Under the pieces are notes generated by a model. That model did no database searches. It was not told the DNA's origin and worked only from the letters and a program-made list of their open reading frames with translations. 64,000 nt of DNA from IMG/VR virus record IMGVR_UViG_3300042558_004043. The stretch is one strand, 5' to 3'. The translations under genes were made by a program, and so were the position numbers. Of this stretch, positions 1 through 64,000 are shown piece by piece. The stretch comes from a virus. Taxonomy: Duplodnaviria > Caudoviricetes. Positions within the stretch are counted from its first letter, which is position 1. Each line of letters begins with the position of its first letter.

Positions 1-33
1 GTATTTATTAATATATTTGTAAAAAACAAACAC

Positions 34-723
34 ATGGATATTAGAAAATTTATTGATATGATTAAAGATTTGGAATCCAAGAATATTCAAATGGGTGCCG
101 ATGGTTTGATGGAAGCAATCAAATTAAACGGTATTAATAGTTCTTCCAAATTAAATGAATCTTCCCTTAATCGGATTTACTCACATATAATGGAACATGA
201 TTGCGCCGTTATAACCGCATTTCGTAAAGAACTTATAAACTGTTTTTCGAATGAAACCTCTGAAGAGTTAAAACTTCGTGATAACAAAAGTCGAAACAAA
301 GGTTTGAAGGCCGCTCTGTTATATTTAAAATATGCTCTTACAAAAGTTGAAGGTTCTTATATTGAAAATTATTTGGCCGATAATCAAAAAGAAGTTCTCG
401 AGGATAGTTATTTTGTTGTTAATCTTAAAGATGACCCAAAATTCATTGAGAATATAGTTAAACTCGGTGAGATTTTTTGTCAAGATAGTGTTATGATTAT
501 GGAAAAGGGTGGCGAAAATAATTATTTGGTCGGAACAAACTTCCATACGTTTCCTGGTTATGGAGAAACCCGTGAGCTTGGACATTTTAAACCCGCCATT
601 GAGGCTGAGTTTATGACAAAGGTTGGAGGTAGACCTTTTAGTCTTGAGTCATTTGATATGTTGCAAAACAACACAAAGTATCTTGTTAAGGAATATGCAA
701 AACCAATATTGAATTTATTGTAA
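34..723 (+). CDS. hypothetical phage protein
   Basis: 229-aa ORF, A-rich start context, no family recognised. Confidence 0.6.
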   Translation: MDIRKFIDMIKDLESKNIQMGADGLMEAIKLNGINSSSKLNESSLNRIYSHIMEHDCAVITAFRKELINCFSNETSEELKLRDNKSRNKGLKAALLYLKYALTKVEGSYIENYLADNQKEVLEDSYFVVNLKDDPKFIENIVKLGEIFCQDSVMIMEKGGENNYLVGTNFHTFPGYGETRELGHFKPAIEAEFMTKVGGRPFSLESFDMLQNNTKYLVKEYAKPILNLL

Positions 724-791
724 AAATTTTTCCCTTCGGGTTGTCAATCCCCCTACCCCCTTTTTTATTTTGAGTATATTTATCTTATATG
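721..791 (+). repeat. intergenic repeat copy 1 (about 70 bp, C-tract plus TATTTAT, ends at an ATG)
   Basis: aaaaatttt...tccccctacccccttttttattttgagtatatttatcttatATG, similar to 1069-1141 and 3426-3498. Confidence 0.75.
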
Positions 792-1064
792 GACTACATT
801 ATAAATTACTCACAACTTGAAGCACACATTCGTAGAAGATTTTCTATTGAAGACATAAATCAGATTATACGTTCAGTTAAGAAACAGATTGAATATGGTG
901 ATAGTGTGGACACGGCGGTGTATGATACAATCAGAGAATATATTGCATTAAGACGACCTAACCGTATTAATGACGAGGGGACCGAACAAGAATATTGGGA
1001 CTCTTATCTTAAATATGAAATCCCCCTTGTTGAATTTGTTAAACATGTTTTGGAATTAAAATAA
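789..1064 (+). CDS. hypothetical protein
   Basis: 91-aa ORF directly after TATTTAT motif. Confidence 0.65.
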   Translation: MDYIINYSQLEAHIRRRFSIEDINQIIRSVKKQIEYGDSVDTAVYDTIREYIALRRPNRINDEGTEQEYWDSYLKYEIPLVEFVKHVLELK

Positions 1065-1068
1065 TTCC

Positions 1069-1141
1069 TAAAATTTTTTTTCGTCGGTTCCCGATTCCCC
1101 CAACCCCCTTTTTTTAGTTCATATATATTTATCATTATATG
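1069..1141 (+). repeat. intergenic repeat copy 2
   Basis: aaaattttttttcgtcggttcccgattcccccaacccccttttttt...atatttatcattatATG. Confidence 0.8.
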
Positions 1142-1546
1142 AATTTCAAAATATCAAAATTACAATATGATTCAATAGTCAAAAAATTGTTTTCAACATT
1201 TATTGGGAACATTACTTTTGATAAACTTAGGATGAACCAACGTGATTATATTGAGTTATTTGATAAGAGTGGCGATAATTTTGCCGATATTTGGAAAAAT
1301 AAATCTAAAAGATGTAAAAAAAGTTTGAATCTTTATATTAATAAATCTGAATTGATGGAAAAATTTTCTCCTGTATTCAGAAAAAAAATGTTTGCAAAAT
1401 CTTTGATTAAATATGTTTATGAAAAAACAAATATTAAATGTGATTGTGTGACATTTGAATATAGTACAAAATATGTGTATAATGACGATGGAGAAGTAAT
1501 CGATATGACCTTCAAAAATTATGAGTATAAAAGAAAGAAAAAATAA
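1139..1546 (+). CDS. hypothetical protein
   Basis: 135-aa ORF after TATTTAT motif. Confidence 0.6.
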   Translation: MNFKISKLQYDSIVKKLFSTFIGNITFDKLRMNQRDYIELFDKSGDNFADIWKNKSKRCKKSLNLYINKSELMEKFSPVFRKKMFAKSLIKYVYEKTNIKCDCVTFEYSTKYVYNDDGEVIDMTFKNYEYKRKKK

Positions 1547-1604
1547 TCCTATATTGACATAGTAACTCATTTTGTTTATCATTATGAAAAATTAATTAAA
1601 CAAT

Positions 1605-2747
1605 ATGAAAAAAACATTATTTTCTTTTATCCTAACCGTATTGAGTATTTGTTCATTCGCTCAAAACACGGTTGTTGACATTATCGTTAACAGTACTGAA
1701 CATGACACATTGGAAGCTGCGGTAGTTGCTGCGGAACTTGCTGATGATTTATCGGGACCTGGTCCATTTACAGTTTTTGCTCCGACAGATGCGGCGTTCG
1801 CGGCACTTCCTTCTGGTACAATTGAAACCCTATTGACCGACCCAACTGGAACACTTGCTCAGATTTTATTGTATCACGTTGTTGGCGGTACAGCTCTCTC
1901 AACAGATTTGAGTGACGGTCAAACTATTACCACCTTGCTTGGTGAGGACATCACAGTTACAATCGGAATGAATGGTGTGATGATTAATAACGCGACGGTT
2001 GTTGTTGCCGACATCACGGCTACCAACGGAGTTGTTCACGTAATTAATGCCGTCCTTCTACCACCAGCTCCACAACCAACAACTACTGTTGTAGATGTAA
2101 TTGTTAATAGTGATGTTCACAATACACTTGAGGCGGCTGTTGTTGCGGCAGGTTTGGTGGAAACACTTAGTGGTACTGGACCATTCACCGTATTTGCACC
2201 AACTGATAACGCATTTGCGGCACTTCCTGCCGGTACAGTAGAGACCTTGCTTGCTGACCCAACAGGTACTCTCACACAGATTCTTCTTTATCACGTAGTG
2301 GGAGCTCAAGCTCTTTCAACTGACTTAACTAACGGACAGACTGTGGCGACACTACAGGGACAAACTGTAACAGTTACTATTAATGCTGATGGTGTATTCA
2401 TTAATAACGCTCAAGTTACAGTTGCTGACATTGTTACAGATAATGGTGTTATTCACGTAATTGACGCAGTTCTTTTACCACAACAACCAAGTTTTGTTTC
2501 AAATGGTGAAACAATCGGTAGTGTGGATGTTTATCCAAATCCGGCAAATGATATTCTAAACGTTTCAACAAATAATCAAGGTGTAATTGAGATTTACTCA
2601 TCTGAGGGTAAGTTGATTAGCACAACAAGTTATTCAGGTCCAAACACTGTGGTTAATGTAGAAGAATTGAGTAGAGGAAATTACATTGCCGTTGTTAGAG
2701 ATAATAACGGAACAGTTCAGTTGTCCAAATTCACAAAAAATATTTAA
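1605..2747 (+). CDS. secreted fasciclin (2x FAS1) protein with C-terminal T9SS type A sorting domain
   Basis: signal peptide; two FAS1 repeats (GPFTVFAPTDAAF...LLYHVV...NGVVHVINAVL); tail VYPNPANDILNV...IYSSEGKLI...GNYIAVV. Confidence 0.9.
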   Translation: MKKTLFSFILTVLSICSFAQNTVVDIIVNSTEHDTLEAAVVAAELADDLSGPGPFTVFAPTDAAFAALPSGTIETLLTDPTGTLAQILLYHVVGGTALSTDLSDGQTITTLLGEDITVTIGMNGVMINNATVVVADITATNGVVHVINAVLLPPAPQPTTTVVDVIVNSDVHNTLEAAVVAAGLVETLSGTGPFTVFAPTDNAFAALPAGTVETLLADPTGTLTQILLYHVVGAQALSTDLTNGQTVATLQGQTVTVTINADGVFINNAQVTVADIVTDNGVIHVIDAVLLPQQPSFVSNGETIGSVDVYPNPANDILNVSTNNQGVIEIYSSEGKLISTTSYSGPNTVVNVEELSRGNYIAVVRDNNGTVQLSKFTKNI

Positions 2748-2769
2748 TAATTAAATTATTATAATTTTT

Positions 2770-2796
2770 AACCCCTCCCACAAAGAGGGGTTTTTT
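2770..2796 (+). terminator. intrinsic terminator
   Basis: AACCCCTC-loop-GAGGGGTT followed by T-tract. Confidence 0.75.
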
Positions 2797-2826
2797 ATTT
2801 GAAAATTATTTCCTATATTTATTATT

Positions 2827-3258
2827 ATGGAAGAAGAGAATAATATTGGTTTAACCGCATGGGATAATTTAACCACAACAACTACTGGTGATTACTTAGT
2901 TGCGGGAGGTAGCATTTTATATAATTCATATACCACATATAGTTCTCCATATGATATGGATTTTAAACTACCTGATATTTTTTTAAAGGTTATTAAACTA
3001 ATGATTCCTGAAATTAAAAATGTCATTGTACGTAATTCTTCCTTGAATATAGATTCATTGAATCAAATCGGAGAATTAACAATTAACTTGTTTATTGTTT
3101 TGGATGAAACATCTTCTTGTGACAAGAACTACGAAGAAAGAATTCGTGATTTGTTTAGAATGTCATTTCCCGACATTGATTATGTTACGCTAAATGTTAA
3201 ACAATTTGATTCTAATAATAAAAAATTCTCTGAGATTCTTAGATTGTTTGTTAAATAA
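2827..3258 (+). CDS. hypothetical protein
   Basis: 143-aa ORF after TATTTAT. Confidence 0.6.
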   Translation: MEEENNIGLTAWDNLTTTTTGDYLVAGGSILYNSYTTYSSPYDMDFKLPDIFLKVIKLMIPEIKNVIVRNSSLNIDSLNQIGELTINLFIVLDETSSCDKNYEERIRDLFRMSFPDIDYVTLNVKQFDSNNKKFSEILRLFVK

Positions 3259-3428
3259 TGTTTTGGTTTCTATTTGGTTTTTTTATTCTAATTGCAGCTC
3301 TTATTGGGTTCGCGGCCGAATTCTTTGAACAGATGAAGACAAGTGAGTATGAGATTGTTCGAATCATCTATTGGATTTTTGTTGTCTGTATATGGGGGTC
3401 CATTCTTGTTTGGTTAATAAATTTCTAA
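3258..3428 (+). CDS. small two-TM membrane protein (56 aa, not in ORF track)
   Basis: MFWFLFGFFILIAALIGFAAEFF...IIYWIFVVCIWGSILVWLINF; start overlaps upstream stop (TAATG). Confidence 0.6.
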   Translation: MFWFLFGFFILIAALIGFAAEFFEQMKTSEYEIVRIIYWIFVVCIWGSILVWLINF

Positions 3429-3498
3429 AAATTTTTTTCGTCGGTTCCCGATTCCCCCCTACCCCCTTTTTTTGTTTTGAGTATATTTATATTATATG
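3426..3498 (+). repeat. intergenic repeat copy 3
   Basis: aaaaatttttttcgtcggttcccgattcccccctaccccctttttttgttttgagtatatttatattatATG. Confidence 0.8.
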
Positions 3499-4491
3499 AA
3501 AATTTTATTAACTGAAAATCAATTTGAATCTTTGATGAAAAGACATTCGGGTTTGATTAACGAATCATCCGATTGTGAAAAAGATTTGTTTGATAAAATC
3601 AATAACTGGAGACTTAAGGCGATTTTCAAGGACCCAATCAATAAGATTGTTAAACCCCACGCAAAAAAATGGGCCGAGAATAATGATAGAGAAAAATATG
3701 ATGAAGTTCTGACAATGATTGGCAAAAGTCAATCTGAGATTAATTCCATTTTGGATATGTCATTTGTTTATGATGAGGGTGGAAACTGGGATAGAATCAA
3801 TAAGTTGAATACCAACTATTCTGATACGGCAAGGCTCATCATTGATATCTTCAAAGACCAAGGAAAAAACTTGTGTGATGTATATAAAAATTTATCTGAT
3901 GGTAATAATTCTGATTTGACGAACGTTGCTCGTGATATGTCACTTAATCCCACAACATATTGGGATAACTATCTGTCGTTAAATCGTGAAAAGTATACCC
4001 AAAACAACAAGAGAAACTCTATGATGGGAGATACAACCGAAAAAATTGTTGTTGATTACCTATTGGGTAAAGGTTGGAAATTGGTCTATCAATCCAAAGA
4101 GGGAAGTCCAATTGATACCAAACTTTCAATCGATATCATTATGTTATCTCCTGATAACAAAATTGCAAAAATCCAAGTTAAAACCGTTGGAACAATCAAA
4201 CAGGTTGAATTTACTCCTTGTGAAAAAAATGATATTCCATTGACAAACAAAAAACAATCTGGTGGGTATAGCGTTTATACAAATGGAGGAATTATTTTAA
4301 GAGAAGCCGATATTAATCTTGTTGCTTATGTAACAATGTCAGGTAATCTTTTGATTCTTAGAAAATATTCTCCCGTTACGGTGTCAGGTAATAAGTGCGT
4401 GGATACTCCCGTTAGTCAATTCCCATCAAGTCCAAAGAAAGGATTATTTTTTGTGGACCACGAATCGGTTGTTTTCTCGAAAATCAAATAA
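3496..4491 (+). CDS. putative PD-(D/E)XK nuclease-fold protein with N-terminal leader
   Basis: GDTTEKIVVDYL...IDIIML...KIQVKT resembles E...PD...QxK; leader MKILLTENQFESLMK. Confidence 0.55.
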   Translation: MKILLTENQFESLMKRHSGLINESSDCEKDLFDKINNWRLKAIFKDPINKIVKPHAKKWAENNDREKYDEVLTMIGKSQSEINSILDMSFVYDEGGNWDRINKLNTNYSDTARLIIDIFKDQGKNLCDVYKNLSDGNNSDLTNVARDMSLNPTTYWDNYLSLNREKYTQNNKRNSMMGDTTEKIVVDYLLGKGWKLVYQSKEGSPIDTKLSIDIIMLSPDNKIAKIQVKTVGTIKQVEFTPCEKNDIPLTNKKQSGGYSVYTNGGIILREADINLVAYVTMSGNLLILRKYSPVTVSGNKCVDTPVSQFPSSPKKGLFFVDHESVVFSKIK

Positions 4492-4539
4492 GTTTATTTT
4501 TATTTGACAATCTGAAATTTCATTATTAATTTTAAAATT

Positions 4540-4737
4540 ATGAAATACATTATCTTAATTTTATTGGGAGTTGCAGTTGCAGTTTTTTCCTCCACTCATT
4601 TTTTAACTAAGAGAGAACCTGTTAAAAGTATCGATACAATTATCTGTAAAACAGAAGAGGGTTATGGAGAAGACATTGATACCGGAGAAAAATTCTTGGT
4701 AGTTAGAACAGTTTGTGATACAATTTATAAAAAATAA
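4540..4737 (+). CDS. small membrane-anchored protein
   Basis: hydrophobic N-terminus. Confidence 0.55.
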   Translation: MKYIILILLGVAVAVFSSTHFLTKREPVKSIDTIICKTEEGYGEDIDTGEKFLVVRTVCDTIYKK

Positions 4738-4743
4738 TTAAAT

Positions 4744-4950
4744 ATGAATATAGAATTTGAAACCCCCCACCTTGTGTTATGTATCAGAAATTACTATGGA
4801 ACAATGGAAGATGGTCGTGAATTTACCATAGTATCTCATAGTAACTATGGTAGTGTATGGATTGAAGATATTGAAACTGATGATGAATTAACAGAAGAAG
4901 AACTTGAAGAAATCAGAACAAGTTTCTATCAAAATGTGGATATTGGATAA
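4744..4950 (+). CDS. acidic hypothetical protein
   Basis: 68-aa ORF in tightly packed run. Confidence 0.55.
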   Translation: MNIEFETPHLVLCIRNYYGTMEDGREFTIVSHSNYGSVWIEDIETDDELTEEELEEIRTSFYQNVDIG

Positions 4951-4960
4951 AAAAAATAAT

Positions 4961-5299
4961 ATGAAAAAAGAAAAAGCAAAAATGGCTGTGCCAAAGAAAG
5001 AAAAAAAGTCAAAGGTATCTGAAAAAGTTGCGGTCGAAACCCCAAAAACAATTTCAGTTAAAATGGTTGAGTATTACAACACTATGGTTGTACGCGAACC
5101 AATTCAAATTAATGTTGCGGATTATCCTGAACTAAACGGGATGTCAGAAGAAGAAATGAAAGACTATATTAAAGATAATTGGTCTGACATGAAATCAACA
5201 AATGAAGAGTGGTACGATTCCCTTTATGACGAATGTATGCAATCGGATGTAATGAGAGAAAAGATTACAGGTGAAGAACAAGAATGTTATTTTGATTGA
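4961..5299 (+). CDS. hypothetical protein (start revised from 4904)
   Basis: ATG at 4961 after A-rich spacer avoids overlap. Confidence 0.6.
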   Translation: MKKEKAKMAVPKKEKKSKVSEKVAVETPKTISVKMVEYYNTMVVREPIQINVADYPELNGMSEEEMKDYIKDNWSDMKSTNEEWYDSLYDECMQSDVMREKITGEEQECYFD

Positions 5300-5315
5300 T
5301 AAATGATTAAAATTG

Positions 5316-5345
5316 AACCCCCACTCTTTTGAATGGGGGTTTTTT
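5316..5345 (+). terminator. intrinsic terminator
   Basis: AACCCCCA...TGGGGGTT plus T-tract. Confidence 0.7.
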
Positions 5346-5367
5346 ATTTTATAATATATTTATTAAT

Positions 5368-6603
5368 ATGTCAAAAAGATTTTTAATTTCCGAAGAGGAG
5401 AAAAAATATATCCTAAGTTTGTATGAACAACGAATTTCTGATTTACCCCAGAATCAACAAACTACAACACCAAAACCTAATTTGGGACAAACACCAAAGA
5501 CCAAAGATTTAAGGTCAACTTTGTCACCACAACAACAACAACAATATAAAGATATGACAAGGGGACAAAAGGATTTGTCAAAAGTGTATTATGGGGAGAT
5601 GAGTCCGGTTAACAAACCGGCAAACGTAGTCAAAAAAGTTAGATTAATATTTCCAAGTTCAAAATGGGAGGAGATTGGATTGTCTTTGTTAAAAAAATTT
5701 AAAATTTTTACAGGTTTCTTTAGGTCATTGGGAGAGGCGTTGAATATTGTAGATGGTATGGTCAAAAATGGAGTTAAAACAGAAGAATTGGTTATAGGTT
5801 CTCACGGAGGTGGGGAACAGTTATTGATAACACAAAAAGAAGGTTCTTTTAACTTTAACAATTCTTTTTTGGATAAAATAAAACAAATTGTAACCCCTAC
5901 CACCAAAGTTTTTTTTACCGCATGTTACGGTGCTGATTACTTAGAAGTGTTAAAAGATGCTGCAGAAAAATTGGGAGTTGGAGCTTACGCATCTTCAGGG
6001 GTGTATAATTATGTAACAAATGAATCTGAAAAAGGGTTTTACTATTGTTCCCCACAACCATATGAATTACCTGTAGGAGATAAAGTGGTGCAACCATTAA
6101 ATCCTACCGAAGAACAAAAAAAATATGGTGACATAAATATAAAATATTTGTCTAATGTTTATCCAAATGAGGTGACTTATACAATAAAAACTGACATATT
6201 TGGAGCACCTTTACAAATCACCAAAAAATTAAATTTTAAATCAACAAACTACGGAGGAAGTCATATACAAAAGGGTAAATTTGAAATTGATGGGTGGGTA
6301 AAACTAAAATATGATATTGAGGAATATATTGAGCGCATAAAAAACAATCCAGGTGAAAATAAAGATTCCGACACTTTATTTAATTCGTATAGAGCTTGGA
6401 TGAAAAAAACTCCTAATATGGATGAGTTTTTGGCTACCGAATTTATTAACGGAAAAATAAAAATATTTGTTAATAACATTGATGTCAAAACATTTAAACC
6501 TTTTAGTTTACCTAACCGTGTTGATAACGATTTCTTCTTGAGTAAAGGTTTGTGTAGAAAGGTGAATGGTTCTCCGGTTAGTTGGTTCGAGTCAGTCGAT
6601 TAA
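5368..6603 (+). CDS. leader-bearing protein with possible caspase/CHAT-like His-Cys domain
   Basis: leader MSKRFLISEEEKKYILSLYEQ; LVIGSHGG and VFFTACYG motifs; start revised from 5329. Confidence 0.5.
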   Translation: MSKRFLISEEEKKYILSLYEQRISDLPQNQQTTTPKPNLGQTPKTKDLRSTLSPQQQQQYKDMTRGQKDLSKVYYGEMSPVNKPANVVKKVRLIFPSSKWEEIGLSLLKKFKIFTGFFRSLGEALNIVDGMVKNGVKTEELVIGSHGGGEQLLITQKEGSFNFNNSFLDKIKQIVTPTTKVFFTACYGADYLEVLKDAAEKLGVGAYASSGVYNYVTNESEKGFYYCSPQPYELPVGDKVVQPLNPTEEQKKYGDINIKYLSNVYPNEVTYTIKTDIFGAPLQITKKLNFKSTNYGGSHIQKGKFEIDGWVKLKYDIEEYIERIKNNPGENKDSDTLFNSYRAWMKKTPNMDEFLATEFINGKIKIFVNNIDVKTFKPFSLPNRVDNDFFLSKGLCRKVNGSPVSWFESVD

Positions 6604-6617
6604 TATAAAAAAATAAT

Positions 6618-6929
6618 ATGAAAAGATTAATAATTACCGAAGAAGAAAAACATTATATAAAAAGTTTGTATGAACAAACAACAGGTACAACCAAACCTAT
6701 TGACCTTAATTATATTTTAGCTCAAAGTGAGTCTGGAAAAACAAATAATGATTTCTGTAAATCAAAAAATGGTTATGACGTATGTATGTTTGTCCAATCC
6801 TCAAACCCAAGAGTAATTCAAGGTAAGTATGATATTAGAAAAAATATTTTAACCAACTCAGGTTATAGTATGGTTGAAGAGGACAAAACAAAATCCGGTA
6901 TTATTACAAGTATTTGGAAAAAACAGTAG
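6618..6929 (+). CDS. leader-bearing hypothetical (putative virion) protein
   Basis: MKRLIITEEEKHYIKSLYEQ leader. Confidence 0.6.
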   Translation: MKRLIITEEEKHYIKSLYEQTTGTTKPIDLNYILAQSESGKTNNDFCKSKNGYDVCMFVQSSNPRVIQGKYDIRKNILTNSGYSMVEEDKTKSGIITSIWKKQ

Positions 6930-6972
6930 TTAGTTTTTCGTTTCCAAAAGTATTTATATACAAAAGATTATA

Positions 6973-7503
6973 ATGAGTAATATTGATTCGTATAAAGAAA
7001 GATTCTATGGTCTCATGGAATCAACAATGGGTGATGTAAGACCTTTAGTCGATGATTTGCCAAACAAAAAAGTAGTTAGCGAAGGTATATTAACATTAAT
7101 AGGTGGGATGTTTATTTCTGCAGCAATAACCGGAATTTATAAATGGATATCAAATTATAAACTTAAATCTAGAATGATAGAAACCGGACAAATTAAAAAA
7201 TCACAAGACGAAAAAATTGTAATGAAACAATATAAAGATAAAAAAGATGACTCAATATATTGGGGAGTTGATTTTACTGATAGTACACAGGACGAAGGGT
7301 GGGAAGATAGAAAAATATTATTATTTAAAGGAGATGACCCACGTAGAGTTGAAAGAATTATTAAATCTTACGAGGTTGACCCTGAAAAGTTTTTTAATTA
7401 CACTGATGAAGATAAAATGAGTGATAACTGGTCTAAAAGATTTGGACCAAATGTGGCCGACCTGAAAATTGATGTCTCAACAAGAAAACTATCTGATAAG
7501 TAA
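6973..7503 (+). CDS. hypothetical protein with one hydrophobic segment
   Basis: after TATTTAT; SEGILTLIGGMFISAAITGIY. Confidence 0.6.
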   Translation: MSNIDSYKERFYGLMESTMGDVRPLVDDLPNKKVVSEGILTLIGGMFISAAITGIYKWISNYKLKSRMIETGQIKKSQDEKIVMKQYKDKKDDSIYWGVDFTDSTQDEGWEDRKILLFKGDDPRRVERIIKSYEVDPEKFFNYTDEDKMSDNWSKRFGPNVADLKIDVSTRKLSDK

Positions 7504-7504
7504 T

Positions 7505-8992
7505 TTATATACCTAAAATAGCGGAACCAGATTGTTTTATAGGCTCAACTCTTCTAGAAATCATTTCACCTGGGTTTCTACCACGAGAAATTTCCGTACC
7601 TATATCAACGGAACTTAATCCTTGAGATATTTTTGCACTTGATTTACCCAACTTTCTTGCATTAAGTTGTAATGCGTATAAATCACCAATATGAGTACCA
7701 AATTTAGAATCCACTATTTTTAAGGCTTCTTCAGTTGGTTTTTCTTTTAAATTATCTTCGGCATATTTTTCGGCCGCCTTTAATTCAGATTGACTAATTG
7801 TTTTACCAACCCATTTTTCAATTTGTTGGGGGGCAACACTTTGTAGTTCCCTAAATATAGTAACATCAAACGGTTTAGTCATAAATTCAGCAATTTTAAG
7901 AGACCCTCTTGAAACCGAACCAGCAAACGAACCCATAGCCTCTCCTGTCCATTTTGATAATTCACTTACAGTGTTGTTAAAAAGATTTTTAATATTAACA
8001 ACGTGTTTGGAAACCCACCCAATACCCATTTTAGATTTCATAAAAGTTGACGCTTCACCTAACCATTTACTAAGAAGTGATGCTCCATTTTTTATTGTTC
8101 CTATGACTGGTTTAATATATTTTCCGGCGGCTCCTTCCATTAACATTTTTATCGCATTACCAGCACCAGTTGTTGCTTTACCAATAAATCCTTTAAGTAC
8201 TCCGCTTAAACTTCCTGCGGTAACCAAACAAATAATATCTATTATTAAATTAAATAAGGAGGAGGCAGAACCATTTTCAAAATATTGATACGCATCATAA
8301 AGAGTTAAAATACCCCAAGCAACATCATTAACAATTGCACCTACCCCTGTAAATGCTAAAATTGTTTGTACCGCAACCCCGCCTAAACTAAATAACGCGG
8401 ACCTCAATCCCTCCATTATTGCCGAGATACCATTTTGATTTATATAATTAACCGCATTTTTTAGGTAATCAACGATAGTTGTTGATTGGTCTTTTTTATA
8501 TAATGGTTGAGTTTTTTTATAATCAGCATAGGTCTGTTGTCCTGGTTTTGCTTGAGTAAAATTTGGTTTAGGTCCTGTGTAAGTTTGTTGGTTTTGTGGT
8601 AAATCAGATATTCTTTGTTCCTGTAATAACTTATATTTTTTTTTAACCCATTTTAACGGATTAAAATTTGAGTCTTCCCTTAAAACACCAATTTTTTGGC
8701 ACATTGATAAAAATAAAAAGTCATTGAACTTATTTATCTCATCACGAATATCAAATTTACTTTCTGATAAAATCCTTTTAGGAAATATCTCTTTATATGA
8801 CTCAACAATAACTTCATTATTATCAAATAAATCATTTATTTGTTCCTTTTGTATTTTTTTAATATATGGTAATTTTTCAGTTTGGTGTAAAGATTCTGTA
8901 ATGGATACAAAAACTTTTTTTTGAAATTCTAATTGATTATAGAATTCAATTAGTAAATTTTTTACTTCGGAAATATATAATTCTTTGGTCAT
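7505..8992 (-). CDS. large Gly/Ala-rich protein with hydrophobic hairpin (putative virion/ejection protein)
   Basis: start revised from 9037 to MTKELYISE; hydrophobic LFSLGGVAVQTILAFTGVGAIV and LFNLIIDIICLVTAG. Confidence 0.55.
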   Translation of the reverse strand: MTKELYISEVKNLLIEFYNQLEFQKKVFVSITESLHQTEKLPYIKKIQKEQINDLFDNNEVIVESYKEIFPKRILSESKFDIRDEINKFNDFLFLSMCQKIGVLREDSNFNPLKWVKKKYKLLQEQRISDLPQNQQTYTGPKPNFTQAKPGQQTYADYKKTQPLYKKDQSTTIVDYLKNAVNYINQNGISAIMEGLRSALFSLGGVAVQTILAFTGVGAIVNDVAWGILTLYDAYQYFENGSASSLFNLIIDIICLVTAGSLSGVLKGFIGKATTGAGNAIKMLMEGAAGKYIKPVIGTIKNGASLLSKWLGEASTFMKSKMGIGWVSKHVVNIKNLFNNTVSELSKWTGEAMGSFAGSVSRGSLKIAEFMTKPFDVTIFRELQSVAPQQIEKWVGKTISQSELKAAEKYAEDNLKEKPTEEALKIVDSKFGTHIGDLYALQLNARKLGKSSAKISQGLSSVDIGTEISRGRNPGEMISRRVEPIKQSGSAILGI

Positions 8993-9077
8993 GGATATAT
9001 TTATATATAATATTATAAATATATCTTTATTAAACAATTTAGTTAAATTAGATATTTATTAATAAAAAAATATCATC

Positions 9078-9386
9078 ATGAAAAAAGTTATAAAACTAAC
9101 CGAAGAAGATTTAACCAAAATTATTGAAAGGGTTATTTCTGAAGCTAAGGAAGAAGAAAAATACGAAAAAGGTCCATCAGGAATGAGAGCCGCTCGCTCT
9201 AAGGCCGACTACACTCCAACCCCAAAAGAATCAGATATTATGTCTGACTTGTTTGGTAAGTACAAGGATGATATTCCACCAATCGTCGTTAGATACTTAA
9301 GAAAGTTGGGTAAGGAAACTCTAACTAAGAGACTTATGAAGTTAGGTATGATAGATAAAACAATAATCGGTAAAGAAGAAGAATAA
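9078..9386 (+). CDS. leader-bearing hypothetical protein
   Basis: MKKVIKLTEEDLTKIIERVISE; TATTTAT at 9053. Confidence 0.65.
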   Translation: MKKVIKLTEEDLTKIIERVISEAKEEEKYEKGPSGMRAARSKADYTPTPKESDIMSDLFGKYKDDIPPIVVRYLRKLGKETLTKRLMKLGMIDKTIIGKEEE

Positions 9387-9387
9387 T

Positions 9388-9900
9388 ATGAAACAATTTT
9401 TAAATATTGACGAAAACGAGAAGAAAAGAATTCTAGAAATGCATGAAAATGCGGTTAAAAACCATTATCTAAATGAACAAGGAACCCCACCCCAACAACA
9501 ACCTATATCATCAACTGGAACCGTTATAAACGGTAAAACATATACCGTTGAACGAATAACTGATAATGAAAGTTTGATGCAGTTCATTAATTGGGGAACC
9601 CCAAGATGGGACGAAGAGAGTAAAAAAGAAATAAGACCAATTACGGTGGATATGGTTAATACGGCTACAGGTTCGGCGTTAACCGCTTTACCTGAAAAAC
9701 CTGAAGCCGAAGTTGATAGTGAAGTTGTTGCAAAGACTAAGAGAGTTTATAGTGATTTAGATTTAATTGCTCAAAATTATAAAATCTCAGAATTATGTGC
9801 CAGCACGGTTGCAAATAAAAGGTTACCACTACAAAATCCAAAATCTTTAGAAATTGCTAAAAAGAGAGCGGTTGCTTTGGGATGGTGTGCTAGAGCTTAA
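9388..9900 (+). CDS. leader-bearing hypothetical protein
   Basis: MKQFLNIDENEKKRILEMHE...YLNEQ. Confidence 0.65.
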   Translation: MKQFLNIDENEKKRILEMHENAVKNHYLNEQGTPPQQQPISSTGTVINGKTYTVERITDNESLMQFINWGTPRWDEESKKEIRPITVDMVNTATGSALTALPEKPEAEVDSEVVAKTKRVYSDLDLIAQNYKISELCASTVANKRLPLQNPKSLEIAKKRAVALGWCARA

Positions 9901-9916
9901 AATATTTTTCATATAT

Positions 9917-9945
9917 AAAAAAAGGAGAGGTGACTCTCCTTTTTT
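9917..9945. terminator. bidirectional terminator
   Basis: A-tract-GGAGAG-gtga-CTCTCC-T-tract between convergent genes. Confidence 0.8.
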
Positions 9946-9954
9946 ATTTTAATA

Positions 9955-10374
9955 TCAGTTGTAAATAATTTCAGGATTTTTACTGAAAAAACCTTTAATC
10001 AAATCTCCATCACGGTATTCAAAAATGTACATAATATTTCCCTCATCAGTTTTACCCAATACAATTAATGATTCTTGTTTACCTTCTTTGACTATTACAT
10101 CAATAATATTTGTACTATCATTAATTTTAATGATTTGATTGTCAAAACCGCTATACGATTCAATTTTATTATCCAAATCAAATTTTATTACAAAATTTGG
10201 CTTATGCTCATATAACACGGTATAAACTAATTTATTAGATTCAATAGCTTGTGGAGTGCTAATCAATGCCGAATGCTCAAAAAATTGAGTGGTATCTAAT
10301 TTTACTGTAATAACTTGAGAATTAGATAGAATTGTCGTTAGTACAAGAAAAACAAATAGGGTGACTTTTTTCAT
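9955..10374 (-). CDS. secreted hypothetical protein
   Basis: signal peptide MKKVTLFVFLVLTTILSNSQ; TATATTTG on minus strand upstream; start revised. Confidence 0.6.
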   Translation of the reverse strand: MKKVTLFVFLVLTTILSNSQVITVKLDTTQFFEHSALISTPQAIESNKLVYTVLYEHKPNFVIKFDLDNKIESYSGFDNQIIKINDSTNIIDVIVKEGKQESLIVLGKTDEGNIMYIFEYRDGDLIKGFFSKNPEIIYN

Positions 10375-10444
10375 TGTGATTTGATTTATTCTACAAATAT
10401 ACACAAAAATAACAAACCAAAAAATATTTATTAAAAAAAATATT

Positions 10445-10570
10445 ATGTCTAAAGCAAGAAAAGAACCAAAACCTAAGAGTAACAGAAAAAATTGGGTTAA
10501 GAATAATAAAAGAATCGAAGAAAATACAAGAATTTTAAATCTTTTACTTAATGAGAATAATTCTAACTGA
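10445..10570 (+). CDS. small basic protein (41 aa, not in ORF track)
   Basis: MSKARKEPKPKSNRKNWVKNNKRIEENTRILNLLLNENNSN after TATTTAT. Confidence 0.45.
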   Translation: MSKARKEPKPKSNRKNWVKNNKRIEENTRILNLLLNENNSN

Positions 10571-10898
10571 ATCCCAATTGAATAAATTGGTCAATGAACA
10601 ACTGACTCACCCTGAGACAGAACTATCAAAATATTTAGAAGACTTTGATAAAATCCAAATAACCGGTGATACCCACGAATTAGGTCTTCAAAATTTTACA
10701 ACTCCCGAAGATTTTGTTAAAAAAATAAAAGAACTCCCTTTACAGGTAAGTTCTTTTAGAATTGATTCGGAAGGATTTAATTTTCCGATATATAAACTTT
10801 CGTTGAATGGTGAGATTGGAAATTATGAGGTGAGTTTAGGTCATGAACCACTATCACCTTACAAATTTGTAACCGCTTCAATCAAGAAAACGTTTTAG
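10551..10898 (+). CDS. leader-bearing hypothetical protein
   Basis: MRIILTESQLNKLVNEQ. Confidence 0.65.
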   Translation: MRIILTESQLNKLVNEQLTHPETELSKYLEDFDKIQITGDTHELGLQNFTTPEDFVKKIKELPLQVSSFRIDSEGFNFPIYKLSLNGEIGNYEVSLGHEPLSPYKFVTASIKKTF

Positions 10899-11095
10899 TG
10901 TCTACGATTGGTACATTGATGGTCCAACATTCCGTGACCACGATTATTTCGCATAGTTTTCTTCATTACTTGAGTTGATTTCTTATGATGAGACTTATAA
11001 TCATATCCACGATGACTTGTACTACAAGAACCAAGAAAAAGAATTAATAGAATGAATATTAGGAAAATTAAGAAAGCTTTAAATGGGTTCTTCAT
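10895..11095 (-). CDS. putative lipoprotein
   Basis: hydrophobic stretch ending LGSC. Confidence 0.5.
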   Translation of the reverse strand: MKNPFKAFLIFLIFILLILFLGSCSTSHRGYDYKSHHKKSTQVMKKTMRNNRGHGMLDHQCTNRRH

Positions 11096-11131
11096 ATGGG
11101 TATGGGTTTTAAATTGTGGTACAAATATATG

Positions 11132-11626
11132 TCAAACTTCTTCTTCCACCAAATTATTTTTTAACCATTCTGGTTTATAACCGTTTTTCCATACCGCAAA
11201 ACCCATCTTAGCCCCACGGTAGTAGTTTCTATAAGATTCTACAACATCAGATACTTTATATTCGTCGGGCATTGCCTTTGGGGGTTCAGTAAAACCTATG
11301 TCCTTAATATTTGGCTTATTAATTAGACACCACTCAATTACATCCTGTGATTTATGACGTTTTCCGTACCTATTAGTGTATTCTTTACAAAGGGCGAGCC
11401 CAAGTTCACAAAGATAAAGATAGTTCGATAATGAGGACCTGGTCCATATAGAACAGGGGTGATTCTTATGGGATAACTTGTACGGTATTTGGTCGGTTAC
11501 TTGGCAGTCCATATGATGTACTGAACAAAGAAGTTGAGCGGTTTCAAGTATCATCTTAACCACATGTTTGTCACAATGGTCCTTAGCACATTTATTAACA
11601 TCCCAATCTAAAAAGAAAATATTCAT
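11132..11626 (-). CDS. pyrimidine dimer DNA glycosylase / endonuclease V family protein
   Basis: MNIFFLD...CDKHVVKMILETAQLLC, HPCSIW, RYGKRHKS, YRNYY. Confidence 0.8.
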   Translation of the reverse strand: MNIFFLDWDVNKCAKDHCDKHVVKMILETAQLLCSVHHMDCQVTDQIPYKLSHKNHPCSIWTRSSLSNYLYLCELGLALCKEYTNRYGKRHKSQDVIEWCLINKPNIKDIGFTEPPKAMPDEYKVSDVVESYRNYYRGAKMGFAVWKNGYKPEWLKNNLVEEEV

Positions 11627-11659
11627 ATGAGTACGATATTTATATAAAAAAACAAAGAT

Positions 11660-11857
11660 ATGAAAAAAACATTATTTATCGGACTTTTATCGTCTATTTT
11701 ATTTTATGGATGTACCTTCTCAATTGGTGGAGGATGTAAGTGCTCAGGTGATTGTGGAGCCCCACAAAAGATTGAAATAATTAATCAAACTCCTACTCCG
11801 ACAGAATCTCATTGTGAATCAACTGAAGAACCTATTGATACTTTAGAACAATATTAA
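11660..11857 (+). CDS. putative lipoprotein, Cys-rich
   Basis: signal ending FYGC; CKCSGDC. Confidence 0.5.
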   Translation: MKKTLFIGLLSSILFYGCTFSIGGGCKCSGDCGAPQKIEIINQTPTPTESHCESTEEPIDTLEQY

Positions 11858-11859
11858 TA

Positions 11860-12192
11860 ATGAACTTCACTATATCCGAAAAGAAAAAACAAGTAATACT
11901 TGAGTTATTACATACTTTTCTTAATCAAAGATTAGAGTTGTATAAAGAACTCGATGACGCGGGAGAATTAGAGTATAGTGTTAGTACTATTGTTAGTAAT
12001 ATAGATAAAATTGAAATAACCGATATAAAAAGAGTTGGAGGTATATGGTCCGTCGATTTACTTTTTTATATGAATAGAATCTTTTCAGTTGTTGATGAAG
12101 ATTTAATTTATGATTTATCTTCAAGTTTAACTGATTATATTGGTGAAAACGACATAAACATATCCCAACAAGAAAGTGAATATGGCATCTGA
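11860..12192 (+). CDS. hypothetical protein
   Basis: 110-aa ORF in packed run. Confidence 0.55.
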   Translation: MNFTISEKKKQVILELLHTFLNQRLELYKELDDAGELEYSVSTIVSNIDKIEITDIKRVGGIWSVDLLFYMNRIFSVVDEDLIYDLSSSLTDYIGENDINISQQESEYGI

Positions 12193-12664
12193 ATTAGAAA
12201 AAATACCGGATAGAGCAATGTTTCAAATCCTTAAACAAGTTGCTCGCAATTGTGAATCGGAAGGAATATCCTTTGGTGGTATTAACTCAGAAGTATCCGA
12301 CGTGATTAAAGACACCCTAAAGATTTTTGGGGTTGTTGATAAAATTAGATTTATTGACGAGGATTATGTTTGGACGTTAGTTAATTTAAATAAAGACAAA
12401 TTGTCTGACGATAAACTAACGGGTAGTTTAATAAGACCCGAGCTTAAAGAATATGAATTTGATACTCAAATTACTGAGACTGTTTACCAAACTCAATCTT
12501 GGGAAAACACTGTTGAGTCTTATGGAGACCCATATTACTTGGTTAGGTTAATGGAATATGAAGGGGAATTTGACTATTACAGTGGTAGACAAGGTTACAG
12601 TGATGTTCATGATAGTGAAATAACTGATATTGAAATTGTTCGTAGGTCTTTTACCGAGATTTAA
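12182..12664 (+). CDS. hypothetical protein
   Basis: acidic ORF, ATG at 12182. Confidence 0.55.
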   Translation: MASELEKIPDRAMFQILKQVARNCESEGISFGGINSEVSDVIKDTLKIFGVVDKIRFIDEDYVWTLVNLNKDKLSDDKLTGSLIRPELKEYEFDTQITETVYQTQSWENTVESYGDPYYLVRLMEYEGEFDYYSGRQGYSDVHDSEITDIEIVRRSFTEI

Positions 12665-13422
12665 GCAACGTCACTTAATGTGTTAATATCAATTCTATTA
12701 TCTGAAGTTTTCGCAAAAATAAGTTCTTCCGCTACCTCATAGAAATACACTTCGCCAGACTCAATATCCTCACTTGGGTCATCTATGACTTCATGTTTTC
12801 TTAATAATGATATTGATTTTTTAGATATCATTATTTCATTTTTAACCTTATCCCACTCATCCAAAAGAAGAAATTGGTCTAATAATGTTTTATCATAAGA
12901 TACAAAAAACCATTGACTAACCTCTGACTTATCATAATCATCGATAGACCCCGAGCCGTCACAATAATCACAAGCAATAGTACCATCATCGTCACAATCA
13001 TTACAACTTTCTTTTCCTTCTCCATCGCACGTTCTGCATGACTCGCCTTCTTCGTCTTCTCCGTCACCACCACAGTCAACACAGTCTATTTTTCCGTCAC
13101 CATCACACGAATCACACATATTATAACCATCTCCATTACAATAATCACAATTAACATCAGCATAATCTGAATCAACTTCAATTAAGGTAAACCCAAATAA
13201 ATTAAATTTGATAAAATCATATTGTTCATCCAAAACCTCAGGAGTGTCCACCATTGGTAATAGGTATGATGCCATTATAATATCTTCTGGTTTCATTCCA
13301 CTTGCAAATTCTTTGTATGGGAATTGAGTTACAAAATAAGTGTATACGTCAGTAGGACTGAGATTACTGAAATTTGGTTTGTATATTTTTTTAATTAGTG
13401 ATAATAATTTTGGTTTTTCCAT
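12661..13422 (-). CDS. DnaJ-type CxxCxGxG zinc-finger protein, no J-domain recognised
   Basis: CDYCNGDG, CDSCDGDG, CVDCGGDG, CRTCDGEG, CNDCDDDG, CDYCDGSG; start revised. Confidence 0.7.
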   Translation of the reverse strand: MEKPKLLSLIKKIYKPNFSNLSPTDVYTYFVTQFPYKEFASGMKPEDIIMASYLLPMVDTPEVLDEQYDFIKFNLFGFTLIEVDSDYADVNCDYCNGDGYNMCDSCDGDGKIDCVDCGGDGEDEEGESCRTCDGEGKESCNDCDDDGTIACDYCDGSGSIDDYDKSEVSQWFFVSYDKTLLDQFLLLDEWDKVKNEIMISKKSISLLRKHEVIDDPSEDIESGEVYFYEVAEELIFAKTSDNRIDINTLSDVA

Positions 13423-13484
13423 ATTAATAAATACCTTAGTGGTATGATTAGTGATATTTATATAATACTCTAAAACTAAATAAA

Positions 13485-13820
13485 ATGAAAACAATTCTAA
13501 CTTTTTTAATGTTGATGTTTATTACCATCAACACTTACTCCCAAAAGTTTCAATCCGATTATAATATTGTGATTGATTATAATGGTAAAGAACGTATTGA
13601 GAAAAAACACACCGGAACTTGGGTGTGTTATGATACAATTATGTATCAATTTTACGGACCCGATACTTTAGAATATAAAATATCTAAAATAATGAATAGA
13701 GATGTTTATTATGTTAATGACTTTGACGAAACCGTAAAAGTTCTGTTTATGCAAAATGGTTCAGTCATGAGAAAAAACATGACAAGACCAAATCAATATT
13801 TGATTTATCGTAAAGATTAA
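13485..13820 (+). CDS. secreted hypothetical protein
   Basis: signal peptide MKTILTFLMLMFITINTYSQ. Confidence 0.6.
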   Translation: MKTILTFLMLMFITINTYSQKFQSDYNIVIDYNGKERIEKKHTGTWVCYDTIMYQFYGPDTLEYKISKIMNRDVYYVNDFDETVKVLFMQNGSVMRKNMTRPNQYLIYRKD

Positions 13821-13827
13821 TATTTTA

Positions 13828-16011
13828 TCAAGGCCATTGTGTTACTGTGAATGTTGAACTAGGTCCTGGATATGGAAATATATGTGAATACGGTCCTGGA
13901 GATATATTAGAGTCTAAATAAGTCGCACTAATTACTCTAATTGTAAAAGTTAAAGGTAAATTTTGAGATATTTGTTGATAATTAGTTACACTAAAAAACC
14001 AATTTGCGATAATTTCATCTTCTGATGATATAAAAGTTTGAGAATTTAGATAATTAGTATTAATTATCCCAACTACTCCACTAGAATTGGCGCTAAAAAT
14101 TACACTACTGGTGACAGGTGAAAAAATAATATTGTTGTTATCACCTGTCGACAGTTCTAAAACTACCTTACTTATACTAAAATTTGAATGATTTAAAAGA
14201 CTAACTCTCCACGATACTCCATATTGTGATAAAGTAGACCATGAAGAAAAATTAGAAGCATAAGGACCAAATAGGTTAATATCGATATTTAAAGGAAAAT
14301 TAGAAAAATCATTTGATATCTCAATTATTGAGCTGTCTTGAGCATATCCGTAAGAACCAATATTTACAAGTTCGTCCCATATTTGGGCTTTTGCAAAAAT
14401 TGTTTTATTACCTATAGGATAGTTTAAAGGTAATAAAATTCTGCTAATATTTAGCATGATTTCAGATATTCCGCTATAAGTATACTCATTAAGTAAAATA
14501 CATGATTGGGAATTAAACCACATTGAATCACATAAATAAAATTGGATTGTTAGATATTCAGTACCTAATATTAAGTTAGTATCTAAAAATGTTGTTGTGG
14601 TTTCGATGTTAACAAAGTCGCCTAATATAGTATTTCCTGATATATTTGTAATTTCAATTGAAATCGGTTCGTTATTAATCCAATTATAATCTTCTTGAGG
14701 TAATAAATCTATCGCTCCTTGAACTGCCGCTTCATGGTCAACAATTCCATAACCTAATTCATTATTATAACCATTTTCATCAAAAACATAACCTTCGGTT
14801 CCTGCAGTTTTTCTCGCAGTTTCTGATAATATATTTATGACTTGAGTTGAGGTTAAATTTGGATTTACATATATCATTGTGGCTGCAACTGTACCCAAAA
14901 TAGGAGTAGAACTCGATGTTCCATCGGCAATCAATAAATTCTGATGTGTATATAACGTATCTTTCCATTTTCTAGACATTGTAACTGGGTGTATGTTAGG
15001 AAATGGTAAACTACTACCCCATCTACCCCTAACACTCAAACTCATTATATTTTCACCTGGAGCACACATAAATAAACCAGGACCCCACTGAGAAAATCCG
15101 GATTTATTATTCAGAGCATTACTAGCGCCTATACCGTATACATTTGGATGAAAATTTATAGGCATCACCGAATCCATCCCATAATTTCCGGTACCACTAA
15201 AAAATGATATACCTTTACCATTTCTTCCGTTTTCTGTAACATAAGTAATTACGTCACCTGCTAAACCTGTATAAATCGACTCGGAACTATAGTATACTTG
15301 ATTTGTAATTGCAACACACTTAGGATTATTGAATACCGCATACAACATCTCAATAAACATAAACTGGGAGGAACCAAAACCTCCACTTTGTAAATCGTAA
15401 GTGATTTCACTACAATACATTTGTCTGTTAGTTACCACTTGAACTTTAACCTTATCTTTACCAGCTGACAGCATTAAATCGTTGTTGGAATTTCTTGCGG
15501 CAACAAGACCGGCAACTCCGGTTCCGTGGTATGGAATATCACCAAAAATATCTCCGCAATTGACAAGCTCACTAAATTTAACATCGTAGTCATTAGGAGA
15601 AATGTCAGAACTAAAAAGTGAAAGTACATTTACGCTATAATCACTTATTTTACCAATTAGTTCAGGATGACCAACATCTACTAAAGTATCAAAAATTGCA
15701 ACCTCTACAGGTTCATTATCAGGAAATTGATTCATCAAGTCCCAGGCTTCTCTAGAGTTTATATTTTGTAAATACCAATGATAAGGATGGTCATAAGTAA
15801 ATTCATAAGTATTTGATACTTCTGTTAATATATCTAATTCTGAAGTTTCCACAAATGATAATGTATCAATTTTGTTTTTAAAATCATTTATATTTTCATT
15901 AATAGGAATTTCGACAACTATTAAATCAAATTCATCGTATTCTCTTTTTACGTTGATTTTATTATTGGCACAGTAATTTAAAAAATCTAAATAGTTTTTT
16001 TCTGAATTCAT
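13828..16011 (-). CDS. S8 subtilisin-like serine peptidase (paralogue A)
   Basis: Asp VAIFDT, His YHGTGVAGLVAA, oxyanion GTGN, Ser GTSSSTP. Confidence 0.88.
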   Translation of the reverse strand: MNSEKNYLDFLNYCANNKINVKREYDEFDLIVVEIPINENINDFKNKIDTLSFVETSELDILTEVSNTYEFTYDHPYHWYLQNINSREAWDLMNQFPDNEPVEVAIFDTLVDVGHPELIGKISDYSVNVLSLFSSDISPNDYDVKFSELVNCGDIFGDIPYHGTGVAGLVAARNSNNDLMLSAGKDKVKVQVVTNRQMYCSEITYDLQSGGFGSSQFMFIEMLYAVFNNPKCVAITNQVYYSSESIYTGLAGDVITYVTENGRNGKGISFFSGTGNYGMDSVMPINFHPNVYGIGASNALNNKSGFSQWGPGLFMCAPGENIMSLSVRGRWGSSLPFPNIHPVTMSRKWKDTLYTHQNLLIADGTSSSTPILGTVAATMIYVNPNLTSTQVINILSETARKTAGTEGYVFDENGYNNELGYGIVDHEAAVQGAIDLLPQEDYNWINNEPISIEITNISGNTILGDFVNIETTTTFLDTNLILGTEYLTIQFYLCDSMWFNSQSCILLNEYTYSGISEIMLNISRILLPLNYPIGNKTIFAKAQIWDELVNIGSYGYAQDSSIIEISNDFSNFPLNIDINLFGPYASNFSSWSTLSQYGVSWRVSLLNHSNFSISKVVLELSTGDNNNIIFSPVTSSVIFSANSSGVVGIINTNYLNSQTFISSEDEIIANWFFSVTNYQQISQNLPLTFTIRVISATYLDSNISPGPYSHIFPYPGPSSTFTVTQWP

Positions 16012-16013
16012 CT

Positions 16014-16382
16014 TTATATAACTATTACTCCTTTTATGTTATTACCTAACGGTTCTGTTAACGTGTGAGTCAACGTAAGTGGTTGTGTTTGAGGTGTCGG
16101 GCTTGGTGTGGGAGTCGGGCTTGGTGTGGGAGTCGGGCTTGGTGTGGGAGTCAAACTAACACTATTAGATATTTTAACTATAAGAAAACTTGTTGGAATT
16201 TCATTTGGGTTATCCGTTTCTATTATTCTTGAAACTCTAGAACCAACTCGTTTGGTAACACCTTCTTTATAAACAATTATTTTTAAAGGAGGATAAACTT
16301 TTAAAATGGTATCTTCTTTTTGACCTCTGGCTAATTCTCTTTTAAATGAGGTTGACGTTCTGTGAAAAACTATTTGATTCAT
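16014..16382 (-). CDS. hypothetical protein with Pro/Thr/Ser linker
   Basis: TPTPSPTPTPSPTPTPSPTP. Confidence 0.55.
   Translation of the reverse strand: MNQIVFHRTSTSFKRELARGQKEDTILKVYPPLKIIVYKEGVTKRVGSRVSRIIETDNPNEIPTSFLIVKISNSVSLTPTPSPTPTPSPTPTPSPTPQTQPLTLTHTLTEPLGNNIKGVIVI
16096..16152. repeat. 18-bp tandem repeat x3 (coding PTPSPT)
   Basis: gtcgggcttggtgtggga three exact copies. Confidence 0.9.
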
Positions 16383-16412
16383 ATTATTTAAATTTTATTT
16401 TATTTTATTTTA

Positions 16413-18536
16413 TTACGGCCAATCAGTCACATACAAGGTAGTTGTACGTTCTCCATTTTGGAATGTTCGTGCCCCTTCACCTTCGAACCATGTAAAAAAT
16501 ATTGTGTCCACGTTAATTGTTATATTTGAAGGTAATGAATTTATTATAGGGGTAGGGTCAACTCCAAAGGACCAATAGAAAATTTGGCTTTCTGATTGTT
16601 CTAAATAAAAAGTTGTACTTAAGTCTATTGGGGGTTGGAAAGTTTCGAAAAATTGATAAGTTGTGGAATAATCTTCATTATTAACTGATAATGATAATAC
16701 GGCTCTGAGCAATGGCATATCCCCCGTATTAGTTAGTTTAATTTTCATAGCATAACCCAAAGGTTGTGTAGTTTGAAAATAAGGAGTACTTGGAACTACC
16801 TCTAAAAACTCTATTTGAATATCAGGACTTTGGTCATCTATCGGTGAAATGTGAGATATCGTCAAGGGTATCTCGTCATAAACGAAACCATTTGTAATCT
16901 CAACAAAATTAGCATCAAATATACTTGATTGTGCTCGTAAAGTTGAGGAATTAACTGTATCAGGAAGATTCGGTACCTGTATCCAATGAGAGTTTTCATT
17001 GAATTCAGTTAACTGAGACCCGTCGTATGTTTGCTCAAATAAAATTGGGTCTTGCGGAGTAAAAATTCCGTCCCACGAAATTGAAATCTTTATTACCAAA
17101 TATTCTACTGAACTTAATATTAAAGGATTAATTTGAGTCATGGTCTCAATCTGAAACCATTCCACTTCATTAGCACTTTCCTGTGATTGGGTAATTGTAA
17201 TTCCTATCTCCTCATCACCTAACTCCCAATTGGACGGTCTAGCGTCTATTGCGGCTTGAATCGCGGCTTCATGGTCTATTATCCCATAACCTAATTCAAT
17301 ATTGTATCCATTTCCATCGAAAACATATCCTTCAGTTCCAGATGTTTTTCTTGCTGTTTCCGATAAAATACTTATGACTTGAGTTTTTGTTAATCTTGGA
17401 TTTACATAAATCATTGTTGCTGCAACCGCAGCAACAATAGGTGTCGAACTCGACGTTCCGTTGGTTATTAACAAATTTCGAGCTGTATTTACGTAATCTT
17501 TTTTATTTCTGGGTTTTACTGTACCAAAATTCGGAGATGGTAAACTAGCCCCCCATATACCTCGGACACTTAAGGTCATTATGTTTTCACCAGGAGCACA
17601 AATGAATAGTCCATCTCCATAATTTGAAAATCCGGCTCTATTATCTAAAGCATTACTTGCTCCAACACAAAAAACATTAGGTTCACTACAAAATTGGTTA
17701 AGAGTTGATAACGATTGGTTGCCAGAACTAGCAAAAATTGGTATACCCCTTCCACTTCTTCCATTTTCAGCAACATAGTCAATCAAATAATTCATTATGA
17801 TATTTGGAGGTGGGAAAGTTTTTTGTAGTGTTATTACAACACATTTTATATTATTAAATGCGGCAAACAATTGTTCTATAAAGGCCCAACTTGAATTATA
17901 ATTAGGGATTAAAATATTATTATAACATGTCATGTAACTTTCAGTCAATACTTGTATTTTAACTTTGTCATTAGATGCCGATAACATCATATCATTATTA
18001 GAATTTCTCGCGGCTAATAATCCAGCACAACCTGTACCATGGTATATGTTTGAACATCCTGTATTACATGCATCTAAACCGCATTCCGCCAAAATACCAA
18101 AATCAACATAATAATCATCAGGACCTATGTCCGAAGAATAAAACGAAAGTACATTAATACTAGAATCACTTATTTTACCAATTAACTCAGGATGACTAAT
18201 ATCTACTAATGTATCAATCATTGCAACCTCAACAGGTTCATTATCAGGAAATTGATTCATCAAATCCCAAGCCTCCATAGATTTTATATTTTGTAAATAC
18301 CAATGATAAGGATGGTCATAGGTAAATTCATAAGTGTATTCGGTCTCGAATAACAAGTCTAATTCTGAAGTTTCAACAAATGATAATGAATCAACTTTAT
18401 CTTTGAAATCATTTATATTTTCATTAATAGGTACCTCAACAATTATTAAATCAAATTCATCAAATTCCCTTAATATCTTAACTTTATTTTGAATACAAAA
18501 ATTCAAAAATCCTAAATAATTTTCTATTGATTTCAT
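16413..18536 (-). CDS. S8 subtilisin-like serine peptidase (paralogue B)
   Basis: Asp VAMIDT, His YHGTGCAGLLAA, SSGN, Ser GTSSSTP; N-terminal part closely similar to paralogue A. Confidence 0.88.
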   Translation of the reverse strand: MKSIENYLGFLNFCIQNKVKILREFDEFDLIIVEVPINENINDFKDKVDSLSFVETSELDLLFETEYTYEFTYDHPYHWYLQNIKSMEAWDLMNQFPDNEPVEVAMIDTLVDISHPELIGKISDSSINVLSFYSSDIGPDDYYVDFGILAECGLDACNTGCSNIYHGTGCAGLLAARNSNNDMMLSASNDKVKIQVLTESYMTCYNNILIPNYNSSWAFIEQLFAAFNNIKCVVITLQKTFPPPNIIMNYLIDYVAENGRSGRGIPIFASSGNQSLSTLNQFCSEPNVFCVGASNALDNRAGFSNYGDGLFICAPGENIMTLSVRGIWGASLPSPNFGTVKPRNKKDYVNTARNLLITNGTSSSTPIVAAVAATMIYVNPRLTKTQVISILSETARKTSGTEGYVFDGNGYNIELGYGIIDHEAAIQAAIDARPSNWELGDEEIGITITQSQESANEVEWFQIETMTQINPLILSSVEYLVIKISISWDGIFTPQDPILFEQTYDGSQLTEFNENSHWIQVPNLPDTVNSSTLRAQSSIFDANFVEITNGFVYDEIPLTISHISPIDDQSPDIQIEFLEVVPSTPYFQTTQPLGYAMKIKLTNTGDMPLLRAVLSLSVNNEDYSTTYQFFETFQPPIDLSTTFYLEQSESQIFYWSFGVDPTPIINSLPSNITINVDTIFFTWFEGEGARTFQNGERTTTLYVTDWP

Positions 18537-18588
18537 TTTTTTTATTTGTTTTTAAATAAATATTAAGATATACATGTATATATATTAT

Positions 18589-18849
18589 ATGAAAAAAGAT
18601 TATCTTAAGTTATTAAAAAACATAACAGAAACGGAAACATTAGAACAACTTAAAGAAGTAGTTTCTAAGGTTAACAATTTTGTAAAAGAAAACAAATTAA
18701 AACCAAGTAGTGACGAATTTCAAAAAATGGAGAAATTCATTAAAATAGTTTTATTAAAATTGAAAACTAAAGAAAGACAACAATCCGAAAGTAAAACTAA
18801 CAGAACTATTATAATAACTGAAGAACAATATAACAGATTGTTTACTTAG
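18589..18849 (+). CDS. hypothetical protein with leader-like motif at C-terminus
   Basis: ends RTIIITEEQYNRLFT. Confidence 0.55.
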   Translation: MKKDYLKLLKNITETETLEQLKEVVSKVNNFVKENKLKPSSDEFQKMEKFIKIVLLKLKTKERQQSESKTNRTIIITEEQYNRLFT

Positions 18850-19045
18850 TTGTTTTAGGTTTTCTACCTCTTTTCTTTTTTTCATAGACAGGTGTTGGAG
18901 TTGGAGTAGTTGTTGATATTTCGGTAAATTCAAAAGGTTCATCCTCGTTTTCAATATCCCTTTTTTTAATTAAGTCAGCTGTTAGTTTGGATAATAAAAA
19001 AGAAATTACCGCACTTATTAAAAATACAATTATTACCGTTACCAT
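18842..19045 (-). CDS. small membrane-anchored protein with basic tail
   Basis: MVTVIIVFLISAVISFLL...KKKRGRKPK; start revised. Confidence 0.55.
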   Translation of the reverse strand: MVTVIIVFLISAVISFLLSKLTADLIKKRDIENEDEPFEFTEISTTTPTPTPVYEKKKRGRKPKTTK

Positions 19046-19115
19046 GATTATTTTATATATAAATATAACAAAAAACCCCTTTTCAGGGGTTTTTATATAA
19101 AATATCATAATAAAT

Positions 19116-19370
19116 TTAGACTATACCGTAAACCTGTTGGTATCCCTTCCCAAGTAGTTGTTTAGCCTTATCTATGGCTTGTTCTTTTAATTTTAATCCT
19201 TTTTGAACCAATTTTTTGGAGTGGTAAATGTTAAATTCAGTTCCTGATACTTCAGGTTTAGCCTGCTTCTTCGCACCATCTTTTTTTGGTCGGTACGAGT
19301 CTTTCGCATAAATGTCATAAAATCCGATTTTGGTTACATAACGACCTTTTGAATTACCTTTTGTTGCCAT
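19116..19370 (-). CDS. basic hypothetical protein
   Basis: 84-aa ORF; TATATTTG upstream on minus strand. Confidence 0.6.
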   Translation of the reverse strand: MATKGNSKGRYVTKIGFYDIYAKDSYRPKKDGAKKQAKPEVSGTEFNIYHSKKLVQKGLKLKEQAIDKAKQLLGKGYQQVYGIV

Positions 19371-19507
19371 TTTTATTAATTTTTTTTGTTATACTTGATT
19401 ACACCACAAATATAGACAATAAAATGAATGAAAAAAGAAATTTAGTAAAATTTTTTATTGTTTAAATTTTTGACATAATGATTTTTTTTATTTAGATTTA
19501 TCAAACT

Positions 19508-20026
19508 ATGAAAATAATAAACAAATTTAAAAACATACACTTCCTTTGGTTAGTTGGTGTAATATGTTTCCTAACCTTTTATGTACCTGTAAGATACTTT
19601 ACAACTTATGTTGATTATGTACCTGAGTGGACCTTACTCATTTTCATATTCTGCACAATGATGCCATTATGGTTTCACGAGTTTCTTTGGAGAACATCAA
19701 GGGTTGGGTCGGATGAATATAATGGGTTCCACGAATTACATTTTGAAGACAAAAAATGGAAAACACTAACCTGTAATCCTTTTTACTTCCTTAGAAAATA
19801 TTTTAAATGGCAGAGAAGAAGAATCATATTTTGGACTGCTAGTTTATTATTAATAATTTCTTTATGTTTTGGATATATTGCCGGTCTTGAAGAGTTTGGG
19901 TTTCATCCATTTACTCCTTTCTATGTTATGAATTCAATTTGGTGGGTCGGAATCATAAAGGATTATGTTGTTTTTAAAAATGATGCAAGAGAAGGTCTTA
20001 TAAATTATAAATTACCCAATTTTTAA
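19508..20026 (+). CDS. multi-pass membrane protein
   Basis: about four hydrophobic segments. Confidence 0.6.
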   Translation: MKIINKFKNIHFLWLVGVICFLTFYVPVRYFTTYVDYVPEWTLLIFIFCTMMPLWFHEFLWRTSRVGSDEYNGFHELHFEDKKWKTLTCNPFYFLRKYFKWQRRRIIFWTASLLLIISLCFGYIAGLEEFGFHPFTPFYVMNSIWWVGIIKDYVVFKNDAREGLINYKLPNF

Positions 20027-20027
20027 A

Positions 20028-21836
20028 ATGAAAAAAATATTATTACCGTTTTTATTGTCTTTAATCTTTTTAAGTTCTCATTCCCAATGCTCGGGTGATG
20101 TAACTTTTACTTTGGATACTCCACCTGCGGCTGACCTTACATATCCGCCTAATACCGTTGTTGAGTTATGTGTTACAATGACAAATTGGAATGGAAATGC
20201 TCAAGGTTCTAATTGGCTCGAGGGATTTGGATTAGCTCTTGGAACAGGATGGATTAACGTTACTCCTGTGACACCACCTAATGATGCGGATAATGATGCA
20301 AGCGGAACTTGGATTTGGGTTAATACTGTCACATCCGATGCCACGGGCCTTACTGCGGGTCCAGGTTATTTCTTCGAGGGGCCATCAGGAACTATAGACG
20401 GAAATCCTGGAAATGATTGGGGTGACTATTGTATGAATGGTGATTGCGTGTGGGAATTTTGTGTATCTATGACCGCATCGGGTATTAGTGCCGACCCTCT
20501 CGATATTGAAGTAACTCCATATTCTGATGGAACTATGGGGAGTTGGGGAACCGAAATGTGTTTTGACCCTCCTGTATCTATTTTTGACGGTGAGGTTGGT
20601 TGCACGGTATATGGATGTACTAATCCAATTGCTTGTAACTATAACCCAAACGCGGGTTGTGATGACGGAAGTTGTAACTTGCCTGGATGTACTGACCCTA
20701 TCGCTTGTAACTATGATTTAAATGCCGATTGTGATGACGGTAGTTGTACATACCCTGGTTGTACTGACCCACTCGCTTGTAACTTTGTTGCAACAGCGGG
20801 ATGTGATGATGGAAGCTGTGATTATTTTAGTATGAGTGATATTACTCACAACTTCATTCCGTGTCCTGATACAACCTGTACTGGTTCAGAGGTAATGTAT
20901 TCTGTTAATGGAGATGAGACTTCAATTTACGATTGGCACATTACCGGAGGTGGGCTTGTAACCACTGACCAAACTTTTAGTTGTGAAATAATTTGGGGTA
21001 ACATACCTGGAACTTATACAATAACAGTTCAGGAGATAACAGAGAGAGGTTGTGTTGGTGATATTAAAACTTGTGATGTTGAGGTTATTATTCCCGATAT
21101 TACATTTGATGAAACTGAATATACAATTTGTTTAAACGGTAGTTTGGATATGACTGCGTCTCCTCCTGGTGGAAGTTGGTCTTCTGAATTTATGAATCTC
21201 AATACATTTATCGGAACAAAACCTGGAACATATTATCCGTCATATATCAAAAACATTCACGGATGTGATATTAGTGAATCAGTTAAAGTAAAAGTTAAAT
21301 CAAAATACGACGCTCCACCAATCACTTTCGCATCTGAATATATTGACCTATGTTTAGAATCAGGTGAGGCTTATTATCTAACACCTGACTCACTAAACTA
21401 CACATACAGTTGGTTTATTGAAAACGCAAAACAACCTGAATCGAGTAATCAATTATTCACTCAATGGCCTGATACATCTCGTGTCTATCTAATTAAAGTA
21501 ATTGGTTATGATGAAATTGGATGTGAGAGTGAGCCGAGTTTAATGTCAATCAAAGTTGAGTCTTGTCAAAGATTCTTCGCACCAAATTCCTTTACTCCAA
21601 ATGGGGATGGGACAAATGATATATTTGAACTGCGAGGTATGTCAGTTTACCAACCGACACTTAAAATATTTGATAGGTGGGGTAATGTGGTTTATCAGTC
21701 AAACAATTTATGGTGGACCGGAGATTGTGGAACTGGTTACTATTGTAACACAGATGTTTATAATTGGTTAATTGAATACCGTGATAAGGACGGATTTAAT
21801 AAAGAAGAAAGAGGTTTTGTAACACTTGTAAGATAA
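20028..21836 (+). CDS. secreted Cys-rich protein with T9SS type B (gliding motility-associated) C-terminal domain
   Basis: signal peptide; GCTDPxACN repeats; C-terminal FAPNSFTPNGDGTNDIF...IFDRWGNVVY...GFVTLVR. Confidence 0.88.
   Translation: MKKILLPFLLSLIFLSSHSQCSGDVTFTLDTPPAADLTYPPNTVVELCVTMTNWNGNAQGSNWLEGFGLALGTGWINVTPVTPPNDADNDASGTWIWVNTVTSDATGLTAGPGYFFEGPSGTIDGNPGNDWGDYCMNGDCVWEFCVSMTASGISADPLDIEVTPYSDGTMGSWGTEMCFDPPVSIFDGEVGCTVYGCTNPIACNYNPNAGCDDGSCNLPGCTDPIACNYDLNADCDDGSCTYPGCTDPLACNFVATAGCDDGSCDYFSMSDITHNFIPCPDTTCTGSEVMYSVNGDETSIYDWHITGGGLVTTDQTFSCEIIWGNIPGTYTITVQEITERGCVGDIKTCDVEVIIPDITFDETEYTICLNGSLDMTASPPGGSWSSEFMNLNTFIGTKPGTYYPSYIKNIHGCDISESVKVKVKSKYDAPPITFASEYIDLCLESGEAYYLTPDSLNYTYSWFIENAKQPESSNQLFTQWPDTSRVYLIKVIGYDEIGCESEPSLMSIKVESCQRFFAPNSFTPNGDGTNDIFELRGMSVYQPTLKIFDRWGNVVYQSNNLWWTGDCGTGYYCNTDVYNWLIEYRDKDGFNKEERGFVTLVR
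20613..20828 (+). repeat. 3x 24-aa GCTxPxACN...CDDGSC repeat
   Basis: visible in translation, 72-bp period. Confidence 0.8.
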
Positions 21837-22093
21837 TGTACGGTAGAAAAGTTATGTTAAGATTATTTTGGACGATTATTGTTATATTTTCATTATGTAT
21901 TATGACATTAATGCTTGGTTGTTCTGGAAGACAAAAACAAAAAGAAGTGGGTGTTTATAATGTGGATACTTTACCACATATCAATTACTCCATTTACATT
22001 ATAGATAGTTGTGAGTATGTAATTTTTTATGGGGGTAGTTCGACTTGGGGAAGTCATAAAGGAAATTGTAATAATCCAAAACATGTTCATTAA
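21836..22093 (+). CDS. putative lipoprotein
   Basis: hydrophobic N-terminus ending LGC. Confidence 0.5.
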   Translation: MYGRKVMLRLFWTIIVIFSLCIMTLMLGCSGRQKQKEVGVYNVDTLPHINYSIYIIDSCEYVIFYGGSSTWGSHKGNCNNPKHVH

Positions 22094-22844
22094 AAATACA
22101 ACGCCATATGTTGGCAGGTTAAAATTTAAATTTGAAAAATACCCGCACTACACAGGTGGTGGTAGTGGTGTTTTAAATAAAGTTCACCTTGATTTGGGAT
22201 TCACCAAGTTGGTTAGTCGAATGATTCCATATCGTAACGAAGATAAATGGGTTATTAATAGTCAGGCCACCAAACTTATAACCAAATATACTGGTGGAAA
22301 AATTGGAACTCACACATTTGGAAAAGATGGTGAAGATGTTCTTGTTAATTCATTTCTTGCAAATGACGGAACCTATATTGGTGATATAGAAAGTGGTTGG
22401 TGGTATTATAACAACAAATTTTATGTTTGCAAGGAATACCCACGAGGAGTTGCTATTAAGTTAAAAACTTATAGTCCTGTAATTAGATTGGTAAATAGTA
22501 TTGAAGATACTTATGAAAATTTTATCACGGAACAGATTGAGAACGATAATGTTGAAGGGTATTATGGTTATACACATCGCGGAGGCACATTGTTTAAGAT
22601 AGGTGACAGAGTGTTTGACAATTACTATCTTCCGGCCGCAAGTGATTATACTGAAGAAGAATGGAATGACTTTAATTTAAAATTCCAAAAATCTATAAAA
22701 AATGCCGATGAGGTAGATATGAAATATATCTATAATGAAGGAATCAAATCAGTTATTCCATTTAACAAAAGAGGGAAAAAAGTTATTAAGACTTGGAAAG
22801 AGGCTAGAGAAGCTGCAATTGCCTTATCAAAACATTTGGGTTAA
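22083..22844 (+). CDS. hypothetical protein
   Basis: start revised from 22029 to MFIKNTT. Confidence 0.6.
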   Translation: MFIKNTTPYVGRLKFKFEKYPHYTGGGSGVLNKVHLDLGFTKLVSRMIPYRNEDKWVINSQATKLITKYTGGKIGTHTFGKDGEDVLVNSFLANDGTYIGDIESGWWYYNNKFYVCKEYPRGVAIKLKTYSPVIRLVNSIEDTYENFITEQIENDNVEGYYGYTHRGGTLFKIGDRVFDNYYLPAASDYTEEEWNDFNLKFQKSIKNADEVDMKYIYNEGIKSVIPFNKRGKKVIKTWKEAREAAIALSKHLG

Positions 22845-22866
22845 TTTAAAGTATTTCGTATCTTTG
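22835..22866 (+). promoter_or_regulatory. Bacteroidota sigma-A type promoter (-33 TTTG / -7 TAnnTTTG)
   Basis: TTTG 22835-38, 20-nt spacer, TATCTTTG 22859-66. Confidence 0.7.
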
Positions 22867-22870
22867 CGGT

Positions 22871-23932
22871 GTGAATGAAATATTAAACAAATATTACGAC
22901 GAGCATTTGATGTATAAACAAGTACATCCCACTCTTCCACTTACCATATGGAACTATTCTGAAAAGGTCCAGTATGATTCGCTATGGAATGATATAACCC
23001 TGCAAACTCGCGGACTTGTTACAGACAATAAAGGAAATATAGTCGCCAGACCATTCAAGAAGTTCTTTAACGATTCAGAAAAGAAACACACCCCAACTCC
23101 TGACTTTGATGTATACGATAAGTTAGATGGTAGTCTTGGAATTTTGTTCCACTATGAAGGTGAATGGGTTCTTGCGACTCGCGGGTCATTCACCTCTGAC
23201 CAAGCGGTAAAAGGATTTGAGATGTTACAAAAGTATGATTATCAAAAACTCCATAAAGATTATACTTATTTGTTTGAAATAATTTTCAAAGAAAACCGGA
23301 TAGTGGTTCAATACCCATACGAAGATTTGATACTACTTGGAATGATACATACCAAAACCGGTTATGAAGTTGATTTATATGGTGAAGGTAATGACGTTAG
23401 ATTGAAGAACTTAATCAATAACCTTAAATTCAAAGTTGTTAAGAAGTATGACGGTATAAATGATTATTCTATCTTAAAGGGAAAGATAAAGGATGATGAA
23501 GAAGGTTTTGTTGTTAAGTTCTCAAATGGGGATAGAATTAAAATTAAGGGTGAGGAGTATTTAAGATTACATAAGATAATGACAAACGTATCAACAACTG
23601 CGGTGTGGGAGATGTTAAGTGAGGGTAGGGATGTTTTGGAGATAATCAAAGATGTCCCTGATGAGTTCTACAACAAAGTTAAAAGTTATGTTAGAGATTT
23701 AAAATATACTTATTTCTCTTTGAGTGAATATGCTGGAAAAACTCACGATGGGTTCCGGTATGGAAAGTTTGGTGATAAAGACCCCGAGCCAACCAAAAAA
23801 GAATTTGCTGAGTTTTTATCAATGAATAACTATAATCCTGTTATAAAAGCATTATGCTTCGCAATGTGGGACAAGAAGGATTATGATAAAATAATATGGA
23901 AACATATAAAACCTGAATTTAGAAAATTATGA
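22871..23932 (+). CDS. T4 Rnl1-like RNA ligase
   Basis: motif I YDKLDGSLG, ARPFKKFFN, FEII, EGFVV, RIKIK; GTG start. Confidence 0.85.
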   Translation: MNEILNKYYDEHLMYKQVHPTLPLTIWNYSEKVQYDSLWNDITLQTRGLVTDNKGNIVARPFKKFFNDSEKKHTPTPDFDVYDKLDGSLGILFHYEGEWVLATRGSFTSDQAVKGFEMLQKYDYQKLHKDYTYLFEIIFKENRIVVQYPYEDLILLGMIHTKTGYEVDLYGEGNDVRLKNLINNLKFKVVKKYDGINDYSILKGKIKDDEEGFVVKFSNGDRIKIKGEEYLRLHKIMTNVSTTAVWEMLSEGRDVLEIIKDVPDEFYNKVKSYVRDLKYTYFSLSEYAGKTHDGFRYGKFGDKDPEPTKKEFAEFLSMNNYNPVIKALCFAMWDKKDYDKIIWKHIKPEFRKL

Positions 23933-24636
23933 AAGTATTGGTATTAGGAAAAGGGAAGTTGGGTAGTGAAATTGTTAAACAAACGGGATGGGATTATTTA
24001 AGTAGAGCCGAACACGAGATTACAATAGATAATTTTGATGAGTGGAAAGGTAGAATGGATGAGTATGATGTGGTTGTTAATTGTATTGCAAACACTGACA
24101 CATATTCTGACAATAAAGAAAAACATTGGAAGGCAAATTATGAACTTGTAACATTCCTTGCCGAGTATTGTGATGATAATAACAAGAAGTTAGTTCACAT
24201 ATCAACCGACTATCTTTATCAGAATTCAGTCGATGAGGCAAAGGAGGAAGACGAACCATTGTTTGACCACACTTGGTATATGTTTACAAAACTTTTGGCC
24301 GATGAATATTTGAAAGAACATGCCAAAAATTATTTGATTTGTCGTCTCTCTCACAAACCTTATCCATTTCCATATGATAGCGCTTGGGATGATGTTATAA
24401 CAAATGCCGATTATACGCCCGTGATTTCAGGACTTGTAATTGAGTTAATTAAGAATGGAGCTGAAGGTCTTTATAATGTTGGAACTGAAAAAAAGACAAT
24501 CTATGAACTTGCTCAAATGACAAATAAGAATGTTAAGAAAATTGTTTCACCACCTCATGTCCCAAAAAACATTTCAATGAATGTAAGTAAGATGGAGAAC
24601 TTTTTAAAACAAGTTACAGAACAAATACCTTCTTAA
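23929..24636 (+). CDS. rmlD: dTDP-4-dehydrorhamnose reductase (RmlD-like SDR)
   Basis: VLVLGKGKLG, VVNCIANTD, HISTDY, YMFTK. Confidence 0.75.
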   Translation: MKVLVLGKGKLGSEIVKQTGWDYLSRAEHEITIDNFDEWKGRMDEYDVVVNCIANTDTYSDNKEKHWKANYELVTFLAEYCDDNNKKLVHISTDYLYQNSVDEAKEEDEPLFDHTWYMFTKLLADEYLKEHAKNYLICRLSHKPYPFPYDSAWDDVITNADYTPVISGLVIELIKNGAEGLYNVGTEKKTIYELAQMTNKNVKKIVSPPHVPKNISMNVSKMENFLKQVTEQIPS

Positions 24637-25235
24637 TATCCACCTTCGTTATCTAATTTATCTTCAATTTCTTGGTATACTCCCGGTAATAAATCTTTCA
24701 TAACAGTTGAGTAAACTACCGGTAGATAATATTCATAATACCATTCAAATAGTTCATCCACGGTATCAAAAGATGTTTTGTGTTTAAGTTGGATGTAGTA
24801 ATCACCACTAGGCGTCTTTTCGGCTATTATATCACCATCTTCATTAAGTAAAGTAAACCAATCAATATCAACAGGAGTCCACGGGTTTCCATCCCAAAAA
24901 GGAGTTGCAAGCACTGAAATATGTTCGTGCATACCTGGTAAAAAATGTTTTGAATCTCTACTCATTTCCCAATATACAATCCCATCTACCCCACTTGAAA
25001 TTTTAAAATTTTTATATTCCCTCGGTAATTTTTTATTCCTAAGATTTTCAATTAATATTTCGTGAGCGGCTTCTGAATCTATTGGATGACCTGAGATATC
25101 TACTAATTTAGCTAAACTTATACCCATCATTTTTGCGGTATCCTTTAACCCAAACTGACTGATATAATCATCAACCGTTTTTTTTAACCGACTTTCTTCT
25201 CTTAATACTTTTTTTATAGATTCTTTTAGGTTCAT
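24633..25235 (-). CDS. leader-bearing hypothetical protein
   Basis: MNLKESIKKVLREE. Confidence 0.6.
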   Translation of the reverse strand: MNLKESIKKVLREESRLKKTVDDYISQFGLKDTAKMMGISLAKLVDISGHPIDSEAAHEILIENLRNKKLPREYKNFKISSGVDGIVYWEMSRDSKHFLPGMHEHISVLATPFWDGNPWTPVDIDWFTLLNEDGDIIAEKTPSGDYYIQLKHKTSFDTVDELFEWYYEYYLPVVYSTVMKDLLPGVYQEIEDKLDNEGGY

Positions 25236-25384
25236 TTCTTTTTCTTTTTAACACAGTTTGGATATCTTTTACCAAACATAGTTTTCATTCCTTTTTGAGT
25301 GTAACCTGGCCAGCACTTTTCAGTTAATTCTGATTCCGTTAGATATTCTTTTAATACTTTTCTTATTGTTTCTTGTAGATTCAT
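25232..25384 (-). CDS. 50-aa leader-bearing mini-protein with CW...PNCV motif (not in ORF track)
   Basis: MNLQETIRKVLKEYLTESELTEKCWPGYTQKGMKTMFGKRYPNCVKKKKK; TATTTAT upstream; ATGA overlap with next gene. Confidence 0.75.
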   Translation of the reverse strand: MNLQETIRKVLKEYLTESELTEKCWPGYTQKGMKTMFGKRYPNCVKKKKK

Positions 25385-25553
25385 GTTAATAAATACCTCT
25401 AAAAAACAATATTTTTTGTTGTGTGATTGAAATAACCTGACTATATTTGCATCAAGGAAATAAAATGGATGTTGGGATTGATGGACATCCCAAGTTTTAC
25501 TCTTATAATTTAATGAGGGGAATTATGCCCATAATGGATAAATTCAAAGTATT

Positions 25554-25766
25554 ATGAGTGAAAAACTTTATATTGTAAAACTAAAACATAATTTAACGGA
25601 TATTGTATTAGGTGAAAAAATTGTTATACCACAAGGGGAAATTATTTTGAATAATATTAATGGAGACACATTATCTCTAATTGACTTTCCCCTTGTGGTA
25701 AGAGAATATGGAAATGGAATTAAAACATTTGCATATAAAACCGACTGTATAATTGAAGAGATATGA
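25554..25766 (+). CDS. hypothetical protein
   Basis: start of packed + strand run; TATATTTG near 25442. Confidence 0.5.
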   Translation: MSEKLYIVKLKHNLTDIVLGEKIVIPQGEIILNNINGDTLSLIDFPLVVREYGNGIKTFAYKTDCIIEEI

Positions 25767-26038
25767 AAATACATTTAACCGAATTAGAAGTACCGTCAAA
25801 GGTAACATTTATGGGGAAAAAACTCTCTTTTTACTCAAAGGGTGTTTATTATAAAACCGAAATATCAAATCCACAAGTTATAACTGTTGTTGATAACAAT
25901 GGAGATGTTATAATGTCAAGTTCCCCTGAACTTACACCTGATAATGTTATTAGTGATAATGATATCGCATCAATAGTTGAGTTTCATAATAGAACCGGTA
26001 ATTTACCTGAATTTTATTTGTTTGAAACGGATAACTGA
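25763..26038 (+). CDS. hypothetical protein
   Basis: ATGA overlap. Confidence 0.55.
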   Translation: MKIHLTELEVPSKVTFMGKKLSFYSKGVYYKTEISNPQVITVVDNNGDVIMSSSPELTPDNVISDNDIASIVEFHNRTGNLPEFYLFETDN

Positions 26039-26054
26039 TATATATATTAGCCAA

Positions 26055-26330
26055 ATGGGAAAAGATTTTTTACCTGATGATTTAATTATTAGACTCAGAG
26101 AATATGGGTTCGATGAATCTGATGTTGATGAAATAATATATCAACAAGCTTTTAGGTGGTTTAGAGAGAAAAAATATTTATTTGGATTTGTTGAGCAAAT
26201 AACCAAAAATACGTATAAATTTTTTGTAAAAGATTTTAGTGAAAATAAAGGGTTGGTATTCTCAAGTTATGTCTATGACAACTACGAAGAAGCCGAATTA
26301 GAATGTTTAAAGAAACTATTTGAAATTTAA
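26055..26330 (+). CDS. hypothetical protein
   Basis: start revised to MGKDF. Confidence 0.55.
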   Translation: MGKDFLPDDLIIRLREYGFDESDVDEIIYQQAFRWFREKKYLFGFVEQITKNTYKFFVKDFSENKGLVFSSYVYDNYEEAELECLKKLFEI

Positions 26331-26334
26331 TTAT

Positions 26335-26580
26335 ATGACAAGGCTAGAACGAAAAAGTGGGTACAAAGAATCTGATACTGTTTCAACAAATAGTATTTTC
26401 GGATTAATGGATGGTGTAATGTTAAAAGTTTTTCGAATTAATGATGAAGAACTTAATAAGATTTGTGAATTGGCAACCGACGATGAGTTGGAGTTATTCA
26501 CAAAGGAGGATAGAACAATTCGCGAATCAAGACAACTATTAACATTTCTAAAAGAAAAAATTTACACAAATGAAGACTGA
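26335..26580 (+). CDS. hypothetical protein
   Basis: packed ORF, start revised. Confidence 0.55.
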   Translation: MTRLERKSGYKESDTVSTNSIFGLMDGVMLKVFRINDEELNKICELATDDELELFTKEDRTIRESRQLLTFLKEKIYTNED

Positions 26581-26761
26581 ACTATATTGTCATAAAACAT
26601 ATCATGATGAATTTTTTCAAGTACATGTAATTCCAAGTTTAACATTTACAAAAAGTGAATATTTTGATATTGAAACCGGAGATTACACAAGTCTTTATAT
26701 ATTTGCCGTAGGGTTCCTTGTATGGGACCTCGGTTTTCAAATCACTAAAAATCAAAAATAA
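26570..26761 (+). CDS. small hypothetical protein
   Basis: packed ORF. Confidence 0.5.
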   Translation: MKTELYCHKTYHDEFFQVHVIPSLTFTKSEYFDIETGDYTSLYIFAVGFLVWDLGFQITKNQK

Positions 26762-26762
26762 T

Positions 26763-26933
26763 ATGTTCAACTTCAAAACTAAAATTATTCAAACCATTGC
26801 CGGTATTTTGGGTGTAAAAGTCCATGTATATATGACCGCATCAAAAGAAAAAACAATTGATACGGATAGTGTTGAAGGCCCAAATGATTTCAAACAACCA
26901 ACAAGCGTTCCTGAACGACAAATCGGAGATTAA
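26763..26933 (+). CDS. small hypothetical protein
   Basis: start revised to MFNFK. Confidence 0.5.
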   Translation: MFNFKTKIIQTIAGILGVKVHVYMTASKEKTIDTDSVEGPNDFKQPTSVPERQIGD

Positions 26934-26936
26934 AAA

Positions 26937-28154
26937 ATGTTTTCTGATAGACTAAAAAAATTAATCGTAGAATACCTACTCAAAGACCTTATGCCGGTTG
27001 AAATCATTTACTACAAAGATAGTATTTGGTTTATCGATAGGGAGCAGAGGTATTGGTATTTTGAATACCATAAAGAAGATAAACATCTTTGGTGGAGATG
27101 GTCTCATTTCCAGTCCGCCCTTACAATGTTTTCACTAAATGGTGAAGAACATCAATATTTGTTTGGCGAATTGGTTAATATTATTTTGAATAAAAAACAA
27201 AAACTTGAAACCAAATATCCCGATAAAGTTTTTAAAACCGTTGGTAGTGTTATGAATTTTAAAGAGGAATCCAAAGAGGTATTAAATTCCAAGGTAAACA
27301 CAACCGGGGTGAGGTATTTTAATGGCGAATGGCGGGTGGAAGAGGTATTAAATTGCGAGGTAAAAAAAACTTTATCTGGAGGAGCTAAAAAAAGTATGGA
27401 GGCACATAAGGTTTTAGACCAAGAGGTGAAAACAGCTAGCGCACAAAAACTCATTAAAGAAGGAATGGTGGATAAGGTATTAAATCACGAGGTAGAAACA
27501 ACTCGCGGATACTTACAAAGTCAGGAGTCAGAGGTGGATGAAGTTTTAAACCACGAGGTAAACACAACGTCGATTCGGTATCTGAGTCGCTTTAGACGGG
27601 TGGAAGAGATATTAAACCACAATGTAGAAACAACAGGGTTTGAGGTTCTGTCATTAAACGCAACGGTGAAAGAGGTATTAAACCACAATGTAGAAACAAC
27701 AGGTTTTGTCTCAGGTTCACGACCACTATCAACGGAGGAGGTATTAAACCACGATGTAAAAACAATTGGTGAAGCATACCACAATGACAATTATGTTACA
27801 GAGGAAATACTAAATAATACCATTGATACATATGATTCAGGTGAGTTGGTGGTAGGTTCATTGATTAATAATGTTTTGAATTATGGAACCGATACAATTG
27901 AAATCAATTCAATTGAAAGGATGAATGGAGAAAGTCCATTTCAAGATATTGTTGTTAGTCATATTCTTGATGAATCGGAAAAGGTTACAGATAAGTTGAA
28001 GATTAAAGAAGATGACCGTGTTAAGTCATATAGTTGTGATGTTTTTATGTGTGATTTTTTAGTTCAAAATGTTTTGGATATTGGGTCAAATTCAATTAAT
28101 TTTGACGTAACATCACAACAGGGCAGAGTTGATGGAGTGTTGAAAAATTCCTAA
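26937..28154 (+). CDS. protein with 22-aa tandem repeats having hypervariable interiors
   Basis: at least nine (E/K)(V/I)L(N/D)xxVxT...-type units, later ones degenerate. Confidence 0.75.
   Translation: MFSDRLKKLIVEYLLKDLMPVEIIYYKDSIWFIDREQRYWYFEYHKEDKHLWWRWSHFQSALTMFSLNGEEHQYLFGELVNIILNKKQKLETKYPDKVFKTVGSVMNFKEESKEVLNSKVNTTGVRYFNGEWRVEEVLNCEVKKTLSGGAKKSMEAHKVLDQEVKTASAQKLIKEGMVDKVLNHEVETTRGYLQSQESEVDEVLNHEVNTTSIRYLSRFRRVEEILNHNVETTGFEVLSLNATVKEVLNHNVETTGFVSGSRPLSTEEVLNHDVKTIGEAYHNDNYVTEEILNNTIDTYDSGELVVGSLINNVLNYGTDTIEINSIERMNGESPFQDIVVSHILDESEKVTDKLKIKEDDRVKSYSCDVFMCDFLVQNVLDIGSNSINFDVTSQQGRVDGVLKNS
27276..27869 (+). repeat. 66-bp-period tandem array (conserved about 30 bp plus variable about 36 bp), in frame
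   Basis: gaggtattaaaccacnangtagaaacaac consensus recurring at 27276, 27342 and every 66 bp after. Confidence 0.8.
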
Positions 28155-28208
28155 AGTGTAAAATAAAAAGTTATTTTTTTGTAAAGTAAAATGGTTTAAA
28201 TTTGTAAA

Positions 28209-28442
28209 ATGGAAAAGATTGATAAATTATACGAGCAACTTGAGAACTTTGAAATGGTGCGTTATAGAATGGATGCGGAAGGTTTCCATTATTGTTTCAA
28301 ACATTATTCATTATTTAAAAGAGTTGAAGATGAAAAGTTTCATTCTTTGCGAGAGTCATATATAAAAATTGCCGATGAACTTGAAGAATATGTGAAAAGT
28401 AAAATAATTGAGATTCAAGACAAAATACAAGAAGAACAATGA
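28209..28442 (+). CDS. hypothetical protein
   Basis: 77-aa ORF. Confidence 0.55.
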   Translation: MEKIDKLYEQLENFEMVRYRMDAEGFHYCFKHYSLFKRVEDEKFHSLRESYIKIADELEEYVKSKIIEIQDKIQEEQ

Positions 28443-28591
28443 TTGTAACTTTCCCTTGTAGTAAATCCATCCATATATTTAAGGTGGGAAGGAGACCGGT
28501 GTTTCCTTATAGAATTCACGACTCAATTGAAACGGCAAATAAGTTTTTAATTGAAAGTGGAATTGTTGAACCAAAAATAATTTATGTATAA
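28439..28591 (+). CDS. small hypothetical protein (50 aa, not in ORF track)
   Basis: MIVTFPCSKSIHIFKVGRRPVFPYRIH..., ATGA overlap, fills gap. Confidence 0.45.
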   Translation: MIVTFPCSKSIHIFKVGRRPVFPYRIHDSIETANKFLIESGIVEPKIIYV

Positions 28592-28592
28592 T

Positions 28593-28832
28593 ATGACAGC
28601 AGTAGAGTGGGTGTTTGATAAAATGTTGGATGTTGCCGCAGGTAATTCAAGTTTGACAACCCAAGAAATTCTTGAGAAATCCAATGCAATGTTTGAGGAA
28701 CAAATTTTAGCGGCTTATATGACCGCAAAATTAAAACACGTAGATTGTTTAGGTATTGATGTTATGAAGCGTAAAGTAATTAATGAAACTCAACAATACT
28801 ACAACTCTACATACAAAGGAGGTGAGAAATGA
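28593..28832 (+). CDS. TAVEW-family small phage protein
   Basis: MTAVEW...NAMFEEQILAAY; paralogue of 29017. Confidence 0.6.
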   Translation: MTAVEWVFDKMLDVAAGNSSLTTQEILEKSNAMFEEQILAAYMTAKLKHVDCLGIDVMKRKVINETQQYYNSTYKGGEK

Positions 28833-29020
28833 CATTCCAATTTAATGAACTTAAATCAGGTGACAGAATAAAAACAAGATATTCTGGAATGGCAACAGTA
28901 GTTGAAACTGGTTGTTATGGAGGAAAAATGGTTAAACTGAAATGTGACCACCCTAAATGGTGTTGTCCGTTTTTTTACGAACACGAATTGGAATTAACAG
29001 AAATAGGAGGTGATAAATGA
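28829..29020 (+). CDS. small hypothetical protein
   Basis: GGAGGTGA at 28818, ATGA overlap. Confidence 0.6.
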   Translation: MTFQFNELKSGDRIKTRYSGMATVVETGCYGGKMVKLKCDHPKWCCPFFYEHELELTEIGGDK

Positions 29021-29271
29021 AAAAACAAACTGCGGTTGAGTGGATGGTTGAGCAAGTTGAACTAATTTCCAACAATAAAACTTTATCAAAAAAAGATGCG
29101 GTTAAATTGTATGACGAAGTAATTCAGAAAGCCAACGCAATGTTTGAGGGGCAGATTATTGAAGCTTACTTAACACCACTATCAAATGAATATTGGTTTC
29201 AAAAAGATGAAATATTAAATCAAGAATCAAAAAAATACTATAACGAAACTTATGGAGGTGACAAATGTTAG
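29017..29271 (+). CDS. TAVEW-family small phage protein
   Basis: MKKQTAVEW...NAMFEGQIIEAY...NETYGGDK. Confidence 0.65.
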   Translation: MKKQTAVEWMVEQVELISNNKTLSKKDAVKLYDEVIQKANAMFEGQIIEAYLTPLSNEYWFQKDEILNQESKKYYNETYGGDKC

Positions 29272-29437
29272 CAATATCATTAAAAAAACATGAATTGGAT
29301 ACACTGAATGAGTTGGTCATTCAAATCGAAGCTGTGAACGCTGCGGGAATGAATCAGGTGTTTAATAATAGTGCAGTAAGGATTTTAAAGTATAATATCA
29401 TCGAACACTTAAACGAAACTTATGGAGGTGACAAATG
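29242..29437 (+). repeat. 26-bp direct repeat at gene junctions (29242-29267 and 29412-29437)
   Basis: aacgaaacttatggaggtgacaaatg identical twice. Confidence 0.85.
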
Positions 29438-29438
29438 A
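29265..29438 (+). CDS. small hypothetical protein (57 aa, not in ORF track)
   Basis: GGAGGTGA upstream; ends NETYGGDK. Confidence 0.6.
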   Translation: MLAISLKKHELDTLNELVIQIEAVNAAGMNQVFNNSAVRILKYNIIEHLNETYGGDK

Positions 29439-29722
29439 ATAATACGGAAATAACGCCAGTACCCGAAATAGTTGCTGACACAAGACGAGTTTGTGAGATA
29501 CGATTTGATTGTATGGTGACAATGCATGATGTTGCATATAGAACATATAAGGGAATGTGGGGACAGGATGAACAATCAAAAACACCTCAATGGTTTAAAG
29601 CCAATCATGTTCTAACATTAGAAATGGTTAAACATGCTGACCCATATGAATTGGGAATGAGAATTAAAGAAATGTTTCATCAACTAGAAAAAACAATAGA
29701 ACAATATGAACAGCGTGGATAA
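29435..29722 (+). CDS. hypothetical protein
   Basis: GGAGGTGA upstream, ATGA overlap. Confidence 0.6.
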   Translation: MNNTEITPVPEIVADTRRVCEIRFDCMVTMHDVAYRTYKGMWGQDEQSKTPQWFKANHVLTLEMVKHADPYELGMRIKEMFHQLEKTIEQYEQRG

Positions 29723-30884
29723 ACAATACCAAACATTACTTCAAACCATTTTAGATTTTGGGGTGGAGAAGAAAGACCGGACTGGTACCGGGACTAAATC
29801 AATTTTTGGTTATACCATTCGTCATAAGATGTCAGAAGGGTTTCCACTTCTAACAACCAAAAAGATGCATTTCAAATCAGTCGTAACTGAATTGTTATGG
29901 TTTTTAAGAGGTGATACCAATATCAAATACCTTGTCGATAACAATTGTCATATTTGGGATGGTGATGCTTATAAGAACTACTTACACAAAGTTATTCGTG
30001 ACAAAGACATTGTAAGGTATTTGAAATCATATTCAGTAGATACAAATGGTGTTCCTACTATTGAACCATACTCAAAAGAAGAGTTTATTGAACGAATTAA
30101 AAACGATAATGAGTTTGCTAAGAAATATGGGGAATTGGGAAAAATTTATGGACATGGTTGGCGTAATTGGGGAAGTGAATTTTCATTACATATTGGATTA
30201 GAACGGGATGGAAGTCAAGATAAAATAAATTTTAAACAAGGTATAGACCAAATCGCAAACCTAATCTCTGAACTCAAAACAAATCCTGATTCTAGGAGAT
30301 TACTTGTTTCGGCTTGGAATGTGGCGGATGTTGAAAGTGGTAGTATGGTGCTCCCACCCTGTCATTATGGATTTCAAGTTTATACAAGAGAGTTGAGTTT
30401 GGAAGAAAGATTATGTATTGCGGATAAATTTAATCCATTAATCAGAGAGGATTGTTTGACTAAAGTTTCAAACCCTAATCAAACACCCGAATTAAAATTA
30501 ATAGAACAACACGAATGGTTAGATTCGTTAGGTCCTAATGTTGTCCCACAAAGAAGAGCAATCTCTCTAATGTATAATTGCAGAAGTCAAGATGTACCAC
30601 TCGGCACACCATTCAATATCAGCTCATATGCGTTGTTATTAGAAATAATTGCTAAACAAGTCAATATGGTTCCAGACCAATTAATCGGTAATTTGGGTGA
30701 TTGTCATATATACCTCAATCAAATTGATGGTGTTAAAGAACAATTAACAAGAGAACCATATCCACTACCAACAGTAAAAATATCTGACAGAGTTGTTAAT
30801 GATATTTCGGAATATACTTTGGATGATATTATTTTGGAGAATTACCAAAGCCACCCAACAATTAAAATGCCGTTATCCAATTAA
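29706..30884 (+). CDS. thyA: thymidylate synthase with insertions
   Basis: DRTGTGT, FPLLTTKK, ELLWFLRG, LPPCH, RSQDVPLGTPFN, HIYLNQ. Confidence 0.95.
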   Translation: MNSVDKQYQTLLQTILDFGVEKKDRTGTGTKSIFGYTIRHKMSEGFPLLTTKKMHFKSVVTELLWFLRGDTNIKYLVDNNCHIWDGDAYKNYLHKVIRDKDIVRYLKSYSVDTNGVPTIEPYSKEEFIERIKNDNEFAKKYGELGKIYGHGWRNWGSEFSLHIGLERDGSQDKINFKQGIDQIANLISELKTNPDSRRLLVSAWNVADVESGSMVLPPCHYGFQVYTRELSLEERLCIADKFNPLIREDCLTKVSNPNQTPELKLIEQHEWLDSLGPNVVPQRRAISLMYNCRSQDVPLGTPFNISSYALLLEIIAKQVNMVPDQLIGNLGDCHIYLNQIDGVKEQLTREPYPLPTVKISDRVVNDISEYTLDDIILENYQSHPTIKMPLSN

Positions 30885-30890
30885 TCCACT

Positions 30891-31349
30891 ATGATGGAAG
30901 ATGACCTGTGGTGTAATTATTCTGACCTACCAAGTGTAATGAGTTACGAAGAACCAAAAAAGAAATATCCCGACAATGTTGTATGGAGTGAAGAGCGTGG
31001 GTATTACGCTCACCTTCTTCCGTATGCAACAAACATCGGAGCACCAGTCATATCACCTGACAATGTATCAACTTGGAAGAATGAGAAGATTTTAAAAACC
31101 AATCATTACTTCAGTAAAAAATACGAGGAGATAAAAGAACAATATGAAAAACTACTTCAGGAATTTGAGTGGAATAATATTGTCTATAATGCGACATATA
31201 ATTTTCAACCAATTATCGGACAAGAATATTATTTGTATCGTAGAAAAAGTGGAGAATATTTCTTATCATTAATAAAACCAACCGAGTGGAGACAAGAACA
31301 CATTGGAACATTTGAATTGGATTCAGATAATAAGTGGAAAAAAATATAA
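30891..31349 (+). CDS. DUF2452-like protein
   Basis: LLPYATNIGAP, YNFQPIIGQEYYLY, FLSLIKPTEW. Confidence 0.6.
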   Translation: MMEDDLWCNYSDLPSVMSYEEPKKKYPDNVVWSEERGYYAHLLPYATNIGAPVISPDNVSTWKNEKILKTNHYFSKKYEEIKEQYEKLLQEFEWNNIVYNATYNFQPIIGQEYYLYRRKSGEYFLSLIKPTEWRQEHIGTFELDSDNKWKKI

Positions 31350-31353
31350 AATT

Positions 31354-31977
31354 ATGAAACTACAAGAATTAATTAATGAAATTTTAAGTTCGGGAGAACT
31401 GGAAAATAAAAAAGGTTATTTAGTAAATGTTCAAGGACTTACTGATAACATGATTTATGGTAAAGAACTTGAACCATATTTGGAAAGAATTAAACAATGT
31501 GATGAATTTTCTGAATGTGACGAAATTGTTATTATGAAATATCCAATTACACTTGATGAGAATAATAATAGTATAGAAACTAAAACTTATAAAGTTGTAC
31601 CAAATCAAAAATTTAAGGGAAAATGTTATTTACTATCTTTAGCACTAACTCCCGAAATGTTTGACCCTAAAAAAATTCACGAACCAGTTTTAGATGGAGC
31701 TTGCATTACTCCAACAATTTATAACCCTGAAACGTTTGAACCAAAAAAGAAAATTGTTTTGGAATTCTCACCCGAAATATCACAAGACAAAACAATCTAT
31801 GCCTATGGAAATCCGAGTATGATTAATGACATAGAAGACACTTACGAACAACAATTAAGAAAACAACTTCACGAAACTTTAGATAAAATTTTGGATAATC
31901 CTGAAAATTACCAAGTCAAAGGTGAAAAAGGTGTTATGGTTAGAGGTATTTTTGAAGAGGTTGAAAGTAATTCTTAA
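31354..31977 (+). CDS. hypothetical protein
   Basis: start revised to MKLQELINE. Confidence 0.6.
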   Translation: MKLQELINEILSSGELENKKGYLVNVQGLTDNMIYGKELEPYLERIKQCDEFSECDEIVIMKYPITLDENNNSIETKTYKVVPNQKFKGKCYLLSLALTPEMFDPKKIHEPVLDGACITPTIYNPETFEPKKKIVLEFSPEISQDKTIYAYGNPSMINDIEDTYEQQLRKQLHETLDKILDNPENYQVKGEKGVMVRGIFEEVESNS

Positions 31978-31998
31978 AAAAAACACGTTAACTAAAAT

Positions 31999-32346
31999 AT
32001 GATGGAAGATTTAAAACATAAGTGGGAACAAATTGACGAGGACGATTATGTTGCCAAGTATCGTGATATGAGGCTCCGAGTTGAAAAGATGGAGGAGCAA
32101 CAATGGTGGTGGGCGGTTTATAGAGGAAAAGAAGAACTATGTCCCGAGAAACCATTCGCAAGAAAAAAAGATTATGCGATGAAAATGGCAGAAGAATGTG
32201 CCGAAGAAAATATTGAACCTTATGTATCAGATGATTTTCAGATTGGACCAGATGGTGCGTTTGAATACACTGATGATATGGAAGATTGGGATAATACATT
32301 AATGGATGGACTTGACGATGAAGAATTTAATGATGAAAATAAGTAA
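31999..32346 (+). CDS. acidic hypothetical protein
   Basis: 115-aa ORF. Confidence 0.55.
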   Translation: MMEDLKHKWEQIDEDDYVAKYRDMRLRVEKMEEQQWWWAVYRGKEELCPEKPFARKKDYAMKMAEECAEENIEPYVSDDFQIGPDGAFEYTDDMEDWDNTLMDGLDDEEFNDENK

Positions 32347-32350
32347 TACA

Positions 32351-32551
32351 ATGGAAAATAATACTGGAACTGTTAGTTATGTTGACAAACAAGAGTCAAT
32401 TAAAAGAATTGAATTAATTACGGAAAGATTTAGAAAAGGAAGAATGAACACGGATGATTATATCATTCAAGTTAATCAGAGCCTTCAAAAACTCGCATCC
32501 AAAAGAGATTATATAAATTATCTGATGAACATCGGTCAGTTTAATAACTAA
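32351..32551 (+). CDS. hypothetical protein
   Basis: start uncertain. Confidence 0.5.
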   Translation: MENNTGTVSYVDKQESIKRIELITERFRKGRMNTDDYIIQVNQSLQKLASKRDYINYLMNIGQFNN

Positions 32552-32552
32552 A

Positions 32553-33005
32553 ATGGAATTAATAACAACCTACATTTGTAAGAAAGGTGACGAGGGTGTT
32601 CACGGAAATATGTTCGGAGGTTTGATACTCGGACTTATTGATGATGCTGCGGCTTCATATGCTTCACAAATCTGTGACACCCAAAAAATTGTAACACTTA
32701 AAATTGATGAGTTGTTATTTAAACGAGCGGTGAAGGTTGGAAACATTTTGAAAGTTTATGGTGAAGTTGTTTCATTTGGAAACACCTCTGTTACACTTTA
32801 TATTGAAGTTAGAAAACACAATGTTTATACAGGTGAGCAAGACATTGTAACCCAAACAAAAATTGTGTTTGTTAGAATTGATGAAGACGGGAAACCCAGA
32901 CCGATTCATCAGCATGTTAAAGAAAGATACTGGGATAGAAGAGAAAAATTTGGAAAGGGTCTCCTAACCCCTGAAGAAAAATTTAGAATTGGCTCAGAAA
33001 TTTGA
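32553..33005 (+). CDS. acyl-CoA thioesterase (hotdog fold, YciA-like)
   Basis: HGNMFGGLILGLIDDAAA, IVFVRIDEDGKPRP. Confidence 0.85.
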   Translation: MELITTYICKKGDEGVHGNMFGGLILGLIDDAAASYASQICDTQKIVTLKIDELLFKRAVKVGNILKVYGEVVSFGNTSVTLYIEVRKHNVYTGEQDIVTQTKIVFVRIDEDGKPRPIHQHVKERYWDRREKFGKGLLTPEEKFRIGSEI

Positions 33006-33050
33006 CAATTCAAAAAATAATAATTATAATTTAAAAAATATTAACAATTT

Positions 33051-33281
33051 ATGCAAACACTAGTTTTTAACACAACAGAAAAAAAAGTTTGGGTGTATGA
33101 CGGTACGGCTGAGGTCTCAAACTTAATTTACAAATTCGAAGATGTACCAACGGTAAAACCATTACAAGATTACTACGAAGTAATGCAAAAACTATCGAGT
33201 GAGTCCGCACCATCAGGGTATTCATCAGTTCCTGTGGCAAGATTTCCAATTTCTAACACCAATATGATTATTGAGAAATGA
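33051..33281 (+). CDS. hypothetical protein
   Basis: 76-aa ORF. Confidence 0.6.
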   Translation: MQTLVFNTTEKKVWVYDGTAEVSNLIYKFEDVPTVKPLQDYYEVMQKLSSESAPSGYSSVPVARFPISNTNMIIEK

Positions 33282-33799
33282 GGTATAAGGTAGTTGTAAG
33301 TGGTCGTGGTGCAGAATGTTACGTTCATTTATTAGAAGATGAACAAAGACAGAAATTATTTGAATCAGAAGTTGAAAATGGTGATTGTGAACCTGATGTC
33401 ATTAGTGAAATAGTTAATAAAAATGACATATTTGAAACTGATGATATTTTTTTGGGTCCTTTTAATAACCCTGAACATTTTATGATTCAGGTTTACAACG
33501 AAAATGACGACTTAATTTGGGAATCTAAAAATGACCATGAATTTGAGGATTATGATTTCGAATATATTTTTGAGGATGACAAATCTTTAATAATCGAAGA
33601 CTACACCAAAGGTCAATTTTTTCAATATGATATAGAATTAGATGAAGAATTCGACTCAAAAAAACTAAAACCGATAGTTACTGAAATTGGGGAAAGGGTT
33701 GAAATTATTACGAATTTTACTTACAACGAAACAGATTTATCCTTTTTCAAAGAGTATGGGGATTATTGGAGCAAAGGGTTAACATACTATTTGAATTGA
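33278..33799 (+). CDS. acidic hypothetical protein
   Basis: 173-aa ORF, ATGA overlap. Confidence 0.6.
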   Translation: MRYKVVVSGRGAECYVHLLEDEQRQKLFESEVENGDCEPDVISEIVNKNDIFETDDIFLGPFNNPEHFMIQVYNENDDLIWESKNDHEFEDYDFEYIFEDDKSLIIEDYTKGQFFQYDIELDEEFDSKKLKPIVTEIGERVEIITNFTYNETDLSFFKEYGDYWSKGLTYYLN

Positions 33800-33854
33800 C
33801 TTTTATGTCTTTTTCTAGATATTTACCTTTATAATAAACTTATAAATTTTTAAA

Positions 33855-34640
33855 ATGAAAAAATTATTATTTCTTTTTCTACTTGGGGTTTTAACAACAT
33901 TAACATCATTCTCCCAAGCAGATACTGTAAAAACTAAAGGACTATTCTTTAGACCGGCAAAAAAAGAGAGCCCGTTTACAAGTGACTTTGGACTTTCAAC
34001 CTCTAATTTGTGGAGAGGTGTTGACGTAGGAAAACAACCTGTAATAAAAATGACTGCGGATTATCAACCAGTAAGTTGGTTCACACTGAACTCTGAGGTT
34101 AACGCTGTTTACAACCAATTTAGAGAAGGATATGCAAACACTGTGAAAAATTCAGCTTTGTTTAATGTCTTTAACACATCAATTGGAGTTCAGGACATTT
34201 ATTTTAGTCAAAACACTCCAACTCAGATTGACACAAATTATTTCCATTATAATAAGGCTACTACCAATCACTTTTTGGAAGCGGTATTGAAATATAAAGG
34301 TGATGCAAAATCAAGAATTGATTTCTTAACAAGTTATGTGTTTTATCAAAATGAATCATATAAGAGAGGTTCAATTTATTTTGAAGCTACTTACCATTTG
34401 GATTACAATGCTGACATATTTGTTGGGTACGTAACCGGTGAATCACAAGTAAACTTCCAAAAAGAAAACGGATTTACTAATGTGGGTGTTGTATTAAAGA
34501 GAACTTTATCATTCTCTAAGGGAACTGACGCCAATTCTCGTTTGACAATTATGGTTAATCCAATGTATAAGACTGTTATTGTTACAAATCCAAGTTTGGC
34601 TAACAGACCTATTACTGCTAATTTAGAAATTACATTCTAA
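33855..34640 (+). CDS. putative outer-membrane beta-barrel protein
   Basis: signal peptide, alternating hydrophobic strands, C-terminal ANLEITF. Confidence 0.65.
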   Translation: MKKLLFLFLLGVLTTLTSFSQADTVKTKGLFFRPAKKESPFTSDFGLSTSNLWRGVDVGKQPVIKMTADYQPVSWFTLNSEVNAVYNQFREGYANTVKNSALFNVFNTSIGVQDIYFSQNTPTQIDTNYFHYNKATTNHFLEAVLKYKGDAKSRIDFLTSYVFYQNESYKRGSIYFEATYHLDYNADIFVGYVTGESQVNFQKENGFTNVGVVLKRTLSFSKGTDANSRLTIMVNPMYKTVIVTNPSLANRPITANLEITF

Positions 34641-34805
34641 TAAAAAATAAATTTTAACAAAACAGGGACTCGAAAGGGTCCCTTTTTTTATTAACATGAA
34701 AAAGTTATTAAACAAACTCAGCTTTTTATCATTCCACATTCCTTTCACAGTAATTTTTTATTGTAAAAAACTCACTAATAAGTTTAGATAATATTTATAC
34801 TTAGA

Positions 34806-35195
34806 ATGAAGGTTATAATTACGCACAGGAATTCAGGAATACCTCAAAAAGATTATAAATTGATTGATTTGTTTTTGAGGTTTTTACAAAAACAATATCC
34901 GTTAAAAAACAACTTAAAGATATTCTTTATTTCAGAAAGAACTGGTAATATGACTACTGGTAGTCGTACTGAAGAAAATGAAATAAAAGTTTTAACTAAA
35001 GGTAGAATATACCGGGATATTTTGAGGACCTTGTCTCATGAATGGGTTCATGAGTATCAAAGAGATGTGTTAAAATGGAAACACGGTTCCGATATTGGGG
35101 GGAGAAATGAGGATATGGCAAATAGCGAGGCCGGGGCTCTCATGAAAATGTTTGAGAAAATATACCCCGACCTCGAAGATAAGATGTATGAGTGA
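34806..35195 (+). CDS. putative HExxH metallopeptidase
   Basis: LRTLSHEWVHEYQ with downstream E. Confidence 0.55.
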   Translation: MKVIITHRNSGIPQKDYKLIDLFLRFLQKQYPLKNNLKIFFISERTGNMTTGSRTEENEIKVLTKGRIYRDILRTLSHEWVHEYQRDVLKWKHGSDIGGRNEDMANSEAGALMKMFEKIYPDLEDKMYE

Positions 35196-35621
35196 TTAGT
35201 CGATACTAACCAACTCCAAATCAAAGATAAGTTTTTTACCTGCCAAAGGATGATTTGCATCAACCATAGCTGAGGTTTCATTCACTTCTTTAACAACTAC
35301 CATTACTGGACCACGTTCGGTCATACCCTGTAGTTGGTCACCAACTTTAACATTTTCAGGAAGATTCCCGAGAGGTACTTCACTTACCATACCCTCAACA
35401 ACATCACCATAAGCTTCTGATGGGTCAATTTCCACTGTCTTTTTATCTCCGACTGACATTCCCATCAATCCTGATTCAAAACCTTTAATCAATTGACCTT
35501 GTCCTAATACCGCAGCCAATGGTTCACGACCTTCAGTTAGTGAAGAATCGAATACAGAACCGTCCTCTAAACGTCCTGTGTAGTTAACTTTTACGGAGTC
35601 ACCGTTTTGTACTATTTTCAT
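35196..35621 (-). CDS. slyD: FKBP-type peptidyl-prolyl isomerase (SlyD-like)
   Basis: VKVNYTGRLEDGSVFDSS, GQGQLIKGFE, DANHPLAGKKLIFDLE. Confidence 0.92.
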   Translation of the reverse strand: MKIVQNGDSVKVNYTGRLEDGSVFDSSLTEGREPLAAVLGQGQLIKGFESGLMGMSVGDKKTVEIDPSEAYGDVVEGMVSEVPLGNLPENVKVGDQLQGMTERGPVMVVVKEVNETSAMVDANHPLAGKKLIFDLELVSID

Positions 35622-35754
35622 TTTATATGTTTTTACTAATTATAAGTGAAAAACCATAACTCATCAAATATTTTTTGTAAAAAAAATTTTTTAATCATTT
35701 TTTTACTATATTTGTATAGTTATTATTACTATATCATTAAATTTTAAGGTAAAA

Positions 35755-35931
35755 ATGTCAAACGAAAAATTTTTAGAGGAAATACTATACTCCGCACACA
35801 GAAGCGGGGTTTTTAGTCAATTTATGGAAGAAATTGATTCGAAAATTAAGTCAGGAGCGAGTATCACGACTCACGACGCGGCTCCACAAGTGTACTACGA
35901 CTTTAAAAATAGGGGTTTGATTCAAGACTGA
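35755..35931 (+). CDS. small hypothetical protein (58 aa, not in ORF track)
   Basis: MSNEKFLEEILYSAHRSG...; TATATTTG near 35708. Confidence 0.55.
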   Translation: MSNEKFLEEILYSAHRSGVFSQFMEEIDSKIKSGASITTHDAAPQVYYDFKNRGLIQD

Positions 35932-36203
35932 CTGACCAAATCATAAGTTGCAACTAATGCGAACTTATCGTGGTCAAAATTTGACCATTTTAAACTTTCC
36001 TCGATTAAAAAATTTAGTCCATCCAACCGACTTTCTTCAAAAAGAGAGATATCGGTCATAAAAAGTTTACAATCAATCAAATAATGTTTGTTAACCGTGC
36101 AAAATTTAACATGATTTATGATAATATAACTGTCTTTACCGTATAAAGCCTCTAAATCTTTGGAAAAGACATAATTTAAGAGAACAGAAAGACAAGTTTT
36201 CAT
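35922..36203 (-). CDS. hypothetical protein
   Basis: start revised to MKTCLS; TATTTAT upstream. Confidence 0.55.
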   Translation of the reverse strand: MKTCLSVLLNYVFSKDLEALYGKDSYIIINHVKFCTVNKHYLIDCKLFMTDISLFEESRLDGLNFLIEESLKWSNFDHDKFALVATYDLVSQS

Positions 36204-36239
36204 ATATTTTATAAATATAAACCTAATTTTACTAAAAGT

Positions 36240-36452
36240 ATGGATATTTTGATAGAGTTTCAATGGGTATTGTCGGTTTTAGAGTCCTGTGAGACTAGAA
36301 AACAGGTGAATTCTTCATTAAGACTGTTTGAACAGTTTATAAACAAGTGGGATTACGAAATTTCTGAAGAAATTAAGTTAAAATACATAAATAAATTTGA
36401 GGATTCAAAAAAAGACCAAATTTGTAAGATAGTTTCAGGTAAAAACGAATAA
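36240..36452 (+). CDS. hypothetical protein
   Basis: 70-aa ORF. Confidence 0.5.
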   Translation: MDILIEFQWVLSVLESCETRKQVNSSLRLFEQFINKWDYEISEEIKLKYINKFEDSKKDQICKIVSGKNE

Positions 36453-36607
36453 AATCACTATTTTTGACCATAAAATTGACATATTTTTGATTTTTAGGTA
36501 TATTTATCAAAACTATCACTCTCATCAGAGAGCCTATATATAGAAAAAGGGACTTAATTTTTGTTAAGTCCCTTTTTTCATTAAAAAACTTGCCTTATCT
36601 TTGTACC

Positions 36608-36847
36608 ATGAAAGCAAAACTAACATTTGATTTGGATGACATCGATGATAAGATGGCTCACGAGCGTTGCGTGAAGGCAACCGACATGGCACTTGTACTT
36701 TGGGAGATAATGACCAACTCATACCGCGGTTTGACCAACGGATATGATGAAGAAGACGGTTATCACAAAGGAGTTGACGCAGTTTATGAAAAACTACGTG
36801 AATTGATGGAAGAACACGACATAAATCCTCATAATTTAATACGATGA
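36608..36847 (+). CDS. hypothetical protein
   Basis: TATCTTTG at 36596 just upstream; start revised. Confidence 0.6.
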   Translation: MKAKLTFDLDDIDDKMAHERCVKATDMALVLWEIMTNSYRGLTNGYDEEDGYHKGVDAVYEKLRELMEEHDINPHNLIR

Positions 36848-36892
36848 GAAAATTTTGGAATAAATTAGTTAAATTTTTTAAAACAGTATCAG

Positions 36893-37438
36893 ATGGTATC
36901 GATAAAACACAGTACAAAGATGGTTGGGGAAAGCTTTAAAGACATAAAATACGCTGTTAAGCGATTTATTCGAAAAATTAAGAACGTTTTTCGATGGCTT
37001 CCCACAATTTGGAAGGATGAGGACTATGATAGTCACTTCATTAACGAAATATTAATCAAAAAACTCGAACATACCCGAGATTTCTTCTTGTCTGATAGGA
37101 CTCACATAACTTCCGCTAAAGAAGTTGCTGAGGAAATCCAAGAAGCGATTGACCGTCTTCACATGACCCGTGATAGTTGGGAGTTTTATGAAGAACCGGC
37201 TCACGACATAATTGAAGAGAAGTGGGGTAAGACAACTTTTGAATTTATACCACTTGAAGACCGACCAAATGTTAGTGAAATGGTTTCAAAAACCGAGAAG
37301 GTTAAAACTCCTGAAGATAAAGAACAATATTCTGAGGATTTCAGAGCGGCAATGAAAGCCGCCCGTAAGGAATACATGAAAGATAAAAAAGAAGCATATA
37401 AATTTATCGCCAAACATATTGATGGTTGGTGGGACTAA
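36893..37438 (+). CDS. hypothetical protein
   Basis: 181-aa ORF. Confidence 0.6.
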   Translation: MVSIKHSTKMVGESFKDIKYAVKRFIRKIKNVFRWLPTIWKDEDYDSHFINEILIKKLEHTRDFFLSDRTHITSAKEVAEEIQEAIDRLHMTRDSWEFYEEPAHDIIEEKWGKTTFEFIPLEDRPNVSEMVSKTEKVKTPEDKEQYSEDFRAAMKAARKEYMKDKKEAYKFIAKHIDGWWD

Positions 37439-37450
37439 AAAATTAAAATT

Positions 37451-37972
37451 ATGGAATGGTACATTGTAAGAGCACAAGCAAATCGTGAGAGAAAAGTCTC
37501 AGAAAGAATTTTAAAAGAAGCCGACAAAGGGGAACTCAATGGGGTAATCGGAAGAGTTGTAGTTCCAATGGAAAAAGTATTTGCCACGAAAGATGGTAAA
37601 AAAACACAACGTGAAAAAGTTTTGTTTCCTGGTTATGTTTTTGTTGAAACATCCGCAATTGGGGAATTAAAACAAGTTGTTAAAAAAATTGATGGAGCAA
37701 CGGGATTGTTGTCTGACAGAGCTGGAAATATCCAAATTGTATCAGACCAAGAAGTAAACCGAATGATTGGAATTCACGAAGAAAACAAAACAAAAAGTTT
37801 TTCAGACATATTCAGTGTTGGAGATGAAGTTACTGTAACTGAAGGTCCATTTACATCCTTTAAGGGAAACATTGAATTTATTGATAAAGAGAAAGGTAAA
37901 CTTAAAGTAAATGTTCTTATCTTTGGCAGACCAACATCTGTTGAATTGGAGGAAACCCAAGTAAAAAAATGA
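37451..37972 (+). CDS. nusG: transcription termination/antitermination factor NusG
   Basis: WYIVRAQANRE, LFPGYVFVE, KOW GDEVTVTEGPF, VLIFGRPTSVEL. Confidence 0.92.
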   Translation: MEWYIVRAQANRERKVSERILKEADKGELNGVIGRVVVPMEKVFATKDGKKTQREKVLFPGYVFVETSAIGELKQVVKKIDGATGLLSDRAGNIQIVSDQEVNRMIGIHEENKTKSFSDIFSVGDEVTVTEGPFTSFKGNIEFIDKEKGKLKVNVLIFGRPTSVELEETQVKK

Positions 37973-38658
37973 AAATAACTTTTATATCAGATACTCACAA
38001 CAAACACAAGCAAATTACTGAAGATTTGCCAGGAGGTGACTTACTGATTCACGCTGGTGATATCTCATCAATGGGTTATAAGTATGAAATCCAAAAATTC
38101 TGCAAGTGGTTTGACAGTTTGGAAAATTATACTGTAAAGACATTCATTGCCGGTAATCACGACTTTGGGTTTGAAAAGGAACCCGAAATGGCCAAAGAGG
38201 TTGTCGGTTTTTATAATGACATTGTTTATCTTCAAGATAGTTTTCTTGGTTACGGAGTTGATACGGAAAATTATGTAAAGATTTATGGTAGTCCATGGCA
38301 GCCCGAGTTCTATAATTGGGCGTTTAATCTACCAAAGAATGGTCATAAACTTACACAGAAGTGGAATGACATTCCTGATGATACTGACATATTAATTACT
38401 CACGGACCGGCATTTGGTTATTTGGATACAATTATGGGTCAGTATGATAATCTTGGATGTGAATTACTGACAAAAAGAATTAAAACAATTAAACCTAAAA
38501 TTCATGTCTGCGGGCACATACATTCAGGGTATGGTTATGTTTTTGACGGAGATACTCACTTCATCAATGCCTCGGTATTAGACGAACAGTATCAATACAC
38601 CCAAAAACCACTAACGGTAGAATGGGACCCTGTAACGAATAAATTGGAGTTTATTTAA
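37969..38658 (+). CDS. calcineurin-like metallophosphoesterase
   Basis: ISDTH, HAGD, AGNHD, LITHGP, HVCGHIH. Confidence 0.9.
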   Translation: MKITFISDTHNKHKQITEDLPGGDLLIHAGDISSMGYKYEIQKFCKWFDSLENYTVKTFIAGNHDFGFEKEPEMAKEVVGFYNDIVYLQDSFLGYGVDTENYVKIYGSPWQPEFYNWAFNLPKNGHKLTQKWNDIPDDTDILITHGPAFGYLDTIMGQYDNLGCELLTKRIKTIKPKIHVCGHIHSGYGYVFDGDTHFINASVLDEQYQYTQKPLTVEWDPVTNKLEFI

Positions 38659-38757
38659 TTTGAAACCCGTCTAACCGACGGGTTTTTTATTTTAAAAAAA
38701 CCTTAATTATAGTAATATTTTTTTTAACTTAAAGAGTATATTGATATTTATTGATGA

Positions 38758-40011
38758 ATGTCGTTAAAATTAAAATTAAACTTAATTTCATTAATAGTAG
38801 TTGTTTTCTTAATCCTGAAAACTACAGTATTACTTGATATCACTCCTTCATCACCAGTTACGAGGGGGTCGGAATATATTCTATTTTTGACAATAACATA
38901 TTTTTTATATTCCTTTATCAGACAATATATTAAGAATGAAAGGGAAAATAAAAAACTTACTGAAAAAATCACACAAAAAGAAAGAGCGTTAGCAAATAGA
39001 ATGGATGCGATTAATCGTTCAAGTCCTGTGATTGAATTTGATACTAATGGTATAGTTTGTTTTGCCAATGATTCATTTTTGGATGCAATGGGGTATAAAT
39101 CAGAAGAGGTTATAGGAAAACATCATAGTATTTTTGTTTTTGATGATGAAAAAAATTCAAATGGGTATATTAATTTTTGGAACAAACTTAAATCAGGTGT
39201 TTATTTTAGTGGGGACATTATCAGAAAGAAAAAGGACGGTAACAAGATTTATTTAAGTGCCACCTACAATCCAATTATAAATGAAACAGGAGAAACCTAT
39301 CGAGTATTAAAAATTGCAAGAGACATATCTGAAATTGTTGAAAAGTCAAAAGAAATTGAAAAACAAAACACTTATCTCGAGCACGCGGCTAAAATATTGA
39401 GACACGACATGCACTCTGGAATTAATACTTATATCCCGAGAGGTATAAGTTCTTTGGAAAGAAGATTAAAACCTGAGGACATAGAAACTTTAAAGATTGA
39501 GGCTCCCCTTAAAATGATTAAGGAGGGATTAAGACACTCACAAAAAGTTTATAAAGGTGTTTATGAATTTACCAATTTGGTTAAAAAAGATGTGGTATTA
39601 AATAAAGCTGAATGTGATTTAAGAGCGATACTAAATGATTATTTATCATCAACTGCTTATCATAGTCAGGTAATTATTGAGGAACTACCAACCATAGAAG
39701 TTAATGAAGCTCTATTCTGTACGGCAATAGACAACTTAATTAGGAATGGATTGAAGTATAATGATTCTGAAACAAAATTTGTAAAAATATATATGGAAGG
39801 TGATGAGTTAATGGTTCAGGATAATGGACGAGGTATTGACCAAAAAGATTTTGACCATTTATCAAAACCATACACAAGAAAAGAAGGGCAAAAAGAGTCA
39901 GGAACTGGACTCGGATTAAACATATGTGTTGCGATATTACAAGAACACAAGTTTTTGGTAAGATGTGAGAAAAATGAGATAGGAACTAAACTGAAAATAA
40001 AAATAAAATAA
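38758..40011 (+). CDS. membrane PAS-domain sensor histidine kinase
   Basis: 2 TM; PAS (IEFDTNG...KHHSIF...YNPI); H-box LRHDM; N-box DNLIRNGLKYN; DNGRGI; GTGLGL. Confidence 0.92.
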   Translation: MSLKLKLNLISLIVVVFLILKTTVLLDITPSSPVTRGSEYILFLTITYFLYSFIRQYIKNERENKKLTEKITQKERALANRMDAINRSSPVIEFDTNGIVCFANDSFLDAMGYKSEEVIGKHHSIFVFDDEKNSNGYINFWNKLKSGVYFSGDIIRKKKDGNKIYLSATYNPIINETGETYRVLKIARDISEIVEKSKEIEKQNTYLEHAAKILRHDMHSGINTYIPRGISSLERRLKPEDIETLKIEAPLKMIKEGLRHSQKVYKGVYEFTNLVKKDVVLNKAECDLRAILNDYLSSTAYHSQVIIEELPTIEVNEALFCTAIDNLIRNGLKYNDSETKFVKIYMEGDELMVQDNGRGIDQKDFDHLSKPYTRKEGQKESGTGLGLNICVAILQEHKFLVRCEKNEIGTKLKIKIK

Positions 40012-40019
40012 AAAAAACT

Positions 40020-40451
40020 ATGATTGATTCAATTTTACTTGTAGATGACGAGGATTTATTCCATTTAGTATTTGAAGATAGCTGTTCGCTTCTTGATATA
40101 ACATTATCTTTAAAAAGTTTGAATAGTTCAGATGAGGCCGCCAAATTATTTGAAAAATGGCAATCAAATAGCTCTGATAAGCCTGAATGTGTGTTTGTTG
40201 ATTTGAATATCATTGGGTCTTCCTTTGATGGTATTGAGTTAATTAGAAAGATTAACTTTGAATACGGTAATAATGTTGTAATCGGAATTATTTCATCTTC
40301 AAACGAACCCGAAGAACAGGCAAAGGCAATTCAGTCAGGTGCTCAATTTTGGATTATAAAATCAGATGAGATTGAACCAAGATTGGAGGAGTTTAAGAAA
40401 GATTATGAAGGTTACAAAAACAGAACCGCTCCGTTTAAAATTTACAAATGA
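40020..40451 (+). CDS. single-domain response regulator (receiver)
   Basis: LLVDDE, phospho-acceptor FVDLN, ISSS, conserved Lys in WIIK. Confidence 0.9.
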   Translation: MIDSILLVDDEDLFHLVFEDSCSLLDITLSLKSLNSSDEAAKLFEKWQSNSSDKPECVFVDLNIIGSSFDGIELIRKINFEYGNNVVIGIISSSNEPEEQAKAIQSGAQFWIIKSDEIEPRLEEFKKDYEGYKNRTAPFKIYK

Positions 40452-41131
40452 TAAAATTCACCCCTGAAATAAAACAAGAATTAATTATCTTATCAGAAAC
40501 CAAAAACTTATTTTTGGAAGGAAATATAGTTAAGGTAATTAATTCTGATGGGGATGAATATTTTAAAGAATACCTTAAAAAGTGTGGTGAAAGAGATGTT
40601 GCAAATAGAAAGAAGAGACTTGACATTACCAAACAAATTCAAACCCAAAACAAAGAACTATCCGACTTAAACGCCCAAAATCAAAAGATATTAGACGAAC
40701 TTCAAACAACATTAAATGAAGTTGAAGAATCTAAATTAACATTTGAAGTCCAAAACAGAGAATTAAACGAGTGGAAATTGGATAATTTGAGGTTGACGGA
40801 AGAATTAACGGTGGAGATGGTTAAATCCGAACAAGCAAGGGTTGATGCTGAAAAGGCAAAACAACATGCCGAAAATGATTTGGATGTGTTACAAAAGAAA
40901 ACTCAATTTGAGTTAATAAATACAATTGTAAGAGTTGCTTTAATTGTAATTATTGGAGTTGGAATAGTTACTACGGCATTATATTCTGTGGCATTGTTCA
41001 CAGGTCAAGATACCCAAATAATTGGCTCAACTTGGAGTAATATGTTTGGTATATTATTAACAAATGCATTCAGTATTGTCGGAACTATAATGGGTGTTAA
41101 GTATGCGTCAGAAAAACCAAAGAAGAATTAA
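40448..41131 (+). CDS. coiled-coil protein with two C-terminal TM helices, coupled to the response regulator gene
   Basis: ATGA overlap; long heptad-like region then hydrophobic segments. Confidence 0.7.
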   Translation: MIKFTPEIKQELIILSETKNLFLEGNIVKVINSDGDEYFKEYLKKCGERDVANRKKRLDITKQIQTQNKELSDLNAQNQKILDELQTTLNEVEESKLTFEVQNRELNEWKLDNLRLTEELTVEMVKSEQARVDAEKAKQHAENDLDVLQKKTQFELINTIVRVALIVIIGVGIVTTALYSVALFTGQDTQIIGSTWSNMFGILLTNAFSIVGTIMGVKYASEKPKKN

Positions 41132-41478
41132 TCATTTGTGATATAATCCTTAAAAATTCTTTTCTCAACTAAATTTCCTTCCATATCATACATCCAACCT
41201 TCATATTTTTTACCCTTAAAATATTTGACTTGAGATACTCTAATTCCAACTGGTGAATATGTAGTCCAGATTCCATCTTTTCTACCTTTATCATAATAAC
41301 CTACAGAAAATATGCTTCCATTTTCATAATAAGCAATCCACTCACCAGTTTTTAGATTATTTGATAAATGACCACGTTGTTCGATTTGACCTTTGTCATT
41401 TTTAAACACAACTTCTTCTACTTGTGAATGTCCTACAACCTGTAAGAACATAAACACCAAAAATATAATCTGCTTCAT
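41128..41478 (-). CDS. secreted MORN-variant repeat protein
   Basis: signal peptide; KTGEWIAYYENG, KDGIWTTYSPVG. Confidence 0.7.
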   Translation of the reverse strand: MKQIIFLVFMFLQVVGHSQVEEVVFKNDKGQIEQRGHLSNNLKTGEWIAYYENGSIFSVGYYDKGRKDGIWTTYSPVGIRVSQVKYFKGKKYEGWMYDMEGNLVEKRIFKDYITND

Positions 41479-41569
41479 AGTATTAAGGATATATTATAAA
41501 TACATTAAGGAAATGTTAAGTAATATTATCAATTTTGACAATTGAAAAATTTAACATACATATTGCAAT

Positions 41570-41809
41570 ATGAAGACAATTCTTATTACAGTATTTTTTA
41601 GAATCATTTTTTTAGATTCACAAACAGATGAAACTTTGACAGGTGTTAAAGTTGAAACTAATCAGGGTGTGTATTTTTCTAACTTAGATGGTGAAGTTTT
41701 TATACCAACTGAAGATAAAGTTTTATCGGTAAGTTATGTTTCCTATGAAACAAAAAATGGTGTCACCCTTTCGAATGACACCATTATGTCTTTGAGTCAA
41801 ATTCAGTAA
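41570..41809 (+). CDS. small carboxypeptidase-regulatory-like domain protein
   Basis: ETLTGVKV...SNLDG...VSYVSYET. Confidence 0.45.
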   Translation: MKTILITVFFRIIFLDSQTDETLTGVKVETNQGVYFSNLDGEVFIPTEDKVLSVSYVSYETKNGVTLSNDTIMSLSQIQ

Positions 41810-41812
41810 TTT

Positions 41813-41980
41813 TTATTTTTTGAAAGAATTTTTATATTCTTCGGTTCCGTATTTTTTCCAGTTCCAATTACCGTAAAAGTCGGGATTTTCAACAGAACAT
41901 TCACCAGAAGATTTGTAGTCGGATAAAAATTTATCTGACATTTCTTTGGTATATCTATTTTTAACCTTAAAATTTTTCAT
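41813..41980 (-). CDS. small hypothetical protein (55 aa, not in ORF track)
   Basis: MKNFKVKNRYTKEMSD...NSFKK, abuts upstream stop. Confidence 0.5.
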   Translation of the reverse strand: MKNFKVKNRYTKEMSDKFLSDYKSSGECSVENPDFYGNWNWKKYGTEEYKNSFKK

Positions 41981-42838
41981 TCAAAATTTGTTTACATCAC
42001 CATAATTCATGTGTAATTCATCGTGAGAGTCTTTCATCATTTGATATGCTCTGGCAAGACGAGTTAAACCAATACCTCCACCAAATCTTTTAAAGAATTT
42101 GTGAGATAAAAACTCTTCAAGTTCTTTTTCAACTCTTTCTTTACCAAACAATTCAAACAATTTGGCAGAATAACCACCGTTTTCTATAGTATAGAACATT
42201 TGTCTCATTTCATCAACATCACAACTTCTTTCAGCAGAACCAATTGTTTCTTGACCGTAAAGAATAACGTCTACTTTATTGAATTTGTCACCTTCACCTG
42301 ACTTCATGTTCCAAAATGGGTTAGTTCTAACAGGGAAATTTTGTAATGACACCACATCACCTTTTTCTTTCCACATTTTAGTTTCGTGTTCGTTTTCCAA
42401 AATCGGAACTCCGCCATATTCTTCACAAACATCGTCATAATTCACTTCAACAGGAGAATCAAAACCTAAAAACGCAAGTAATTCAGATTCTAATTTAAGT
42501 AATTCTTTCATACCACCCTTTGACTCGAATTCAAACATTGGGAAGATTAATTCGTGACGACCTGGGATTGGGTCTTTTTCTTGTCTGTATGATGTTGAGA
42601 TACAGAACACACCTGGCCATTCGGAATTTTGTAACAATTCATACTCTAACCACATTTGACCTGTTTGTGGTAATGGCCAAATTTGACCTTGATACTCAAA
42701 CGTTGTGATTGAGTGTGGATTCTCACATGCTGCGAGAATTGATAATCTTGATTGGGTCGGAACCTCAAGAAAACCTTTGTTTAGGAAAAAGGTCCTCATC
42801 TTTTGGACCAACTCGTGATAAATTTTTGTGTTTTTCAT
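41981..42838 (-). CDS. class II aminoacyl-tRNA synthetase catalytic-core paralogue (AsnRS/AspRS-like, no anticodon domain)
   Basis: LPQTGQMWLE, motif 2 SYRQE...GRH..IFPMFEFE, ETIGSAER, motif 3 GGGIGLTRL; only 285 aa. Confidence 0.8.
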   Translation of the reverse strand: MKNTKIYHELVQKMRTFFLNKGFLEVPTQSRLSILAACENPHSITTFEYQGQIWPLPQTGQMWLEYELLQNSEWPGVFCISTSYRQEKDPIPGRHELIFPMFEFESKGGMKELLKLESELLAFLGFDSPVEVNYDDVCEEYGGVPILENEHETKMWKEKGDVVSLQNFPVRTNPFWNMKSGEGDKFNKVDVILYGQETIGSAERSCDVDEMRQMFYTIENGGYSAKLFELFGKERVEKELEEFLSHKFFKRFGGGIGLTRLARAYQMMKDSHDELHMNYGDVNKF

Positions 42839-42851
42839 ATTACTTTAGGGT

Positions 42852-42877
42852 AAAAAAAAACCTCCCGAAGGAGGTTT
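42852..42877 (-). terminator. intrinsic terminator in the 5' leader of the aaRS-like gene
   Basis: minus strand AAACCTCC-TTCG-GGAGGTTT within a T9 tract, ending about 13 nt before the ATG. Confidence 0.8.
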
Positions 42878-42881
42878 GCGT

Positions 42882-42911
42882 TTATTTATTATTTATTAAA
42901 TTCTTGTTCAT
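42882..42911 (-). promoter_or_regulatory. putative Asn-rich leader peptide MNKNLINNK
   Basis: ATG AAC AAG AAT TTA ATA AAT AAT AAA TAA between a TATTTAT motif and the terminator. Confidence 0.5.
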
Positions 42912-42982
42912 TTTGAAATAAATACGAGATAAAGTTGAAAACTAAATATATTTTTTAATTTTTTTTTGTAATATTTATAGAT

Positions 42983-44023
42983 ATGAAAGTTTTGTTATCT
43001 GAGAACCAATTGAAAACACTTATTAAAGAAGATTTGGGAGTCTCCCGGGTTTCCTTGTCCTACAGTAATTTGATATACCAAAAACTCGAACCTAAGGTCC
43101 TTGAATTTATGGAATCAAGAATTCCATCCAAACAAAAAATCATTATAGACTTGAAAGATATTTCACAAATTTTTCAATCAAGTATGGATGATTATATTGA
43201 GTTACCCGTGGAAAAAATTGAAATTGATTTTTCTTGTTTGAAAATTCCAAAAAATACAAAAGAAAACAGATTCACGTCAGGAGGAGGATTTCAATCAATA
43301 GACAAAAAATCATTTGGTGGGTCATATTTAAAATCACCCACACTTGAGTTACCTAAGTATATTTTGGAGGAGATTACTCAAACTTTGTATGTAAAATTAT
43401 TTATAAGTTTTAAAATAGGGATTGAGTTCAATGAAGAATTGAAAGACAAAGCACTATATGACCTTAGAGATACGATAATTCACGAATGTAATCACATGTT
43501 AGAGAGTTATCGAAGGGCTGAATCAGGAGCAAAACAATTTAATACCACCTTGAGTTGGGTTGGAGGTAAAAACTATAACGTAAACAAAGAAATTTACAAA
43601 GTTTGGCAAGAATTTTTGGATATGATATACTATTCAGAACCATATGAAGTAAATGCAAAATCACAAGAGGCGGTTAGCCAAACATCAATATTACCCTTTG
43701 AAGAATTCAAAAAAACTAAACTTTGGTCCAACGCATCAGTCATGAAAAACTTTGATGCCGATACGTTTTTTGATAAGTTGACAAATAAAATTCAAGAAGT
43801 GAACCCCGATAAACTACTGTCTATTTTGAACAATTTATATAAATGGTTTATGACCGATTATTACAAATGGATGAGAGTTTACGGTGAAAAACCGGCACGG
43901 TATATAGAAAAAACTGAAGGTTTGTTAGATTTGATTAATAATTTCCAACCAAGAATCAATAAGGCCGGTGACAAACTGCAAAGAAATTTCATGAGATTAT
44001 ATACTTTAGAACTCGAAAAATAA
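42983..44023 (+). CDS. leader-bearing protein with HExxH motif
   Basis: MKVLLSENQLKTLIKED; IIHECNHML; EPYEVNA. Confidence 0.6.
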   Translation: MKVLLSENQLKTLIKEDLGVSRVSLSYSNLIYQKLEPKVLEFMESRIPSKQKIIIDLKDISQIFQSSMDDYIELPVEKIEIDFSCLKIPKNTKENRFTSGGGFQSIDKKSFGGSYLKSPTLELPKYILEEITQTLYVKLFISFKIGIEFNEELKDKALYDLRDTIIHECNHMLESYRRAESGAKQFNTTLSWVGGKNYNVNKEIYKVWQEFLDMIYYSEPYEVNAKSQEAVSQTSILPFEEFKKTKLWSNASVMKNFDADTFFDKLTNKIQEVNPDKLLSILNNLYKWFMTDYYKWMRVYGEKPARYIEKTEGLLDLINNFQPRINKAGDKLQRNFMRLYTLELEK

Positions 44024-44045
44024 TATATTTGTCATATATTTTTAT

Positions 44046-44072
44046 AAAAAACTGACATTTTGTCAGTTTTTT
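44046..44072. promoter_or_regulatory. perfect inverted repeat upstream of dnaK (terminator and/or operator)
   Basis: AAAAAACTGACA-TTT-TGTCAGTTTTTT. Confidence 0.5.
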
Positions 44073-44166
44073 TGTTTTGGCACATTAGTTAATAATGTAG
44101 ATTTGGAGTTGACTCCATAAAAGTTTTTTAATATACTTTAAAAAAATAAAAATAATTTTTTAAACT

Positions 44167-46044
44167 ATGGGTAAAATTATAGGTATTGATTTAGGAACAA
44201 CAAATTCATGTGTTGCCGTTATGGAAAATGGCGAACCTGTTGTGATTACAAACAGTGAAGGAAAAAGAACCACCCCTTCGATTGTTGGTTTTGCAAATGG
44301 TGGTGATAGAAAGATTGGTGACCCGGCAAAACGTCAAGCGGTTACAAATCCTGATAAAACAGTTTACTCCATTAAGCGTTTTATGGGAGCAAGTTTCGAT
44401 GAAAGTAAAAAAGAAATCAAGCGTGTTCCTTATAAAGTGGTTAAAGGTGAGGGTAACACTCCTCGTGTTCAAATTGAGGACAAGAAGTTTTCAGCTCAGG
44501 AAATTTCGGCGATGGTTCTTCAGAAAATGAAGCAAACTGCCGAAGACTATTTGGGTGAAACAGTAACTGATGCGGTTATTACAGTACCAGCATATTTCAA
44601 TGATGCTCAACGTCAGGCAACAAAAGAAGCCGGTGAAATTGCAGGTCTAACTGTTAAACGTATTATTAACGAACCAACCGCGGCGGCACTTGCCTATGGT
44701 CTTGACAAAAAAGGTCAGGATATGAAAGTTGTTGTGTTTGACTGTGGTGGTGGTACTCACGACGTATCGGTTCTTGAACTTGGTGATGGGGTATTTGAAG
44801 TTTTGTCAACTGACGGTGATACACACCTAGGTGGTGATGACTTTGACCAAGCAATTATCGACTGGCTCGTTCAAGAGTTCAAAGATGAAAATGGTTTGGA
44901 TTTGAATCAAGACCCAATGGCACTTCAGCGTCTTCGTGAAGGAGCTGAAAAAGCAAAGATTGAACTTTCATCTTCACCATCAACGGAAATCAATCTTCCT
45001 TACATTATGCCGGTAGATGGTATGCCAAAACACTTGGTTCGTACAATGACAAAGGCAAAGTTCGAGCAGTTGGTTGACAGTTTGGTACAACGTACAATTG
45101 CACCATGTAAATCGGCCTTGAAAAACGCAGGTTTGAAACCAAAAGACATCGATGAAGTTATCTTGGTTGGAGGTTCAACTAGAATTCCTGCAATCCAAGA
45201 GGCAGTTAAAAAGTTCTTCGGTAAAGAACCATCAAAAGGAGTTAACCCTGATGAAGTTGTAGCACTTGGTGCTGCAATTCAAGGAGGAGTACTCGCAGGT
45301 GACGTTAAAGACGTATTGTTGTTGGATGTAACACCACTTTCACTCGGTATTGAAACGATGGGTGGAGTATTCACAAAACTTATTGAGTCAAACACAACAA
45401 TTCCGACAAAAAAGTCACAAGTTTTCTCAACCGCAGTTGACAATCAACCATCAGTAGAAATTCACGTTCTACAGGGAGAAAGAGCAATGGCTCAAGACAA
45501 TAGAACAATTGGTCGTTTCTTCCTTGATGGTCTTCCAACGGCAATGAGAGGAGTTCCACAAATCGAAGTAACTTTTGACATCGATGCTAACGGTATTATC
45601 AATGTTTCAGCAAAAGACAAAGCCACTGACAAAGAGCAATCAATCCGTATTGAAAGTTCGACAGGACTTTCTAAAGAGGAAATTGAACAAATGAAACGTG
45701 ATGCTGAGTTAAATGCCGAAGCGGACGCTAAAGCTCGTGAAAATGCTGACATAATAAATCAAGGAGATTCTATGGCGTTCCAAGCTGAAAAAACTCTAAA
45801 GGATTTAGAAGAAAAAATGACCGATGAACAAAAAACTCAATTAACCGATGCTTTGGCTGAATTAAAAACAGCCCTACAAGAGAAGGAAGTTGAAAAGGTT
45901 AGAGACGCAACTGCAAAAGTTGCAATCACATCTCAAACAATTACCCAAGGAATTTATAGTCAGTCTGGTTCTGAAGGTGAAGGCGGTCAAACTATGGATG
46001 AAGAAGTTTCAGACGTAGATTTTGAAGAAGTACAACCTAAGTAA
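44167..46044 (+). CDS. dnaK: molecular chaperone DnaK (Hsp70)
   Basis: [47 protein letters not shown]. Confidence 0.98.
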
Positions 46045-46059
46045 TCGTAAAAAAATGTT

Positions 46060-46086
46060 AAAATCCCCACTTCGGTGGGGATTTTT
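46060..46086. terminator. intrinsic terminator
   Basis: AAAATCCCCAC-TTCG-GTGGGGATTTT. Confidence 0.85.
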
Positions 46087-46101
46087 GTTTATATTTGTCA
46101 A

Positions 46102-46281
46102 ATGATTTATTTCATCATACAATGTTTAATTTTTACTTTTTCAAGAAGATTTGGAATGTATTACTTGGAAGATGAAAAATTTGTATCTTTGTGGGATGAA
46201 TTAAAAAAACTATTAAATATATTCCTTTGGAGTATTCCTTTAATGTTAGTAACAAATTTAGTAATTAATTTTTTATTGTAA
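46102..46281 (+). CDS. small membrane protein
   Basis: TATATTTG just upstream; hydrophobic; start revised. Confidence 0.5.
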   Translation: MIYFIIQCLIFTFSRRFGMYYLEDEKFVSLWDELKKLLNIFLWSIPLMLVTNLVINFLL

Positions 46282-46283
46282 TA

Positions 46284-46424
46284 ATGAGTAAAATAACAAG
46301 AAAATACGAAACCGAGGACACAATCTCAATTTGGACTTACGACTTGGACAAATTTAAGAACGGTCCAATATCAGTTGAAACAATTGATAAGAAACCAGAA
46401 CCTGTTAAGAAAAAACGAAAATAA
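46284..46424 (+). CDS. small hypothetical protein (46 aa, not in ORF track)
   Basis: MSKITRKYETEDTISIWTYDLDKFKNGPISVE...KKKRK. Confidence 0.55.
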   Translation: MSKITRKYETEDTISIWTYDLDKFKNGPISVETIDKKPEPVKKKRK

Positions 46425-46450
46425 AAAACCCCCTATAAAAGGGGGTTATT

Positions 46451-46738
46451 TTAATTAGGTTCTTCTTCATCCTTTTTCTTTCTACCTCTTCTGTCTGTGA
46501 ACTTGTCAAAACTTGCAAGACCTAGACAACCAAACGCCAATAATGCAACCGCGTCAACTAAGTATTCTGCAGGTGCAACATCAACATTGGAAAAGCTATT
46601 GTGATACATGGTTAAACATAGTGCTATGGCACAACCCATACCCACAATTCTTTTTGATGAGGGATTACCTTTCTCGTCGTTAAAAATACCTTTTAACCAA
46701 AGAAGGGCTTCTCCAAAAAGAGCAACAATTTTTTTCAT
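46451..46738 (-). CDS. two-TM membrane protein (holin-like topology)
   Basis: SSKRIVG..., two hydrophobic helices, charged tail. Confidence 0.5.
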   Translation of the reverse strand: MKKIVALFGEALLWLKGIFNDEKGNPSSKRIVGMGCAIALCLTMYHNSFSNVDVAPAEYLVDAVALLAFGCLGLASFDKFTDRRGRKKKDEEEPN

Positions 46739-46759
46739 TTTTTCAGTTTTAGTTTGAGT

Positions 46760-46888
46760 TTATTTTTTTCCTTGACCTCTGTAAGCTTTGGGTTTTTCTT
46801 CTTTTGGTCCGTACTTTCTTTTAGACTTTCCTTTTTTACGTGTACCAAAAGTTTCTTTAGACCCAACAGCGCTACCTGATTTTGCCAT
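46760..46888 (-). CDS. 42-aa highly basic peptide ending YRGQGKK (not in ORF track)
   Basis: MAKSGSAVGSKETFGTRKKGKSKRKYGPKEEKPKAYRGQGKK; TATTTAT upstream. Confidence 0.7.
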   Translation of the reverse strand: MAKSGSAVGSKETFGTRKKGKSKRKYGPKEEKPKAYRGQGKK

Positions 46889-47012
46889 AATTTTTATTTT
46901 TTAGATAATTTATTTATTATATAAATATTAGGGCAACAAAAAAGGGGACAGTAGCGAACTTCCCCTTTTCCTGTTATGTAACATAACGGTCCTAAGACTC
47001 CTCTTTCGAGGT

Positions 47013-47543
47013 TTATTTTTCTTTAACTAACATTAAACATCTTTTTAAATATTCTTTCGCTCTTGGAGATGGGGTATACTCGTCATCTTTAGTTTGAAGA
47101 GCGAGTACCCTTTCAATGTCTTTAACTAGTTCTGTCCCGTGTTCATTTTCTTTATATAGTTCGATTACTTTATCCATGGCTTTATGACATTCTCCTGATG
47201 TTTCATCGTAGTAGTTTTTGTTTTTAAATTTATTCAAATGATTCATCATTTCATAAGAAAGATGGGCACCACCGTCATTAACGTCTTTAAATAATCTTAG
47301 GTTATTTAAAATACCTAAAGTGTCCACCATTGAGTTTACTCCTCTTTTTCTTTTTGTCACACCTGGAGAATATAAATCATAATCACCGGCCTCACCAACA
47401 AGTTCAGTCAATGGGATAGAATTGGTGGTCATACATTTTGGTTTAGATTCTTGAGTTTCTTTAGAATCCATTCCCATTTCCTCTTTCAGGTGTTGTCTAA
47501 TTATTTTTCTAAGTTCACCCTCGTTTATCGTAATTCTTTTCAT
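47013..47543 (-). CDS. leader-bearing hypothetical protein
   Basis: MKRITINEGELRKIIRQHLKEE. Confidence 0.65.
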   Translation of the reverse strand: MKRITINEGELRKIIRQHLKEEMGMDSKETQESKPKCMTTNSIPLTELVGEAGDYDLYSPGVTKRKRGVNSMVDTLGILNNLRLFKDVNDGGAHLSYEMMNHLNKFKNKNYYDETSGECHKAMDKVIELYKENEHGTELVKDIERVLALQTKDDEYTPSPRAKEYLKRCLMLVKEK

Positions 47544-47652
47544 GACAATTTTATTTATAAATATTATTTGACTGTGAATTATTCTTCGATACCAATATTT
47601 ATATTAAAAGTATTTTAGACTCGTTCTATAAAAAGTAAATTACAAAACATGA

Positions 47653-47877
47653 GTGATGGCGATAACAAAATCAACCTGGAGGAAAATTTTTGTGGGAAAC
47701 CTGTCGGTAAAGTTTTTGATGTTAGGGATGTTCTTCAACCCTTTCGGTTTCGATTTGGTTCAATATCAACTTATTTTACTAACAGGAAGTTTGTGGAACG
47801 CAAATTTGGTTTTGTATTTTATTTCGGCCTTTTTCTTTGGTCTATCTTTTTTATCTCAAAAATATTCATCTAAATAA
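47653..47877 (+). CDS. small membrane protein
   Basis: LKFLMLGMFFNPFGFDLVQY..., two hydrophobic segments. Confidence 0.55.
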   Translation: MMAITKSTWRKIFVGNLSVKFLMLGMFFNPFGFDLVQYQLILLTGSLWNANLVLYFISAFFFGLSFLSQKYSSK

Positions 47878-47878
47878 A

Positions 47879-48091
47879 TTAACTATTTTCTGATTCATCA
47901 TTAGATTCGGAAACATTATTTGGTATGATTTGCTGTAACCAAATGTCAAAAATCAAATAATAAATCCACCATGTGATATTGTCTAATGGGTGTTGTTGGG
48001 GGTTTATTGAGTTCATAATTAAACCACCAACTACTCTATAACATACGTATAATCTAATTACAACTAAAAATACCATCAAAAATTTTTTCAT
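47879..48091 (-). CDS. small membrane protein
   Basis: two hydrophobic segments; TATATTTG upstream. Confidence 0.5.
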   Translation of the reverse strand: MKKFLMVFLVVIRLYVCYRVVGGLIMNSINPQQHPLDNITWWIYYLIFDIWLQQIIPNNVSESNDESENS

Positions 48092-48143
48092 AGGAAATTT
48101 ATTTGATACAAATATAGGGATATTTATTTAAAAAACATACCAC

Positions 48144-48548
48144 ATGAGTAAAATTATAAGATTGACAGAATCAGATTTGAAAAGAATTATTGAGATGGTT
48201 ACCGCTCAGATGAATGAAGGTATCATATATGAAGATGAATATGGAAGTGTTGTTGAAACTGATTTCGAATCAACTGACGTTTTAAATGAAGCGGAGTATA
48301 AGGGTAGAAAAGTACAGCTTGGTAAAATCATGCAAGGTGATATTAAAAAGTTTAAAGTTTATGTTAAGAATGAAAATGGTAAAGTTGTTAAGGTAAACTT
48401 TGGTTTTGGTGGTAAGTCCGCAAAAGGAAAAAGAATGACAATCAAGAAAAATAATCCTGAAAGAAGAAAATCTTTCAGAGCGAGACACAATTGTGACAAT
48501 CCTGGACCAAGATGGAAACCAAGATATTGGGCGTGTCGTACTTGGTAA
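48144..48548 (+). CDS. leader-bearing protein with basic C-terminal Cys/Trp domain
   Basis: MSKIIRLTESDLKRII; EAEYKGRKV...RRKSFRARHNC...RYWACRTW. Confidence 0.7.
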   Translation: MSKIIRLTESDLKRIIEMVTAQMNEGIIYEDEYGSVVETDFESTDVLNEAEYKGRKVQLGKIMQGDIKKFKVYVKNENGKVVKVNFGFGGKSAKGKRMTIKKNNPERRKSFRARHNCDNPGPRWKPRYWACRTW

Positions 48549-49556
48549 TTACTTATCGTATCTTTTACGGGCGTTTTCTGTTATGAACACAAAATCAGAG
48601 TATTTGAATGACTCAAGATTTTTTGAATTGGTATAAGACATTGCCGACCTCAAATAATCCTTAAAGTTTTCAGTCCAACCCGTTAATGTGTATTCGACTT
48701 TATTCATCCGATGGACACCTTCGGATGTTTTAATTTTACCTCGGCCCCATTTTTTCTGAACTTCTTTTGTACTCATACCTCTAAACTTTTTGTAGAAATA
48801 CTTTCTCATAAACGGATACTTTTCCCAAATTTTAATTGCTCGTTCTTTGGATAATTTAAACTTACCAAACAACAGAGTGTCTGAACATGACTCCAAAGTT
48901 TTATTCAACATACCTCCTAACATTACATAGTCAGCACCCAAAGCGAGAGCTTTAATAATGTCATCGTAATTTCTGAAGCCTCCATCTGCAACAATTTTAG
49001 AATTATACCCCCACTGTTTTTTAATTTCAAAACATTCCTTAATTAAAGACGCCATTGGGTAATGGACACCAGTATTTGCCGATGTTAAACAACCACTACC
49101 ACCACCAATACCAACACGAACATACTTAACACCAATCTCGGCAAATTTTTCATATGTTTTTGGGTTGGCAATATTTCCAATCATTAATTCACCATATGGG
49201 TATTGTTCCATAAACTTTTTGGATAAATTGTATAGTTTTTCCATATGACCGTTGGCAATATCAACCAGTATTTTTGGTAGTACCGAACACTTGGTATTTA
49301 CCAATTTCTCAAATTCATCTAATGATATTGATTTGAAACCTGTATAAGTTGGTTCCAAACCTCTTGGGTAACATAGAACCATGTTTTCTTGCCAAAAATC
49401 GATAGAACTTGTATAATCAATGACAGTATCCATTGGTGATACCATAAGGGGTAAATGACGCGAATCAGTCAAAATATCAATTTCACTACGAGACGAAATT
49501 GATGATATGGTTTCAGGAACCAATGTGATATCTTTGAAATCGAACTTTTTATCCAT
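48549..49556 (-). CDS. IMP dehydrogenase / GMP reductase family enzyme, no CBS domains
   Basis: SPMDTV, VDIANGH, RVGIGGGSGCLT, VADGG, ALALGADYVMLG, FRGMS. Confidence 0.88.
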   Translation of the reverse strand: MDKKFDFKDITLVPETISSISSRSEIDILTDSRHLPLMVSPMDTVIDYTSSIDFWQENMVLCYPRGLEPTYTGFKSISLDEFEKLVNTKCSVLPKILVDIANGHMEKLYNLSKKFMEQYPYGELMIGNIANPKTYEKFAEIGVKYVRVGIGGGSGCLTSANTGVHYPMASLIKECFEIKKQWGYNSKIVADGGFRNYDDIIKALALGADYVMLGGMLNKTLESCSDTLLFGKFKLSKERAIKIWEKYPFMRKYFYKKFRGMSTKEVQKKWGRGKIKTSEGVHRMNKVEYTLTGWTENFKDYLRSAMSYTNSKNLESFKYSDFVFITENARKRYDK

Positions 49557-49619
49557 ATTATTTGTTTAACACTAAAATATAAGTGAAAAATTATTATCGG
49601 TCAAAGAGTATTTATTGAT

Positions 49620-50630
49620 ATGTTAAGTGAAAAAGCGATAGATAGGATTAATGGTCTATTAAAAGATAATACTTTCAATTATACCGGGGAACTTATACAA
49701 AATTTAAACGGTAATATTAATTTCAAGATTGAGTTATTGGGTTATAGAAATATGATAAGAGTTGGTGAGCCATACCCATACATGAGGGTAAAAATAACTA
49801 TTACCGATATCAAAGATAGAGTTAGTAGACTTGTTCTTTTACAACTTAAAAAAGTAGAAAAGGAAGATATATTACGTCATTTAGATAGAAATATGTGGAC
49901 GTTCAAACGTGGAGTTCAAAATTACTTATCTTCGGTACTCCAATTCTTCGACACAGAAAATTATGAAAATGTTGTTATTGATGAATTTGTTTTTGATTAT
50001 GATATTGACGAGGATGAACTTGTAAGGGATTTAAGGGAACAAAAAGTACCCACTTTGGCAGTTAGAACTGTAATTAGAGATATTGTAACGGTTTTAAAAT
50101 CAGGTAAAACTGATGAAATTATGTTACCTTATGACTTAAATGGTCAAGAAAGTTATGAGATAATGAATTTTCCTGAGTTTGACGTTTTTTTGGATGTTAG
50201 ACAGGTTGATTTTGAAGAGATTAAATCAGGTGCTGACTTTTTAATACAGTCAGGTTATGTGTCTGAGGGGCAACAATTACAAATTTTAATTCAGTATGTA
50301 CCTGAGAGACTACAAAAATCATTACATTCTATAGTTGGAAATCTTAATGACGATATTGCACACGAACTACAACATTTGAGACAGGATGTTGAAGGTAGAC
50401 TCGATATTACCGATTATAAAGGGTCAAATGTTGGATATTTTTTACAACCAGATGAAATTGAGGCTCAATATAGAGGACTCAAAAGAAAATCGAAGATTAT
50501 GGGATTACCTATGATTGATGTTGTTGATGATTGGTTTGAAAATAATGCAAAAAGATTTAGGTTATCTGATAAGGACGTTGCAAAGATAAAATCCGCTATT
50601 ATGAACTATCCTAAGAAGAAAATCTCTTAA
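49620..50630 (+). CDS. protein with C-terminal HExxH motif
   Basis: IAHELQHLRQ...YFLQPDEIEA; TATTTAT at 49609. Confidence 0.6.
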   Translation: MLSEKAIDRINGLLKDNTFNYTGELIQNLNGNINFKIELLGYRNMIRVGEPYPYMRVKITITDIKDRVSRLVLLQLKKVEKEDILRHLDRNMWTFKRGVQNYLSSVLQFFDTENYENVVIDEFVFDYDIDEDELVRDLREQKVPTLAVRTVIRDIVTVLKSGKTDEIMLPYDLNGQESYEIMNFPEFDVFLDVRQVDFEEIKSGADFLIQSGYVSEGQQLQILIQYVPERLQKSLHSIVGNLNDDIAHELQHLRQDVEGRLDITDYKGSNVGYFLQPDEIEAQYRGLKRKSKIMGLPMIDVVDDWFENNAKRFRLSDKDVAKIKSAIMNYPKKKIS

Positions 50631-51240
50631 TTATTTTACTAATTGAATTTCTAAGACCTATTGATGATACAGTTAGTAGTCCTGAAGTTAACAATCTATC
50701 TGAAATTTCCTTAACAGTAGAACTATCAATTTCACCACTTGTGGCGTATTGGGCCAAATAGAATAAAATCGGGGCTAAAAACGCATATGACATCAAGTTT
50801 GTCACTTTATATAAATGTAAATTTAAACTTCCCATGAAATCCATAAAAGCGGTTTTAAATTCCTGACTTTTATATAATGCCATTTTGAATGGTTCTTCTA
50901 AACCTTTTTCTTTAATAACATTAAGAACTTCTTTAACTTTTGATTTATTGTCTTGGAAGTATATTGCAATAACCCCAAGTAATACTATACTCAACTCTGT
51001 GTCAGATAGCCCTGAATAGTTACCACGTATAAATCTTGATAATGGCTCAATTAAACCACCAATAGTCGCCCCCCACGATATCAAAATATTAAAATGACCC
51101 CCAAATTCCTTAGAGGTTTCCTCAATAATATTTTTAACAGTTTCGTAGTTAGTTTTTAAAACACCAATCAATTCATCAACGATTGATTCAGTGATTAAAA
51201 CTTTTTTTTGACTTTCGTTTATTACTACAGTTAATTTCAT
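50611..51240 (-). CDS. leader-bearing hypothetical protein
   Basis: MKLTVVINESQKKVLITES; start revised. Confidence 0.6.
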   Translation of the reverse strand: MKLTVVINESQKKVLITESIVDELIGVLKTNYETVKNIIEETSKEFGGHFNILISWGATIGGLIEPLSRFIRGNYSGLSDTELSIVLLGVIAIYFQDNKSKVKEVLNVIKEKGLEEPFKMALYKSQEFKTAFMDFMGSLNLHLYKVTNLMSYAFLAPILFYLAQYATSGEIDSSTVKEISDRLLTSGLLTVSSIGLRNSISKIIKRFSS

Positions 51241-51284
51241 ACAATAATAAATACTTGAAATATATTTATTGTTAAAGTCAAAAT

Positions 51285-51887
51285 ATGATAAATCCAAAAT
51301 TAAAGGTCGGAGATAGGGTCCAGATATTACATATGGAGGATGAGATGGATATAATTCCTATGGGAACATGGGGAATAGTAGAAAGAGTTTCTAATGTAAT
51401 GGACGAAGACATTTATGGTGTTAAATGGGATAATGGTAAAACTTTAAACATTTTATCAACCTCCGATGTTTGGGACACCGAAGAAAATAGAGGTAAATTC
51501 AAAAAGAAAAAAATAACTGAGCAGGGTGAAATTGAAAGACATAATGCCTTGTATGGCAATATGGATGTGTTTACCAATTTTAAAATGAGGTACTTACAAG
51601 AGTATTTAAAAAAAGTTAGAGAGTGTGGTGCCGTAAATATGTTTACCGCGGCTCATTTTCTTTACATGGGAAGAGACCGAATGGAACATATGTTTCGTTA
51701 TCAGGATATTGAAAGTGATATTTGTGAAGAAGTTTTGGATATGGCAAACATGGCACAACATGAAATGGTATCAGGGGTTATTAAGGTTTTAGAAAGCGAA
51801 GGAAAAGAGGTTGAGTTAAATAAAATTAACAGATATCTCCAAAGATACTCTCAAAAAGTTTTAGATGTTTACATGCATATATTCTGA
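51285..51887 (+). CDS. protein with DUF4314-like N-terminal domain
   Basis: LKVGDRVQILHM...GTWGIV...VKWDNG. Confidence 0.55.
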   Translation: MINPKLKVGDRVQILHMEDEMDIIPMGTWGIVERVSNVMDEDIYGVKWDNGKTLNILSTSDVWDTEENRGKFKKKKITEQGEIERHNALYGNMDVFTNFKMRYLQEYLKKVRECGAVNMFTAAHFLYMGRDRMEHMFRYQDIESDICEEVLDMANMAQHEMVSGVIKVLESEGKEVELNKINRYLQRYSQKVLDVYMHIF

Positions 51888-52166
51888 GTAATAAATTATT
51901 TTATCATTATCAGGAATAGGGGTTATATTTAAATCCAAAAAAACGGGATTTTGGTCTCCGGCATAAAGTCCCAAAATATTATAATCATAATATTCTTCGG
52001 CTTCATCCATAGTCATACCATCTCTGACCATTAAAATATTCAAAATTTTTTCTTTTGAATATAAAATTCTTCTTCCGTTAAAATCTTCAACAATACCAAT
52101 AATAGCGGTATCTAAATCTGAAAGTATTACCGCACCTTCGGCGTATTCGTTAATATCTATTGTCAT
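51861..52166 (-). CDS. hypothetical phage protein
   Basis: AIIG...YSKEKIL...EEYYDYNILG. Confidence 0.6.
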   Translation of the reverse strand: MTIDINEYAEGAVILSDLDTAIIGIVEDFNGRRILYSKEKILNILMVRDGMTMDEAEEYYDYNILGLYAGDQNPVFLDLNITPIPDNDKIIYYSEYMHVNI

Positions 52167-52660
52167 TTTTTAATATATTCGTTAAAATCTATAGCAGTAT
52201 CATCTTTGTCACTAATAATTAATTGGTGACTACCAAGTAGTGACTCAATTCTTTTTCTAACTCCAGGTATACTCATCCAATGAATCGATACCTCATGTTC
52301 CTTTGAATAAATCTCATCAACAAAATAACTAACGATAGTTCCTGACTCCAAAGTTAAGAACCCGTGAGCATATCCTTTAGGAACAAATACGCCTTCACCT
52401 TCTTTTAATTCATACACTTCAACTTCACCTATATTTTCACCTTTTAAACATACTATAATATCAACTATTCGTCCTTTTATTACTGAAACATATTTGGATT
52501 GTTTTCTTGGTTCTGTTTGAAAGTGAAGTCCTCTCCAAGTAAATGGGTTATCATTAATACTTAAATTTGATTGAACCCAACGGTCTTCAATTTGAATTGG
52601 CGTAAATGAACCTCGATTATCTTTAAAAACAGAAATATTGAATTTTTTTGGAGTTTTCAT
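52163..52660 (-). CDS. rmlC: dTDP-4-dehydrorhamnose 3,5-epimerase
   Basis: FKDNRGSF, RGLHFQ, FVPKGYAHGFLTL, IISDKD. Confidence 0.9.
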   Translation of the reverse strand: MKTPKKFNISVFKDNRGSFTPIQIEDRWVQSNLSINDNPFTWRGLHFQTEPRKQSKYVSVIKGRIVDIIVCLKGENIGEVEVYELKEGEGVFVPKGYAHGFLTLESGTIVSYFVDEIYSKEHEVSIHWMSIPGVRKRIESLLGSHQLIISDKDDTAIDFNEYIKK

Positions 52661-52720
52661 ATTCGAAATATAAAAAATAATTTCCCATCAATCAATATAT
52701 TTATTTAGAAAAACAAAACT

Positions 52721-53272
52721 ATGAATTCATATTTTTTCAAAATGACCCAAGCCGAGAAAAATAATATTCTTGACCAACATAAAACAATTTATGATGGGTT
52801 TGCAACACAATATGGTCAACCAAAAGAACAACCATTATATACTCAAGATTTTGCCAATGACAAAAACGGAATTACTGTAAGTAATAAAGGTAATGTTAAG
52901 GGATACACAAATATGAATATTAATGAAGATGTTTTTACCGGTTCGATGGGAACCCCCGAACGAACTTTCGATTTTGGTGGCCCTGATGAAACATTTGAAG
53001 ATGAAGAATTCATGGTTAGTGTAGGTGAACAATTAGATATGATTGGAGACGGTTCTGATGATTTAGACCATGGAACATTTGAGGATGATGAAACGGAGAT
53101 GTTGGTAAGTCCCGAAGGTAAAATGGAAATGTTTGTAGATAATGATAAAGATGATTTTGATGAGATTGATATAACCTCAATGTTTGAAGAAATTGAAGAA
53201 GAAAAAATCGAGCCACTACAAGAACAGATTAATAAAACTCTTGATATGTTCAAGAGATTTAAGAATTTATAA
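52721..53272 (+). CDS. acidic hypothetical (putative virion) protein
   Basis: TATTTAT upstream; MTQAEKNNILDQH leader-like. Confidence 0.6.
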   Translation: MNSYFFKMTQAEKNNILDQHKTIYDGFATQYGQPKEQPLYTQDFANDKNGITVSNKGNVKGYTNMNINEDVFTGSMGTPERTFDFGGPDETFEDEEFMVSVGEQLDMIGDGSDDLDHGTFEDDETEMLVSPEGKMEMFVDNDKDDFDEIDITSMFEEIEEEKIEPLQEQINKTLDMFKRFKNL

Positions 53273-53276
53273 ATTT

Positions 53277-53615
53277 ATGGAAATCAAAGATTTAGTTTCA
53301 TTTTATGTGAATGAATCTACTCACACACTAGATGTTACGTTTAGATTAGATTCAGATAGAGATGATGAAGTAAGAACCGACCAAATTGGGTTTGATGAAA
53401 TTAAAGGTTTTGGGTATAACTTTTTGGACGACAAAATAGATGTATATAAAACTCTTTTTGAAGATGAGTCTTTCGAAGATGAAGAAGAGTTTGATTCAGA
53501 TATTTTTGAAGATATATTTTCTGACTCAGAAATCGATGAACACGAGATTGTCTCATTCTTAAATGAATACTATCTGATTTATAATTCTAGATTACCAAAA
53601 TCTGAAATTTATTAA
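53277..53615 (+). CDS. acidic hypothetical protein
   Basis: start revised to MEIKDL. Confidence 0.6.
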   Translation: MEIKDLVSFYVNESTHTLDVTFRLDSDRDDEVRTDQIGFDEIKGFGYNFLDDKIDVYKTLFEDESFEDEEEFDSDIFEDIFSDSEIDEHEIVSFLNEYYLIYNSRLPKSEIY

Positions 53616-54118
53616 GGTCCAACCCTTGTCATATGTATTGTCATTGATGATTGTTGCCAAATATTTGGAAACACCCATTGACCTGTGGTTCTGAATGTTA
53701 AACTTTCTGCGGAATCGTCCACAACTTTTAGAACCAATTTTCGTTCCATCAAATTAATATCAATATAACCCAAGTCATATTGATTATATGCTGGCACCAA
53801 ACTATAAAAATATTGTTCGGACCATTCTAATTGACCCACAGGATTAACATAAGGTAAAAAAGAAACCACACTATAGTCAAAATGCCATTTGGTATAACCA
53901 ACATGTATGTAATTGAGAGGAAAACTATCGGTTTCGTTTACAAAAACATCACCAGGCAGGTATGTAGTATCAGACCCAGTGTTAGGACCCTCAGTAATAT
54001 TAACAACTATTTTATCGATGATGTATTCACCACTTAGACTAACCAATGAAGGTTCTTCGTATCTATAACAAGATACTAATACACTTGATAATATAAAAAT
54101 CAAAAATATGTTTCTCAT
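53612..54118 (-). CDS. putative lipoprotein
   Basis: signal ending LVSC; TATATTTG upstream. Confidence 0.6.
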   Translation of the reverse strand: MRNIFLIFILSSVLVSCYRYEEPSLVSLSGEYIIDKIVVNITEGPNTGSDTTYLPGDVFVNETDSFPLNYIHVGYTKWHFDYSVVSFLPYVNPVGQLEWSEQYFYSLVPAYNQYDLGYIDINLMERKLVLKVVDDSAESLTFRTTGQWVFPNIWQQSSMTIHMTRVGP

Positions 54119-54174
54119 AATAGTAATATTTTACAAATATAGGAAATTTTTGAATAACAAAATATTTATTTTAT

Positions 54175-54423
54175 ATGAAAAACGACATTGATTCAATCAT
54201 TTCTCTGATGAAATCGTTTACTCCGTCATCAGATAAAGAAGAAATGGGAGAACAGGACGCAGCAGCTCCTGCCTCTGGAGGTGGAGGAGCAAAACCCGCA
54301 TATCCCACAGTCACAAAATGGGAAAGTGGTGTTGCAAGAACAGGACCCGCTAATCAAATAGGTCTTACGAAGTGGAGTGAAATTGTTAAATTAACAAGAG
54401 GTAAAGCTAATACTTTATTATGA
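54175..54423 (+). CDS. small hypothetical (putative virion) protein
   Basis: TATTTAT upstream; EMGEQ then Ala/Gly linker. Confidence 0.6.
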   Translation: MKNDIDSIISLMKSFTPSSDKEEMGEQDAAAPASGGGGAKPAYPTVTKWESGVARTGPANQIGLTKWSEIVKLTRGKANTLL

Positions 54424-54463
54424 ATTTAATATAACTAAGATATATTTATTAAAAAACTAAATT

Positions 54464-55417
54464 ATGGATAATAAGAGAAAAATAGGAGAAGAGGAATTAA
54501 AAAGAGCCCTTCTTATGATGAAATACGATAGTAAAAAGACATTAACTGAAAATATAAATGAAGTAGATACAGGATATTTAACAGGGGCGGGACTTGCAGG
54601 AGCCGGTACCGCCGTTGGTTTAGGGGCTGTAGCGACAGCAATGGGAGCGGGAGCTACCGCAGGTTCATTCGTACCTGGATTAGGTACTGCGATTGGAGCC
54701 GCAGTAGGGGCCACCATTGGAATAGTTCTAGCACTCTCAAATAACACTGGTTCTGCCGATAATACAATAAAAATTATTAAAACTTGTACATCTGGTGGTG
54801 TTGGTTCCCCTTCACAAAGTGATAGTGAATTAGAAGGAATTGTAAATCAAATATATACCGCAATAGAAGGTCTTGGAACTGACGAGGAAGCTATCAAAAA
54901 CGCTATTTCATCTTGTGATACATTTCCTGATTTTTGTAGGATGTCTGAAATTTATTTAGATAATTATAATGAAACTTTAGTAGATGCGTTGGATGGTGAT
55001 TTTGATTTACCAGGGGATTGGCAAGAATATATATATACACCTCTCAAACAAGTTATGAAAAGAACTAAAGTTATTGATGAAACTAAATTATCGGCAAGTA
55101 CAACTACTGACGGTGGAGACACTACAGGAGGCGGAGAAGTAGTTCCCGTACCTTCTGTTGGTAAATATAAGGCGTGTGAAGGTACTTACACTCAAGGATG
55201 TTATTCAGACGCTATCAAACAAATTCAAACATGTTTAGATTTGGTACCGGATGGTAAATATGGACCTAAAACACAAGCAGCTTTAGAAGGGGCAGGATTT
55301 GGCTCAGGGTTTAAAGATTCTGATGTAGATAAAATTTGTCAGACTCAAACAATGCCTGAACCTGATATGGATTTACCGACACCTGATGAAGATGACATTG
55401 ATTCATTGAATATTTAA
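54464..55417 (+). CDS. glycine-zipper + annexin-like repeat + peptidoglycan-binding domain protein
   Basis: GAGLAGAG...GAAVGATIG; AIEGLGTDEEAI; IKQIQTCL...PDGKYGPKTQAAL. Confidence 0.65.
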   Translation: MDNKRKIGEEELKRALLMMKYDSKKTLTENINEVDTGYLTGAGLAGAGTAVGLGAVATAMGAGATAGSFVPGLGTAIGAAVGATIGIVLALSNNTGSADNTIKIIKTCTSGGVGSPSQSDSELEGIVNQIYTAIEGLGTDEEAIKNAISSCDTFPDFCRMSEIYLDNYNETLVDALDGDFDLPGDWQEYIYTPLKQVMKRTKVIDETKLSASTTTDGGDTTGGGEVVPVPSVGKYKACEGTYTQGCYSDAIKQIQTCLDLVPDGKYGPKTQAALEGAGFGSGFKDSDVDKICQTQTMPEPDMDLPTPDEDDIDSLNI

Positions 55418-55430
55418 AAAATTTAACCGA

Positions 55431-57113
55431 ATGAAAAAAAGAAATATTATAACGGAACAAGCCGCTGTCATGGATGACAGAACAAAACTAAAAACCGCTG
55501 CCGAAAATGGATGTTATCCTAAATGGTTAAAAAATGGAAGATTAGGTAACTATAAAGGTAAAAAAGTTTGGTATGGCACAAACGATAAAGGAAATACCGT
55601 TATCTTCTATGCGGATATGACCGCAGAAGTTAAGTTCAAAGATACAGATAAACCTTCTAAAACTGGAAAATGGAAATGTCAGGCATTAGAACAAACAGTT
55701 GGTGTTGAAGCACCAATGGAACAATTTACTCCTGACCAACAAAAATACATTGAAGATTTGGTTAAGTATGAAGGTGTTGTTAGAGAAAAACCATCTGATT
55801 ATGAAACAAATCAAGGAAAATATGAAGTTATAGATTTAAATTCTAAAAACCCAACTTTATTCCCTAAAGTCGGAGTTGCGATGGTTTATAAACAAAAAGG
55901 TGAAATTAATATTGATAAACCACAACAAGACCAAATTATACAATCATATAAAGATAGAGGTTACCAAATTGAAAGACCGCCTGCAACCGAAAGTTTATTT
56001 TGGAACTCAATTAATTTAAGAACCGCTGAAGATGGTAAATACTCAGAATATTTTTCAACACCATTTTTCATGTATCAGAGAGTCCAAGATACAAAACTTG
56101 CGGACGAAGACATTAAACAAGTTGAAATTGATAGTCAAAGTCAAGATGTTGAAAAATCTTTATGTAGACAATATATTCAATCTTTATATACTCACATGTC
56201 TCAAAATAAGGCGATGGAAGATACTATGAAGAATAACATGAAGATTTATGTTAGAAGATGTGCAGCTCAAGATAAGATTCCAATGTTTGCCAAGAGTAAA
56301 TATGAGGAATTATATGGTTTGAACCCTTATAGAAATTCTTATAGTTTGAGATGTCCGGCAGGATACAAATTAAACGAATTAAAAGTATGTATGCCGGTTA
56401 AGGGAAAAAATGAAAGTATCGAACAAAAAGAAGTCATTGATAGTTACGAGATTGATTTAAAAAAATCAATTAAAGAAGGGCTTAAGAATTATAAAGGGTC
56501 AAAAAAAAAAGTTAACGAGAACGAGACCAAAATAATTAAAAATAGAATTAAATTCATAACTGAAGACATAAATTTAGATTCAGTTGAGAACCAAAAAAAG
56601 GTAGGTTCAGAATTATTCGAGGAAGTTATGTACCTTCGTTCACAAGGTTTTAATTCTCCGATATTAAATGAAGGTTTATTTGACTTTTTAGGTGGAGTTT
56701 TAGGACATTCAACTGAAGGTGTGAGTCAGTTCTTTAAGGAAAAATTGGTTGATAAGGTCCTATCAATTTTGGGAGTAAATCCTGATAGCTGGGTTGGAGG
56801 TGTAGTATCAACAACTATTGGTAACTTGGCATTAAGTGATATTCCTAAAGTATTTACCGATTGTAGTTTTACAACAAAATTATTGTCAAAATCAATCGCT
56901 GAAGAAGCCGTTAACCAAGTTAGATTAGGTGTTGGAGTATCTGGAGGTTTCTATGATATTCTTTCAAACACTTTAGTTGATATGATTGAAAAGGGTGATT
57001 TTGCCCAATCGGTTGAAGAAAAATTAGCAAATTCAATTTGTCCTATGTTATCTGATGTTAGACAAAAATTTACCGATACAGAACAAGGTTTAAAGGACAA
57101 AGTTTTTTCTTAA
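55431..57113 (+). CDS. large leader-bearing hypothetical (putative virion) protein
   Basis: MKKRNIITEQ; internal ITED and ILNEG motifs. Confidence 0.6.
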   Translation: MKKRNIITEQAAVMDDRTKLKTAAENGCYPKWLKNGRLGNYKGKKVWYGTNDKGNTVIFYADMTAEVKFKDTDKPSKTGKWKCQALEQTVGVEAPMEQFTPDQQKYIEDLVKYEGVVREKPSDYETNQGKYEVIDLNSKNPTLFPKVGVAMVYKQKGEINIDKPQQDQIIQSYKDRGYQIERPPATESLFWNSINLRTAEDGKYSEYFSTPFFMYQRVQDTKLADEDIKQVEIDSQSQDVEKSLCRQYIQSLYTHMSQNKAMEDTMKNNMKIYVRRCAAQDKIPMFAKSKYEELYGLNPYRNSYSLRCPAGYKLNELKVCMPVKGKNESIEQKEVIDSYEIDLKKSIKEGLKNYKGSKKKVNENETKIIKNRIKFITEDINLDSVENQKKVGSELFEEVMYLRSQGFNSPILNEGLFDFLGGVLGHSTEGVSQFFKEKLVDKVLSILGVNPDSWVGGVVSTTIGNLALSDIPKVFTDCSFTTKLLSKSIAEEAVNQVRLGVGVSGGFYDILSNTLVDMIEKGDFAQSVEEKLANSICPMLSDVRQKFTDTEQGLKDKVFS

Positions 57114-57180
57114 GAAACCTAGCAGAGTAGTTTCTGCAATGGGATAAACCACTAAAAGAAAGGGGGTATTCCAAATCTAA

Positions 57181-57209
57181 CAAAAAGGTGTCGAGAGACA
57201 CCTTTTTGT
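57181..57209. terminator. bidirectional terminator
   Basis: CAAAAAGGTGTC-gaga-GACACCTTTTTG between convergent genes. Confidence 0.8.
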
Positions 57210-57210
57210 T

Positions 57211-57702
57211 TTATATGAAGGATTTTCTGAACTCCTCCCACACAAACTCAACCTGAGGGTTAACAACATCTGAAAATATTGTTGGTTCGTATGGTTTTTT
57301 TAAAAACTTCATACCCGCTTCCTCAGGTGTACAATTATCTTTTGTACGGTTACATGACGAACAACAAGTAACAAGATTTAACCAAGTATTGTCCCCACCT
57401 CGTGATTTAGGAATGACATGGTCAACCGTTAAATTTTTTTTACTACCACAATAAACACATTGATAGTCATCTCGTCTAAAAAGTCTATGACGATTAATTT
57501 TTAATTTGTGGTATCTGAATTTGACATAATTGAAAAGACGTATAATAAGAGGTCTAACAAATGTTTGTAAACCAGCAAGTATAGGTTTTTCGTGAGATTT
57601 TAATATCTCAGCCTTACCTTTATTTACCAAATTGAACCCCTTATAAACGGATGTCACATTAATGGGGGTAAAATCTGAGTTTAGAACTAAAACTTTCTCC
57701 AT
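57211..57702 (-). CDS. HNH endonuclease (McrA-like)
   Basis: RDDYQCVYCG...TVDHVIPKSRGG...NLVTCCSSCNRTK. Confidence 0.92.
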   Translation of the reverse strand: MEKVLVLNSDFTPINVTSVYKGFNLVNKGKAEILKSHEKPILAGLQTFVRPLIIRLFNYVKFRYHKLKINRHRLFRRDDYQCVYCGSKKNLTVDHVIPKSRGGDNTWLNLVTCCSSCNRTKDNCTPEEAGMKFLKKPYEPTIFSDVVNPQVEFVWEEFRKSFI

Positions 57703-57760
57703 CCATTCAAATATACGAAATTTTAGTCACATAAAAAATAACCTGTAAAAAAATAATTTA

Positions 57761-57791
57761 TTTGTCAATTCGAAAATTCTACCTATATTTG
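57761..57791 (+). promoter_or_regulatory. Bacteroidota sigma-A type promoter upstream of tRNA-Arg
   Basis: TTTG 57761-64, 19-nt spacer, TATATTTG 57784-91. Confidence 0.75.
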
Positions 57792-57809
57792 TAATCACAA
57801 ACAACAAAT

Positions 57810-57883
57810 GCTCCCGTAGCTCAGTTGGATAGAGCAACAGATTTCTAATCTGTGGGCCAGGGGTTCGAATCCCTTCGGGAGTA
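57810..57883 (+). tRNA. tRNA-Arg(UCU)
   Basis: GCTCCCG/CGGGAGT acceptor, ACAGA-TTTCTAA-TCTGT anticodon arm, GGTTCGAATCC T-arm; CCA not encoded. Confidence 0.93.
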
Positions 57884-57893
57884 CTAATTTTTT

Positions 57894-58274
57894 ATGATGA
57901 AAAAACTAATCCTAACTTTAGTCCTATCACTTTTGACAATCATCTCATTCTCACAAGTTTGGGCAAGGGCCGTCAGTCTAACAATTGGTGTTAGAGATGA
58001 TGCTTATTCCAAATTTACGTGGGGAGAAACGAAAAAATTGTCGGGTGATATTCTTGTCAAATTTGACGCTCAGGAAATTACAATATACACCGAAGATATT
58101 CAATTCTATCAGACACTTAAACCTGAATATTTTACCGAAGATGGTAATGGTTCTTATTGGTATGCGGTTGACGAAGATAGGAAAAGATGCAAGGTTTATC
58201 TTTACTATAAAGGTGGGGACATTGTTATGGTTGAATATGATGACGTATGTATAATTTATGAGGTTTTATATTAA
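57894..58274 (+). CDS. secreted hypothetical protein
   Basis: signal peptide ending ISFSQ. Confidence 0.6.
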   Translation: MMKKLILTLVLSLLTIISFSQVWARAVSLTIGVRDDAYSKFTWGETKKLSGDILVKFDAQEITIYTEDIQFYQTLKPEYFTEDGNGSYWYAVDEDRKRCKVYLYYKGGDIVMVEYDDVCIIYEVLY

Positions 58275-58304
58275 AAAGATTGAAGACAATGTTGATAAGT
58301 AAAT

Positions 58305-58336
58305 TTTGTAAAATCAAAAAAGTTACCGTATATTTG
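58305..58336 (+). promoter_or_regulatory. Bacteroidota sigma-A type promoter
   Basis: TTTG, 20-nt spacer, TATATTTG. Confidence 0.7.
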
Positions 58337-58340
58337 TACC

Positions 58341-59012
58341 ATGAAACACATACTTATAACCCTCACAATTATTTCTTTATTTTCTTGTAACAACGAACCA
58401 ACTAAAGTCGTTCCATGGTCCGAAAGTGGAATTCCTGAACTTGAAAGTCTTGGTCGAAAACTCGAAAAAATGCCTGACATAGACGACACTTTGTCTCAGC
58501 ATTATGTAAAAATTCTTAAAGAAAAAGAATTAGACGAAGTCCAACCTAAAGTTGAATCTGCGGTCCGAATTAAAGGATTGGGTAATTACAATCAAAAGGA
58601 TGTTAACAAAGTTGCGGAATATGTTAACAAGTTTTTTGGTTATCGATGTATAGTTGAGGAAGGAGTCCCAACGACAAGTAAGATGTATTACAATGGAAAT
58701 AACTTAGATGTTTCCCAATGTATATTTGAACTTAATCGTCACGGAGTTAAAACAATTTATGTGACCAATGAAAACGTTGTTAATAAAGGTCAACAAATTC
58801 GTGGGGGTACGTTCTTACGTTGTAATACTGTGATTGTGGAACATACTGATTACGATGAAACTACGGTTTTACACGAAGTTGGTCATACGTTAGGTCTTGT
58901 TCACTGTGATAACCCAAAATGTTTGATGGCCATTAATAATGACGCCGAGGTAACTATGGATTTTTGTGATAAATGTAAAAAAAGATTGAAACAAGATGAA
59001 AACATTCAATGA
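58341..59012 (+). CDS. lipoprotein archaemetzincin-like zinc metalloprotease
   Basis: signal ending LFSC; HEVGHTLGLVHC...CLM...FCDKC. Confidence 0.8.
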   Translation: MKHILITLTIISLFSCNNEPTKVVPWSESGIPELESLGRKLEKMPDIDDTLSQHYVKILKEKELDEVQPKVESAVRIKGLGNYNQKDVNKVAEYVNKFFGYRCIVEEGVPTTSKMYYNGNNLDVSQCIFELNRHGVKTIYVTNENVVNKGQQIRGGTFLRCNTVIVEHTDYDETTVLHEVGHTLGLVHCDNPKCLMAINNDAEVTMDFCDKCKKRLKQDENIQ

Positions 59013-59280
59013 TTTGGTATTTGAACCCCACCCAAATTTGAGAGGAGGAGTTCAAGCTTTAATGACCCTTAACAACGGATACGAAATTTCAGTAGTTGGT
59101 GGAGATGAATTCTTTTACGGAGATGGTATTAACACTTTTGAAGTTGCGGTGTTTGACAGAATGGGAGAAATGATAATGCTTCAAGAAACCGACCAAGTTT
59201 TAGGGTACCAAATCAAACATGAAATCACTGATTTAATTCAGAAATACGATAATGAACCAATTTTAAAAGTTAATTTATGA
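58996..59280 (+). CDS. hypothetical phage protein
   Basis: NGYEISVVGG...YG...TFEVAV. Confidence 0.6.
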   Translation: MKTFNDLVFEPHPNLRGGVQALMTLNNGYEISVVGGDEFFYGDGINTFEVAVFDRMGEMIMLQETDQVLGYQIKHEITDLIQKYDNEPILKVNL

Positions 59281-59441
59281 GTAAAGAAGCTAAAGATTTT
59301 GCATATTGGATACCGACGGTATATGAACCATGTGGCCAACATGATTGGAAATATAGGTATCCAAAAAATTCAGATGAAATGACCAAGTGTTTCACTGTTG
59401 AGGAGGTTTACGACGACTATATACAAAAAAAGGGGAGTTAA
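59277..59441 (+). CDS. small hypothetical protein (54 aa, not in ORF track)
   Basis: ATGA overlap; MSKEAKDFAYWIP... Confidence 0.5.
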   Translation: MSKEAKDFAYWIPTVYEPCGQHDWKYRYPKNSDEMTKCFTVEEVYDDYIQKKGS

Positions 59442-59472
59442 CAACTCCCCTTAATTCCCAATATTTGAAATA

Positions 59473-59637
59473 TTATTTGTTGGATAAAATTGACCATACG
59501 GTCCCAACGAAAGTTACAGTCATACCAATTATGTCCATAATTTGACCTTCTGATGCTAAGCCCCTAGCAACTAAAATTCCCCCTAAAAAAGTAAGTCCGT
59601 GTCTAACTAAACCCAAAATTTGTTCTTTTTGTACCAT
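59473..59637 (-). CDS. small two-TM putative holin (54 aa, not in ORF track)
   Basis: MVQKEQILGLVRHGLTFLGGILVARG...VTFVGTVWSILSNK; TATTTAT upstream. Confidence 0.65.
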   Translation of the reverse strand: MVQKEQILGLVRHGLTFLGGILVARGLASEGQIMDIIGMTVTFVGTVWSILSNK

Positions 59638-59726
59638 TGTTTAAAAATTAAAATTTATTTACTATAAATATTTTGAAAGTCGGAAAAACACACTTACATT
59701 TGTAATCACAATTAAAACGATAAAAT

Positions 59727-60095
59727 ATGTCTAAAGAAAAAAAGAACTCTATTGATTCATTGTATGAACAAACTATGTTAATTGCAAAACAAGTAGAACA
59801 ATTAAAGAAAGAAGTTATGGGTGAACAAACCTATTCCTTCACGAAACAACAACTCAAGGAATTTTCAGACGCACTGTATGATAATTTTGTTCAATTACAA
59901 AACTCCTCAATTTCTGGAATTGAATTTTCAAGTGATTATGTTCAATTAGAACTTGAGGACAATGTAATCGTTGCTTCAATTGATTCCACTGGTATTTCTG
60001 ATGAAATTGAAAGTCTTGTTGAGCCTCCGAGCACTTATGAAATGGATAATATGATTAGTGAGATTTTGGAGAGTATGAAGATAGAACTCCAATGA
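59727..60095 (+). CDS. hypothetical protein
   Basis: TACATTTG upstream. Confidence 0.6.
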   Translation: MSKEKKNSIDSLYEQTMLIAKQVEQLKKEVMGEQTYSFTKQQLKEFSDALYDNFVQLQNSSISGIEFSSDYVQLELEDNVIVASIDSTGISDEIESLVEPPSTYEMDNMISEILESMKIELQ

Positions 60096-60313
60096 AAAAA
60101 ATCAAATTAAAAAAACCTTATATCGATAAAACTGATGAGACAAGAAATCAGGTAATTAGAGATATGTTTAACACCAATAAAAAACCAATTACAAAAATGA
60201 GATACAATAACAATACACCTTTTGAAGAATTTATGTACCGTTTTGCGGTTGTCTTTGGAATCACTGTGATTACTTTAAATCTAATTATTTTGGTTTTAAA
60301 GTTGATTGGTTAA
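60092..60313 (+). CDS. small C-terminally anchored membrane protein
   Basis: ATGA overlap; hydrophobic tail. Confidence 0.55.
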   Translation: MKKIKLKKPYIDKTDETRNQVIRDMFNTNKKPITKMRYNNNTPFEEFMYRFAVVFGITVITLNLIILVLKLIG

Positions 60314-60349
60314 GGTTTTACCTGTATATTTGTAAAAGTTATTTGAAAT

Positions 60350-60639
60350 GCTGGGTTGATGGAATAGGTAGACATTCAGGACTTTAACTATTTGAGTGCG
60401 TCTTGAGAAATCAAGAATGTAGAACTCCGTAAATTCGGTGAACCCTCCGAAAGTGGGAACCCCGAGCCAAGCCTGAAAAGGAAGGTGTAGAGACTAGACA
60501 CGGAGCACCTAAATCGTAAGATATGGTGAAGGTATAGTCCAGACCACAAACAACTTTTAGTTGGTAGTGAAAACTATAGTGGTAAGAAAATCCTGTGGAC
60601 ATTGCGTCCGTGTGGGTTCGAGTCCCACACCCAGTACCA
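60350..60639 (+). tRNA. tRNA-Leu(UAA) interrupted by a group I intron (exons 60350-60384 and 60587-60639)
   Basis: spliced anticodon arm CAGGA-CTT^AAAA-TCCTG; acceptor GCTGGGT/ACCCAGT; long variable arm; encoded CCA. Confidence 0.92.
60385..60586 (+). ncRNA. self-splicing group I intron (IC3, Azoarcus-like), 202 nt, no ORF
   Basis: P1 ACUU/GAGU with U.G; P3 CTCCGT/ACGGAG; P7 GACTA/TAGTC; GAAA-capped P2 and P9; terminal G. Confidence 0.92.
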
Positions 60640-60641
60640 AA

Positions 60642-60715
60642 GCACCCTTAGCTCATTAGGTTAGAGCAAGTGACTCATAATCACTGGGTGGCAGGTTCGA
60701 ATCCTGCAGGGTGCA
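60642..60715 (+). tRNA. tRNA with CAU anticodon, probably Ile2 (lysidine type)
   Basis: GCACCCT/AGGGTGC acceptor; AGTGA-CTCATAA-TCACT; resembles enterobacterial tRNA-Ile2 including C4 and C5. Confidence 0.85.
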
Positions 60716-60727
60716 CTAGTTAAACAT

Positions 60728-60872
60728 AGTCAAGTGGCGGAATATTGAGAGTCTCCGGAAACATACTCTCAAGGTAGACGTACTAGATGGTTATAGCACT
60801 AGGGGTAAAAAAGCACAATGCGTGTGGTCACTATAATGGCAGCCCGTGGAGGTTCGAATCCTTCCTTGACTA
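60728..60872 (+). ncRNA. 145-nt tRNA-like RNA with D-loop hairpin insertion and expanded anticodon/variable region
   Basis: AGTCAAG/CTTGACT acceptor, TGGCGGAAT...GGTAGACGT D-arm, GGAGG-TTCGAAT-CCTTC T-arm; no canonical anticodon arm. Confidence 0.7.
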
Positions 60873-60890
60873 CAATTTTTTTAATTTACT

Positions 60891-60995
60891 ATGAATGGGT
60901 TAGAATTATTATTAATTGGTATTTGGGTCGGAATGGGACTTGGGTACTTAATAACAAAAGATTTTTATAAGAAAAATGGCACAAGGCGTTCATAA
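60891..60995 (+). CDS. 34-aa membrane peptide (not in ORF track)
   Basis: MNGLELLLIGIWVGMGLGYLITKDFYKKNGTRRS. Confidence 0.4.
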   Translation: MNGLELLLIGIWVGMGLGYLITKDFYKKNGTRRS

Positions 60996-61620
60996 AATAA
61001 CTGAAGAATTTGAAAAAAAATTATCAGACTATACCGGAGCTCCGTTTGTAGTTACAGTAGATAATCAAAGTAATGCACTTTTTTTATCTCTGATGTATGA
61101 AAATGTGAAGGGAATGGATATTGAAATTCCTTGTAGGACATATCCATCGGTCCCTTGTGAAATAATTCACGCAGGAGGTAAAGTTAAATTCTTTAATGTG
61201 GAAGGAGATACGATTAAAGGGGCATATCAGTTATATCCAACTAAAGTTTGGGATAGTGCGTTAAGATTTACTCATAACATGTACATTCCAAACACACATA
61301 TGTGTGTATCTTTCACAGGACCATACAAACATTTAAAATTGGGCAAAGGTGGTGCTATTTTAACTGATGATGAAAATGCCTACAAGTGGTTTAAAAAGGC
61401 TAGATTTAGCGGTCGTGATGAATGTAGTTATCATGATGATGATTTTGATAAAAATCCGGTAATCGGATGGAATTTCTACATGATGCCTGAAATTGCGGCA
61501 AGAGGATTACTTTTAATTAGTCAGTTCTATGATTCGAAGGGAATTCCTATTATCAACGAAGATTTAGAATTACCTTATCCTGATTTATCTAAATTTAAAA
61601 TCTACACTAAAATTAATTAA
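60976..61620 (+). CDS. short DegT/DnrJ/EryC1/StrS-family PLP aminotransferase-like protein
   Basis: EFEKKLSDYTG, DSA, SFTGPYKHL..GKGGAILTDD, GWNFYM; only 214 aa. Confidence 0.75.
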   Translation: MAQGVHKITEEFEKKLSDYTGAPFVVTVDNQSNALFLSLMYENVKGMDIEIPCRTYPSVPCEIIHAGGKVKFFNVEGDTIKGAYQLYPTKVWDSALRFTHNMYIPNTHMCVSFTGPYKHLKLGKGGAILTDDENAYKWFKKARFSGRDECSYHDDDFDKNPVIGWNFYMMPEIAARGLLLISQFYDSKGIPIINEDLELPYPDLSKFKIYTKIN

Positions 61621-61622
61621 TT

Positions 61623-62288
61623 ATGGAAAATATTGTTTTATTTGGTGGGGGTAATCAATCTCATTATACCATCGACATTATTGAAAAAGAAAATAAATAT
61701 AAAATTGTAGGTATTATTGATTCGATAAATGAAATTGGTAGTATTAAATATGGATATAAAATTTTAGGAAGAGAAGAAAATTTAAAACAAATAATAAATG
61801 AATATGAAGTTTATGGAGGTGTAATATCAATAGGTGAGAATTGGACTAGGTATTACGTACATGAAAAAATAATTTCAATGGTTCCTAATTTCAAATTTGT
61901 TAACGCAATACATCCATCAGTAATCATTGGTAATACAACTGAGATGGGTGTTGGGATTGTGGCTATGGCCGGATGTATATTTAACCCAAAATCAAAAATT
62001 GGTGACTTTACTTTTTTTGCAACAGGGGCTCAGGTTGAACATGATAATATAATATCAGACTTTGCAAGTATTTCCGCGGGTTCAATTACTGGAGGTTATG
62101 TAAAAATTGGTAAATATTCGGCAATTACTCTGGGAGTCACTGTTTTAGATAGATTAGAAATAGGAGATAATACTGTTGTTGGTGCTGGAAGTTTAGTAAT
62201 TAAATCTTTACCTGACGATGTTTTAGCGTATGGTAATCCGGCTAAAATAATTAGAAAAAGAATAAAAGGAGAAAAATTTTTAAAATGA
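61623..62288 (+). CDS. NeuD/PglD-type sugar acetyltransferase
   Basis: IVLFGGGNQ, IHPSVII, hexapeptide repeats, GAGSLV, AYGNPAKII. Confidence 0.9.
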   Translation: MENIVLFGGGNQSHYTIDIIEKENKYKIVGIIDSINEIGSIKYGYKILGREENLKQIINEYEVYGGVISIGENWTRYYVHEKIISMVPNFKFVNAIHPSVIIGNTTEMGVGIVAMAGCIFNPKSKIGDFTFFATGAQVEHDNIISDFASISAGSITGGYVKIGKYSAITLGVTVLDRLEIGDNTVVGAGSLVIKSLPDDVLAYGNPAKIIRKRIKGEKFLK

Positions 62289-63070
62289 CAATTGACCAAT
62301 TAAATGAATTAAGTATGAAAGGTCATACTATAATTAAAAATCAAGTTAGCACAGAATGGTTAGATATGCTTTCTGAAGAGATGGATAAATCTTTTGTTAA
62401 ACATAGAAATATTCAAATAAGTAATAATAATGAAATAAACTCAGATGGAGTTGCTCTCCACGCTATTTTAGACAGTAAGATTTTCATTGAATTTTTACAA
62501 GTATTACTTGACAATGGATTTATTGATTCACTACAAAATAATTTTTTTAAAAGTAACTGTATCTTAAATTCATTTAGTGCGTTAAATAACCTACCATTTA
62601 AACCAAATTTTTCATCAATTATCCACAGAGATTTGAGGTTTTACTCGGGAGATTTCCCAATTATGATTAATTGTTTAGTTATGGTTGACGATTTTACTTT
62701 AGAAAATGGTGGAACTTTTTTACTATCAGGTTCTCATTTAAGTGAGGAAAAACCATCCGATTCAGAATTTTTTTCAAACTCATATCAGGCGACAGGAAAT
62801 AGAGGAGACATATTAATATTTAATTCTAATGTATGGCATTCGTCATCACCTAACAAAACTAATAAAAATAGACGAGCAATACCAATAACTATAAGTAGGT
62901 CATTTATGAAACAATTACTTGATTACCCAAGAGCTTTAGGGTATGATATTATGAACACCTTTACTCCTAAAATGCAACAATTTCTGGGATATTCTTCAAG
63001 GGTACCGGCTTCATTAGATGAATGGTATCAACCTGAAGAAAATAGATTTTATAAAAAAAATCAAGATTAA
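62285..63070 (+). CDS. PhyH-family 2OG-Fe(II) dioxygenase
   Basis: HRD, DDFTLENGGT, WHSSSPN, RRAI. Confidence 0.85.
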   Translation: MTIDQLNELSMKGHTIIKNQVSTEWLDMLSEEMDKSFVKHRNIQISNNNEINSDGVALHAILDSKIFIEFLQVLLDNGFIDSLQNNFFKSNCILNSFSALNNLPFKPNFSSIIHRDLRFYSGDFPIMINCLVMVDDFTLENGGTFLLSGSHLSEEKPSDSEFFSNSYQATGNRGDILIFNSNVWHSSSPNKTNKNRRAIPITISRSFMKQLLDYPRALGYDIMNTFTPKMQQFLGYSSRVPASLDEWYQPEENRFYKKNQD

Positions 63071-63075
63071 TAATT

Positions 63076-63222
63076 ATTAAATTAGCAATCGTAATATCAA
63101 CTTATGTAAGAAAAGATGGAATAATTCCATTTTATTTACGTCTTACTTTGGAATCAACATTTAACCAAACACATAAAAAATTTGGCAGTTTAAAAAAAAT
63201 GACTTTAATTTGTATTCAATAA
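63076..63222 (+). pseudogene. truncated glycosyltransferase family 2 N-terminal remnant
   Basis: KLAIVISTYVRKDG..PFYLRLTLESTFNQTH; no ATG (ATT); stop after 48 codons. Confidence 0.5.
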
Positions 63223-63239
63223 TTTAAAATATATATAAC

Positions 63240-64000
63240 ATGAAAAAAACAATTTTTTTTACATTAATTTCTCTTTTTTATTACAACTTGATTGTATCTC
63301 AAGTACCAAATTATTTACCAACAAATGGTCTTATCGGTTGGTGGCCGTTTGACGGTAATGCCAATGATGAAAGTGGAAATCAAAACCACGGACAGGTTTT
63401 TGGTTCGTCTTTAACTATGGATAGATTTGGTAATTCTGATATGGCCTATAATTTTAATGGAATTGATAATTTTATTTTGGTCGATAATTCTGAAAGTATT
63501 TCTAACGTCCCATCGTTATCAATTTCTGTATGGTTAAAAAAACCTGTCGGTAGTAGTGTAGATGATTACCAAGGAATTGTTACTAAATGGTTTTTTTCAT
63601 ACTTTGATGTATGTAATGGAGGGTCTTTTGATTCATATACAATGTTGATAGGTGATAATAACTTTATATCATCAACTAATATGAATACAATTAATGGTAA
63701 TAATGTTAATGGTGGAACTTGTACTGCTGATGATAAATGGCATTTCTTAGTCTTTACTCATAGTCCTGTAAATGGTGGAAAAATGTATGTTAATGGAGTA
63801 TTAACCGGTGAACAAACTACATATGGTGATATTTGTCCATCTGAAAATAATTTATTTTTTGGAGCTGATAATTTCCAAGGTAATATGTACAGATTTTTAT
63901 CAGGTAATTTAGATGATGTAGGAATGTGGAATCGAGATTTGAATGAGGATGAAGTTTTTAAACTTTATAGAGATTCAAATTCCCAAAACCCAACTAATAC
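63240..64000 (+). CDS. secreted LamG/concanavalin A-like domain protein (runs off window end)
   Basis: signal peptide; GLIGWWPFDGNAND, DRFGN...AYNFNG, WHFLV, MYVNG, LDDVGMWNRDL. Confidence 0.85.
   Translation, partial: MKKTIFFTLISLFYYNLIVSQVPNYLPTNGLIGWWPFDGNANDESGNQNHGQVFGSSLTMDRFGNSDMAYNFNGIDNFILVDNSESISNVPSLSISVWLKKPVGSSVDDYQGIVTKWFFSYFDVCNGGSFDSYTMLIGDNNFISSTNMNTINGNNVNGGTCTADDKWHFLVFTHSPVNGGKMYVNGVLTGEQTTYGDICPSENNLFFGADNFQGNMYRFLSGNLDDVGMWNRDLNEDEVFKLYRDSNSQNPTN

Follow-up and report, generated by a model that had tools for sequence, protein, structure and literature searches.

Why does a giant phage from lake water carry a sensor histidine kinase, a receiver that lacks an output domain and a membrane protein of no known family in one row of genes, and on what does such a row act? 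The question is raised by a locus in a window of 64,000 nucleotides (the whole stretch of viral DNA that was analysed), which is phage-like in its further content: T9SS-tailed proteins, Hsp70, ThyA, a T4-type RNA ligase, Tad6 and tRNAs. An earlier, sequence-only reading had described here a complete two-component system with a coupled membrane protein, and had proposed that the phage senses redox or energy state and tunes lysis timing or host motility and secretion.

The operon and its retention in phages

Three tightly packed ORFs of the + strand, spanning 38758-41131, encode the histidine kinase (HK), the receiver (RR) and the membrane protein (G3), which confirms the ORFs as first described. 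The HK and RR genes are separated by 8 nt, while the RR and G3 genes overlap by ATGA. The operon and its upstream border comprise:

38662..38686, + strand: intrinsic terminator that closes the preceding metallophosphoesterase unit; 10-bp stem rich in G+C, then a T run
38731..38751, + strand: promoter-like element, AAAGAGT, 7 nt, then ATATTTAT
38758..40011, + strand: HK, sensor histidine kinase of 417 aa, PAS_9 and HATPase_c (Pfam), His216, TM anchor
40020..40451, + strand: RR, stand-alone receiver of 143 aa, Response_reg, no output domain
40448..41131, + strand: G3, 227 aa, coiled coil and C-terminal two-helix membrane hairpin

The terminator at 38662-38686 marks the 5' boundary of the operon, and the related loci L006, L008 and L009 have a comparable hairpin ahead of the kinase gene. 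TATTTAT stands at 38745-38751, 13 nt before the kinase ATG; alone, it is found 11-32 nt before 17 of the 69 genes of the window. The two-part pattern of AAAGAGT and TATTTAT has only one gene-preceding instance in the window, that of the kinase gene, and a similar element lies just upstream of the kinase start in many related loci, where the upstream genes are unrelated. To judge by its sequence, the element may act as a promoter. From river metatranscriptomes, four RNA runs yielded short contigs of 144-290 nt that match RR, G3 and the 3' region of the kinase gene; DNA carry-over is possible for them, so that they are no proof of transcription. One of these contigs crosses the HK/RR junction, the contigs giving neither strand nor transcript ends, and stretches that they leave uncovered carry no information.

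Among IMG/VR contigs the window has relatives that reach 322 kb, one of them with terminal repeats. The nearest deposited phages gave no match at the DNA level, and at the protein level matched only in PAS or ATPase fragments. The kinase is carried by more than 570 viral contigs, and the whole trio is kept in about 75 of the 80 fetched loci, being complete in nearly every locus that reaches far enough, regardless of the flanking genes. All three genes are under purifying selection (dN/dS 0.01-0.22). The ORFs, their domains (see below), the trio in relatives and the recurrence of the motif uphold the initial description of a complete, conserved, phage-borne kinase/receiver/membrane-protein operon after TATTTAT.

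In 185,579 species genomes G3 occurs on 8 MAG contigs only, which look like mis-binned phage DNA because they fall in eight unrelated lineages and none comes from an isolate; the metagenome atlas clusters of G3 are 96-100% viral. Two-component genes are typical of bacteria, and where a phage has a single phoR/phoB-like gene, the usual interpretation is an auxiliary gene of host origin (PMC10987575), from which it might be supposed that the trio is a passenger gene set recently taken from a host and useless to the phage. Against the distribution just described and the strength of the purifying selection, this explanation is very improbable, and the recent host fragment that the sequence-only reading had named as its own possible undoing was not found: the genes persist across viral contigs, together and under selection.

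Kinase, PAS domain and receiver

The domains and putative phosphotransfer residues of kinase and receiver are placed as follows:

nt 39010-39342, + strand: cytoplasmic PAS domain of HK, residues about 85-195 (Pfam PAS_9 at 95-192, E 9e-14)
nt 39403-39405, + strand: phospho-His216 of HK, in the DHp domain, by alignment to T. maritima HK853
nt 39715-40005, + strand: catalytic ATP-binding domain of HK, residues 320-416 (HATPase_c, E 6e-13)
nt 40200-40202, + strand: phospho-acceptor Asp61 of RR, from the receiver residue set

Of the two N-terminal TM segments of HK, the one at residues 10-28 is clear, whereas that near 40-58 is weaker here and becomes clear in relatives. The HATPase_c (GHKL) domain of HK scores 49.7 bits (cut-off 26.4). 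Over about 210 residues the kinase can be aligned with HK853 in its DHp and catalytic domains, which brings His216 into register with the phospho-His, and 57 distinct relatives show no variation in the H, N, G1 and G2 boxes. The H-box (RHDMHSG) is atypical in that it is without Pro, and a Pfam search of the DHp region at E up to 10 gave nothing usable. Since the Pfam HisKA model does not match, we regard HK as a divergent member of the HisKA-type (class I) kinases.

The PAS domain finds its best solved matches in NifL PAS1 (2gj3, E 4e-10), MmoS (3ewk, 7e-11) and Aer (8dik, 1e-6), and by sequence falls in the PAS_3/PAS_9 group nearest the solved flavin PAS domains, which bears out the proposed likeness to chemoreceptor PAS domains. 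The W..L..G and KDG motifs are common to HK and these flavin sensors. In the N-R-R-K stretch of NifL and MmoS, however, the place of the Asn, which we take to be the flavin-contacting Asn of LOV domains, is occupied in HK and its relatives by an invariant Arg (Arg156), and the sensing of redox or energy state that had been attributed to the domain is accordingly unproven.

The receiver scores 35.2 bits with Response_reg (cut-off 30.2). D9, D10, D61, S92/S93 and K114 are invariant in relatives (45-57 distinct relatives for the kinase boxes and the receiver quintet), and thus the catalytic and phospho-acceptor residues of the pair are intact in sequence. The receiver fold is followed by a conserved 18-aa C-terminal tail; no second domain was detected in RR, nor a LytTR DNA-binding domain. 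RR is its locus's most constant product, with 78-100% identity across loci and a dN/dS of 0.01-0.04, and the core of HK has a dN/dS of 0.16-0.22 against loci L008 and L009. Complete relative genomes of 304-322 kb hold exactly one receiver, which is RR, one HATPase_c domain and one hairpin, and neither another receiver nor a regulator with an output domain was found in them.

The kinase N-termini vary across loci (TM-PAS, TM-PAS-PAS, GAF-PAS, GAF-PAS-PAS or soluble PAS-PAS) and some loci have added a second, periplasm-sensing kinase. The input of the system thus appears to differ from locus to locus, whereas relay and output would be constant.

G3, sensor fusions and the lysis neighbourhood

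G3 is built of a small N-terminal domain (residues 1-35), a long cytoplasmic coiled-coil helix, the hairpin and a short Lys-rich tail. Hydropathy places TM segments at 160-178 and 199-217, and in the AF2 model (pLDDT 85) the small N-terminal domain is followed by a long helix at 37-185 and a second helix at 190-222. The part that recurs in other proteins is:

nt 40865-41128, + strand: hairpin module of G3, residues 140-227, from hydropathy and the module profile

An acidic/Gln-rich stretch at the membrane end of the coil is invariant, and the second helix of the hairpin, which bears polar residues, is almost invariant (dN/dS of G3, 0.05-0.07). G3 has a pair of TM helices and a Lys-rich tail, but with its 227 aa and long cytoplasmic extension it exceeds typical holins in size; no family match was obtained in Pfam (E up to 10), PHROG or NCBIfam, among them no described holin family, and the model had no Foldseek match in the PDB at E <= 0.001. 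In metagenomes the family counts more than 7660 clusters, none of them named, with no Pfam domain for any of the best 120 listed. Searched with HMMER against 1.84 billion representatives, the profile of the hairpin module recovered its own family only (111 representative clusters), the module being always C-terminal.

Other phages have this module joined straight onto sensor domains, namely PAS-PAS (at least 162 viral contigs), PAS or GAF. No receiver and no kinase were found in the phages with the fused form, which include two complete genomes. The fused proteins keep the acidic/Gln-rich juxtamembrane stretch of G3, and in the AF2 model of the PAS fusion the last PAS strand leads into one continuous helix that runs into TM1. 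Because these forms occur without receiver or kinase, the hairpin is no mere accessory of the receiver. A CheZ-like phosphatase reading of the G3 coil was considered and set aside, since the juxtamembrane stretch persists where the phage has no receiver.

Bacteria often regulate kinases through accessory membrane proteins, and G3 might accordingly be an input: its hairpin (with the almost invariant, polar second helix) would sense the state of the membrane, for instance its potential or a lipid stress, and tune the phosphorylation of receiver or kinase, with the output elsewhere. The sensor domains of the fused proteins would then have no output, and the complete genomes offer no other receiver or output-domain regulator; we consider this arrangement improbable.

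That the output of the receiver goes to the third gene, as had been suggested, has indirect support from two kinds of evidence. One is the fusions in phages devoid of kinase and receiver; the other is gene coupling, the RR and G3 genes of the fetched loci always overlapping by 1 or 4 nt. The co-folding check adds a hint only: the predicted complex of RR with G3(1-155) had a median ipSAE of 0.46 (best of 3 controls, 0.00), graded as 'weak support', with at least 96% of contacts agreeing between runs and a partner pLDDT of at least 87. In the calibration, 58 of 80 solved complexes passed the mark, as did 2 of 110 mismatched pairs; with values of 0.60 or under, those that passed were 7 of the 80 solved complexes and both mismatches.

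The neighbourhood of the trio in relatives points to lysis. An endolysin-like gene lies within 1.5 kb in 55 of 79 trio loci, a count that kinship among the phages inflates over the number of separate events. The commonest neighbour is a PG_binding_1+GH19 gene on the same strand, 11-13 nt after G3; the alternative is a divergent endolysin-like gene 42-144 nt before the kinase gene. Each of the records G003 (304 kb), G004 and G005 has a single GH19 match, the neighbour of the trio. In many loci the neighbouring endolysin is without a TM segment and no other small multi-TM ORF lies nearby, which puts G3 in the classical holin position. Of the 80 fused-form loci, about 62 likewise carry, within about 1.5 kb, an endolysin (GH19, PG-binding or GH24), a 93-aa two-TM protein with a charged tail, or both.

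Orientation and endolysin type vary among related loci, even though the neighbourhood is partly inherited.

The operon has no lysis gene beside it in the window itself or in L006 and L008, the closest relatives of the window. The 64 kb yielded no detectable endolysin, and 88 lysis-region proteins of relatives, used to look for endolysin or holin homologues, gave only marginal PG-binding-like matches near 55196-55327. The proposed tuning of lysis timing therefore draws on the endolysin neighbours and lysis-cassette fusions of relatives and finds no adjacent gene to lean on in the window.

This separation, the lack of holin family membership and the separate small two-TM, charged-tail holin-like gene that stands beside the fused form in 46 of 80 loci would all suit a hairpin whose regulated action on the membrane serves something other than lysis timing, be it the control, in the infected cell, of ion flux or membrane potential, the exclusion of superinfecting phages or a remodelling of the envelope. 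Such a role is unlikely, as three endolysin types, in differing orientations, adjoin two architectures of the module, which is hard to explain without a link to lysis. Slightly less credible still is a take-over of the host, in which phosphorylated RR would act mainly on host proteins (host kinases, gliding, secretion or metabolic machinery) and G3 would be an anchor, a scaffold or a CheZ-like phosphatase. Conservation of the receiver far above that of the kinase or G3 would fit an extra conserved partner, and the invariant stretch at the membrane end of the coil and the distance of the window copy from lysis genes agree with such a take-over; the PAS/GAF-hairpin fusions, however, exist and keep that stretch without receiver or kinase, and no result points to a host target. 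The role in host motility or secretion put forward at first found no support in any result.

A proposed lysis-timing relay and its known counterparts

Lysis timing is among the main determinants of phage fitness. Because endolysins adjoin the trio in many relatives and the hairpin-sensor fusions sit in lysis cassettes, the best reading of the operon, and one that we hold to be somewhat on the probable side, is an intracellular sensor relay that sets lysis timing through a holin-like or antiholin-like hairpin. The membrane-anchored kinase would read an intracellular signal through its cytoplasmic PAS domain, autophosphorylate on His216 and pass the phosphate to Asp61 of the receiver. The receiver, because it has no DNA-binding or enzymatic part, is proposed to act by binding the N-terminal cytoplasmic part of G3, from which the signal would travel along the long coiled coil to the C-terminal two-helix membrane hairpin. 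There the hairpin may work in the lysis apparatus of the phage, either by forming holin-like pores or by modulating a pore former, and the pathway would advance or delay host lysis by the state of the infected cell.

A stronger version, that the hairpin is a new class of gated holin/antiholin set either by fused PAS/GAF domains or by a phage two-component relay, is put forward tentatively, as a possibility that we rate below even chances. If the relay reading is true, phages that abound in fresh water gauge the physiology of the cell they infect and adjust lysis post-translationally; if the gated hairpin is true as well, burst timing would follow internal metabolic, redox or nucleotide state, a lysis clock without described precedent. 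The system would supply a compact modular sensor-to-membrane switch with interchangeable inputs (PAS, GAF, periplasmic kinase) and a constant output. No report of a phage-encoded two-component system of such kind, or of a PAS-linked holin, was found in the literature.

Class II (two-TM) holins, such as the pinholin of phage 21, have two TM helices, both ends inside and a short charged C-terminal tail. G3 presumably resembles them in these traits, in the small-residue spacing of its second helix and in the position of its gene directly before the endolysin gene in many relatives; it differs by about 155 extra cytoplasmic residues and by having no family match, and hole formation by G3 is putative.

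On the signalling side, HK853-RR468 of Thermotoga (PDB 3dge, 4jas) combines an orthodox HisKA-type kinase, with which HK shares the DHp/catalytic alignment, and a single-domain receiver, whereas the window kinase has an atypical H-box and its receiver has as putative partner a dedicated membrane protein that belongs to no known family. The best solved match of RR is itself a stand-alone receiver, 3ilh of Cytophaga hutchinsonii (Bacteroidota). The phoR/phoB-type auxiliary genes likewise place histidine kinase or response-regulator genes on phage genomes, but are taken to be single and host-like and to feed into the Pho regulon of the host (PMC10987575), while the window holds a virus-specific full module.

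In T-even lysis inhibition the holin T is paired with the antiholins RI and RIII, and in Vibrio phage ICP1 the holin TeaA with the antiholin ArrA (PMC7182436). There, too, a condition is sensed and the moment of lysis shifted via membrane or membrane-associated proteins, and the antiholin genes lie near holin and endolysin genes, as the trio of the relatives lies near endolysins. What these phages sense, however, is superinfection, and the small proteins dedicated to the task lack kinase, receiver, PAS and GAF domains and have no sequence relation to the trio, while in the window system sensing would fall to cytoplasmic signalling domains and an effect on lysis is inferred.

LytSR of staphylococci, which controls the holin/antiholin-like CidA/LrgA and whose LytS is reported to respond to membrane potential (PMC5717393), resembles the trio in linking a kinase and a receiver to membrane proteins of holin-like type. 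LytR is a DNA-binding, transcriptional regulator of a bacterial system, whereas the receiver of the window is phage-borne and without a DNA-binding domain, so that its output must be protein-protein.

Layout of the operon and its components

The sequence-only reading had described a phage-borne kinase/receiver/membrane-protein operon, and all three ORFs were found, in the same direction, with their domains and catalytic residues:

38662-38686, strong intrinsic terminator that closes the preceding metallophosphoesterase gene
38758-40011, + strand, HK, the 417-aa kinase
40020-40451, + strand, RR, the 143-aa stand-alone receiver
40448-41131, + strand, G3, the 227-aa coiled-coil/membrane protein

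An 8-nt gap separates the HK stop from the RR start, and the RR stop and G3 start overlap as ATGA. A convergent MORN-repeat gene (-) follows G3 (+). Their stop codons overlap to form TTAA at 41128-41131, and no terminator would fit between the two genes. The TATTTAT noted ahead of the operon lies 13 nt 5' of the kinase ATG and is found again 5' of the kinase gene in relatives with different upstream genes. In a motif scan it stood 11-32 nt upstream of 17 of the 69 gene starts in the window (e.g. before 1139, 2827, 3496, 34806, 42983 and 49620), often as ATATTTAT and frequently directly after a terminator; by a rough estimate, its share before genes is ~10 times that expected from the space of those upstream stretches. 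TATTTAT is plausibly a phage-specific promoter element. Short contigs in river metatranscriptome assemblies cover the 3' part of the kinase gene, RR and G3, and one bridges the kinase/receiver junction, which is no proof of transcription.

The window is part of a very large Bacteroidota phage. Its gene products include Hsp70, thymidylate synthase, NusG, a T4-type RNA ligase, a Tad6-like protein, two tRNAs and proteins whose tails are type IX secretion sorting signals. Related IMG/VR contigs reach 322 kb, and one, 100% complete by CheckV, has terminal repeats; the stretch is present in DNA runs from lake-water metagenomes.

RR scores above the Pfam cut-off and has the complete D9/D10/D61/S92-93/K114 set. 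Pfam detects no second domain in it, in agreement with a receiver devoid of an output domain; among solved structures, a stand-alone receiver from Cytophaga matches it best. HK has one PAS domain (95-192) and a HATPase_c domain (320-416). Its phospho-His (DHp) region falls below the Pfam HisKA model, with no match; HK aligns to Thermotoga HK853 across ~210 residues, which places His216 on the phospho-His of HK853. The H-box, N, G1 and G2 boxes show no change among 57 distinct relatives. The N-terminus is a short two-helix anchor with an outer loop of 13 residues, suggesting cytoplasmic or intramembrane sensing. The proposed likeness of the PAS domain to Aer-type domains holds, the nearest solved structures being the flavin-binding PAS domains of NifL, MmoS and Aer. 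Arg156 is invariant; at the aligned position NifL and MmoS have an Asn, the counterpart of a flavin-contacting residue of LOV domains.

Conservation of the trio and apparent exchange of its sensor

The kinase is encoded on more than 570 viral contigs. In the best 80 loci the trio is whole wherever the DNA reaches far enough, which bears out the expected synteny in related phages; in these loci the RR/G3 overlap is 1 or 4 nt without exception, and the flanking genes vary. In the complete genomes of 304-322 kb, receiver, HATPase_c domain and hairpin module (the C-terminal two-TM part of G3) are each present exactly once. RR is the most conserved member (78-100% identity, 89% mean column identity), and dN/dS, for pairs with unsaturated dS, is 0.01-0.04 for RR, 0.05-0.07 for G3 and 0.16-0.22 for the kinase core. 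The alternative that the operon is a recent host fragment is contradicted by this spread over viral contigs, by purifying dN/dS and by a scan of 185,579 species genomes, in which G3 turned up on no more than eight contigs, all from MAGs and of eight unrelated lineages, a pattern expected of mis-binned phage DNA. Judged by these comparisons, the trio is a real, conserved unit.

Only the PAS-DHp-CA core (CA, the ATP-binding domain) is common to all kinases, whose N-termini are TM-PAS (as in the window), TM-PAS-PAS, GAF-PAS, GAF-PAS-PAS or soluble PAS-PAS. The window kinase is 97% identical to that of locus L001. Compared with the closest relatives, L006, L008 and L009, RR is 99-100% and G3 89-94% identical, yet the kinase core is just 73-77% identical and their kinases have one PAS domain more. 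The sensor gene thus appears, from these identities, to be swapped among phages independently of the remaining operon.

In ~10 related loci a second histidine kinase is inserted between the PAS kinase and the receiver (among others, L005:3195-5235, L011:1572-3517, L003:11874-13187 and L036:2423-3814). This kinase, 430-480 aa long, combines a signal peptide and HATPase_c with an outer domain of ~170-200 aa and a second TM helix, so that periplasmic and cytoplasmic inputs would reach one receiver. A ~200-aa coiled-coil protein usually accompanies it; the hydrophobic leader of this protein is a signal peptide by eye, and hydropathy scoring gave no segment. In one such operon a GIY-YIG/NUMOD3 homing-endonuclease-like gene (L011:3518-4240) separates the second kinase from the receiver.

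The membrane hairpin as the probable output

G3 belongs to no family in Pfam, NCBIfam or PHROGs. Its AF2 model (pLDDT 85) consists of a small N-terminal domain, a helix (37-185) whose end is TM1 and, after a short loop, TM2; charges beside the helices put both ends in the cytoplasm. TM2 is almost invariant, with Gly/Thr/Ser/Asn spaced for helix packing, and the coil length differs by five heptads among relatives. In metagenomes the family comprises more than 7660 clusters, none of them named, and those with known taxa are 96-100% viral. A hairpin profile run against 1.84 billion proteins retrieved only 111 representative clusters, in all of which the module is C-terminal, with fusions that include PAS, PAS-PAS and GAF. 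One representative, P0149 (224 aa), joins the N-terminal half of a family-2 glycosyltransferase to the hairpin; instead of a true fusion it may be a chimera made by gene calling or assembly.

Among the finds of the genome scan are 371-372-aa proteins that carry the distal coil and hairpin of G3 fused behind two PAS domains, whose identity to that of the window kinase is 44-50%. This fused family is present on at least 162 viral contigs, and the phages that encode it, including two complete genomes of 120-123 kb, lack both a receiver and a kinase domain; the hairpin is present once in each complete genome. AF2 models the fused protein (pLDDT 77) with one helix that leads from the final PAS2 strand into TM1. 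We propose that the same sensor types would work the same hairpin either directly or via the kinase-receiver relay. Since PAS domains replace the N-terminal part of G3 in the fused proteins, this part is a candidate docking site for the receiver. The earlier suggestion that the output passes to the third gene is favoured by the kept overlap and the PAS/GAF-hairpin fusions; the co-fold of RR with G3(1-155) lent weak support to their pairing.

Lysis genes and known systems

An effect on lysis timing had also been suggested. An endolysin-like gene lies within 1.5 kb in 55 of 79 trio loci, typically a PG_binding_1+GH19 gene whose start is 11-13 nt past the end of G3, a divergent endolysin-like gene 42-144 nt ahead of the kinase, or both; in the genome records G003 (304 kb), G004 and G005 the adjoining GH19 is the sole GH19 match. 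These endolysins are devoid of TM segments and often lack a further small multi-TM ORF as neighbour, which leaves G3 in the usual position of a holin. Around the fused genes, ~62 of 80 loci have endolysin/holin-type genes within ~1.5 kb, of three endolysin types and in varying order: in L096 the fused gene follows a phage lysozyme gene, and in L097 it lies between a GH19 endolysin and a small two-TM protein, a PG-binding endolysin and a holin. The window copy does not share this setting: no lysis gene adjoins the trio there or in L006 and L008, and none was found across the whole 64 kb of the window. In L009 and L010 a GH19 gene is 4 kb upstream.

Within the window, a cell-wall-binding protein is hinted at only by a 317-aa ORF (54464-55417), which marginally matches PG_binding_1 (E 0.029) and the PG-binding parts of the relatives' endolysins. 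Two TM helices and a highly charged C-terminal end mark a 93-aa protein (L097:6463-6744, L041:7575-7856) that resembles a class II holin and is a possible partner of the hairpin; homologues occur in 46 of 80 fused-form loci and also with some trios. L015 (8751-9359) and ~30 similar loci have a ~200-aa gene divergent from the kinase. Its product matches no Pfam family, resembles the C-terminal part of the L097 PG-binding endolysin (PHROG 3000, function unknown) and is possibly an undescribed cell-wall hydrolase domain.

The sequence-only observation stands, and its interpretation gains partial support. We lean, with moderate confidence, towards reading the trio as a signalling relay specific to phages, whose output, a new membrane hairpin, most likely belongs to lysis control; if the lysis link is true, the trio is of high interest. 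Phages with single phoR/phoB-like genes are on record (PMC10987575), and a literature search found no paper describing the trio module. The functionally nearest systems are the lysis inhibition of T-even phages and ICP1 (PMC7182436) and, in bacteria, the LytSR control of LrgA/CidA (PMC5717393). Neither is homologous to the trio and neither has a receiver acting on a membrane protein. The trio would combine two known kinds of system, two-component signalling and regulated lysis.

Follow-up and report, generated by a model that had tools for sequence, protein, structure and literature searches.

Upstream of an AsnRS/AspRS-like gene in a giant (jumbo) phage of lake water, whose host is probably a member of the Bacteroidota, we find a compact leader made of a promoter-like motif, a nine-codon open reading frame (the mini-ORF) rich in asparagine codons, and an intrinsic terminator. 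The whole stretch of DNA analysed, 64,000 nucleotides in length, is referred to here as the window. Because the leader travels as a unit with the gene in many related phages, it is probably an on/off switch that is read by a ribosome and that has an uncommon design, with a hairpin as its only RNA structure. The reading that we favor, and that we hold tentatively, at slightly under even confidence, is that it may act as a ribosome-dependent attenuator in which the ribosome is the only competitor of the hairpin and which is made sensitive to the supply of Asn-tRNA. Lake-water DNA sequencing runs contain a fraction of 0.73-0.99 of the sampled words of the stretch, and six metatranscriptome runs only 0.09-0.18.

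Comparison with the sequence of the window placed every minus-strand element of the original prediction (the motif, the MNKNLINNK frame, the hairpin, its U9 tract and the gene start) at the position that had been claimed for it (Table 1). The mini-ORF reads ATG-AAC-AAG-AAT-TTA-ATA-AAT-AAT-AAA-TAA, such that four of its nine codons specify Asn and two of these form a tandem pair. The hairpin, for which a scan counts four G-C pairs and which has five in its CCTCC core (CCTCC/GGAGG), is the sole stable structure that folding finds in the window leader, at -10.9 kcal/mol on its own. It had been described as starting 4 nt after the stop codon, which is accurate only when three A-U pairs are counted as stem; the CCTCC core itself starts 7 nt after the stop. 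The gene ATG, at 42838, follows 13 nt past the T-run, and the short spacer that precedes it has no Shine-Dalgarno sequence. In Bacteroidota, the phylum of the probable host, translation starts without Shine-Dalgarno pairing. A divergent gene occupies the plus strand at 42983-44023, separated from the controlled gene by 144 nt; the spacer being divergent, there is no upstream minus-strand gene for the terminator to serve. No phage tRNA-Asn gene was found within the window.

Table 1. Elements of the leader and its immediate surroundings, in window coordinates.
Feature	Position	Strand	Remarks
TATTTATA motif of the divergent neighbor	42972..42979	+	Context only, outside the leader; the neighbor gene starts 3 nt on
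TATTTATT, start-proximal promoter-like motif	42917..42924	-	5 nt before the mini-ORF ATG; promoter role putative
Leader mini-ORF, 9 codons plus TAA, MNKNLINNK	42882..42911	-	Asn at codons 2, 4, 7 and 8
Terminator hairpin AAACCTCC-TTCG-GGAGGTTT	42858..42877	-	8 bp
T9 tract	42852..42860	-	First three T pair with AAA at the stem foot
ACCC directly after the T-run	42848..42851	-	Form that the GCCC box takes in the window
Short A-rich spacer TAAAGTAAT before the gene ATG	42839..42847	-	No Shine-Dalgarno sequence
Controlled gene, 285-aa class II aaRS core, AsnRS/AspRS type	41981..42838	-	PF00152, phrog_29758

In related phage loci, the mini-ORF and terminator are conserved and specific to this gene. 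The unit, defined as the motif, an ORF of at most 45 codons and a terminator, was found 47 times in 80 such loci, and in a survey of 227 terminator-like hairpins from the window and these loci all 47 units precede the aaRS-like gene, with the genes upstream of the unit falling into at least 30 different clusters and both orientations. Among 60 distinct regions upstream of the gene's relatives, 47 contain a perfect hairpin followed by T7-9, placed 10-47 nt upstream of the ATG. The leader is absent from marine, cyanophage and giant-virus relatives, and distant marine relatives (L091-L094) present instead a terminator, TATAAATA, a Shine-Dalgarno sequence and then the gene. A search for distant relatives with P0133 returned zero viral loci, and the upstream regions of cellular homologues showed no consistent Asn-rich ORF. 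No Rfam leader family matched: the best scores in the window were 30.7, 28.4 and 24.5 bits against thresholds of 54-56, the last of these for Phe_leader (threshold 55), and twelve loci yielded one tRNA and otherwise nothing.

The motif ahead of the mini-ORF belongs to a pattern, TATTTATW, whose total count in the window (40, against 29.9 +/- 5.4) is not above chance, so that it is informative only by its position relative to gene starts. By that measure, 25 of the 40 copies have the ATG of an ORF of at least 60 aa within 30 nt on the same strand (12% for permuted 7-mers), with gaps that fall into two classes, 3-6 and 12-24 nt, and the same motif stands ahead of the mini-ORF at a gap of 4-5 nt in most relatives. 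This placement suggests that the motif is a promoter with a transcription start nearby. Between terminator and gene, TATTTAW occurs in none of the 47 loci; the spacer from T-run to ATG measures 10-47 nt in relatives and is 62% A. The prediction that the terminator must be read through is supported by the 0 of 47 loci with a downstream motif and by the 13 nt left in the window: the gene is reachable only by polymerases that pass the terminator, which makes the leader an attenuator by position. A T4-type late promoter, AATAAATA, downstream of the terminator was rejected as a general explanation and kept as a minor rival.

The terminators of these leaders are diverse in sequence and distinctive in type. 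Relatives carry 29 distinct stems at this place, and when the inner 7 bp of 11 stems with four-nucleotide loops are aligned without gaps, all seven pairs prove to be changed on both sides; since pairing was built into the selection of the stems, only their diversity is informative. RNAalifold returned zero pairs for the MAFFT-aligned terminators because loop and stem lengths differ. A run of T8-9 ends 34 of the 38 distinct leader terminators, other terminators of these phages having mostly T6-7, and the T-run is followed by [GA]CCC in 24 of the 38 and in 0 of 129 other terminators. The G/ACCC box may help pausing or strengthen the terminator, and U8-9 together with GCCC, a combination confined to these leaders, is a candidate pause signal; no pause hairpin was found by folding of the leader. 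Measured from where the stem starts, the stop codon ends between -18 and +11 nt, except in three families in which the ORF runs through. Ordinary gene-end terminators of the same phages are equally close (median stop-to-stem gap 5 nt, 60% within 11 nt), and we therefore rejected the notion that a stop codon beside the stem is special.

Folding of full and truncated leaders from 20 representatives revealed no antiterminator helix, as the original prediction had supposed. Nothing pairs with the 5' arm of the terminator, and leaders cut before the 3' arm fold at only about 0 to -2 kcal/mol in most families, with the 5' arm unpaired.

The reading frame of the mini-ORF is conserved. All 22 leader families keep the ATG frame open as far as the hairpin; among the 17 that were tested it runs open to 11 nt or less from the stem in every case, against 7.4 in shuffles and 7 of 17 for each of the other two frames (product of shuffle probabilities, 2e-7), and the frame is open too in the five families added later. 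By this comparison the open frame is under selection, and we infer that the mini-ORF is translated. Its peptides range from 7 to over 40 aa, share no motif or C-terminal residue, and end in K, I, S, T, F, V, M, Y, N, L or R.

Asn codons are enriched within this frame, as had been proposed. Across the 22 families they number 60 of 286 (21%), against 34.2 +/- 5.4 (12%) in stop-free shuffles (z about 5), and across 17 families 49 of 209, against 25.7 +/- 4.4 in stop-free shuffles (z 5.3) and 24.2 under a codon-usage-aware, composition-matched null (z 5.4), although these z-scores overstate independence because the 17-22 families are related by descent and several share the same stem. Asn is the sole strongly enriched residue of the mini-ORFs; AAY triplets account for 23.6% in frame and for 8.3% and 4.1% out of frame, and the share of Asn is 6.4% in the phage proteome and 6.1% among the first 15 codons of long ORFs. 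A tandem NN pair is present in 8 of 17 families, where 2.4 would be expected, but in only 1 of 48 N-termini of long ORFs, and such pairs persist while the remaining peptide sequence varies. About half of the families account for the excess: the two families L005/L024 and L178 contain no Asn at all, and in the five later additions Asn does not exceed background (11 of 77 codons). Conservation upstream of homologues, which had been put forward as the check on the prediction, holds for the short ORF, kept in 22 leader families, and for the Asn excess in only about half of them. Alternatively, the AAU-rich triplets could form a motif at the level of the RNA, which the open frame does no more than accommodate.

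We propose that these elements would work together as follows. The AUG, 5 nt past the motif, would probably lie at or beside the 5' end of the RNA, followed by the nine-codon ORF, a strong intrinsic terminator with its foot 4 nt past the stop, ACCC and the gene AUG. As the leader RNA is unstructured, only a ribosome can compete with the hairpin. A ribosome finishing the mini-ORF would cover the 5' arm of the stem and allow the polymerase to pass; were the ribosome not yet loaded, or held at the Asn codons, the hairpin would be free to form and transcription would end. The long U-tract and G/ACCC may prolong the dwell of the polymerase at the release site, thereby widening the ribosome's time window. 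The gene would accordingly be made when charged tRNA-Asn is plentiful, a polarity that is the least certain part of the scheme. Its basis is geometric: Asn codons are found 13-31 nt upstream of the stem in the window and concentrate 18-35 nt upstream of the G/C core across families, a distance at which a stalled ribosome could not cover the stem, which argues against the classical polarity. The geometry hence suggests a gene that is off under Asn shortage, the opposite of what would suit an enzyme that makes Asn.

Work in Escherichia coli shows that a ribosome is able to turn a terminator off. A terminator that was about 90% efficient with a stop codon 28 bp ahead of it fell to under 10% once the stop was brought to within 5 bp, and terminators placed in a coding region's first 100 nt escape the ribosome, which still lags behind the polymerase at that point (PMC4824070). 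Counting against our proposal, the phage leader spans only some 60 nt and contains no pause hairpin. A more specific version, in which a jumbo-phage Asn sensor, leaderless and free of any antiterminator, lets the arrival of the first ribosome at the U8-9 and GCCC terminator decide read-through into the gene of a tRNA-independent AsnRS-like ligase, made only when charged tRNA-Asn is plentiful, seems to us doubtful as a whole.

The same anatomy could be read without an amino-acid signal. It is conceivable, if on the unlikely side, that the leader is a constitutive damper or insulator, which would let a fixed small fraction of the transcripts from a strong promoter extend into the gene or tie read-through to general translation, with the mini-ORF kept since transcripts start at its AUG and get translated anyway. 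Such a device would account for a promoter motif, open frame and terminator that are universal (22 of 22 families) beside an Asn excess in about half, and for the lack of a switchable structure; many long genes, moreover, carry the same motif 3-6 nt before their ATG, and since ordinary genes also end a few nucleotides before terminators, the mini-ORF looks, by its stop-terminator gap, like a normal, very short gene. What a damper leaves unexplained is the roughly twofold enrichment of Asn alone over nulls that allow for composition and codon usage, the persistence of NN pairs amid a changing peptide, the confinement of the U8-9 and GCCC terminator type to this gene, and a frame kept open up to the stem.

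A second arrangement, which we consider improbable, would divide the region into two units: a self-contained short transcript, and a gene transcribed from an unrecognized promoter that overlaps or follows the terminator, with the hairpin serving only to shield the gene from the promoter upstream. The unrecognized promoter could be of an early or middle phage type, or the A-rich AATAAATA stretch of many relatives. An ATAAATA-like string does stand between GCCC and the gene start in about half of the relatives, the conserved GCCC could itself belong to such a promoter or start site, and the order of elements in L091-L094 is of this kind. However, a spacer that is 62% A would contain ATAAATA-like strings frequently by chance, sense ATAAATA does not recur before other genes of the window, and the absence of TATTTAW extends to 47 of 47 loci; in the window's own group only 10-13 nt separate T-run and ATG, and the window's AATAAATA repeat sits upstream of the hairpin, inside the mini-ORF. 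Less probable still, in our estimate, is that the short transcript or its peptide is itself the product, either an Asn-rich peptide made in excess over a ligase, by the logic of mccA-mccB, or a protein-binding small RNA with AAY repeats and a U-tail. The terminated RNA would indeed consist of an A-rich stretch, a hairpin and U8-9, but the AAY triplets keep to the ATG frame, a constraint unneeded for a motif of RNA alone. MccA-type substrates need a C-terminal Asn, and the phage peptides conserve neither length, motif nor C-terminal residue; the enzyme, likewise, is a class II aaRS core (PF00152) rather than of the ThiF/MccB type. In favor of a peptide product, the microcin C operon has the same order of a very short ORF, an intrinsic terminator and the gene of an adenylate-forming enzyme (PMC4231749).

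Comparison with known systems places the proposed attenuator between several of them. Classical attenuators (E. coli trpL, hisL, pheL, thrL and leuL, and pheM before pheST) combine a short translated ORF rich in codons for one amino acid, an intrinsic terminator and a gene tied to that amino acid or to tRNA charging, with a ribosome reading the signal, a plan that the phage leader would share. Unlike them, the phage leader is unstructured, having neither an antiterminator (2:3) helix nor a pause hairpin, is about 60 nt long and probably leaderless, and holds its Asn codons too distant from the stem to mask it. The pyrBI operon senses UTP via polymerase pausing at U-runs, and its leader ORF runs through the terminator. 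In the phage, by contrast, most families have their stop codon shortly ahead of the stem or within it, there is no U-run other than that of the terminator itself, and a cognate-looking codon bias is present. With E. coli pyrBI/pyrE (cited in PMC4824070) the phage leader shares the lack of an RNA switch, and on our proposal it would also share a ribosome that blocks the terminator and read-through that reflects how closely the ribosome trails the polymerase.

Short ORFs that begin at or next to the RNA 5' end have been described elsewhere. Leaderless leader peptides of Deinococcus deserti sense an amino acid and are predicted to be classical attenuators (PMC4007540), and mycobacterial polycysteine ORFs act on translation, opening a helix that hides the downstream ribosome-binding site (10.1101/834739). 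Both resemble the phage leader, with its putative 5'-terminal start, in where the ORF begins, in the enrichment of one amino acid and in an aaRS or amino-acid gene downstream; they differ in belonging neither to phages nor to Bacteroidota, in not being described as using Asn and in depending on alternative RNA helices (PMC4007540; 10.1101/834739). In the microcin C operon, a ribosome-controlled terminator sets a high ratio of peptide to enzyme (PMC4231749). The mccA-mccB pair resembles the phage unit in having a very short ORF, of 7 codons in that operon, an intrinsic terminator right after it and a gene for an adenylate-forming enzyme, and ribosome binding decides termination, as it would on our proposal (PMC4231749), but there the ribosome induces termination and the peptide, with its obligatory C-terminal Asn, is the substrate of the enzyme, whereas the phage peptides are not conserved and the enzyme is of another family.

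Leader-peptide attenuation is a textbook subject, and to our knowledge nearly all described cases involve competing RNA helices and come from few bacterial phyla. If the proposed reading is correct, three parts would make up the whole switch, namely an AUG at the 5' end, a few sensor codons and a single hairpin, competition between ribosome and terminator would alone suffice for amino-acid-specific control, and the polarity would be opposite to the textbook one. To our present knowledge and within the literature searched, the leader would also be without published precedent, both as an Asn leader peptide and as a leader-peptide switch of a phage of Bacteroidota; the search found no published Asn leader peptide, a negative that does not prove absence. 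Such a switch would offer a compact regulatory part for Bacteroidota, and the GCCC box a testable handle on how sequence past the terminator tunes the decision. It would, finally, tie a widespread and uncharacterized AsnRS/AspRS-like enzyme to asparagine.

That enzyme, a protein of 285 aa, matches Pfam PF00152 (6.7e-14) and phrog_29758 (4.9e-93). Searched against PDB sequences, the family profile finds AsnRS (2e-14), archaeal AspRS (1.6e-13), archaeal asparagine synthetase A (1.9e-7) and GenX (7e-5), and Foldseek ranks AsnRS and AspRS at the top for an AlphaFold2 model with a pLDDT of 95.5. Together, profile and model indicate that the enzyme is a truncated class II aaRS core of the AsnRS/AspRS branch, a placement that does not tell Asn from Asp. 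The claim that the codon bias matches the specificity of the enzyme was therefore right as to the Asn excess and went too far as to the match, the AsnRS and archaeal AspRS scores being nearly the same. The protein lacks the anticodon-binding OB fold of AsnRS and reaches 22-24 bits against NCBIfam cut-offs of 343-414.

In its architecture the enzyme recalls AS-AR (PDB 3P8T/3REX), an AsnRS paralogue that is likewise a class IIb core alone, of about 290 aa, without an anticodon-binding domain. Archaeal-type asparagine synthetase A converts Asp and ammonia to Asn. The predicted structure has this core-only architecture and an AsnRS-like fold; it aligns with AS-AR at a TM-score of 0.69 in both directions and 22% identity, although full-length AsnRS and AspRS score better in the profile comparison (2e-14 and 1.6e-13 versus 1.9e-7). 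Of five cellular genomes that carry the gene, none has AsnA, one has a full-length AsnB and one an AsnRS above the cut-off, a distribution that counts neither for nor against a role as asparagine synthetase. The family is also present in Patescibacteria/CPR, small DPANN-type archaea, Coxiellaceae, Dependentiae, Weeksellaceae and giant viruses.

Within the window, the leader sits in a 144-nt spacer with divergent genes on either side, and a check of the sequence shows that the order and positions of its elements were read correctly in the original prediction. The hairpin had been placed 4 nt past the stop codon of the mini-ORF, a nine-codon frame encoding MNKNLINNK; this distance holds for the foot of the stem, whereas the CCTCC core begins at 7 nt. 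Folding of the leader RNA returns the hairpin as its sole stable structure.

Coordinates of leader elements and other features in the window, and loci (L-numbers) in which relatives of the gene carry other upstream arrangements
Feature	Position or loci	Strand	Remark
Promoter-like motif TATTTATT	42924-42917	minus	5 bases before mini-ORF ATG
Mini-ORF, ATG AAC AAG AAT TTA ATA AAT AAT AAA TAA	42911-42882	minus	
ACGC	between mini-ORF stop and hairpin	minus	
Hairpin AAACCTCC-TTCG-GGAGGTTT	42877-42858	minus	
T9 run	42860-42852	minus	first bases supply hairpin's last three pairs
ACCC, then nine bases	directly 3' of T9 run	minus	
ATG of the gene	42838	minus	
The gene, 285-aa ORF	41981-42838	minus	
Divergent neighbour, 346-aa ORF	42983-44023	plus	no family matches; then DnaK
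FopS-like Rfam match	42828-42890	plus	antisense to gene start; ends at leader hairpin
Fasciclin and Por_Secre_tail protein gene	1605-2747	plus	type IX sorting domain
CHU_C protein gene	20028-21836	plus	type IX sorting domain
Second leader type	L021, L023, L040, L041, L048, L058, L183, L186		~80 nt before gene's ATG
Second leader type	L082:1400-1460		
CPR terminator leader	L107, L117, L124, L127, L140, L142, L145, L147, L165		100 nt before gene
Coxiellaceae / Weeksellaceae-Moheibacter upstream sites	L110, L113, L114, L122, L136, L150 and L103-L106, L111, L121, L129, L132-L134, L157		

Comparison with 80 viral loci whose gene product is 75-91% identical to that of the window (60 distinct upstream regions) revealed a perfect hairpin of at least 7 bp and at least three G-C pairs, followed by T7-9, lying 10-47 nt ahead of the ATG in 47 of the 60 regions. 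These hairpins use 29 different stem sequences, and a gap-free alignment of 11 stems with four-base loops contains changes on both sides at all seven pairs; the way the stems were selected ensures pairing, and it is their diversity that constitutes the evidence. At 40 loci a TATTTAW motif precedes the hairpin and is followed, mostly 4-5 nt on, by the ATG of a short ORF, the peptides being 8-43 aa long and unalignable between families of related leaders. The window and the 80 loci together contain 227 terminator-like hairpins; all 47 units of motif, short ORF and terminator found with these precede the gene, and their upstream neighbors, divergent or co-oriented, fall into at least 30 clusters. 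The unit is thus conserved and dedicated to this gene. The spacer between terminator and gene is 62% A and lacks TATTTAW in 47 of 47 loci. Because the unit is bound to the gene and no such motif follows the terminator, the gene seems reachable by read-through only, barring a hidden promoter of unrecognized type, as was anticipated from a terminator placed just before a start codon. At two loci (L043 and L049) the mini-ORF holds an additional small hairpin, AAGGTATCACCTT pairing with ACGGTATTACCGT, ~20 nt ahead of the terminator, in which a compensatory change of A-T to C-G preserves the pairing; this element may be a pause hairpin particular to that leader family. Rfam's Bacteroidetes FopS sRNA family is matched below threshold (30.7 bits vs 56, E 0.008), probably on account of the terminator alone.

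Inspection of the mini-ORFs indicates that the reading frame itself is maintained. The 17 families of the initial set all keep the ATG frame stop-free to within 11 nt of the stem, as compared with 7.4 of 17 in shuffles and 7 of 17 for each of the other two frames (product of shuffle probabilities 2e-7); the five families recognized later are likewise open, so that the predicted uORF is kept ahead of the gene in all 22. Asparagine accounts for 49 of 209 codons (23%) in the 17 families, against 25.7 +/- 4.4 in stop-free shuffles (z 5.3) and 24.2 under a null drawn from phage codon usage tilted to leader base composition (z 5.4). No other residue is comparably enriched in these families, and lysine is depleted. 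AAY accounts for 23.6% of triplets in frame vs 8.3% and 4.1% out of frame. The long ORFs of the window contain 6.4% asparagine overall and 6.1% within their opening 15 codons. Tandem Asn-Asn pairs are present in 8 of 17 families, where 2.4 would be expected, and at 1 of 48 N-termini of long ORFs. Across all 22 families the count is 60 of 286 vs 34.2 +/- 5.4 (z 4.8), with the five later families at background (11 of 77) and two families devoid of asparagine; some stems are common to several families, which implies shared ancestry, such that these z-scores overstate independence. The excess is therefore real and frame-tied, yet confined to about half of the lineages, so the Asn codons are conserved in part.

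The motif ahead of the mini-ORF recurs elsewhere in the window. Its overall count is not above chance (40 copies of TATTTATW vs 29.9 +/- 5.4), but 25 of the 40 have the same-strand ATG of an ORF of at least 60 aa within 30 nt, as opposed to 12% for permuted 7-mers. Motif-to-ATG gaps in the window are bimodal, at 3-6 nt and 12-24 nt, and the divergent neighbor's copy lies 3 nt ahead of its ATG. This placement relative to starts argues that TATTTATW is a genuine start-proximal signal in this phage, and we infer from sequence that it acts as a promoter and fixes the start site. Genes with the 3-6 nt gap, the mini-ORF included, probably yield leaderless or nearly leaderless RNAs.

The terminators of these leaders are also distinctive. 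The T-run is 8-9 long in 34 of 38 distinct leader terminators and is immediately followed by GCCC in 22 of 38 ([GA]CCC in 24 of 38, the window's version being ACCC); the 129 other distinct terminators in these sequences usually have T6-7, and in none of them does GCCC follow the run. A pyrimidine at the RNA 3' end, with G next and a further G some ten bases back, is similar to the pause consensus of E. coli polymerase, and a G+C-rich block within A+T-rich DNA would hinder forward movement of the enzyme; we therefore suspect that the GCCC box lengthens polymerase dwell at the release site. The window's sole other T-run with GCCC lies on the minus strand at 46886-46960, where the order is the usual one of terminator and then promoter motif: a hairpin, TTTTTTTGTTGCCC, three bases on TATTTATA, an A-rich leader and the ATG that opens a highly basic protein of 42 aa (MAKSGSAVGSKE...).

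How might such a leader operate? When the 3' arm is cut off, the leaders of most families fold at ~0 to -2 kcal/mol and leave the 5' arm unpaired, bearing out the earlier remark that no antiterminator helix is evident. Because no switch helix competes for that arm, classical attenuation is excluded, and the ribosome is the hairpin's only possible competitor. The mini-ORF stop codon ends between -18 and +11 nt from the stem start in all families but three, whose frames run through the stem, and Asn codons peak 18-35 nt before the first G/C pair (32% of codons), being rarer near the stem (18% at 0-11 nt) and farther off (about 10%). An E. coli study puts the free RNA needed for hairpin folding at about 10-15 nt between A site and stem, and reports that terminator efficiency fell from about 90% to below 10% with a stop codon placed 5 bp ahead (PMC4824070). 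A ribosome paused at an Asn codon would accordingly leave the hairpin free, and one reaching the stop would cover the 5' arm. Since the Asn codons lie too far away for a stalled ribosome to cover the stem and the stop codon lies near, the geometry suggests read-through upon smooth translation and termination if Asn-tRNA runs short or the ribosome is absent. Two observations weaken this argument and with it the suggested polarity: ordinary gene-end terminators of these phages are equally near stop codons (median 5 nt), and in E. coli, terminators in the first 100 nt of a coding region escape a ribosome still behind the polymerase (PMC4824070), this leader being ~60 nt long.

We tentatively favor a ribosome-read attenuator tuned by Asn codons, a reading we hold at somewhat under an even chance. 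A constitutive damper would suit the families lacking asparagine and the nearness of ordinary terminators to stop codons, and would leave the frame-tied excess unexplained; we regard it as possible, if rather unlikely. That motif, ORF and terminator are separate from a gene served by a hidden promoter is improbable: an A-rich spacer could harbor an unfamiliar signal, but none of the 47 loci has TATTTAW there. The peptide or short RNA might itself be the product, a reading disfavored by peptides unalignable between families and the least likely of the four. The unit works like leader-peptide attenuators but lacks their defining antiterminator helix. In design it is nearest to pyrBI, where the ribosome blocks the hairpin, and to the leaderless ORFs with a sensory role in Deinococcus deserti (PMC4007540) and mycobacteria (10.1101/834739); the mccA-mccB unit (PMC4231749) is similar in gene order. 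The literature searched, incomplete in coverage, yielded no published Asn leader peptide or phage leader-peptide switch.

The controlled gene matches Pfam tRNA-synt_2 (6.7e-14) and an unnamed PHROGs family, with no NCBIfam model near its cut-off. A profile built from 48 diverse relatives and scored against PDB sequences ranks AsnRS (2e-14) and archaeal AspRS (1.6e-13) ahead of archaeal asparagine synthetase A (1.9e-7), GenX (7e-5) and LysRS (about 1e-4). Foldseek, run with a confident AlphaFold2 model (pLDDT 95.5), likewise places AsnRS and AspRS at the top, and core-only asparagine synthetase A aligns at TM 0.69 in both directions with 22% identity. These scores and rankings point to an AsnRS/AspRS-type core without an anticodon domain, Asn and Asp use not being told apart; of the claimed match between codon bias and specificity, the Asn excess stands, whereas near-equal AsnRS and AspRS scores would fit either amino acid. 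With 427 representatives at E values up to 1e-10, the family is a large one, and it has cellular homologs of 55-62% identity in CPR bacteria, small DPANN-type archaea, Coxiellaceae, Dependentiae, Weeksellaceae and Chitinophagales MAGs. Of five cellular genomes with the gene, none has AsnA, one has full-length AsnB and one has an AsnRS scoring above cut-off, which speaks neither for nor against a role as asparagine synthetase. Giant-virus (NCLDV) MAGs carry the same core-only AsnRS/AspRS-like gene at ~55% identity; five such contigs (GVMAG, L196-L200) are AT-rich upstream of it and have no hairpin leader.

Other relatives bear different upstream arrangements. In the phage group, a second leader type comprises GATATATAMA and, after ~25 nt, a covarying hairpin, then A10, TTTCT (or TGCCT) and the ATG; it has neither mini-ORF nor U-tract, and read in either direction it does not form a terminator. 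A T9-hairpin-A10 version occurs in LR756501, a phage of 735 kb. In marine and cyanophage-type relatives the gene either is part of an operon or comes after a terminator, TATAAATA and a Shine-Dalgarno sequence, in that order. Some CPR copies follow a terminator with T7-8 and then GCC(C), which opens a second hairpin, with a T-rich stretch after it and no Asn-rich ORF; G[CT]CC comes next after the T-run in 6 of 24 CPR upstream terminators vs 1 of 63 others, and this arrangement may represent an older, gene-linked leader. Coxiellaceae copies have a conserved palindrome, TTTGCGCGCAAA, ~80 nt upstream, and Weeksellaceae/Moheibacter copies have TTTGCGCCAATTTATGCAAA; both look like transcription-factor operator sites, a third mode of control of the same gene.

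The window has a G+C content of 31-35% and genes on both strands, is present in lake-water sequencing runs, and has as relatives IMG/VR viral contigs from lakes of up to 465 kb. Type IX secretion is known only from Bacteroidota, and C-terminal sorting domains of this system (CHU_C and Por_Secre_tail) in two window proteins indicate that the host probably belongs to that phylum, in agreement with missing Shine-Dalgarno sequences and A-rich stretches ahead of start codons. The phage seems to use the host secretion route. Two 700-aa subtilases are encoded at 13828-18536.

Follow-up and report, generated by a model that had tools for sequence, protein, structure and literature searches.

The window analysed here, a 64,000-nucleotide stretch of viral DNA, carries a tRNA-Leu(UAA) gene that is split in its anticodon loop by a short group I intron. 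When introns were allowed, ARAGORN called tRNA-Leu(taa) at 60350-60639 with a 202-nt intron from gene position 36, that is, after U34 (i(36,202)). Run with its default settings, which disallow introns, the same program missed the gene at 60350-60639 and reported only tRNA-Arg(UCU) at 57810-57884 and tRNA-Met(CAU) at 60642-60716. The features of the locus are as follows, each with the evidence for its placement.

60350-60384 (+): 5′ exon of tRNA-Leu(UAA), with the acceptor 5′ strand, D arm, anticodon stem 5′ strand and C32-U33-U34; ARAGORN -i, stems covary
60385-60586 (+): ORF-less 202-nt group I intron, IC3 type, at CUU^AAAA; RF00028, covariation, gap in the relative L270
60382-60396 (+): P1, exon C-U-U (60382-84) with guide G-A-G (60394-96); covariation
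60397-60421 (+): P2, lower stem UGC/GUA and 6-bp upper stem, GAAA tetraloop at 60407-10; 9 of 9 pairs changed on both sides
60425-60429 (+): P3 5′ strand, partner 60501-60505; 100% of cells paired, 5 of 5 pairs compensatory
60434-60466 (+): P4 (60434-40/60460-66) around P5 (60443-57); P4 core invariant, outer pairs covary
60467-60485 (+): P6 (CC/GG) and P6a hairpin with GAAA loop; P6a covaries
60490-60495 (+): P7 5′ strand with bulged A, partner 60536-60540; guanosine-binding helix, pseudoknotted with P3; 5 of 5 pairs invariant in 60/60 sequences
60501-60505 (+): P3 3′ strand; covariation
60506-60528 (+): P8 with GUAA loop and 11-nt-receptor-like motif CCUAAA...UAUGG; helix covaries, motif read from sequence
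60529-60540 (+): J8/7 (AAGGUAU) and P7 3′ strand (AGUCC); block invariant in 60 sequences
60543-60583 (+): P9 three-way junction, with P9 (60543-47/60579-83), P9a (60551-63) and P9b (60564-77, GAAA loop); covariation
60586 (+): terminal (omega) G, last base of the intron; invariant in 60/60, position fixed by the intron-less allele
60587-60639 (+): 3′ exon of tRNA-Leu(UAA), with A35-A38, anticodon stem 3′ strand, long variable arm, T arm, acceptor 3′ strand, A73 and CCA; ARAGORN, covariation
60642-60716 (+): tRNA-Met(CAU), 2 nt downstream of tRNA-Leu; ARAGORN, Leu-Met order also in the intron-less relative

Structure and conservation of the split gene

Deletion of 60385-60586 left an 88-nt class II tRNA-Leu(taa) and restored the anticodon arm CAGGA-CUUAAAA-UCCUG, as the first-pass annotation of this DNA had predicted. 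The spliced tRNA shows the complete class II cloverleaf, with a 7-bp acceptor stem, a canonical T arm, a long variable arm (4-bp), discriminator A73 and an encoded CCA. The same annotation had taken the insert for a group I intron splitting a phage tRNA-Leu(UAA), and intron-aware ARAGORN, a local match to the Rfam group I model and covariation all bear this out.

The local scan of 501 nt with Intron_gpI (RF00028) gave 49.5 bits (E 1e-11). Since this lies 0.5 bit under the gathering score of 50, whole-window Rfam scans at either the gathering threshold or a permissive E-value did not report the tRNA-Leu intron. Two homologues scored 56.6 bits (L282) and 54.1 bits (L284) with the same model, whose original 12 seed sequences were all non-bacterial (Williams 2020). 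The match supports the group I class and not the intron boundaries. Rfam's own alignment, which places P1 at 60373-78/60393-98 and ends at 60560, 26 nt early, was rejected because it restores no tRNA, and its P1 is contradicted by the family alignment, which keeps CUU/GAG and G60586.

We aligned the window gene with 59 distinct intron-bearing tRNA-Leu(UAA) genes from viral and bacterial contigs (n = 60) and scored a structure of 85 pairs comprising the tRNA arms and P1-P10. Standard pairs filled 96.1% of the pair cells, in comparison with 35-41% when the partners were slid by 1-3 columns; compensatory changes on both sides occurred at 58 of the 85 pairs, and none of 500 shuffles reached the observed values. 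All tRNA arms covary. At the splice site, the wobble expected of a group I P1, U60384.G60394, is U.G in 60/60 sequences, and the other P1 pairs are U-A and C-G in 59/60 each. For P10, the possible partners of the guide U60391-93 are the three A at the start of the 3′ exon, these positions being U-A in 43/60, 59/60 and 58/60 sequences.

The elements of a group I core are all found, namely the P3-P7 pseudoknot, P4-P6, P8-P9 and a P7 with a bulged base. J3/4 (AAA, 60431-33) is invariant across the 60 sequences, the P6 pair 60468/60484 changes from C-G to G-C or U-A in 13 of them, a P9 pair changes from C-G to U-A in 5, and every P9a and P9b pair covaries. P2 (TCTTGA-GAAA-TCAAGA), P8, a GAAA-capped P9 and the terminal G60586, each predicted beforehand, are present and backed by covariation, while P3 (60425-29/60501-05) and P7 (60490,60492-95/60536-40) were found within 1 nt of their predicted positions. 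The architecture is compact, with 202 nt, helices P1-P9 only, neither P5abc nor P2.1, and GNRA loops on P2 and P9 (the latter being the L9b GAAA at 60569-72), which is that of subgroup IC3, an assignment that follows the databases cited by Williams 2020. By analogy with the Azoarcus architecture, the receptor-like motif in P8 would be the docking site of the L2 GAAA loop.

Of the 120 columns conserved to at least 90% among the other 59 sequences, the window copy agrees with its family at 117. The three deviating columns comprise a D-stem pair with compensation and, in P4, the replacement of G.U by G-C, so that pairing is kept or improved. In addition, a minimum-energy fold of the intron alone recovered P2, P3, P6a, P8 and the P9 junction (z = -2.4). 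The weak points for a reading in which the intron splices are an exon part of P1 of only 3 bp, the mispaired P4 position U60439/C60461 and the RF00028 score of 49.5 bits against 50. The short P1 is common to the whole family, with C-U-U/G-A-G near-invariant. Judged by conservation and pairing, the window intron is to be read as an intact ribozyme and not as a remnant.

The phage genome and its intron-less relatives

The window has a GC content of 31-35%, and its ORFs match phage PHROG families, a thymidylate synthase and a T4 Rnl1-type RNA ligase. It encodes a full-length DnaK/Hsp70 at 44167-46044 (+) that is 63-69% identical to the DnaK of huge phages of 630-735 kb. Related IMG/VR contigs measure 165-322 kb, and DNA of the window occurs in at least 14 lake-water metagenome runs. 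On these comparisons the window is best described as a fragment of a huge freshwater phage. Among 48 window ORFs, TTA accounts for 46% of the Leu codons and AGA for 59% of the Arg codons, a preference matching the phage's own tRNA-Leu(UAA) and tRNA-Arg(UCU). Because TTA is the commonest Leu codon, the spliced tRNA-Leu is probably needed, which would explain why the ribozyme has been kept intact.

The RNA ligase lies at 22871-23932 (+) and was identified by Pfam RNA_lig_T4_1 (60.6 bits) and PHROG 562 (E 9e-67). In T4, such an enzyme repairs tRNA that a host anticodon nuclease has cut, and by analogy the phage of the window may face a tRNA-targeting defence. Two further genes deserve mention. 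The thymidylate synthase (29706-30884 (+), 392 aa) matches its Pfam model in two stretches, giving an apparent internal insertion; no intron signal was found at 29706-30884, and the frame is open throughout. A PAS-domain histidine kinase is encoded at 38758-40011 (+).

Thirty-nine viral contigs carry the exon-1 variant string GGTAGCCACGAGGGACTT, a variant first seen in RNA contigs, and in 38 of them this related exon 1 is joined directly to AAAATCC with no intron. Synteny with the window is seen in two of the 39 contigs, L270 (322 kb, with a completeness rating of 100%) and L259 (166 kb). They align to window positions 60194-60387 and 60587-60716 at 81-82% identity on both sides of a gap, and ARAGORN calls in them an uninterrupted tRNA-Leu(taa) followed by tRNA-Met, which is the gene order of the window. 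The gap against these intron-less alleles is exactly 60385-60586, so the junction CUU^AAAA is fixed at the DNA level. Moving the boundary by one base either way does not reproduce CUUAAAA, and in the intron-less L270 GGGACTT stands directly before AAAATCC, which places the insertion between U34 and A35 as in the Leu.3Ug class. Both the junction and its identity with the insertion site of the cyanobacterial and plastid tRNA-Leu(UAA) intron, proposed in the first-pass annotation, are thereby upheld, the latter by ARAGORN and L270 together. RF00028 has no match anywhere in the complete 322-kb L270. A complete related phage thus has the same tRNA-Leu without the intron, which means that the intron is dispensable.

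Two observations were made beside these alleles. The thirty-ninth contig with GGTAGCCACGAGGGACTT, the 72.9-kb viral contig L252, holds a different anticodon-loop insertion of ~666 nt at 645-1398, which ARAGORN calls as tRNA-Ser(tga) i(37,666) and which is without the J8/7-P7 motif used for the scans described below; this may represent a different type of intron in or close to the same position. Directly after tRNA-Met, the window has a conserved stretch at 60717-60885. Positions 18-118 of L270 match window 60787-60885 at 83%, and in the intron-less relatives this sequence lies on the opposite side of the tRNA-Leu locus. Neither ARAGORN, also with introns allowed, nor Rfam made a call within 60717-60885.

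Four riverine metatranscriptome runs contain parts of the region, in the form of contigs. No contig in these four runs joins 60384 to 60587 for the exact window sequence. A 180-nt RNA-library contig running from exon 1 through exon 2 to tRNA-Met was considered as spliced RNA and rejected, since it matches the intron-less allele of related phages. Higher contig depth over the intron core was likewise rejected as a sign of expression, since it comes partly from related introns of other organisms. In run X18, a 161-nt contig on window 60487-60591 contains the 3′ end of the intron with G60586 and AAAAT, then the guide and P2 of a variant intron, and continues to 60419-60447, so that the junction is circularly permuted. 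Such a contig could come from a close relative's intron RNA after circularisation, or from another arrangement of the DNA; circularisation is a known fate of the Azoarcus intron (PMC13168695).

Endonuclease-bearing relatives and distribution

The closest whole-gene relative of the window locus lies on an 81-kb viral contig (L285/L286). It shares 31 of the 35 exon-1 bases with the window, shows no difference in the T arm or acceptor stem, and its intron occupies the same insertion site with a core that is 85% identical overall and identical from P7 to P9. This intron is 689 nt long and encodes in its P1 loop a 163-aa ORF with an HNH motif (Pfam HNH, 22.3 bits; cut-off 21.4). Further tRNA-Leu introns of ~700 nt, viral as well as bacterial, likewise contain genes for HNH proteins, and one tRNA-Met intron encodes a PD-(D/E)XK endonuclease. 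The 202-nt window intron contains no endonuclease ORF and hence does not carry the homing endonuclease of its own that marks a mobile intron; its opposite strand offers nothing beyond mechanical ORFs (53 and 63 aa). Compared with these relatives, the window copy is most naturally classed as an ORF-less form of a mobile homing intron. Either the window copy lost the HNH ORF, or the L286-type relative gained it.

A similarity search of GenBank phages returned two intron-split tRNA genes. In the huge phage LR756501 (735 kb), a tRNA-Leu(taa) is interrupted by an intron of 205 nt exactly where the window gene is split. In Microcoleus phage My-WqHQDG the split gene is a tRNA-Arg(CCU), which contains a 213-nt intron and is annotated there as a 286-nt tRNA. 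The search also returned related intron cores from other GenBank phages, and one of these cores lies under the capsid gene of a Pelagibacter phage. Separately, second and stronger group I matches were seen outside tRNA calls, with 96 bits in LR756501 (718159-718390; L281 1501-1732) and 71 bits in a 209-kb relative (G002 69293-69523; L283 1501-1731).

Scanning IMG/VR with the J8/7-P7 motif AAGGTANAGTCCAGAC gave at least 119 contigs. Among the 119 listed, the motif lies inside an intron-split tRNA in 95, of which 66 were called Leu(taa) and 15 'Tyr(ata)'. We rejected the latter identity: these ARAGORN calls in viral contigs are really tRNA-Leu(UAA) with the intron misplaced by one or two bases, which brings split tRNA-Leu(UAA) genes in viral contigs to at least 81. 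The same scan over one genome per prokaryote species gave at least 120 contigs, and among the 120 listed the motif falls in split tRNAs in 71 (33 Leu(taa), 20 Met/Ile(cat), the others Phe, Ser, Leu(caa), Arg and Val). The carriers among the matches listed span Acidobacteriota, Pseudomonadota, Bacteroidota, Patescibacteria, Omnitrophota and other phyla. The window intron is thus not unique, being one of many phage and bacterial copies. Four viral contigs (L097 2788-3060, L109 11077-11347, L110 1262-1533 and L073 1303-1577) have the same intron at the same CUU^AAAA site in short tRNAs with a UAA anticodon and no long variable arm, which sets them apart from the canonical tRNA-Leu body.

In a maximum-likelihood tree of 131 distinct introns, sampled with the one motif, the window intron belongs to a well-supported (99/96) clade whose eight members are all viral. 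Labels of viral and of bacterial origin on the tree are clustered but interleaved, with 11 changes against ~43 expected by chance, and at least 5-6 of the 11 are forced by well-supported branches. The same intron lineages occupy different tRNAs. The first-pass annotation had suggested that phages move these introns between phyla. The interleaving of labels agrees with that idea and makes such a role plausible, yet it is suggestive and does not amount to proof of phage transfer, because the sample was picked with one motif.

Interpretation of the locus

Several known systems resemble the window intron. With the cyanobacterial and plastid tRNA-Leu(UAA) intron it shares, as judged from descriptions of that intron, the host gene, the insertion point (CUU/intron...g/AAAA), the U-1.G wobble, the terminal G, the short P1 beside a retained anticodon stem and the IC3 core. 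Unlike that intron, the window copy sits in a huge phage, at the small end of the size range (202 nt) and in an all-viral clade. The Azoarcus sp. BH72 tRNA-Ile(CAU) intron (205 nt; PMC13168695) is similar in size, lies likewise in a tRNA anticodon loop and has no large peripheral domains; both introns have P2-P9, GAAA loops on P2 and P9, and an 11-nt-receptor-like motif in P8. They differ in tRNA and insertion point, the Azoarcus intron being of class Ile2.5Ug and that of the window Leu.3Ug, and the window P9 is a three-way junction. A putative match of the core strings to the Azoarcus intron was proposed in the first-pass annotation. The T4 td, nrdB and sunY, SPO1 and Twort introns are likewise group I ribozymes in lytic phage genomes, with relatives that carry homing endonucleases and with intron-plus and intron-minus alleles among related phages, as seen here. 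In contrast to the window intron, they interrupt genes for proteins and are of other subgroups.

The locus is very probably a working phage tRNA-Leu(UAA) gene with a selfish, ORF-less IC3 Leu.3Ug intron that is spliced out and has spread by homing. We infer splicing of the window intron from its sequence, and the course of events would be as follows. The anticodon stem of the tRNA would stay formed in the precursor, and exon C-U-U with guide G-A-G would make a short P1 whose U.G wobble marks the splice site. P7 would bind free guanosine, which would attack after U60384; the guide U-U-U would then form P10 with the three A that open the 3′ exon while G60586 takes the guanosine site, and ligation of the exons would yield the CUUAAAA anticodon loop. 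The GAAA loops of P2 and P9b probably dock on P8 and P5 and hold the compact fold, as in Azoarcus. The intron itself would be a selfish passenger homing among phage tRNA-Leu genes, and the window copy would represent the endonuclease-less form after loss of the endonuclease gene. In this account the succession of the splicing steps, the docking of the tetraloops and the endonuclease loss are what we infer, and a selfish but harmless intron is the most economical reading.

The best-surviving alternative holds that the intron is kept for a benefit, in that it splits a recognition site and so confers putative immunity to the HNH endonuclease of co-infecting relatives, a form of interference competition. 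The corresponding intron of a close relative, inserted at the identical position, does encode an HNH endonuclease; related huge phages include both carriers and non-carriers of the intron; and an intron endonuclease of phage PhiPA3 has been shown to mediate competition between co-infecting phages (PMC11620839). However, immunity would be an automatic by-product of any homed intron, for which selection is unnecessary. We therefore regard selection for immunity as rather unlikely, if still a serious contender; as a side benefit, immunity to the relative's endonuclease is plausible by analogy with PhiPA3.

The first-pass annotation had also raised the idea that the intron gates UUA decoding or shields the anticodon until it is spliced. 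In such a scheme the intron would delay the UUA-decoding tRNA and thereby time late genes, or would hide the anticodon loop from host anticodon nucleases. Two points speak for such a role: UUA is the main Leu codon, and the phage encodes a T4 Rnl1-type ligase, so that its tRNA may come under attack. Against it stand the complete 322-kb relative, which has the gene without intron and no RF00028 match, and the 38 of 39 viral contigs in which the related exon 1 is intron-less. Moreover, the mature tRNA is exposed with or without an intron in its gene, and the RNA is a bare minimal core with no riboswitch-like or protein-binding addition. Neither gating nor shielding thus found support, and we consider a regulatory or protective role improbable.

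A decayed, non-splicing remnant in a tRNA-Leu pseudogene could be read from the missing endonuclease ORF, the Rfam score just under threshold and the short P1, yet every invariant core position is intact with compensatory deviations, all helices can form, the short P1 is family-wide and the tRNA body is canonical with an encoded CCA, which leaves this reading very doubtful. Least credible of all is that the window is bacterial chromosome with an ordinary bacterial tRNA intron: the same intron class does occur in tRNA genes of many bacterial phyla, and no capsid or terminase gene was identified within the 64-kb window, but the best DnaK matches are huge-phage genomes, phage-only PHROG families match the window ORFs, the syntenic relatives are IMG/VR viral contigs, one of 322 kb rated complete, and the intron sits in an all-viral clade.

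Set against the literature, the window locus is a classical Leu.3Ug IC3 intron in a new host genome, of which public data already contain many phage copies, and it reveals no new mechanism. The novelty at first claimed for it was overstated, given the same class in at least 81 viral contigs, in LR756501 and in My-WqHQDG, and given the tRNA introns reported from megaphages in 2018. A 2014 review found all phage introns then known in protein genes despite the many tRNA genes of phages (PMC3984707), and the 2018 Lak megaphage preprint (Devoto et al., 10.1101/356790) presents its tRNA introns as the first in phages. These too lie in tRNA genes of very large phages; the accessible text calls them enigmatic and places them in tRNA Phe, Gly, Thr and Tyr with no class given, whereas that of the window is group I (10.1101/356790). 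Beyond this preprint, our literature search found no description of group I introns in phage tRNA genes, and a survey of huge phages does not mention introns.

A textbook ribozyme is thus found in phage tRNA genes, where the 2014 review knew of none (PMC3984707), and the window locus and its relatives show the classical tRNA-Leu intron to be common there. Because standard tRNA and Rfam scans miss split genes, counts of tRNA-Leu in phages are underestimated. As a tentative proposal, possible but short of probable, phages, and large freshwater ones especially, may be a major and hitherto undescribed reservoir and vehicle of IC3 tRNA introns, in which phage-specific clades home by HNH endonucleases and jump occasionally to other tRNAs and to bacteria of many phyla, and the intron may decide the outcome of co-infection. 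The intron-plus, intron-minus and endonuclease-plus alleles in related huge phages offer material for the study of homing, phage-phage competition and horizontal spread. The literature has so far given phage tRNA genes split by introns very little description, and the wider pattern merits a systematic survey.
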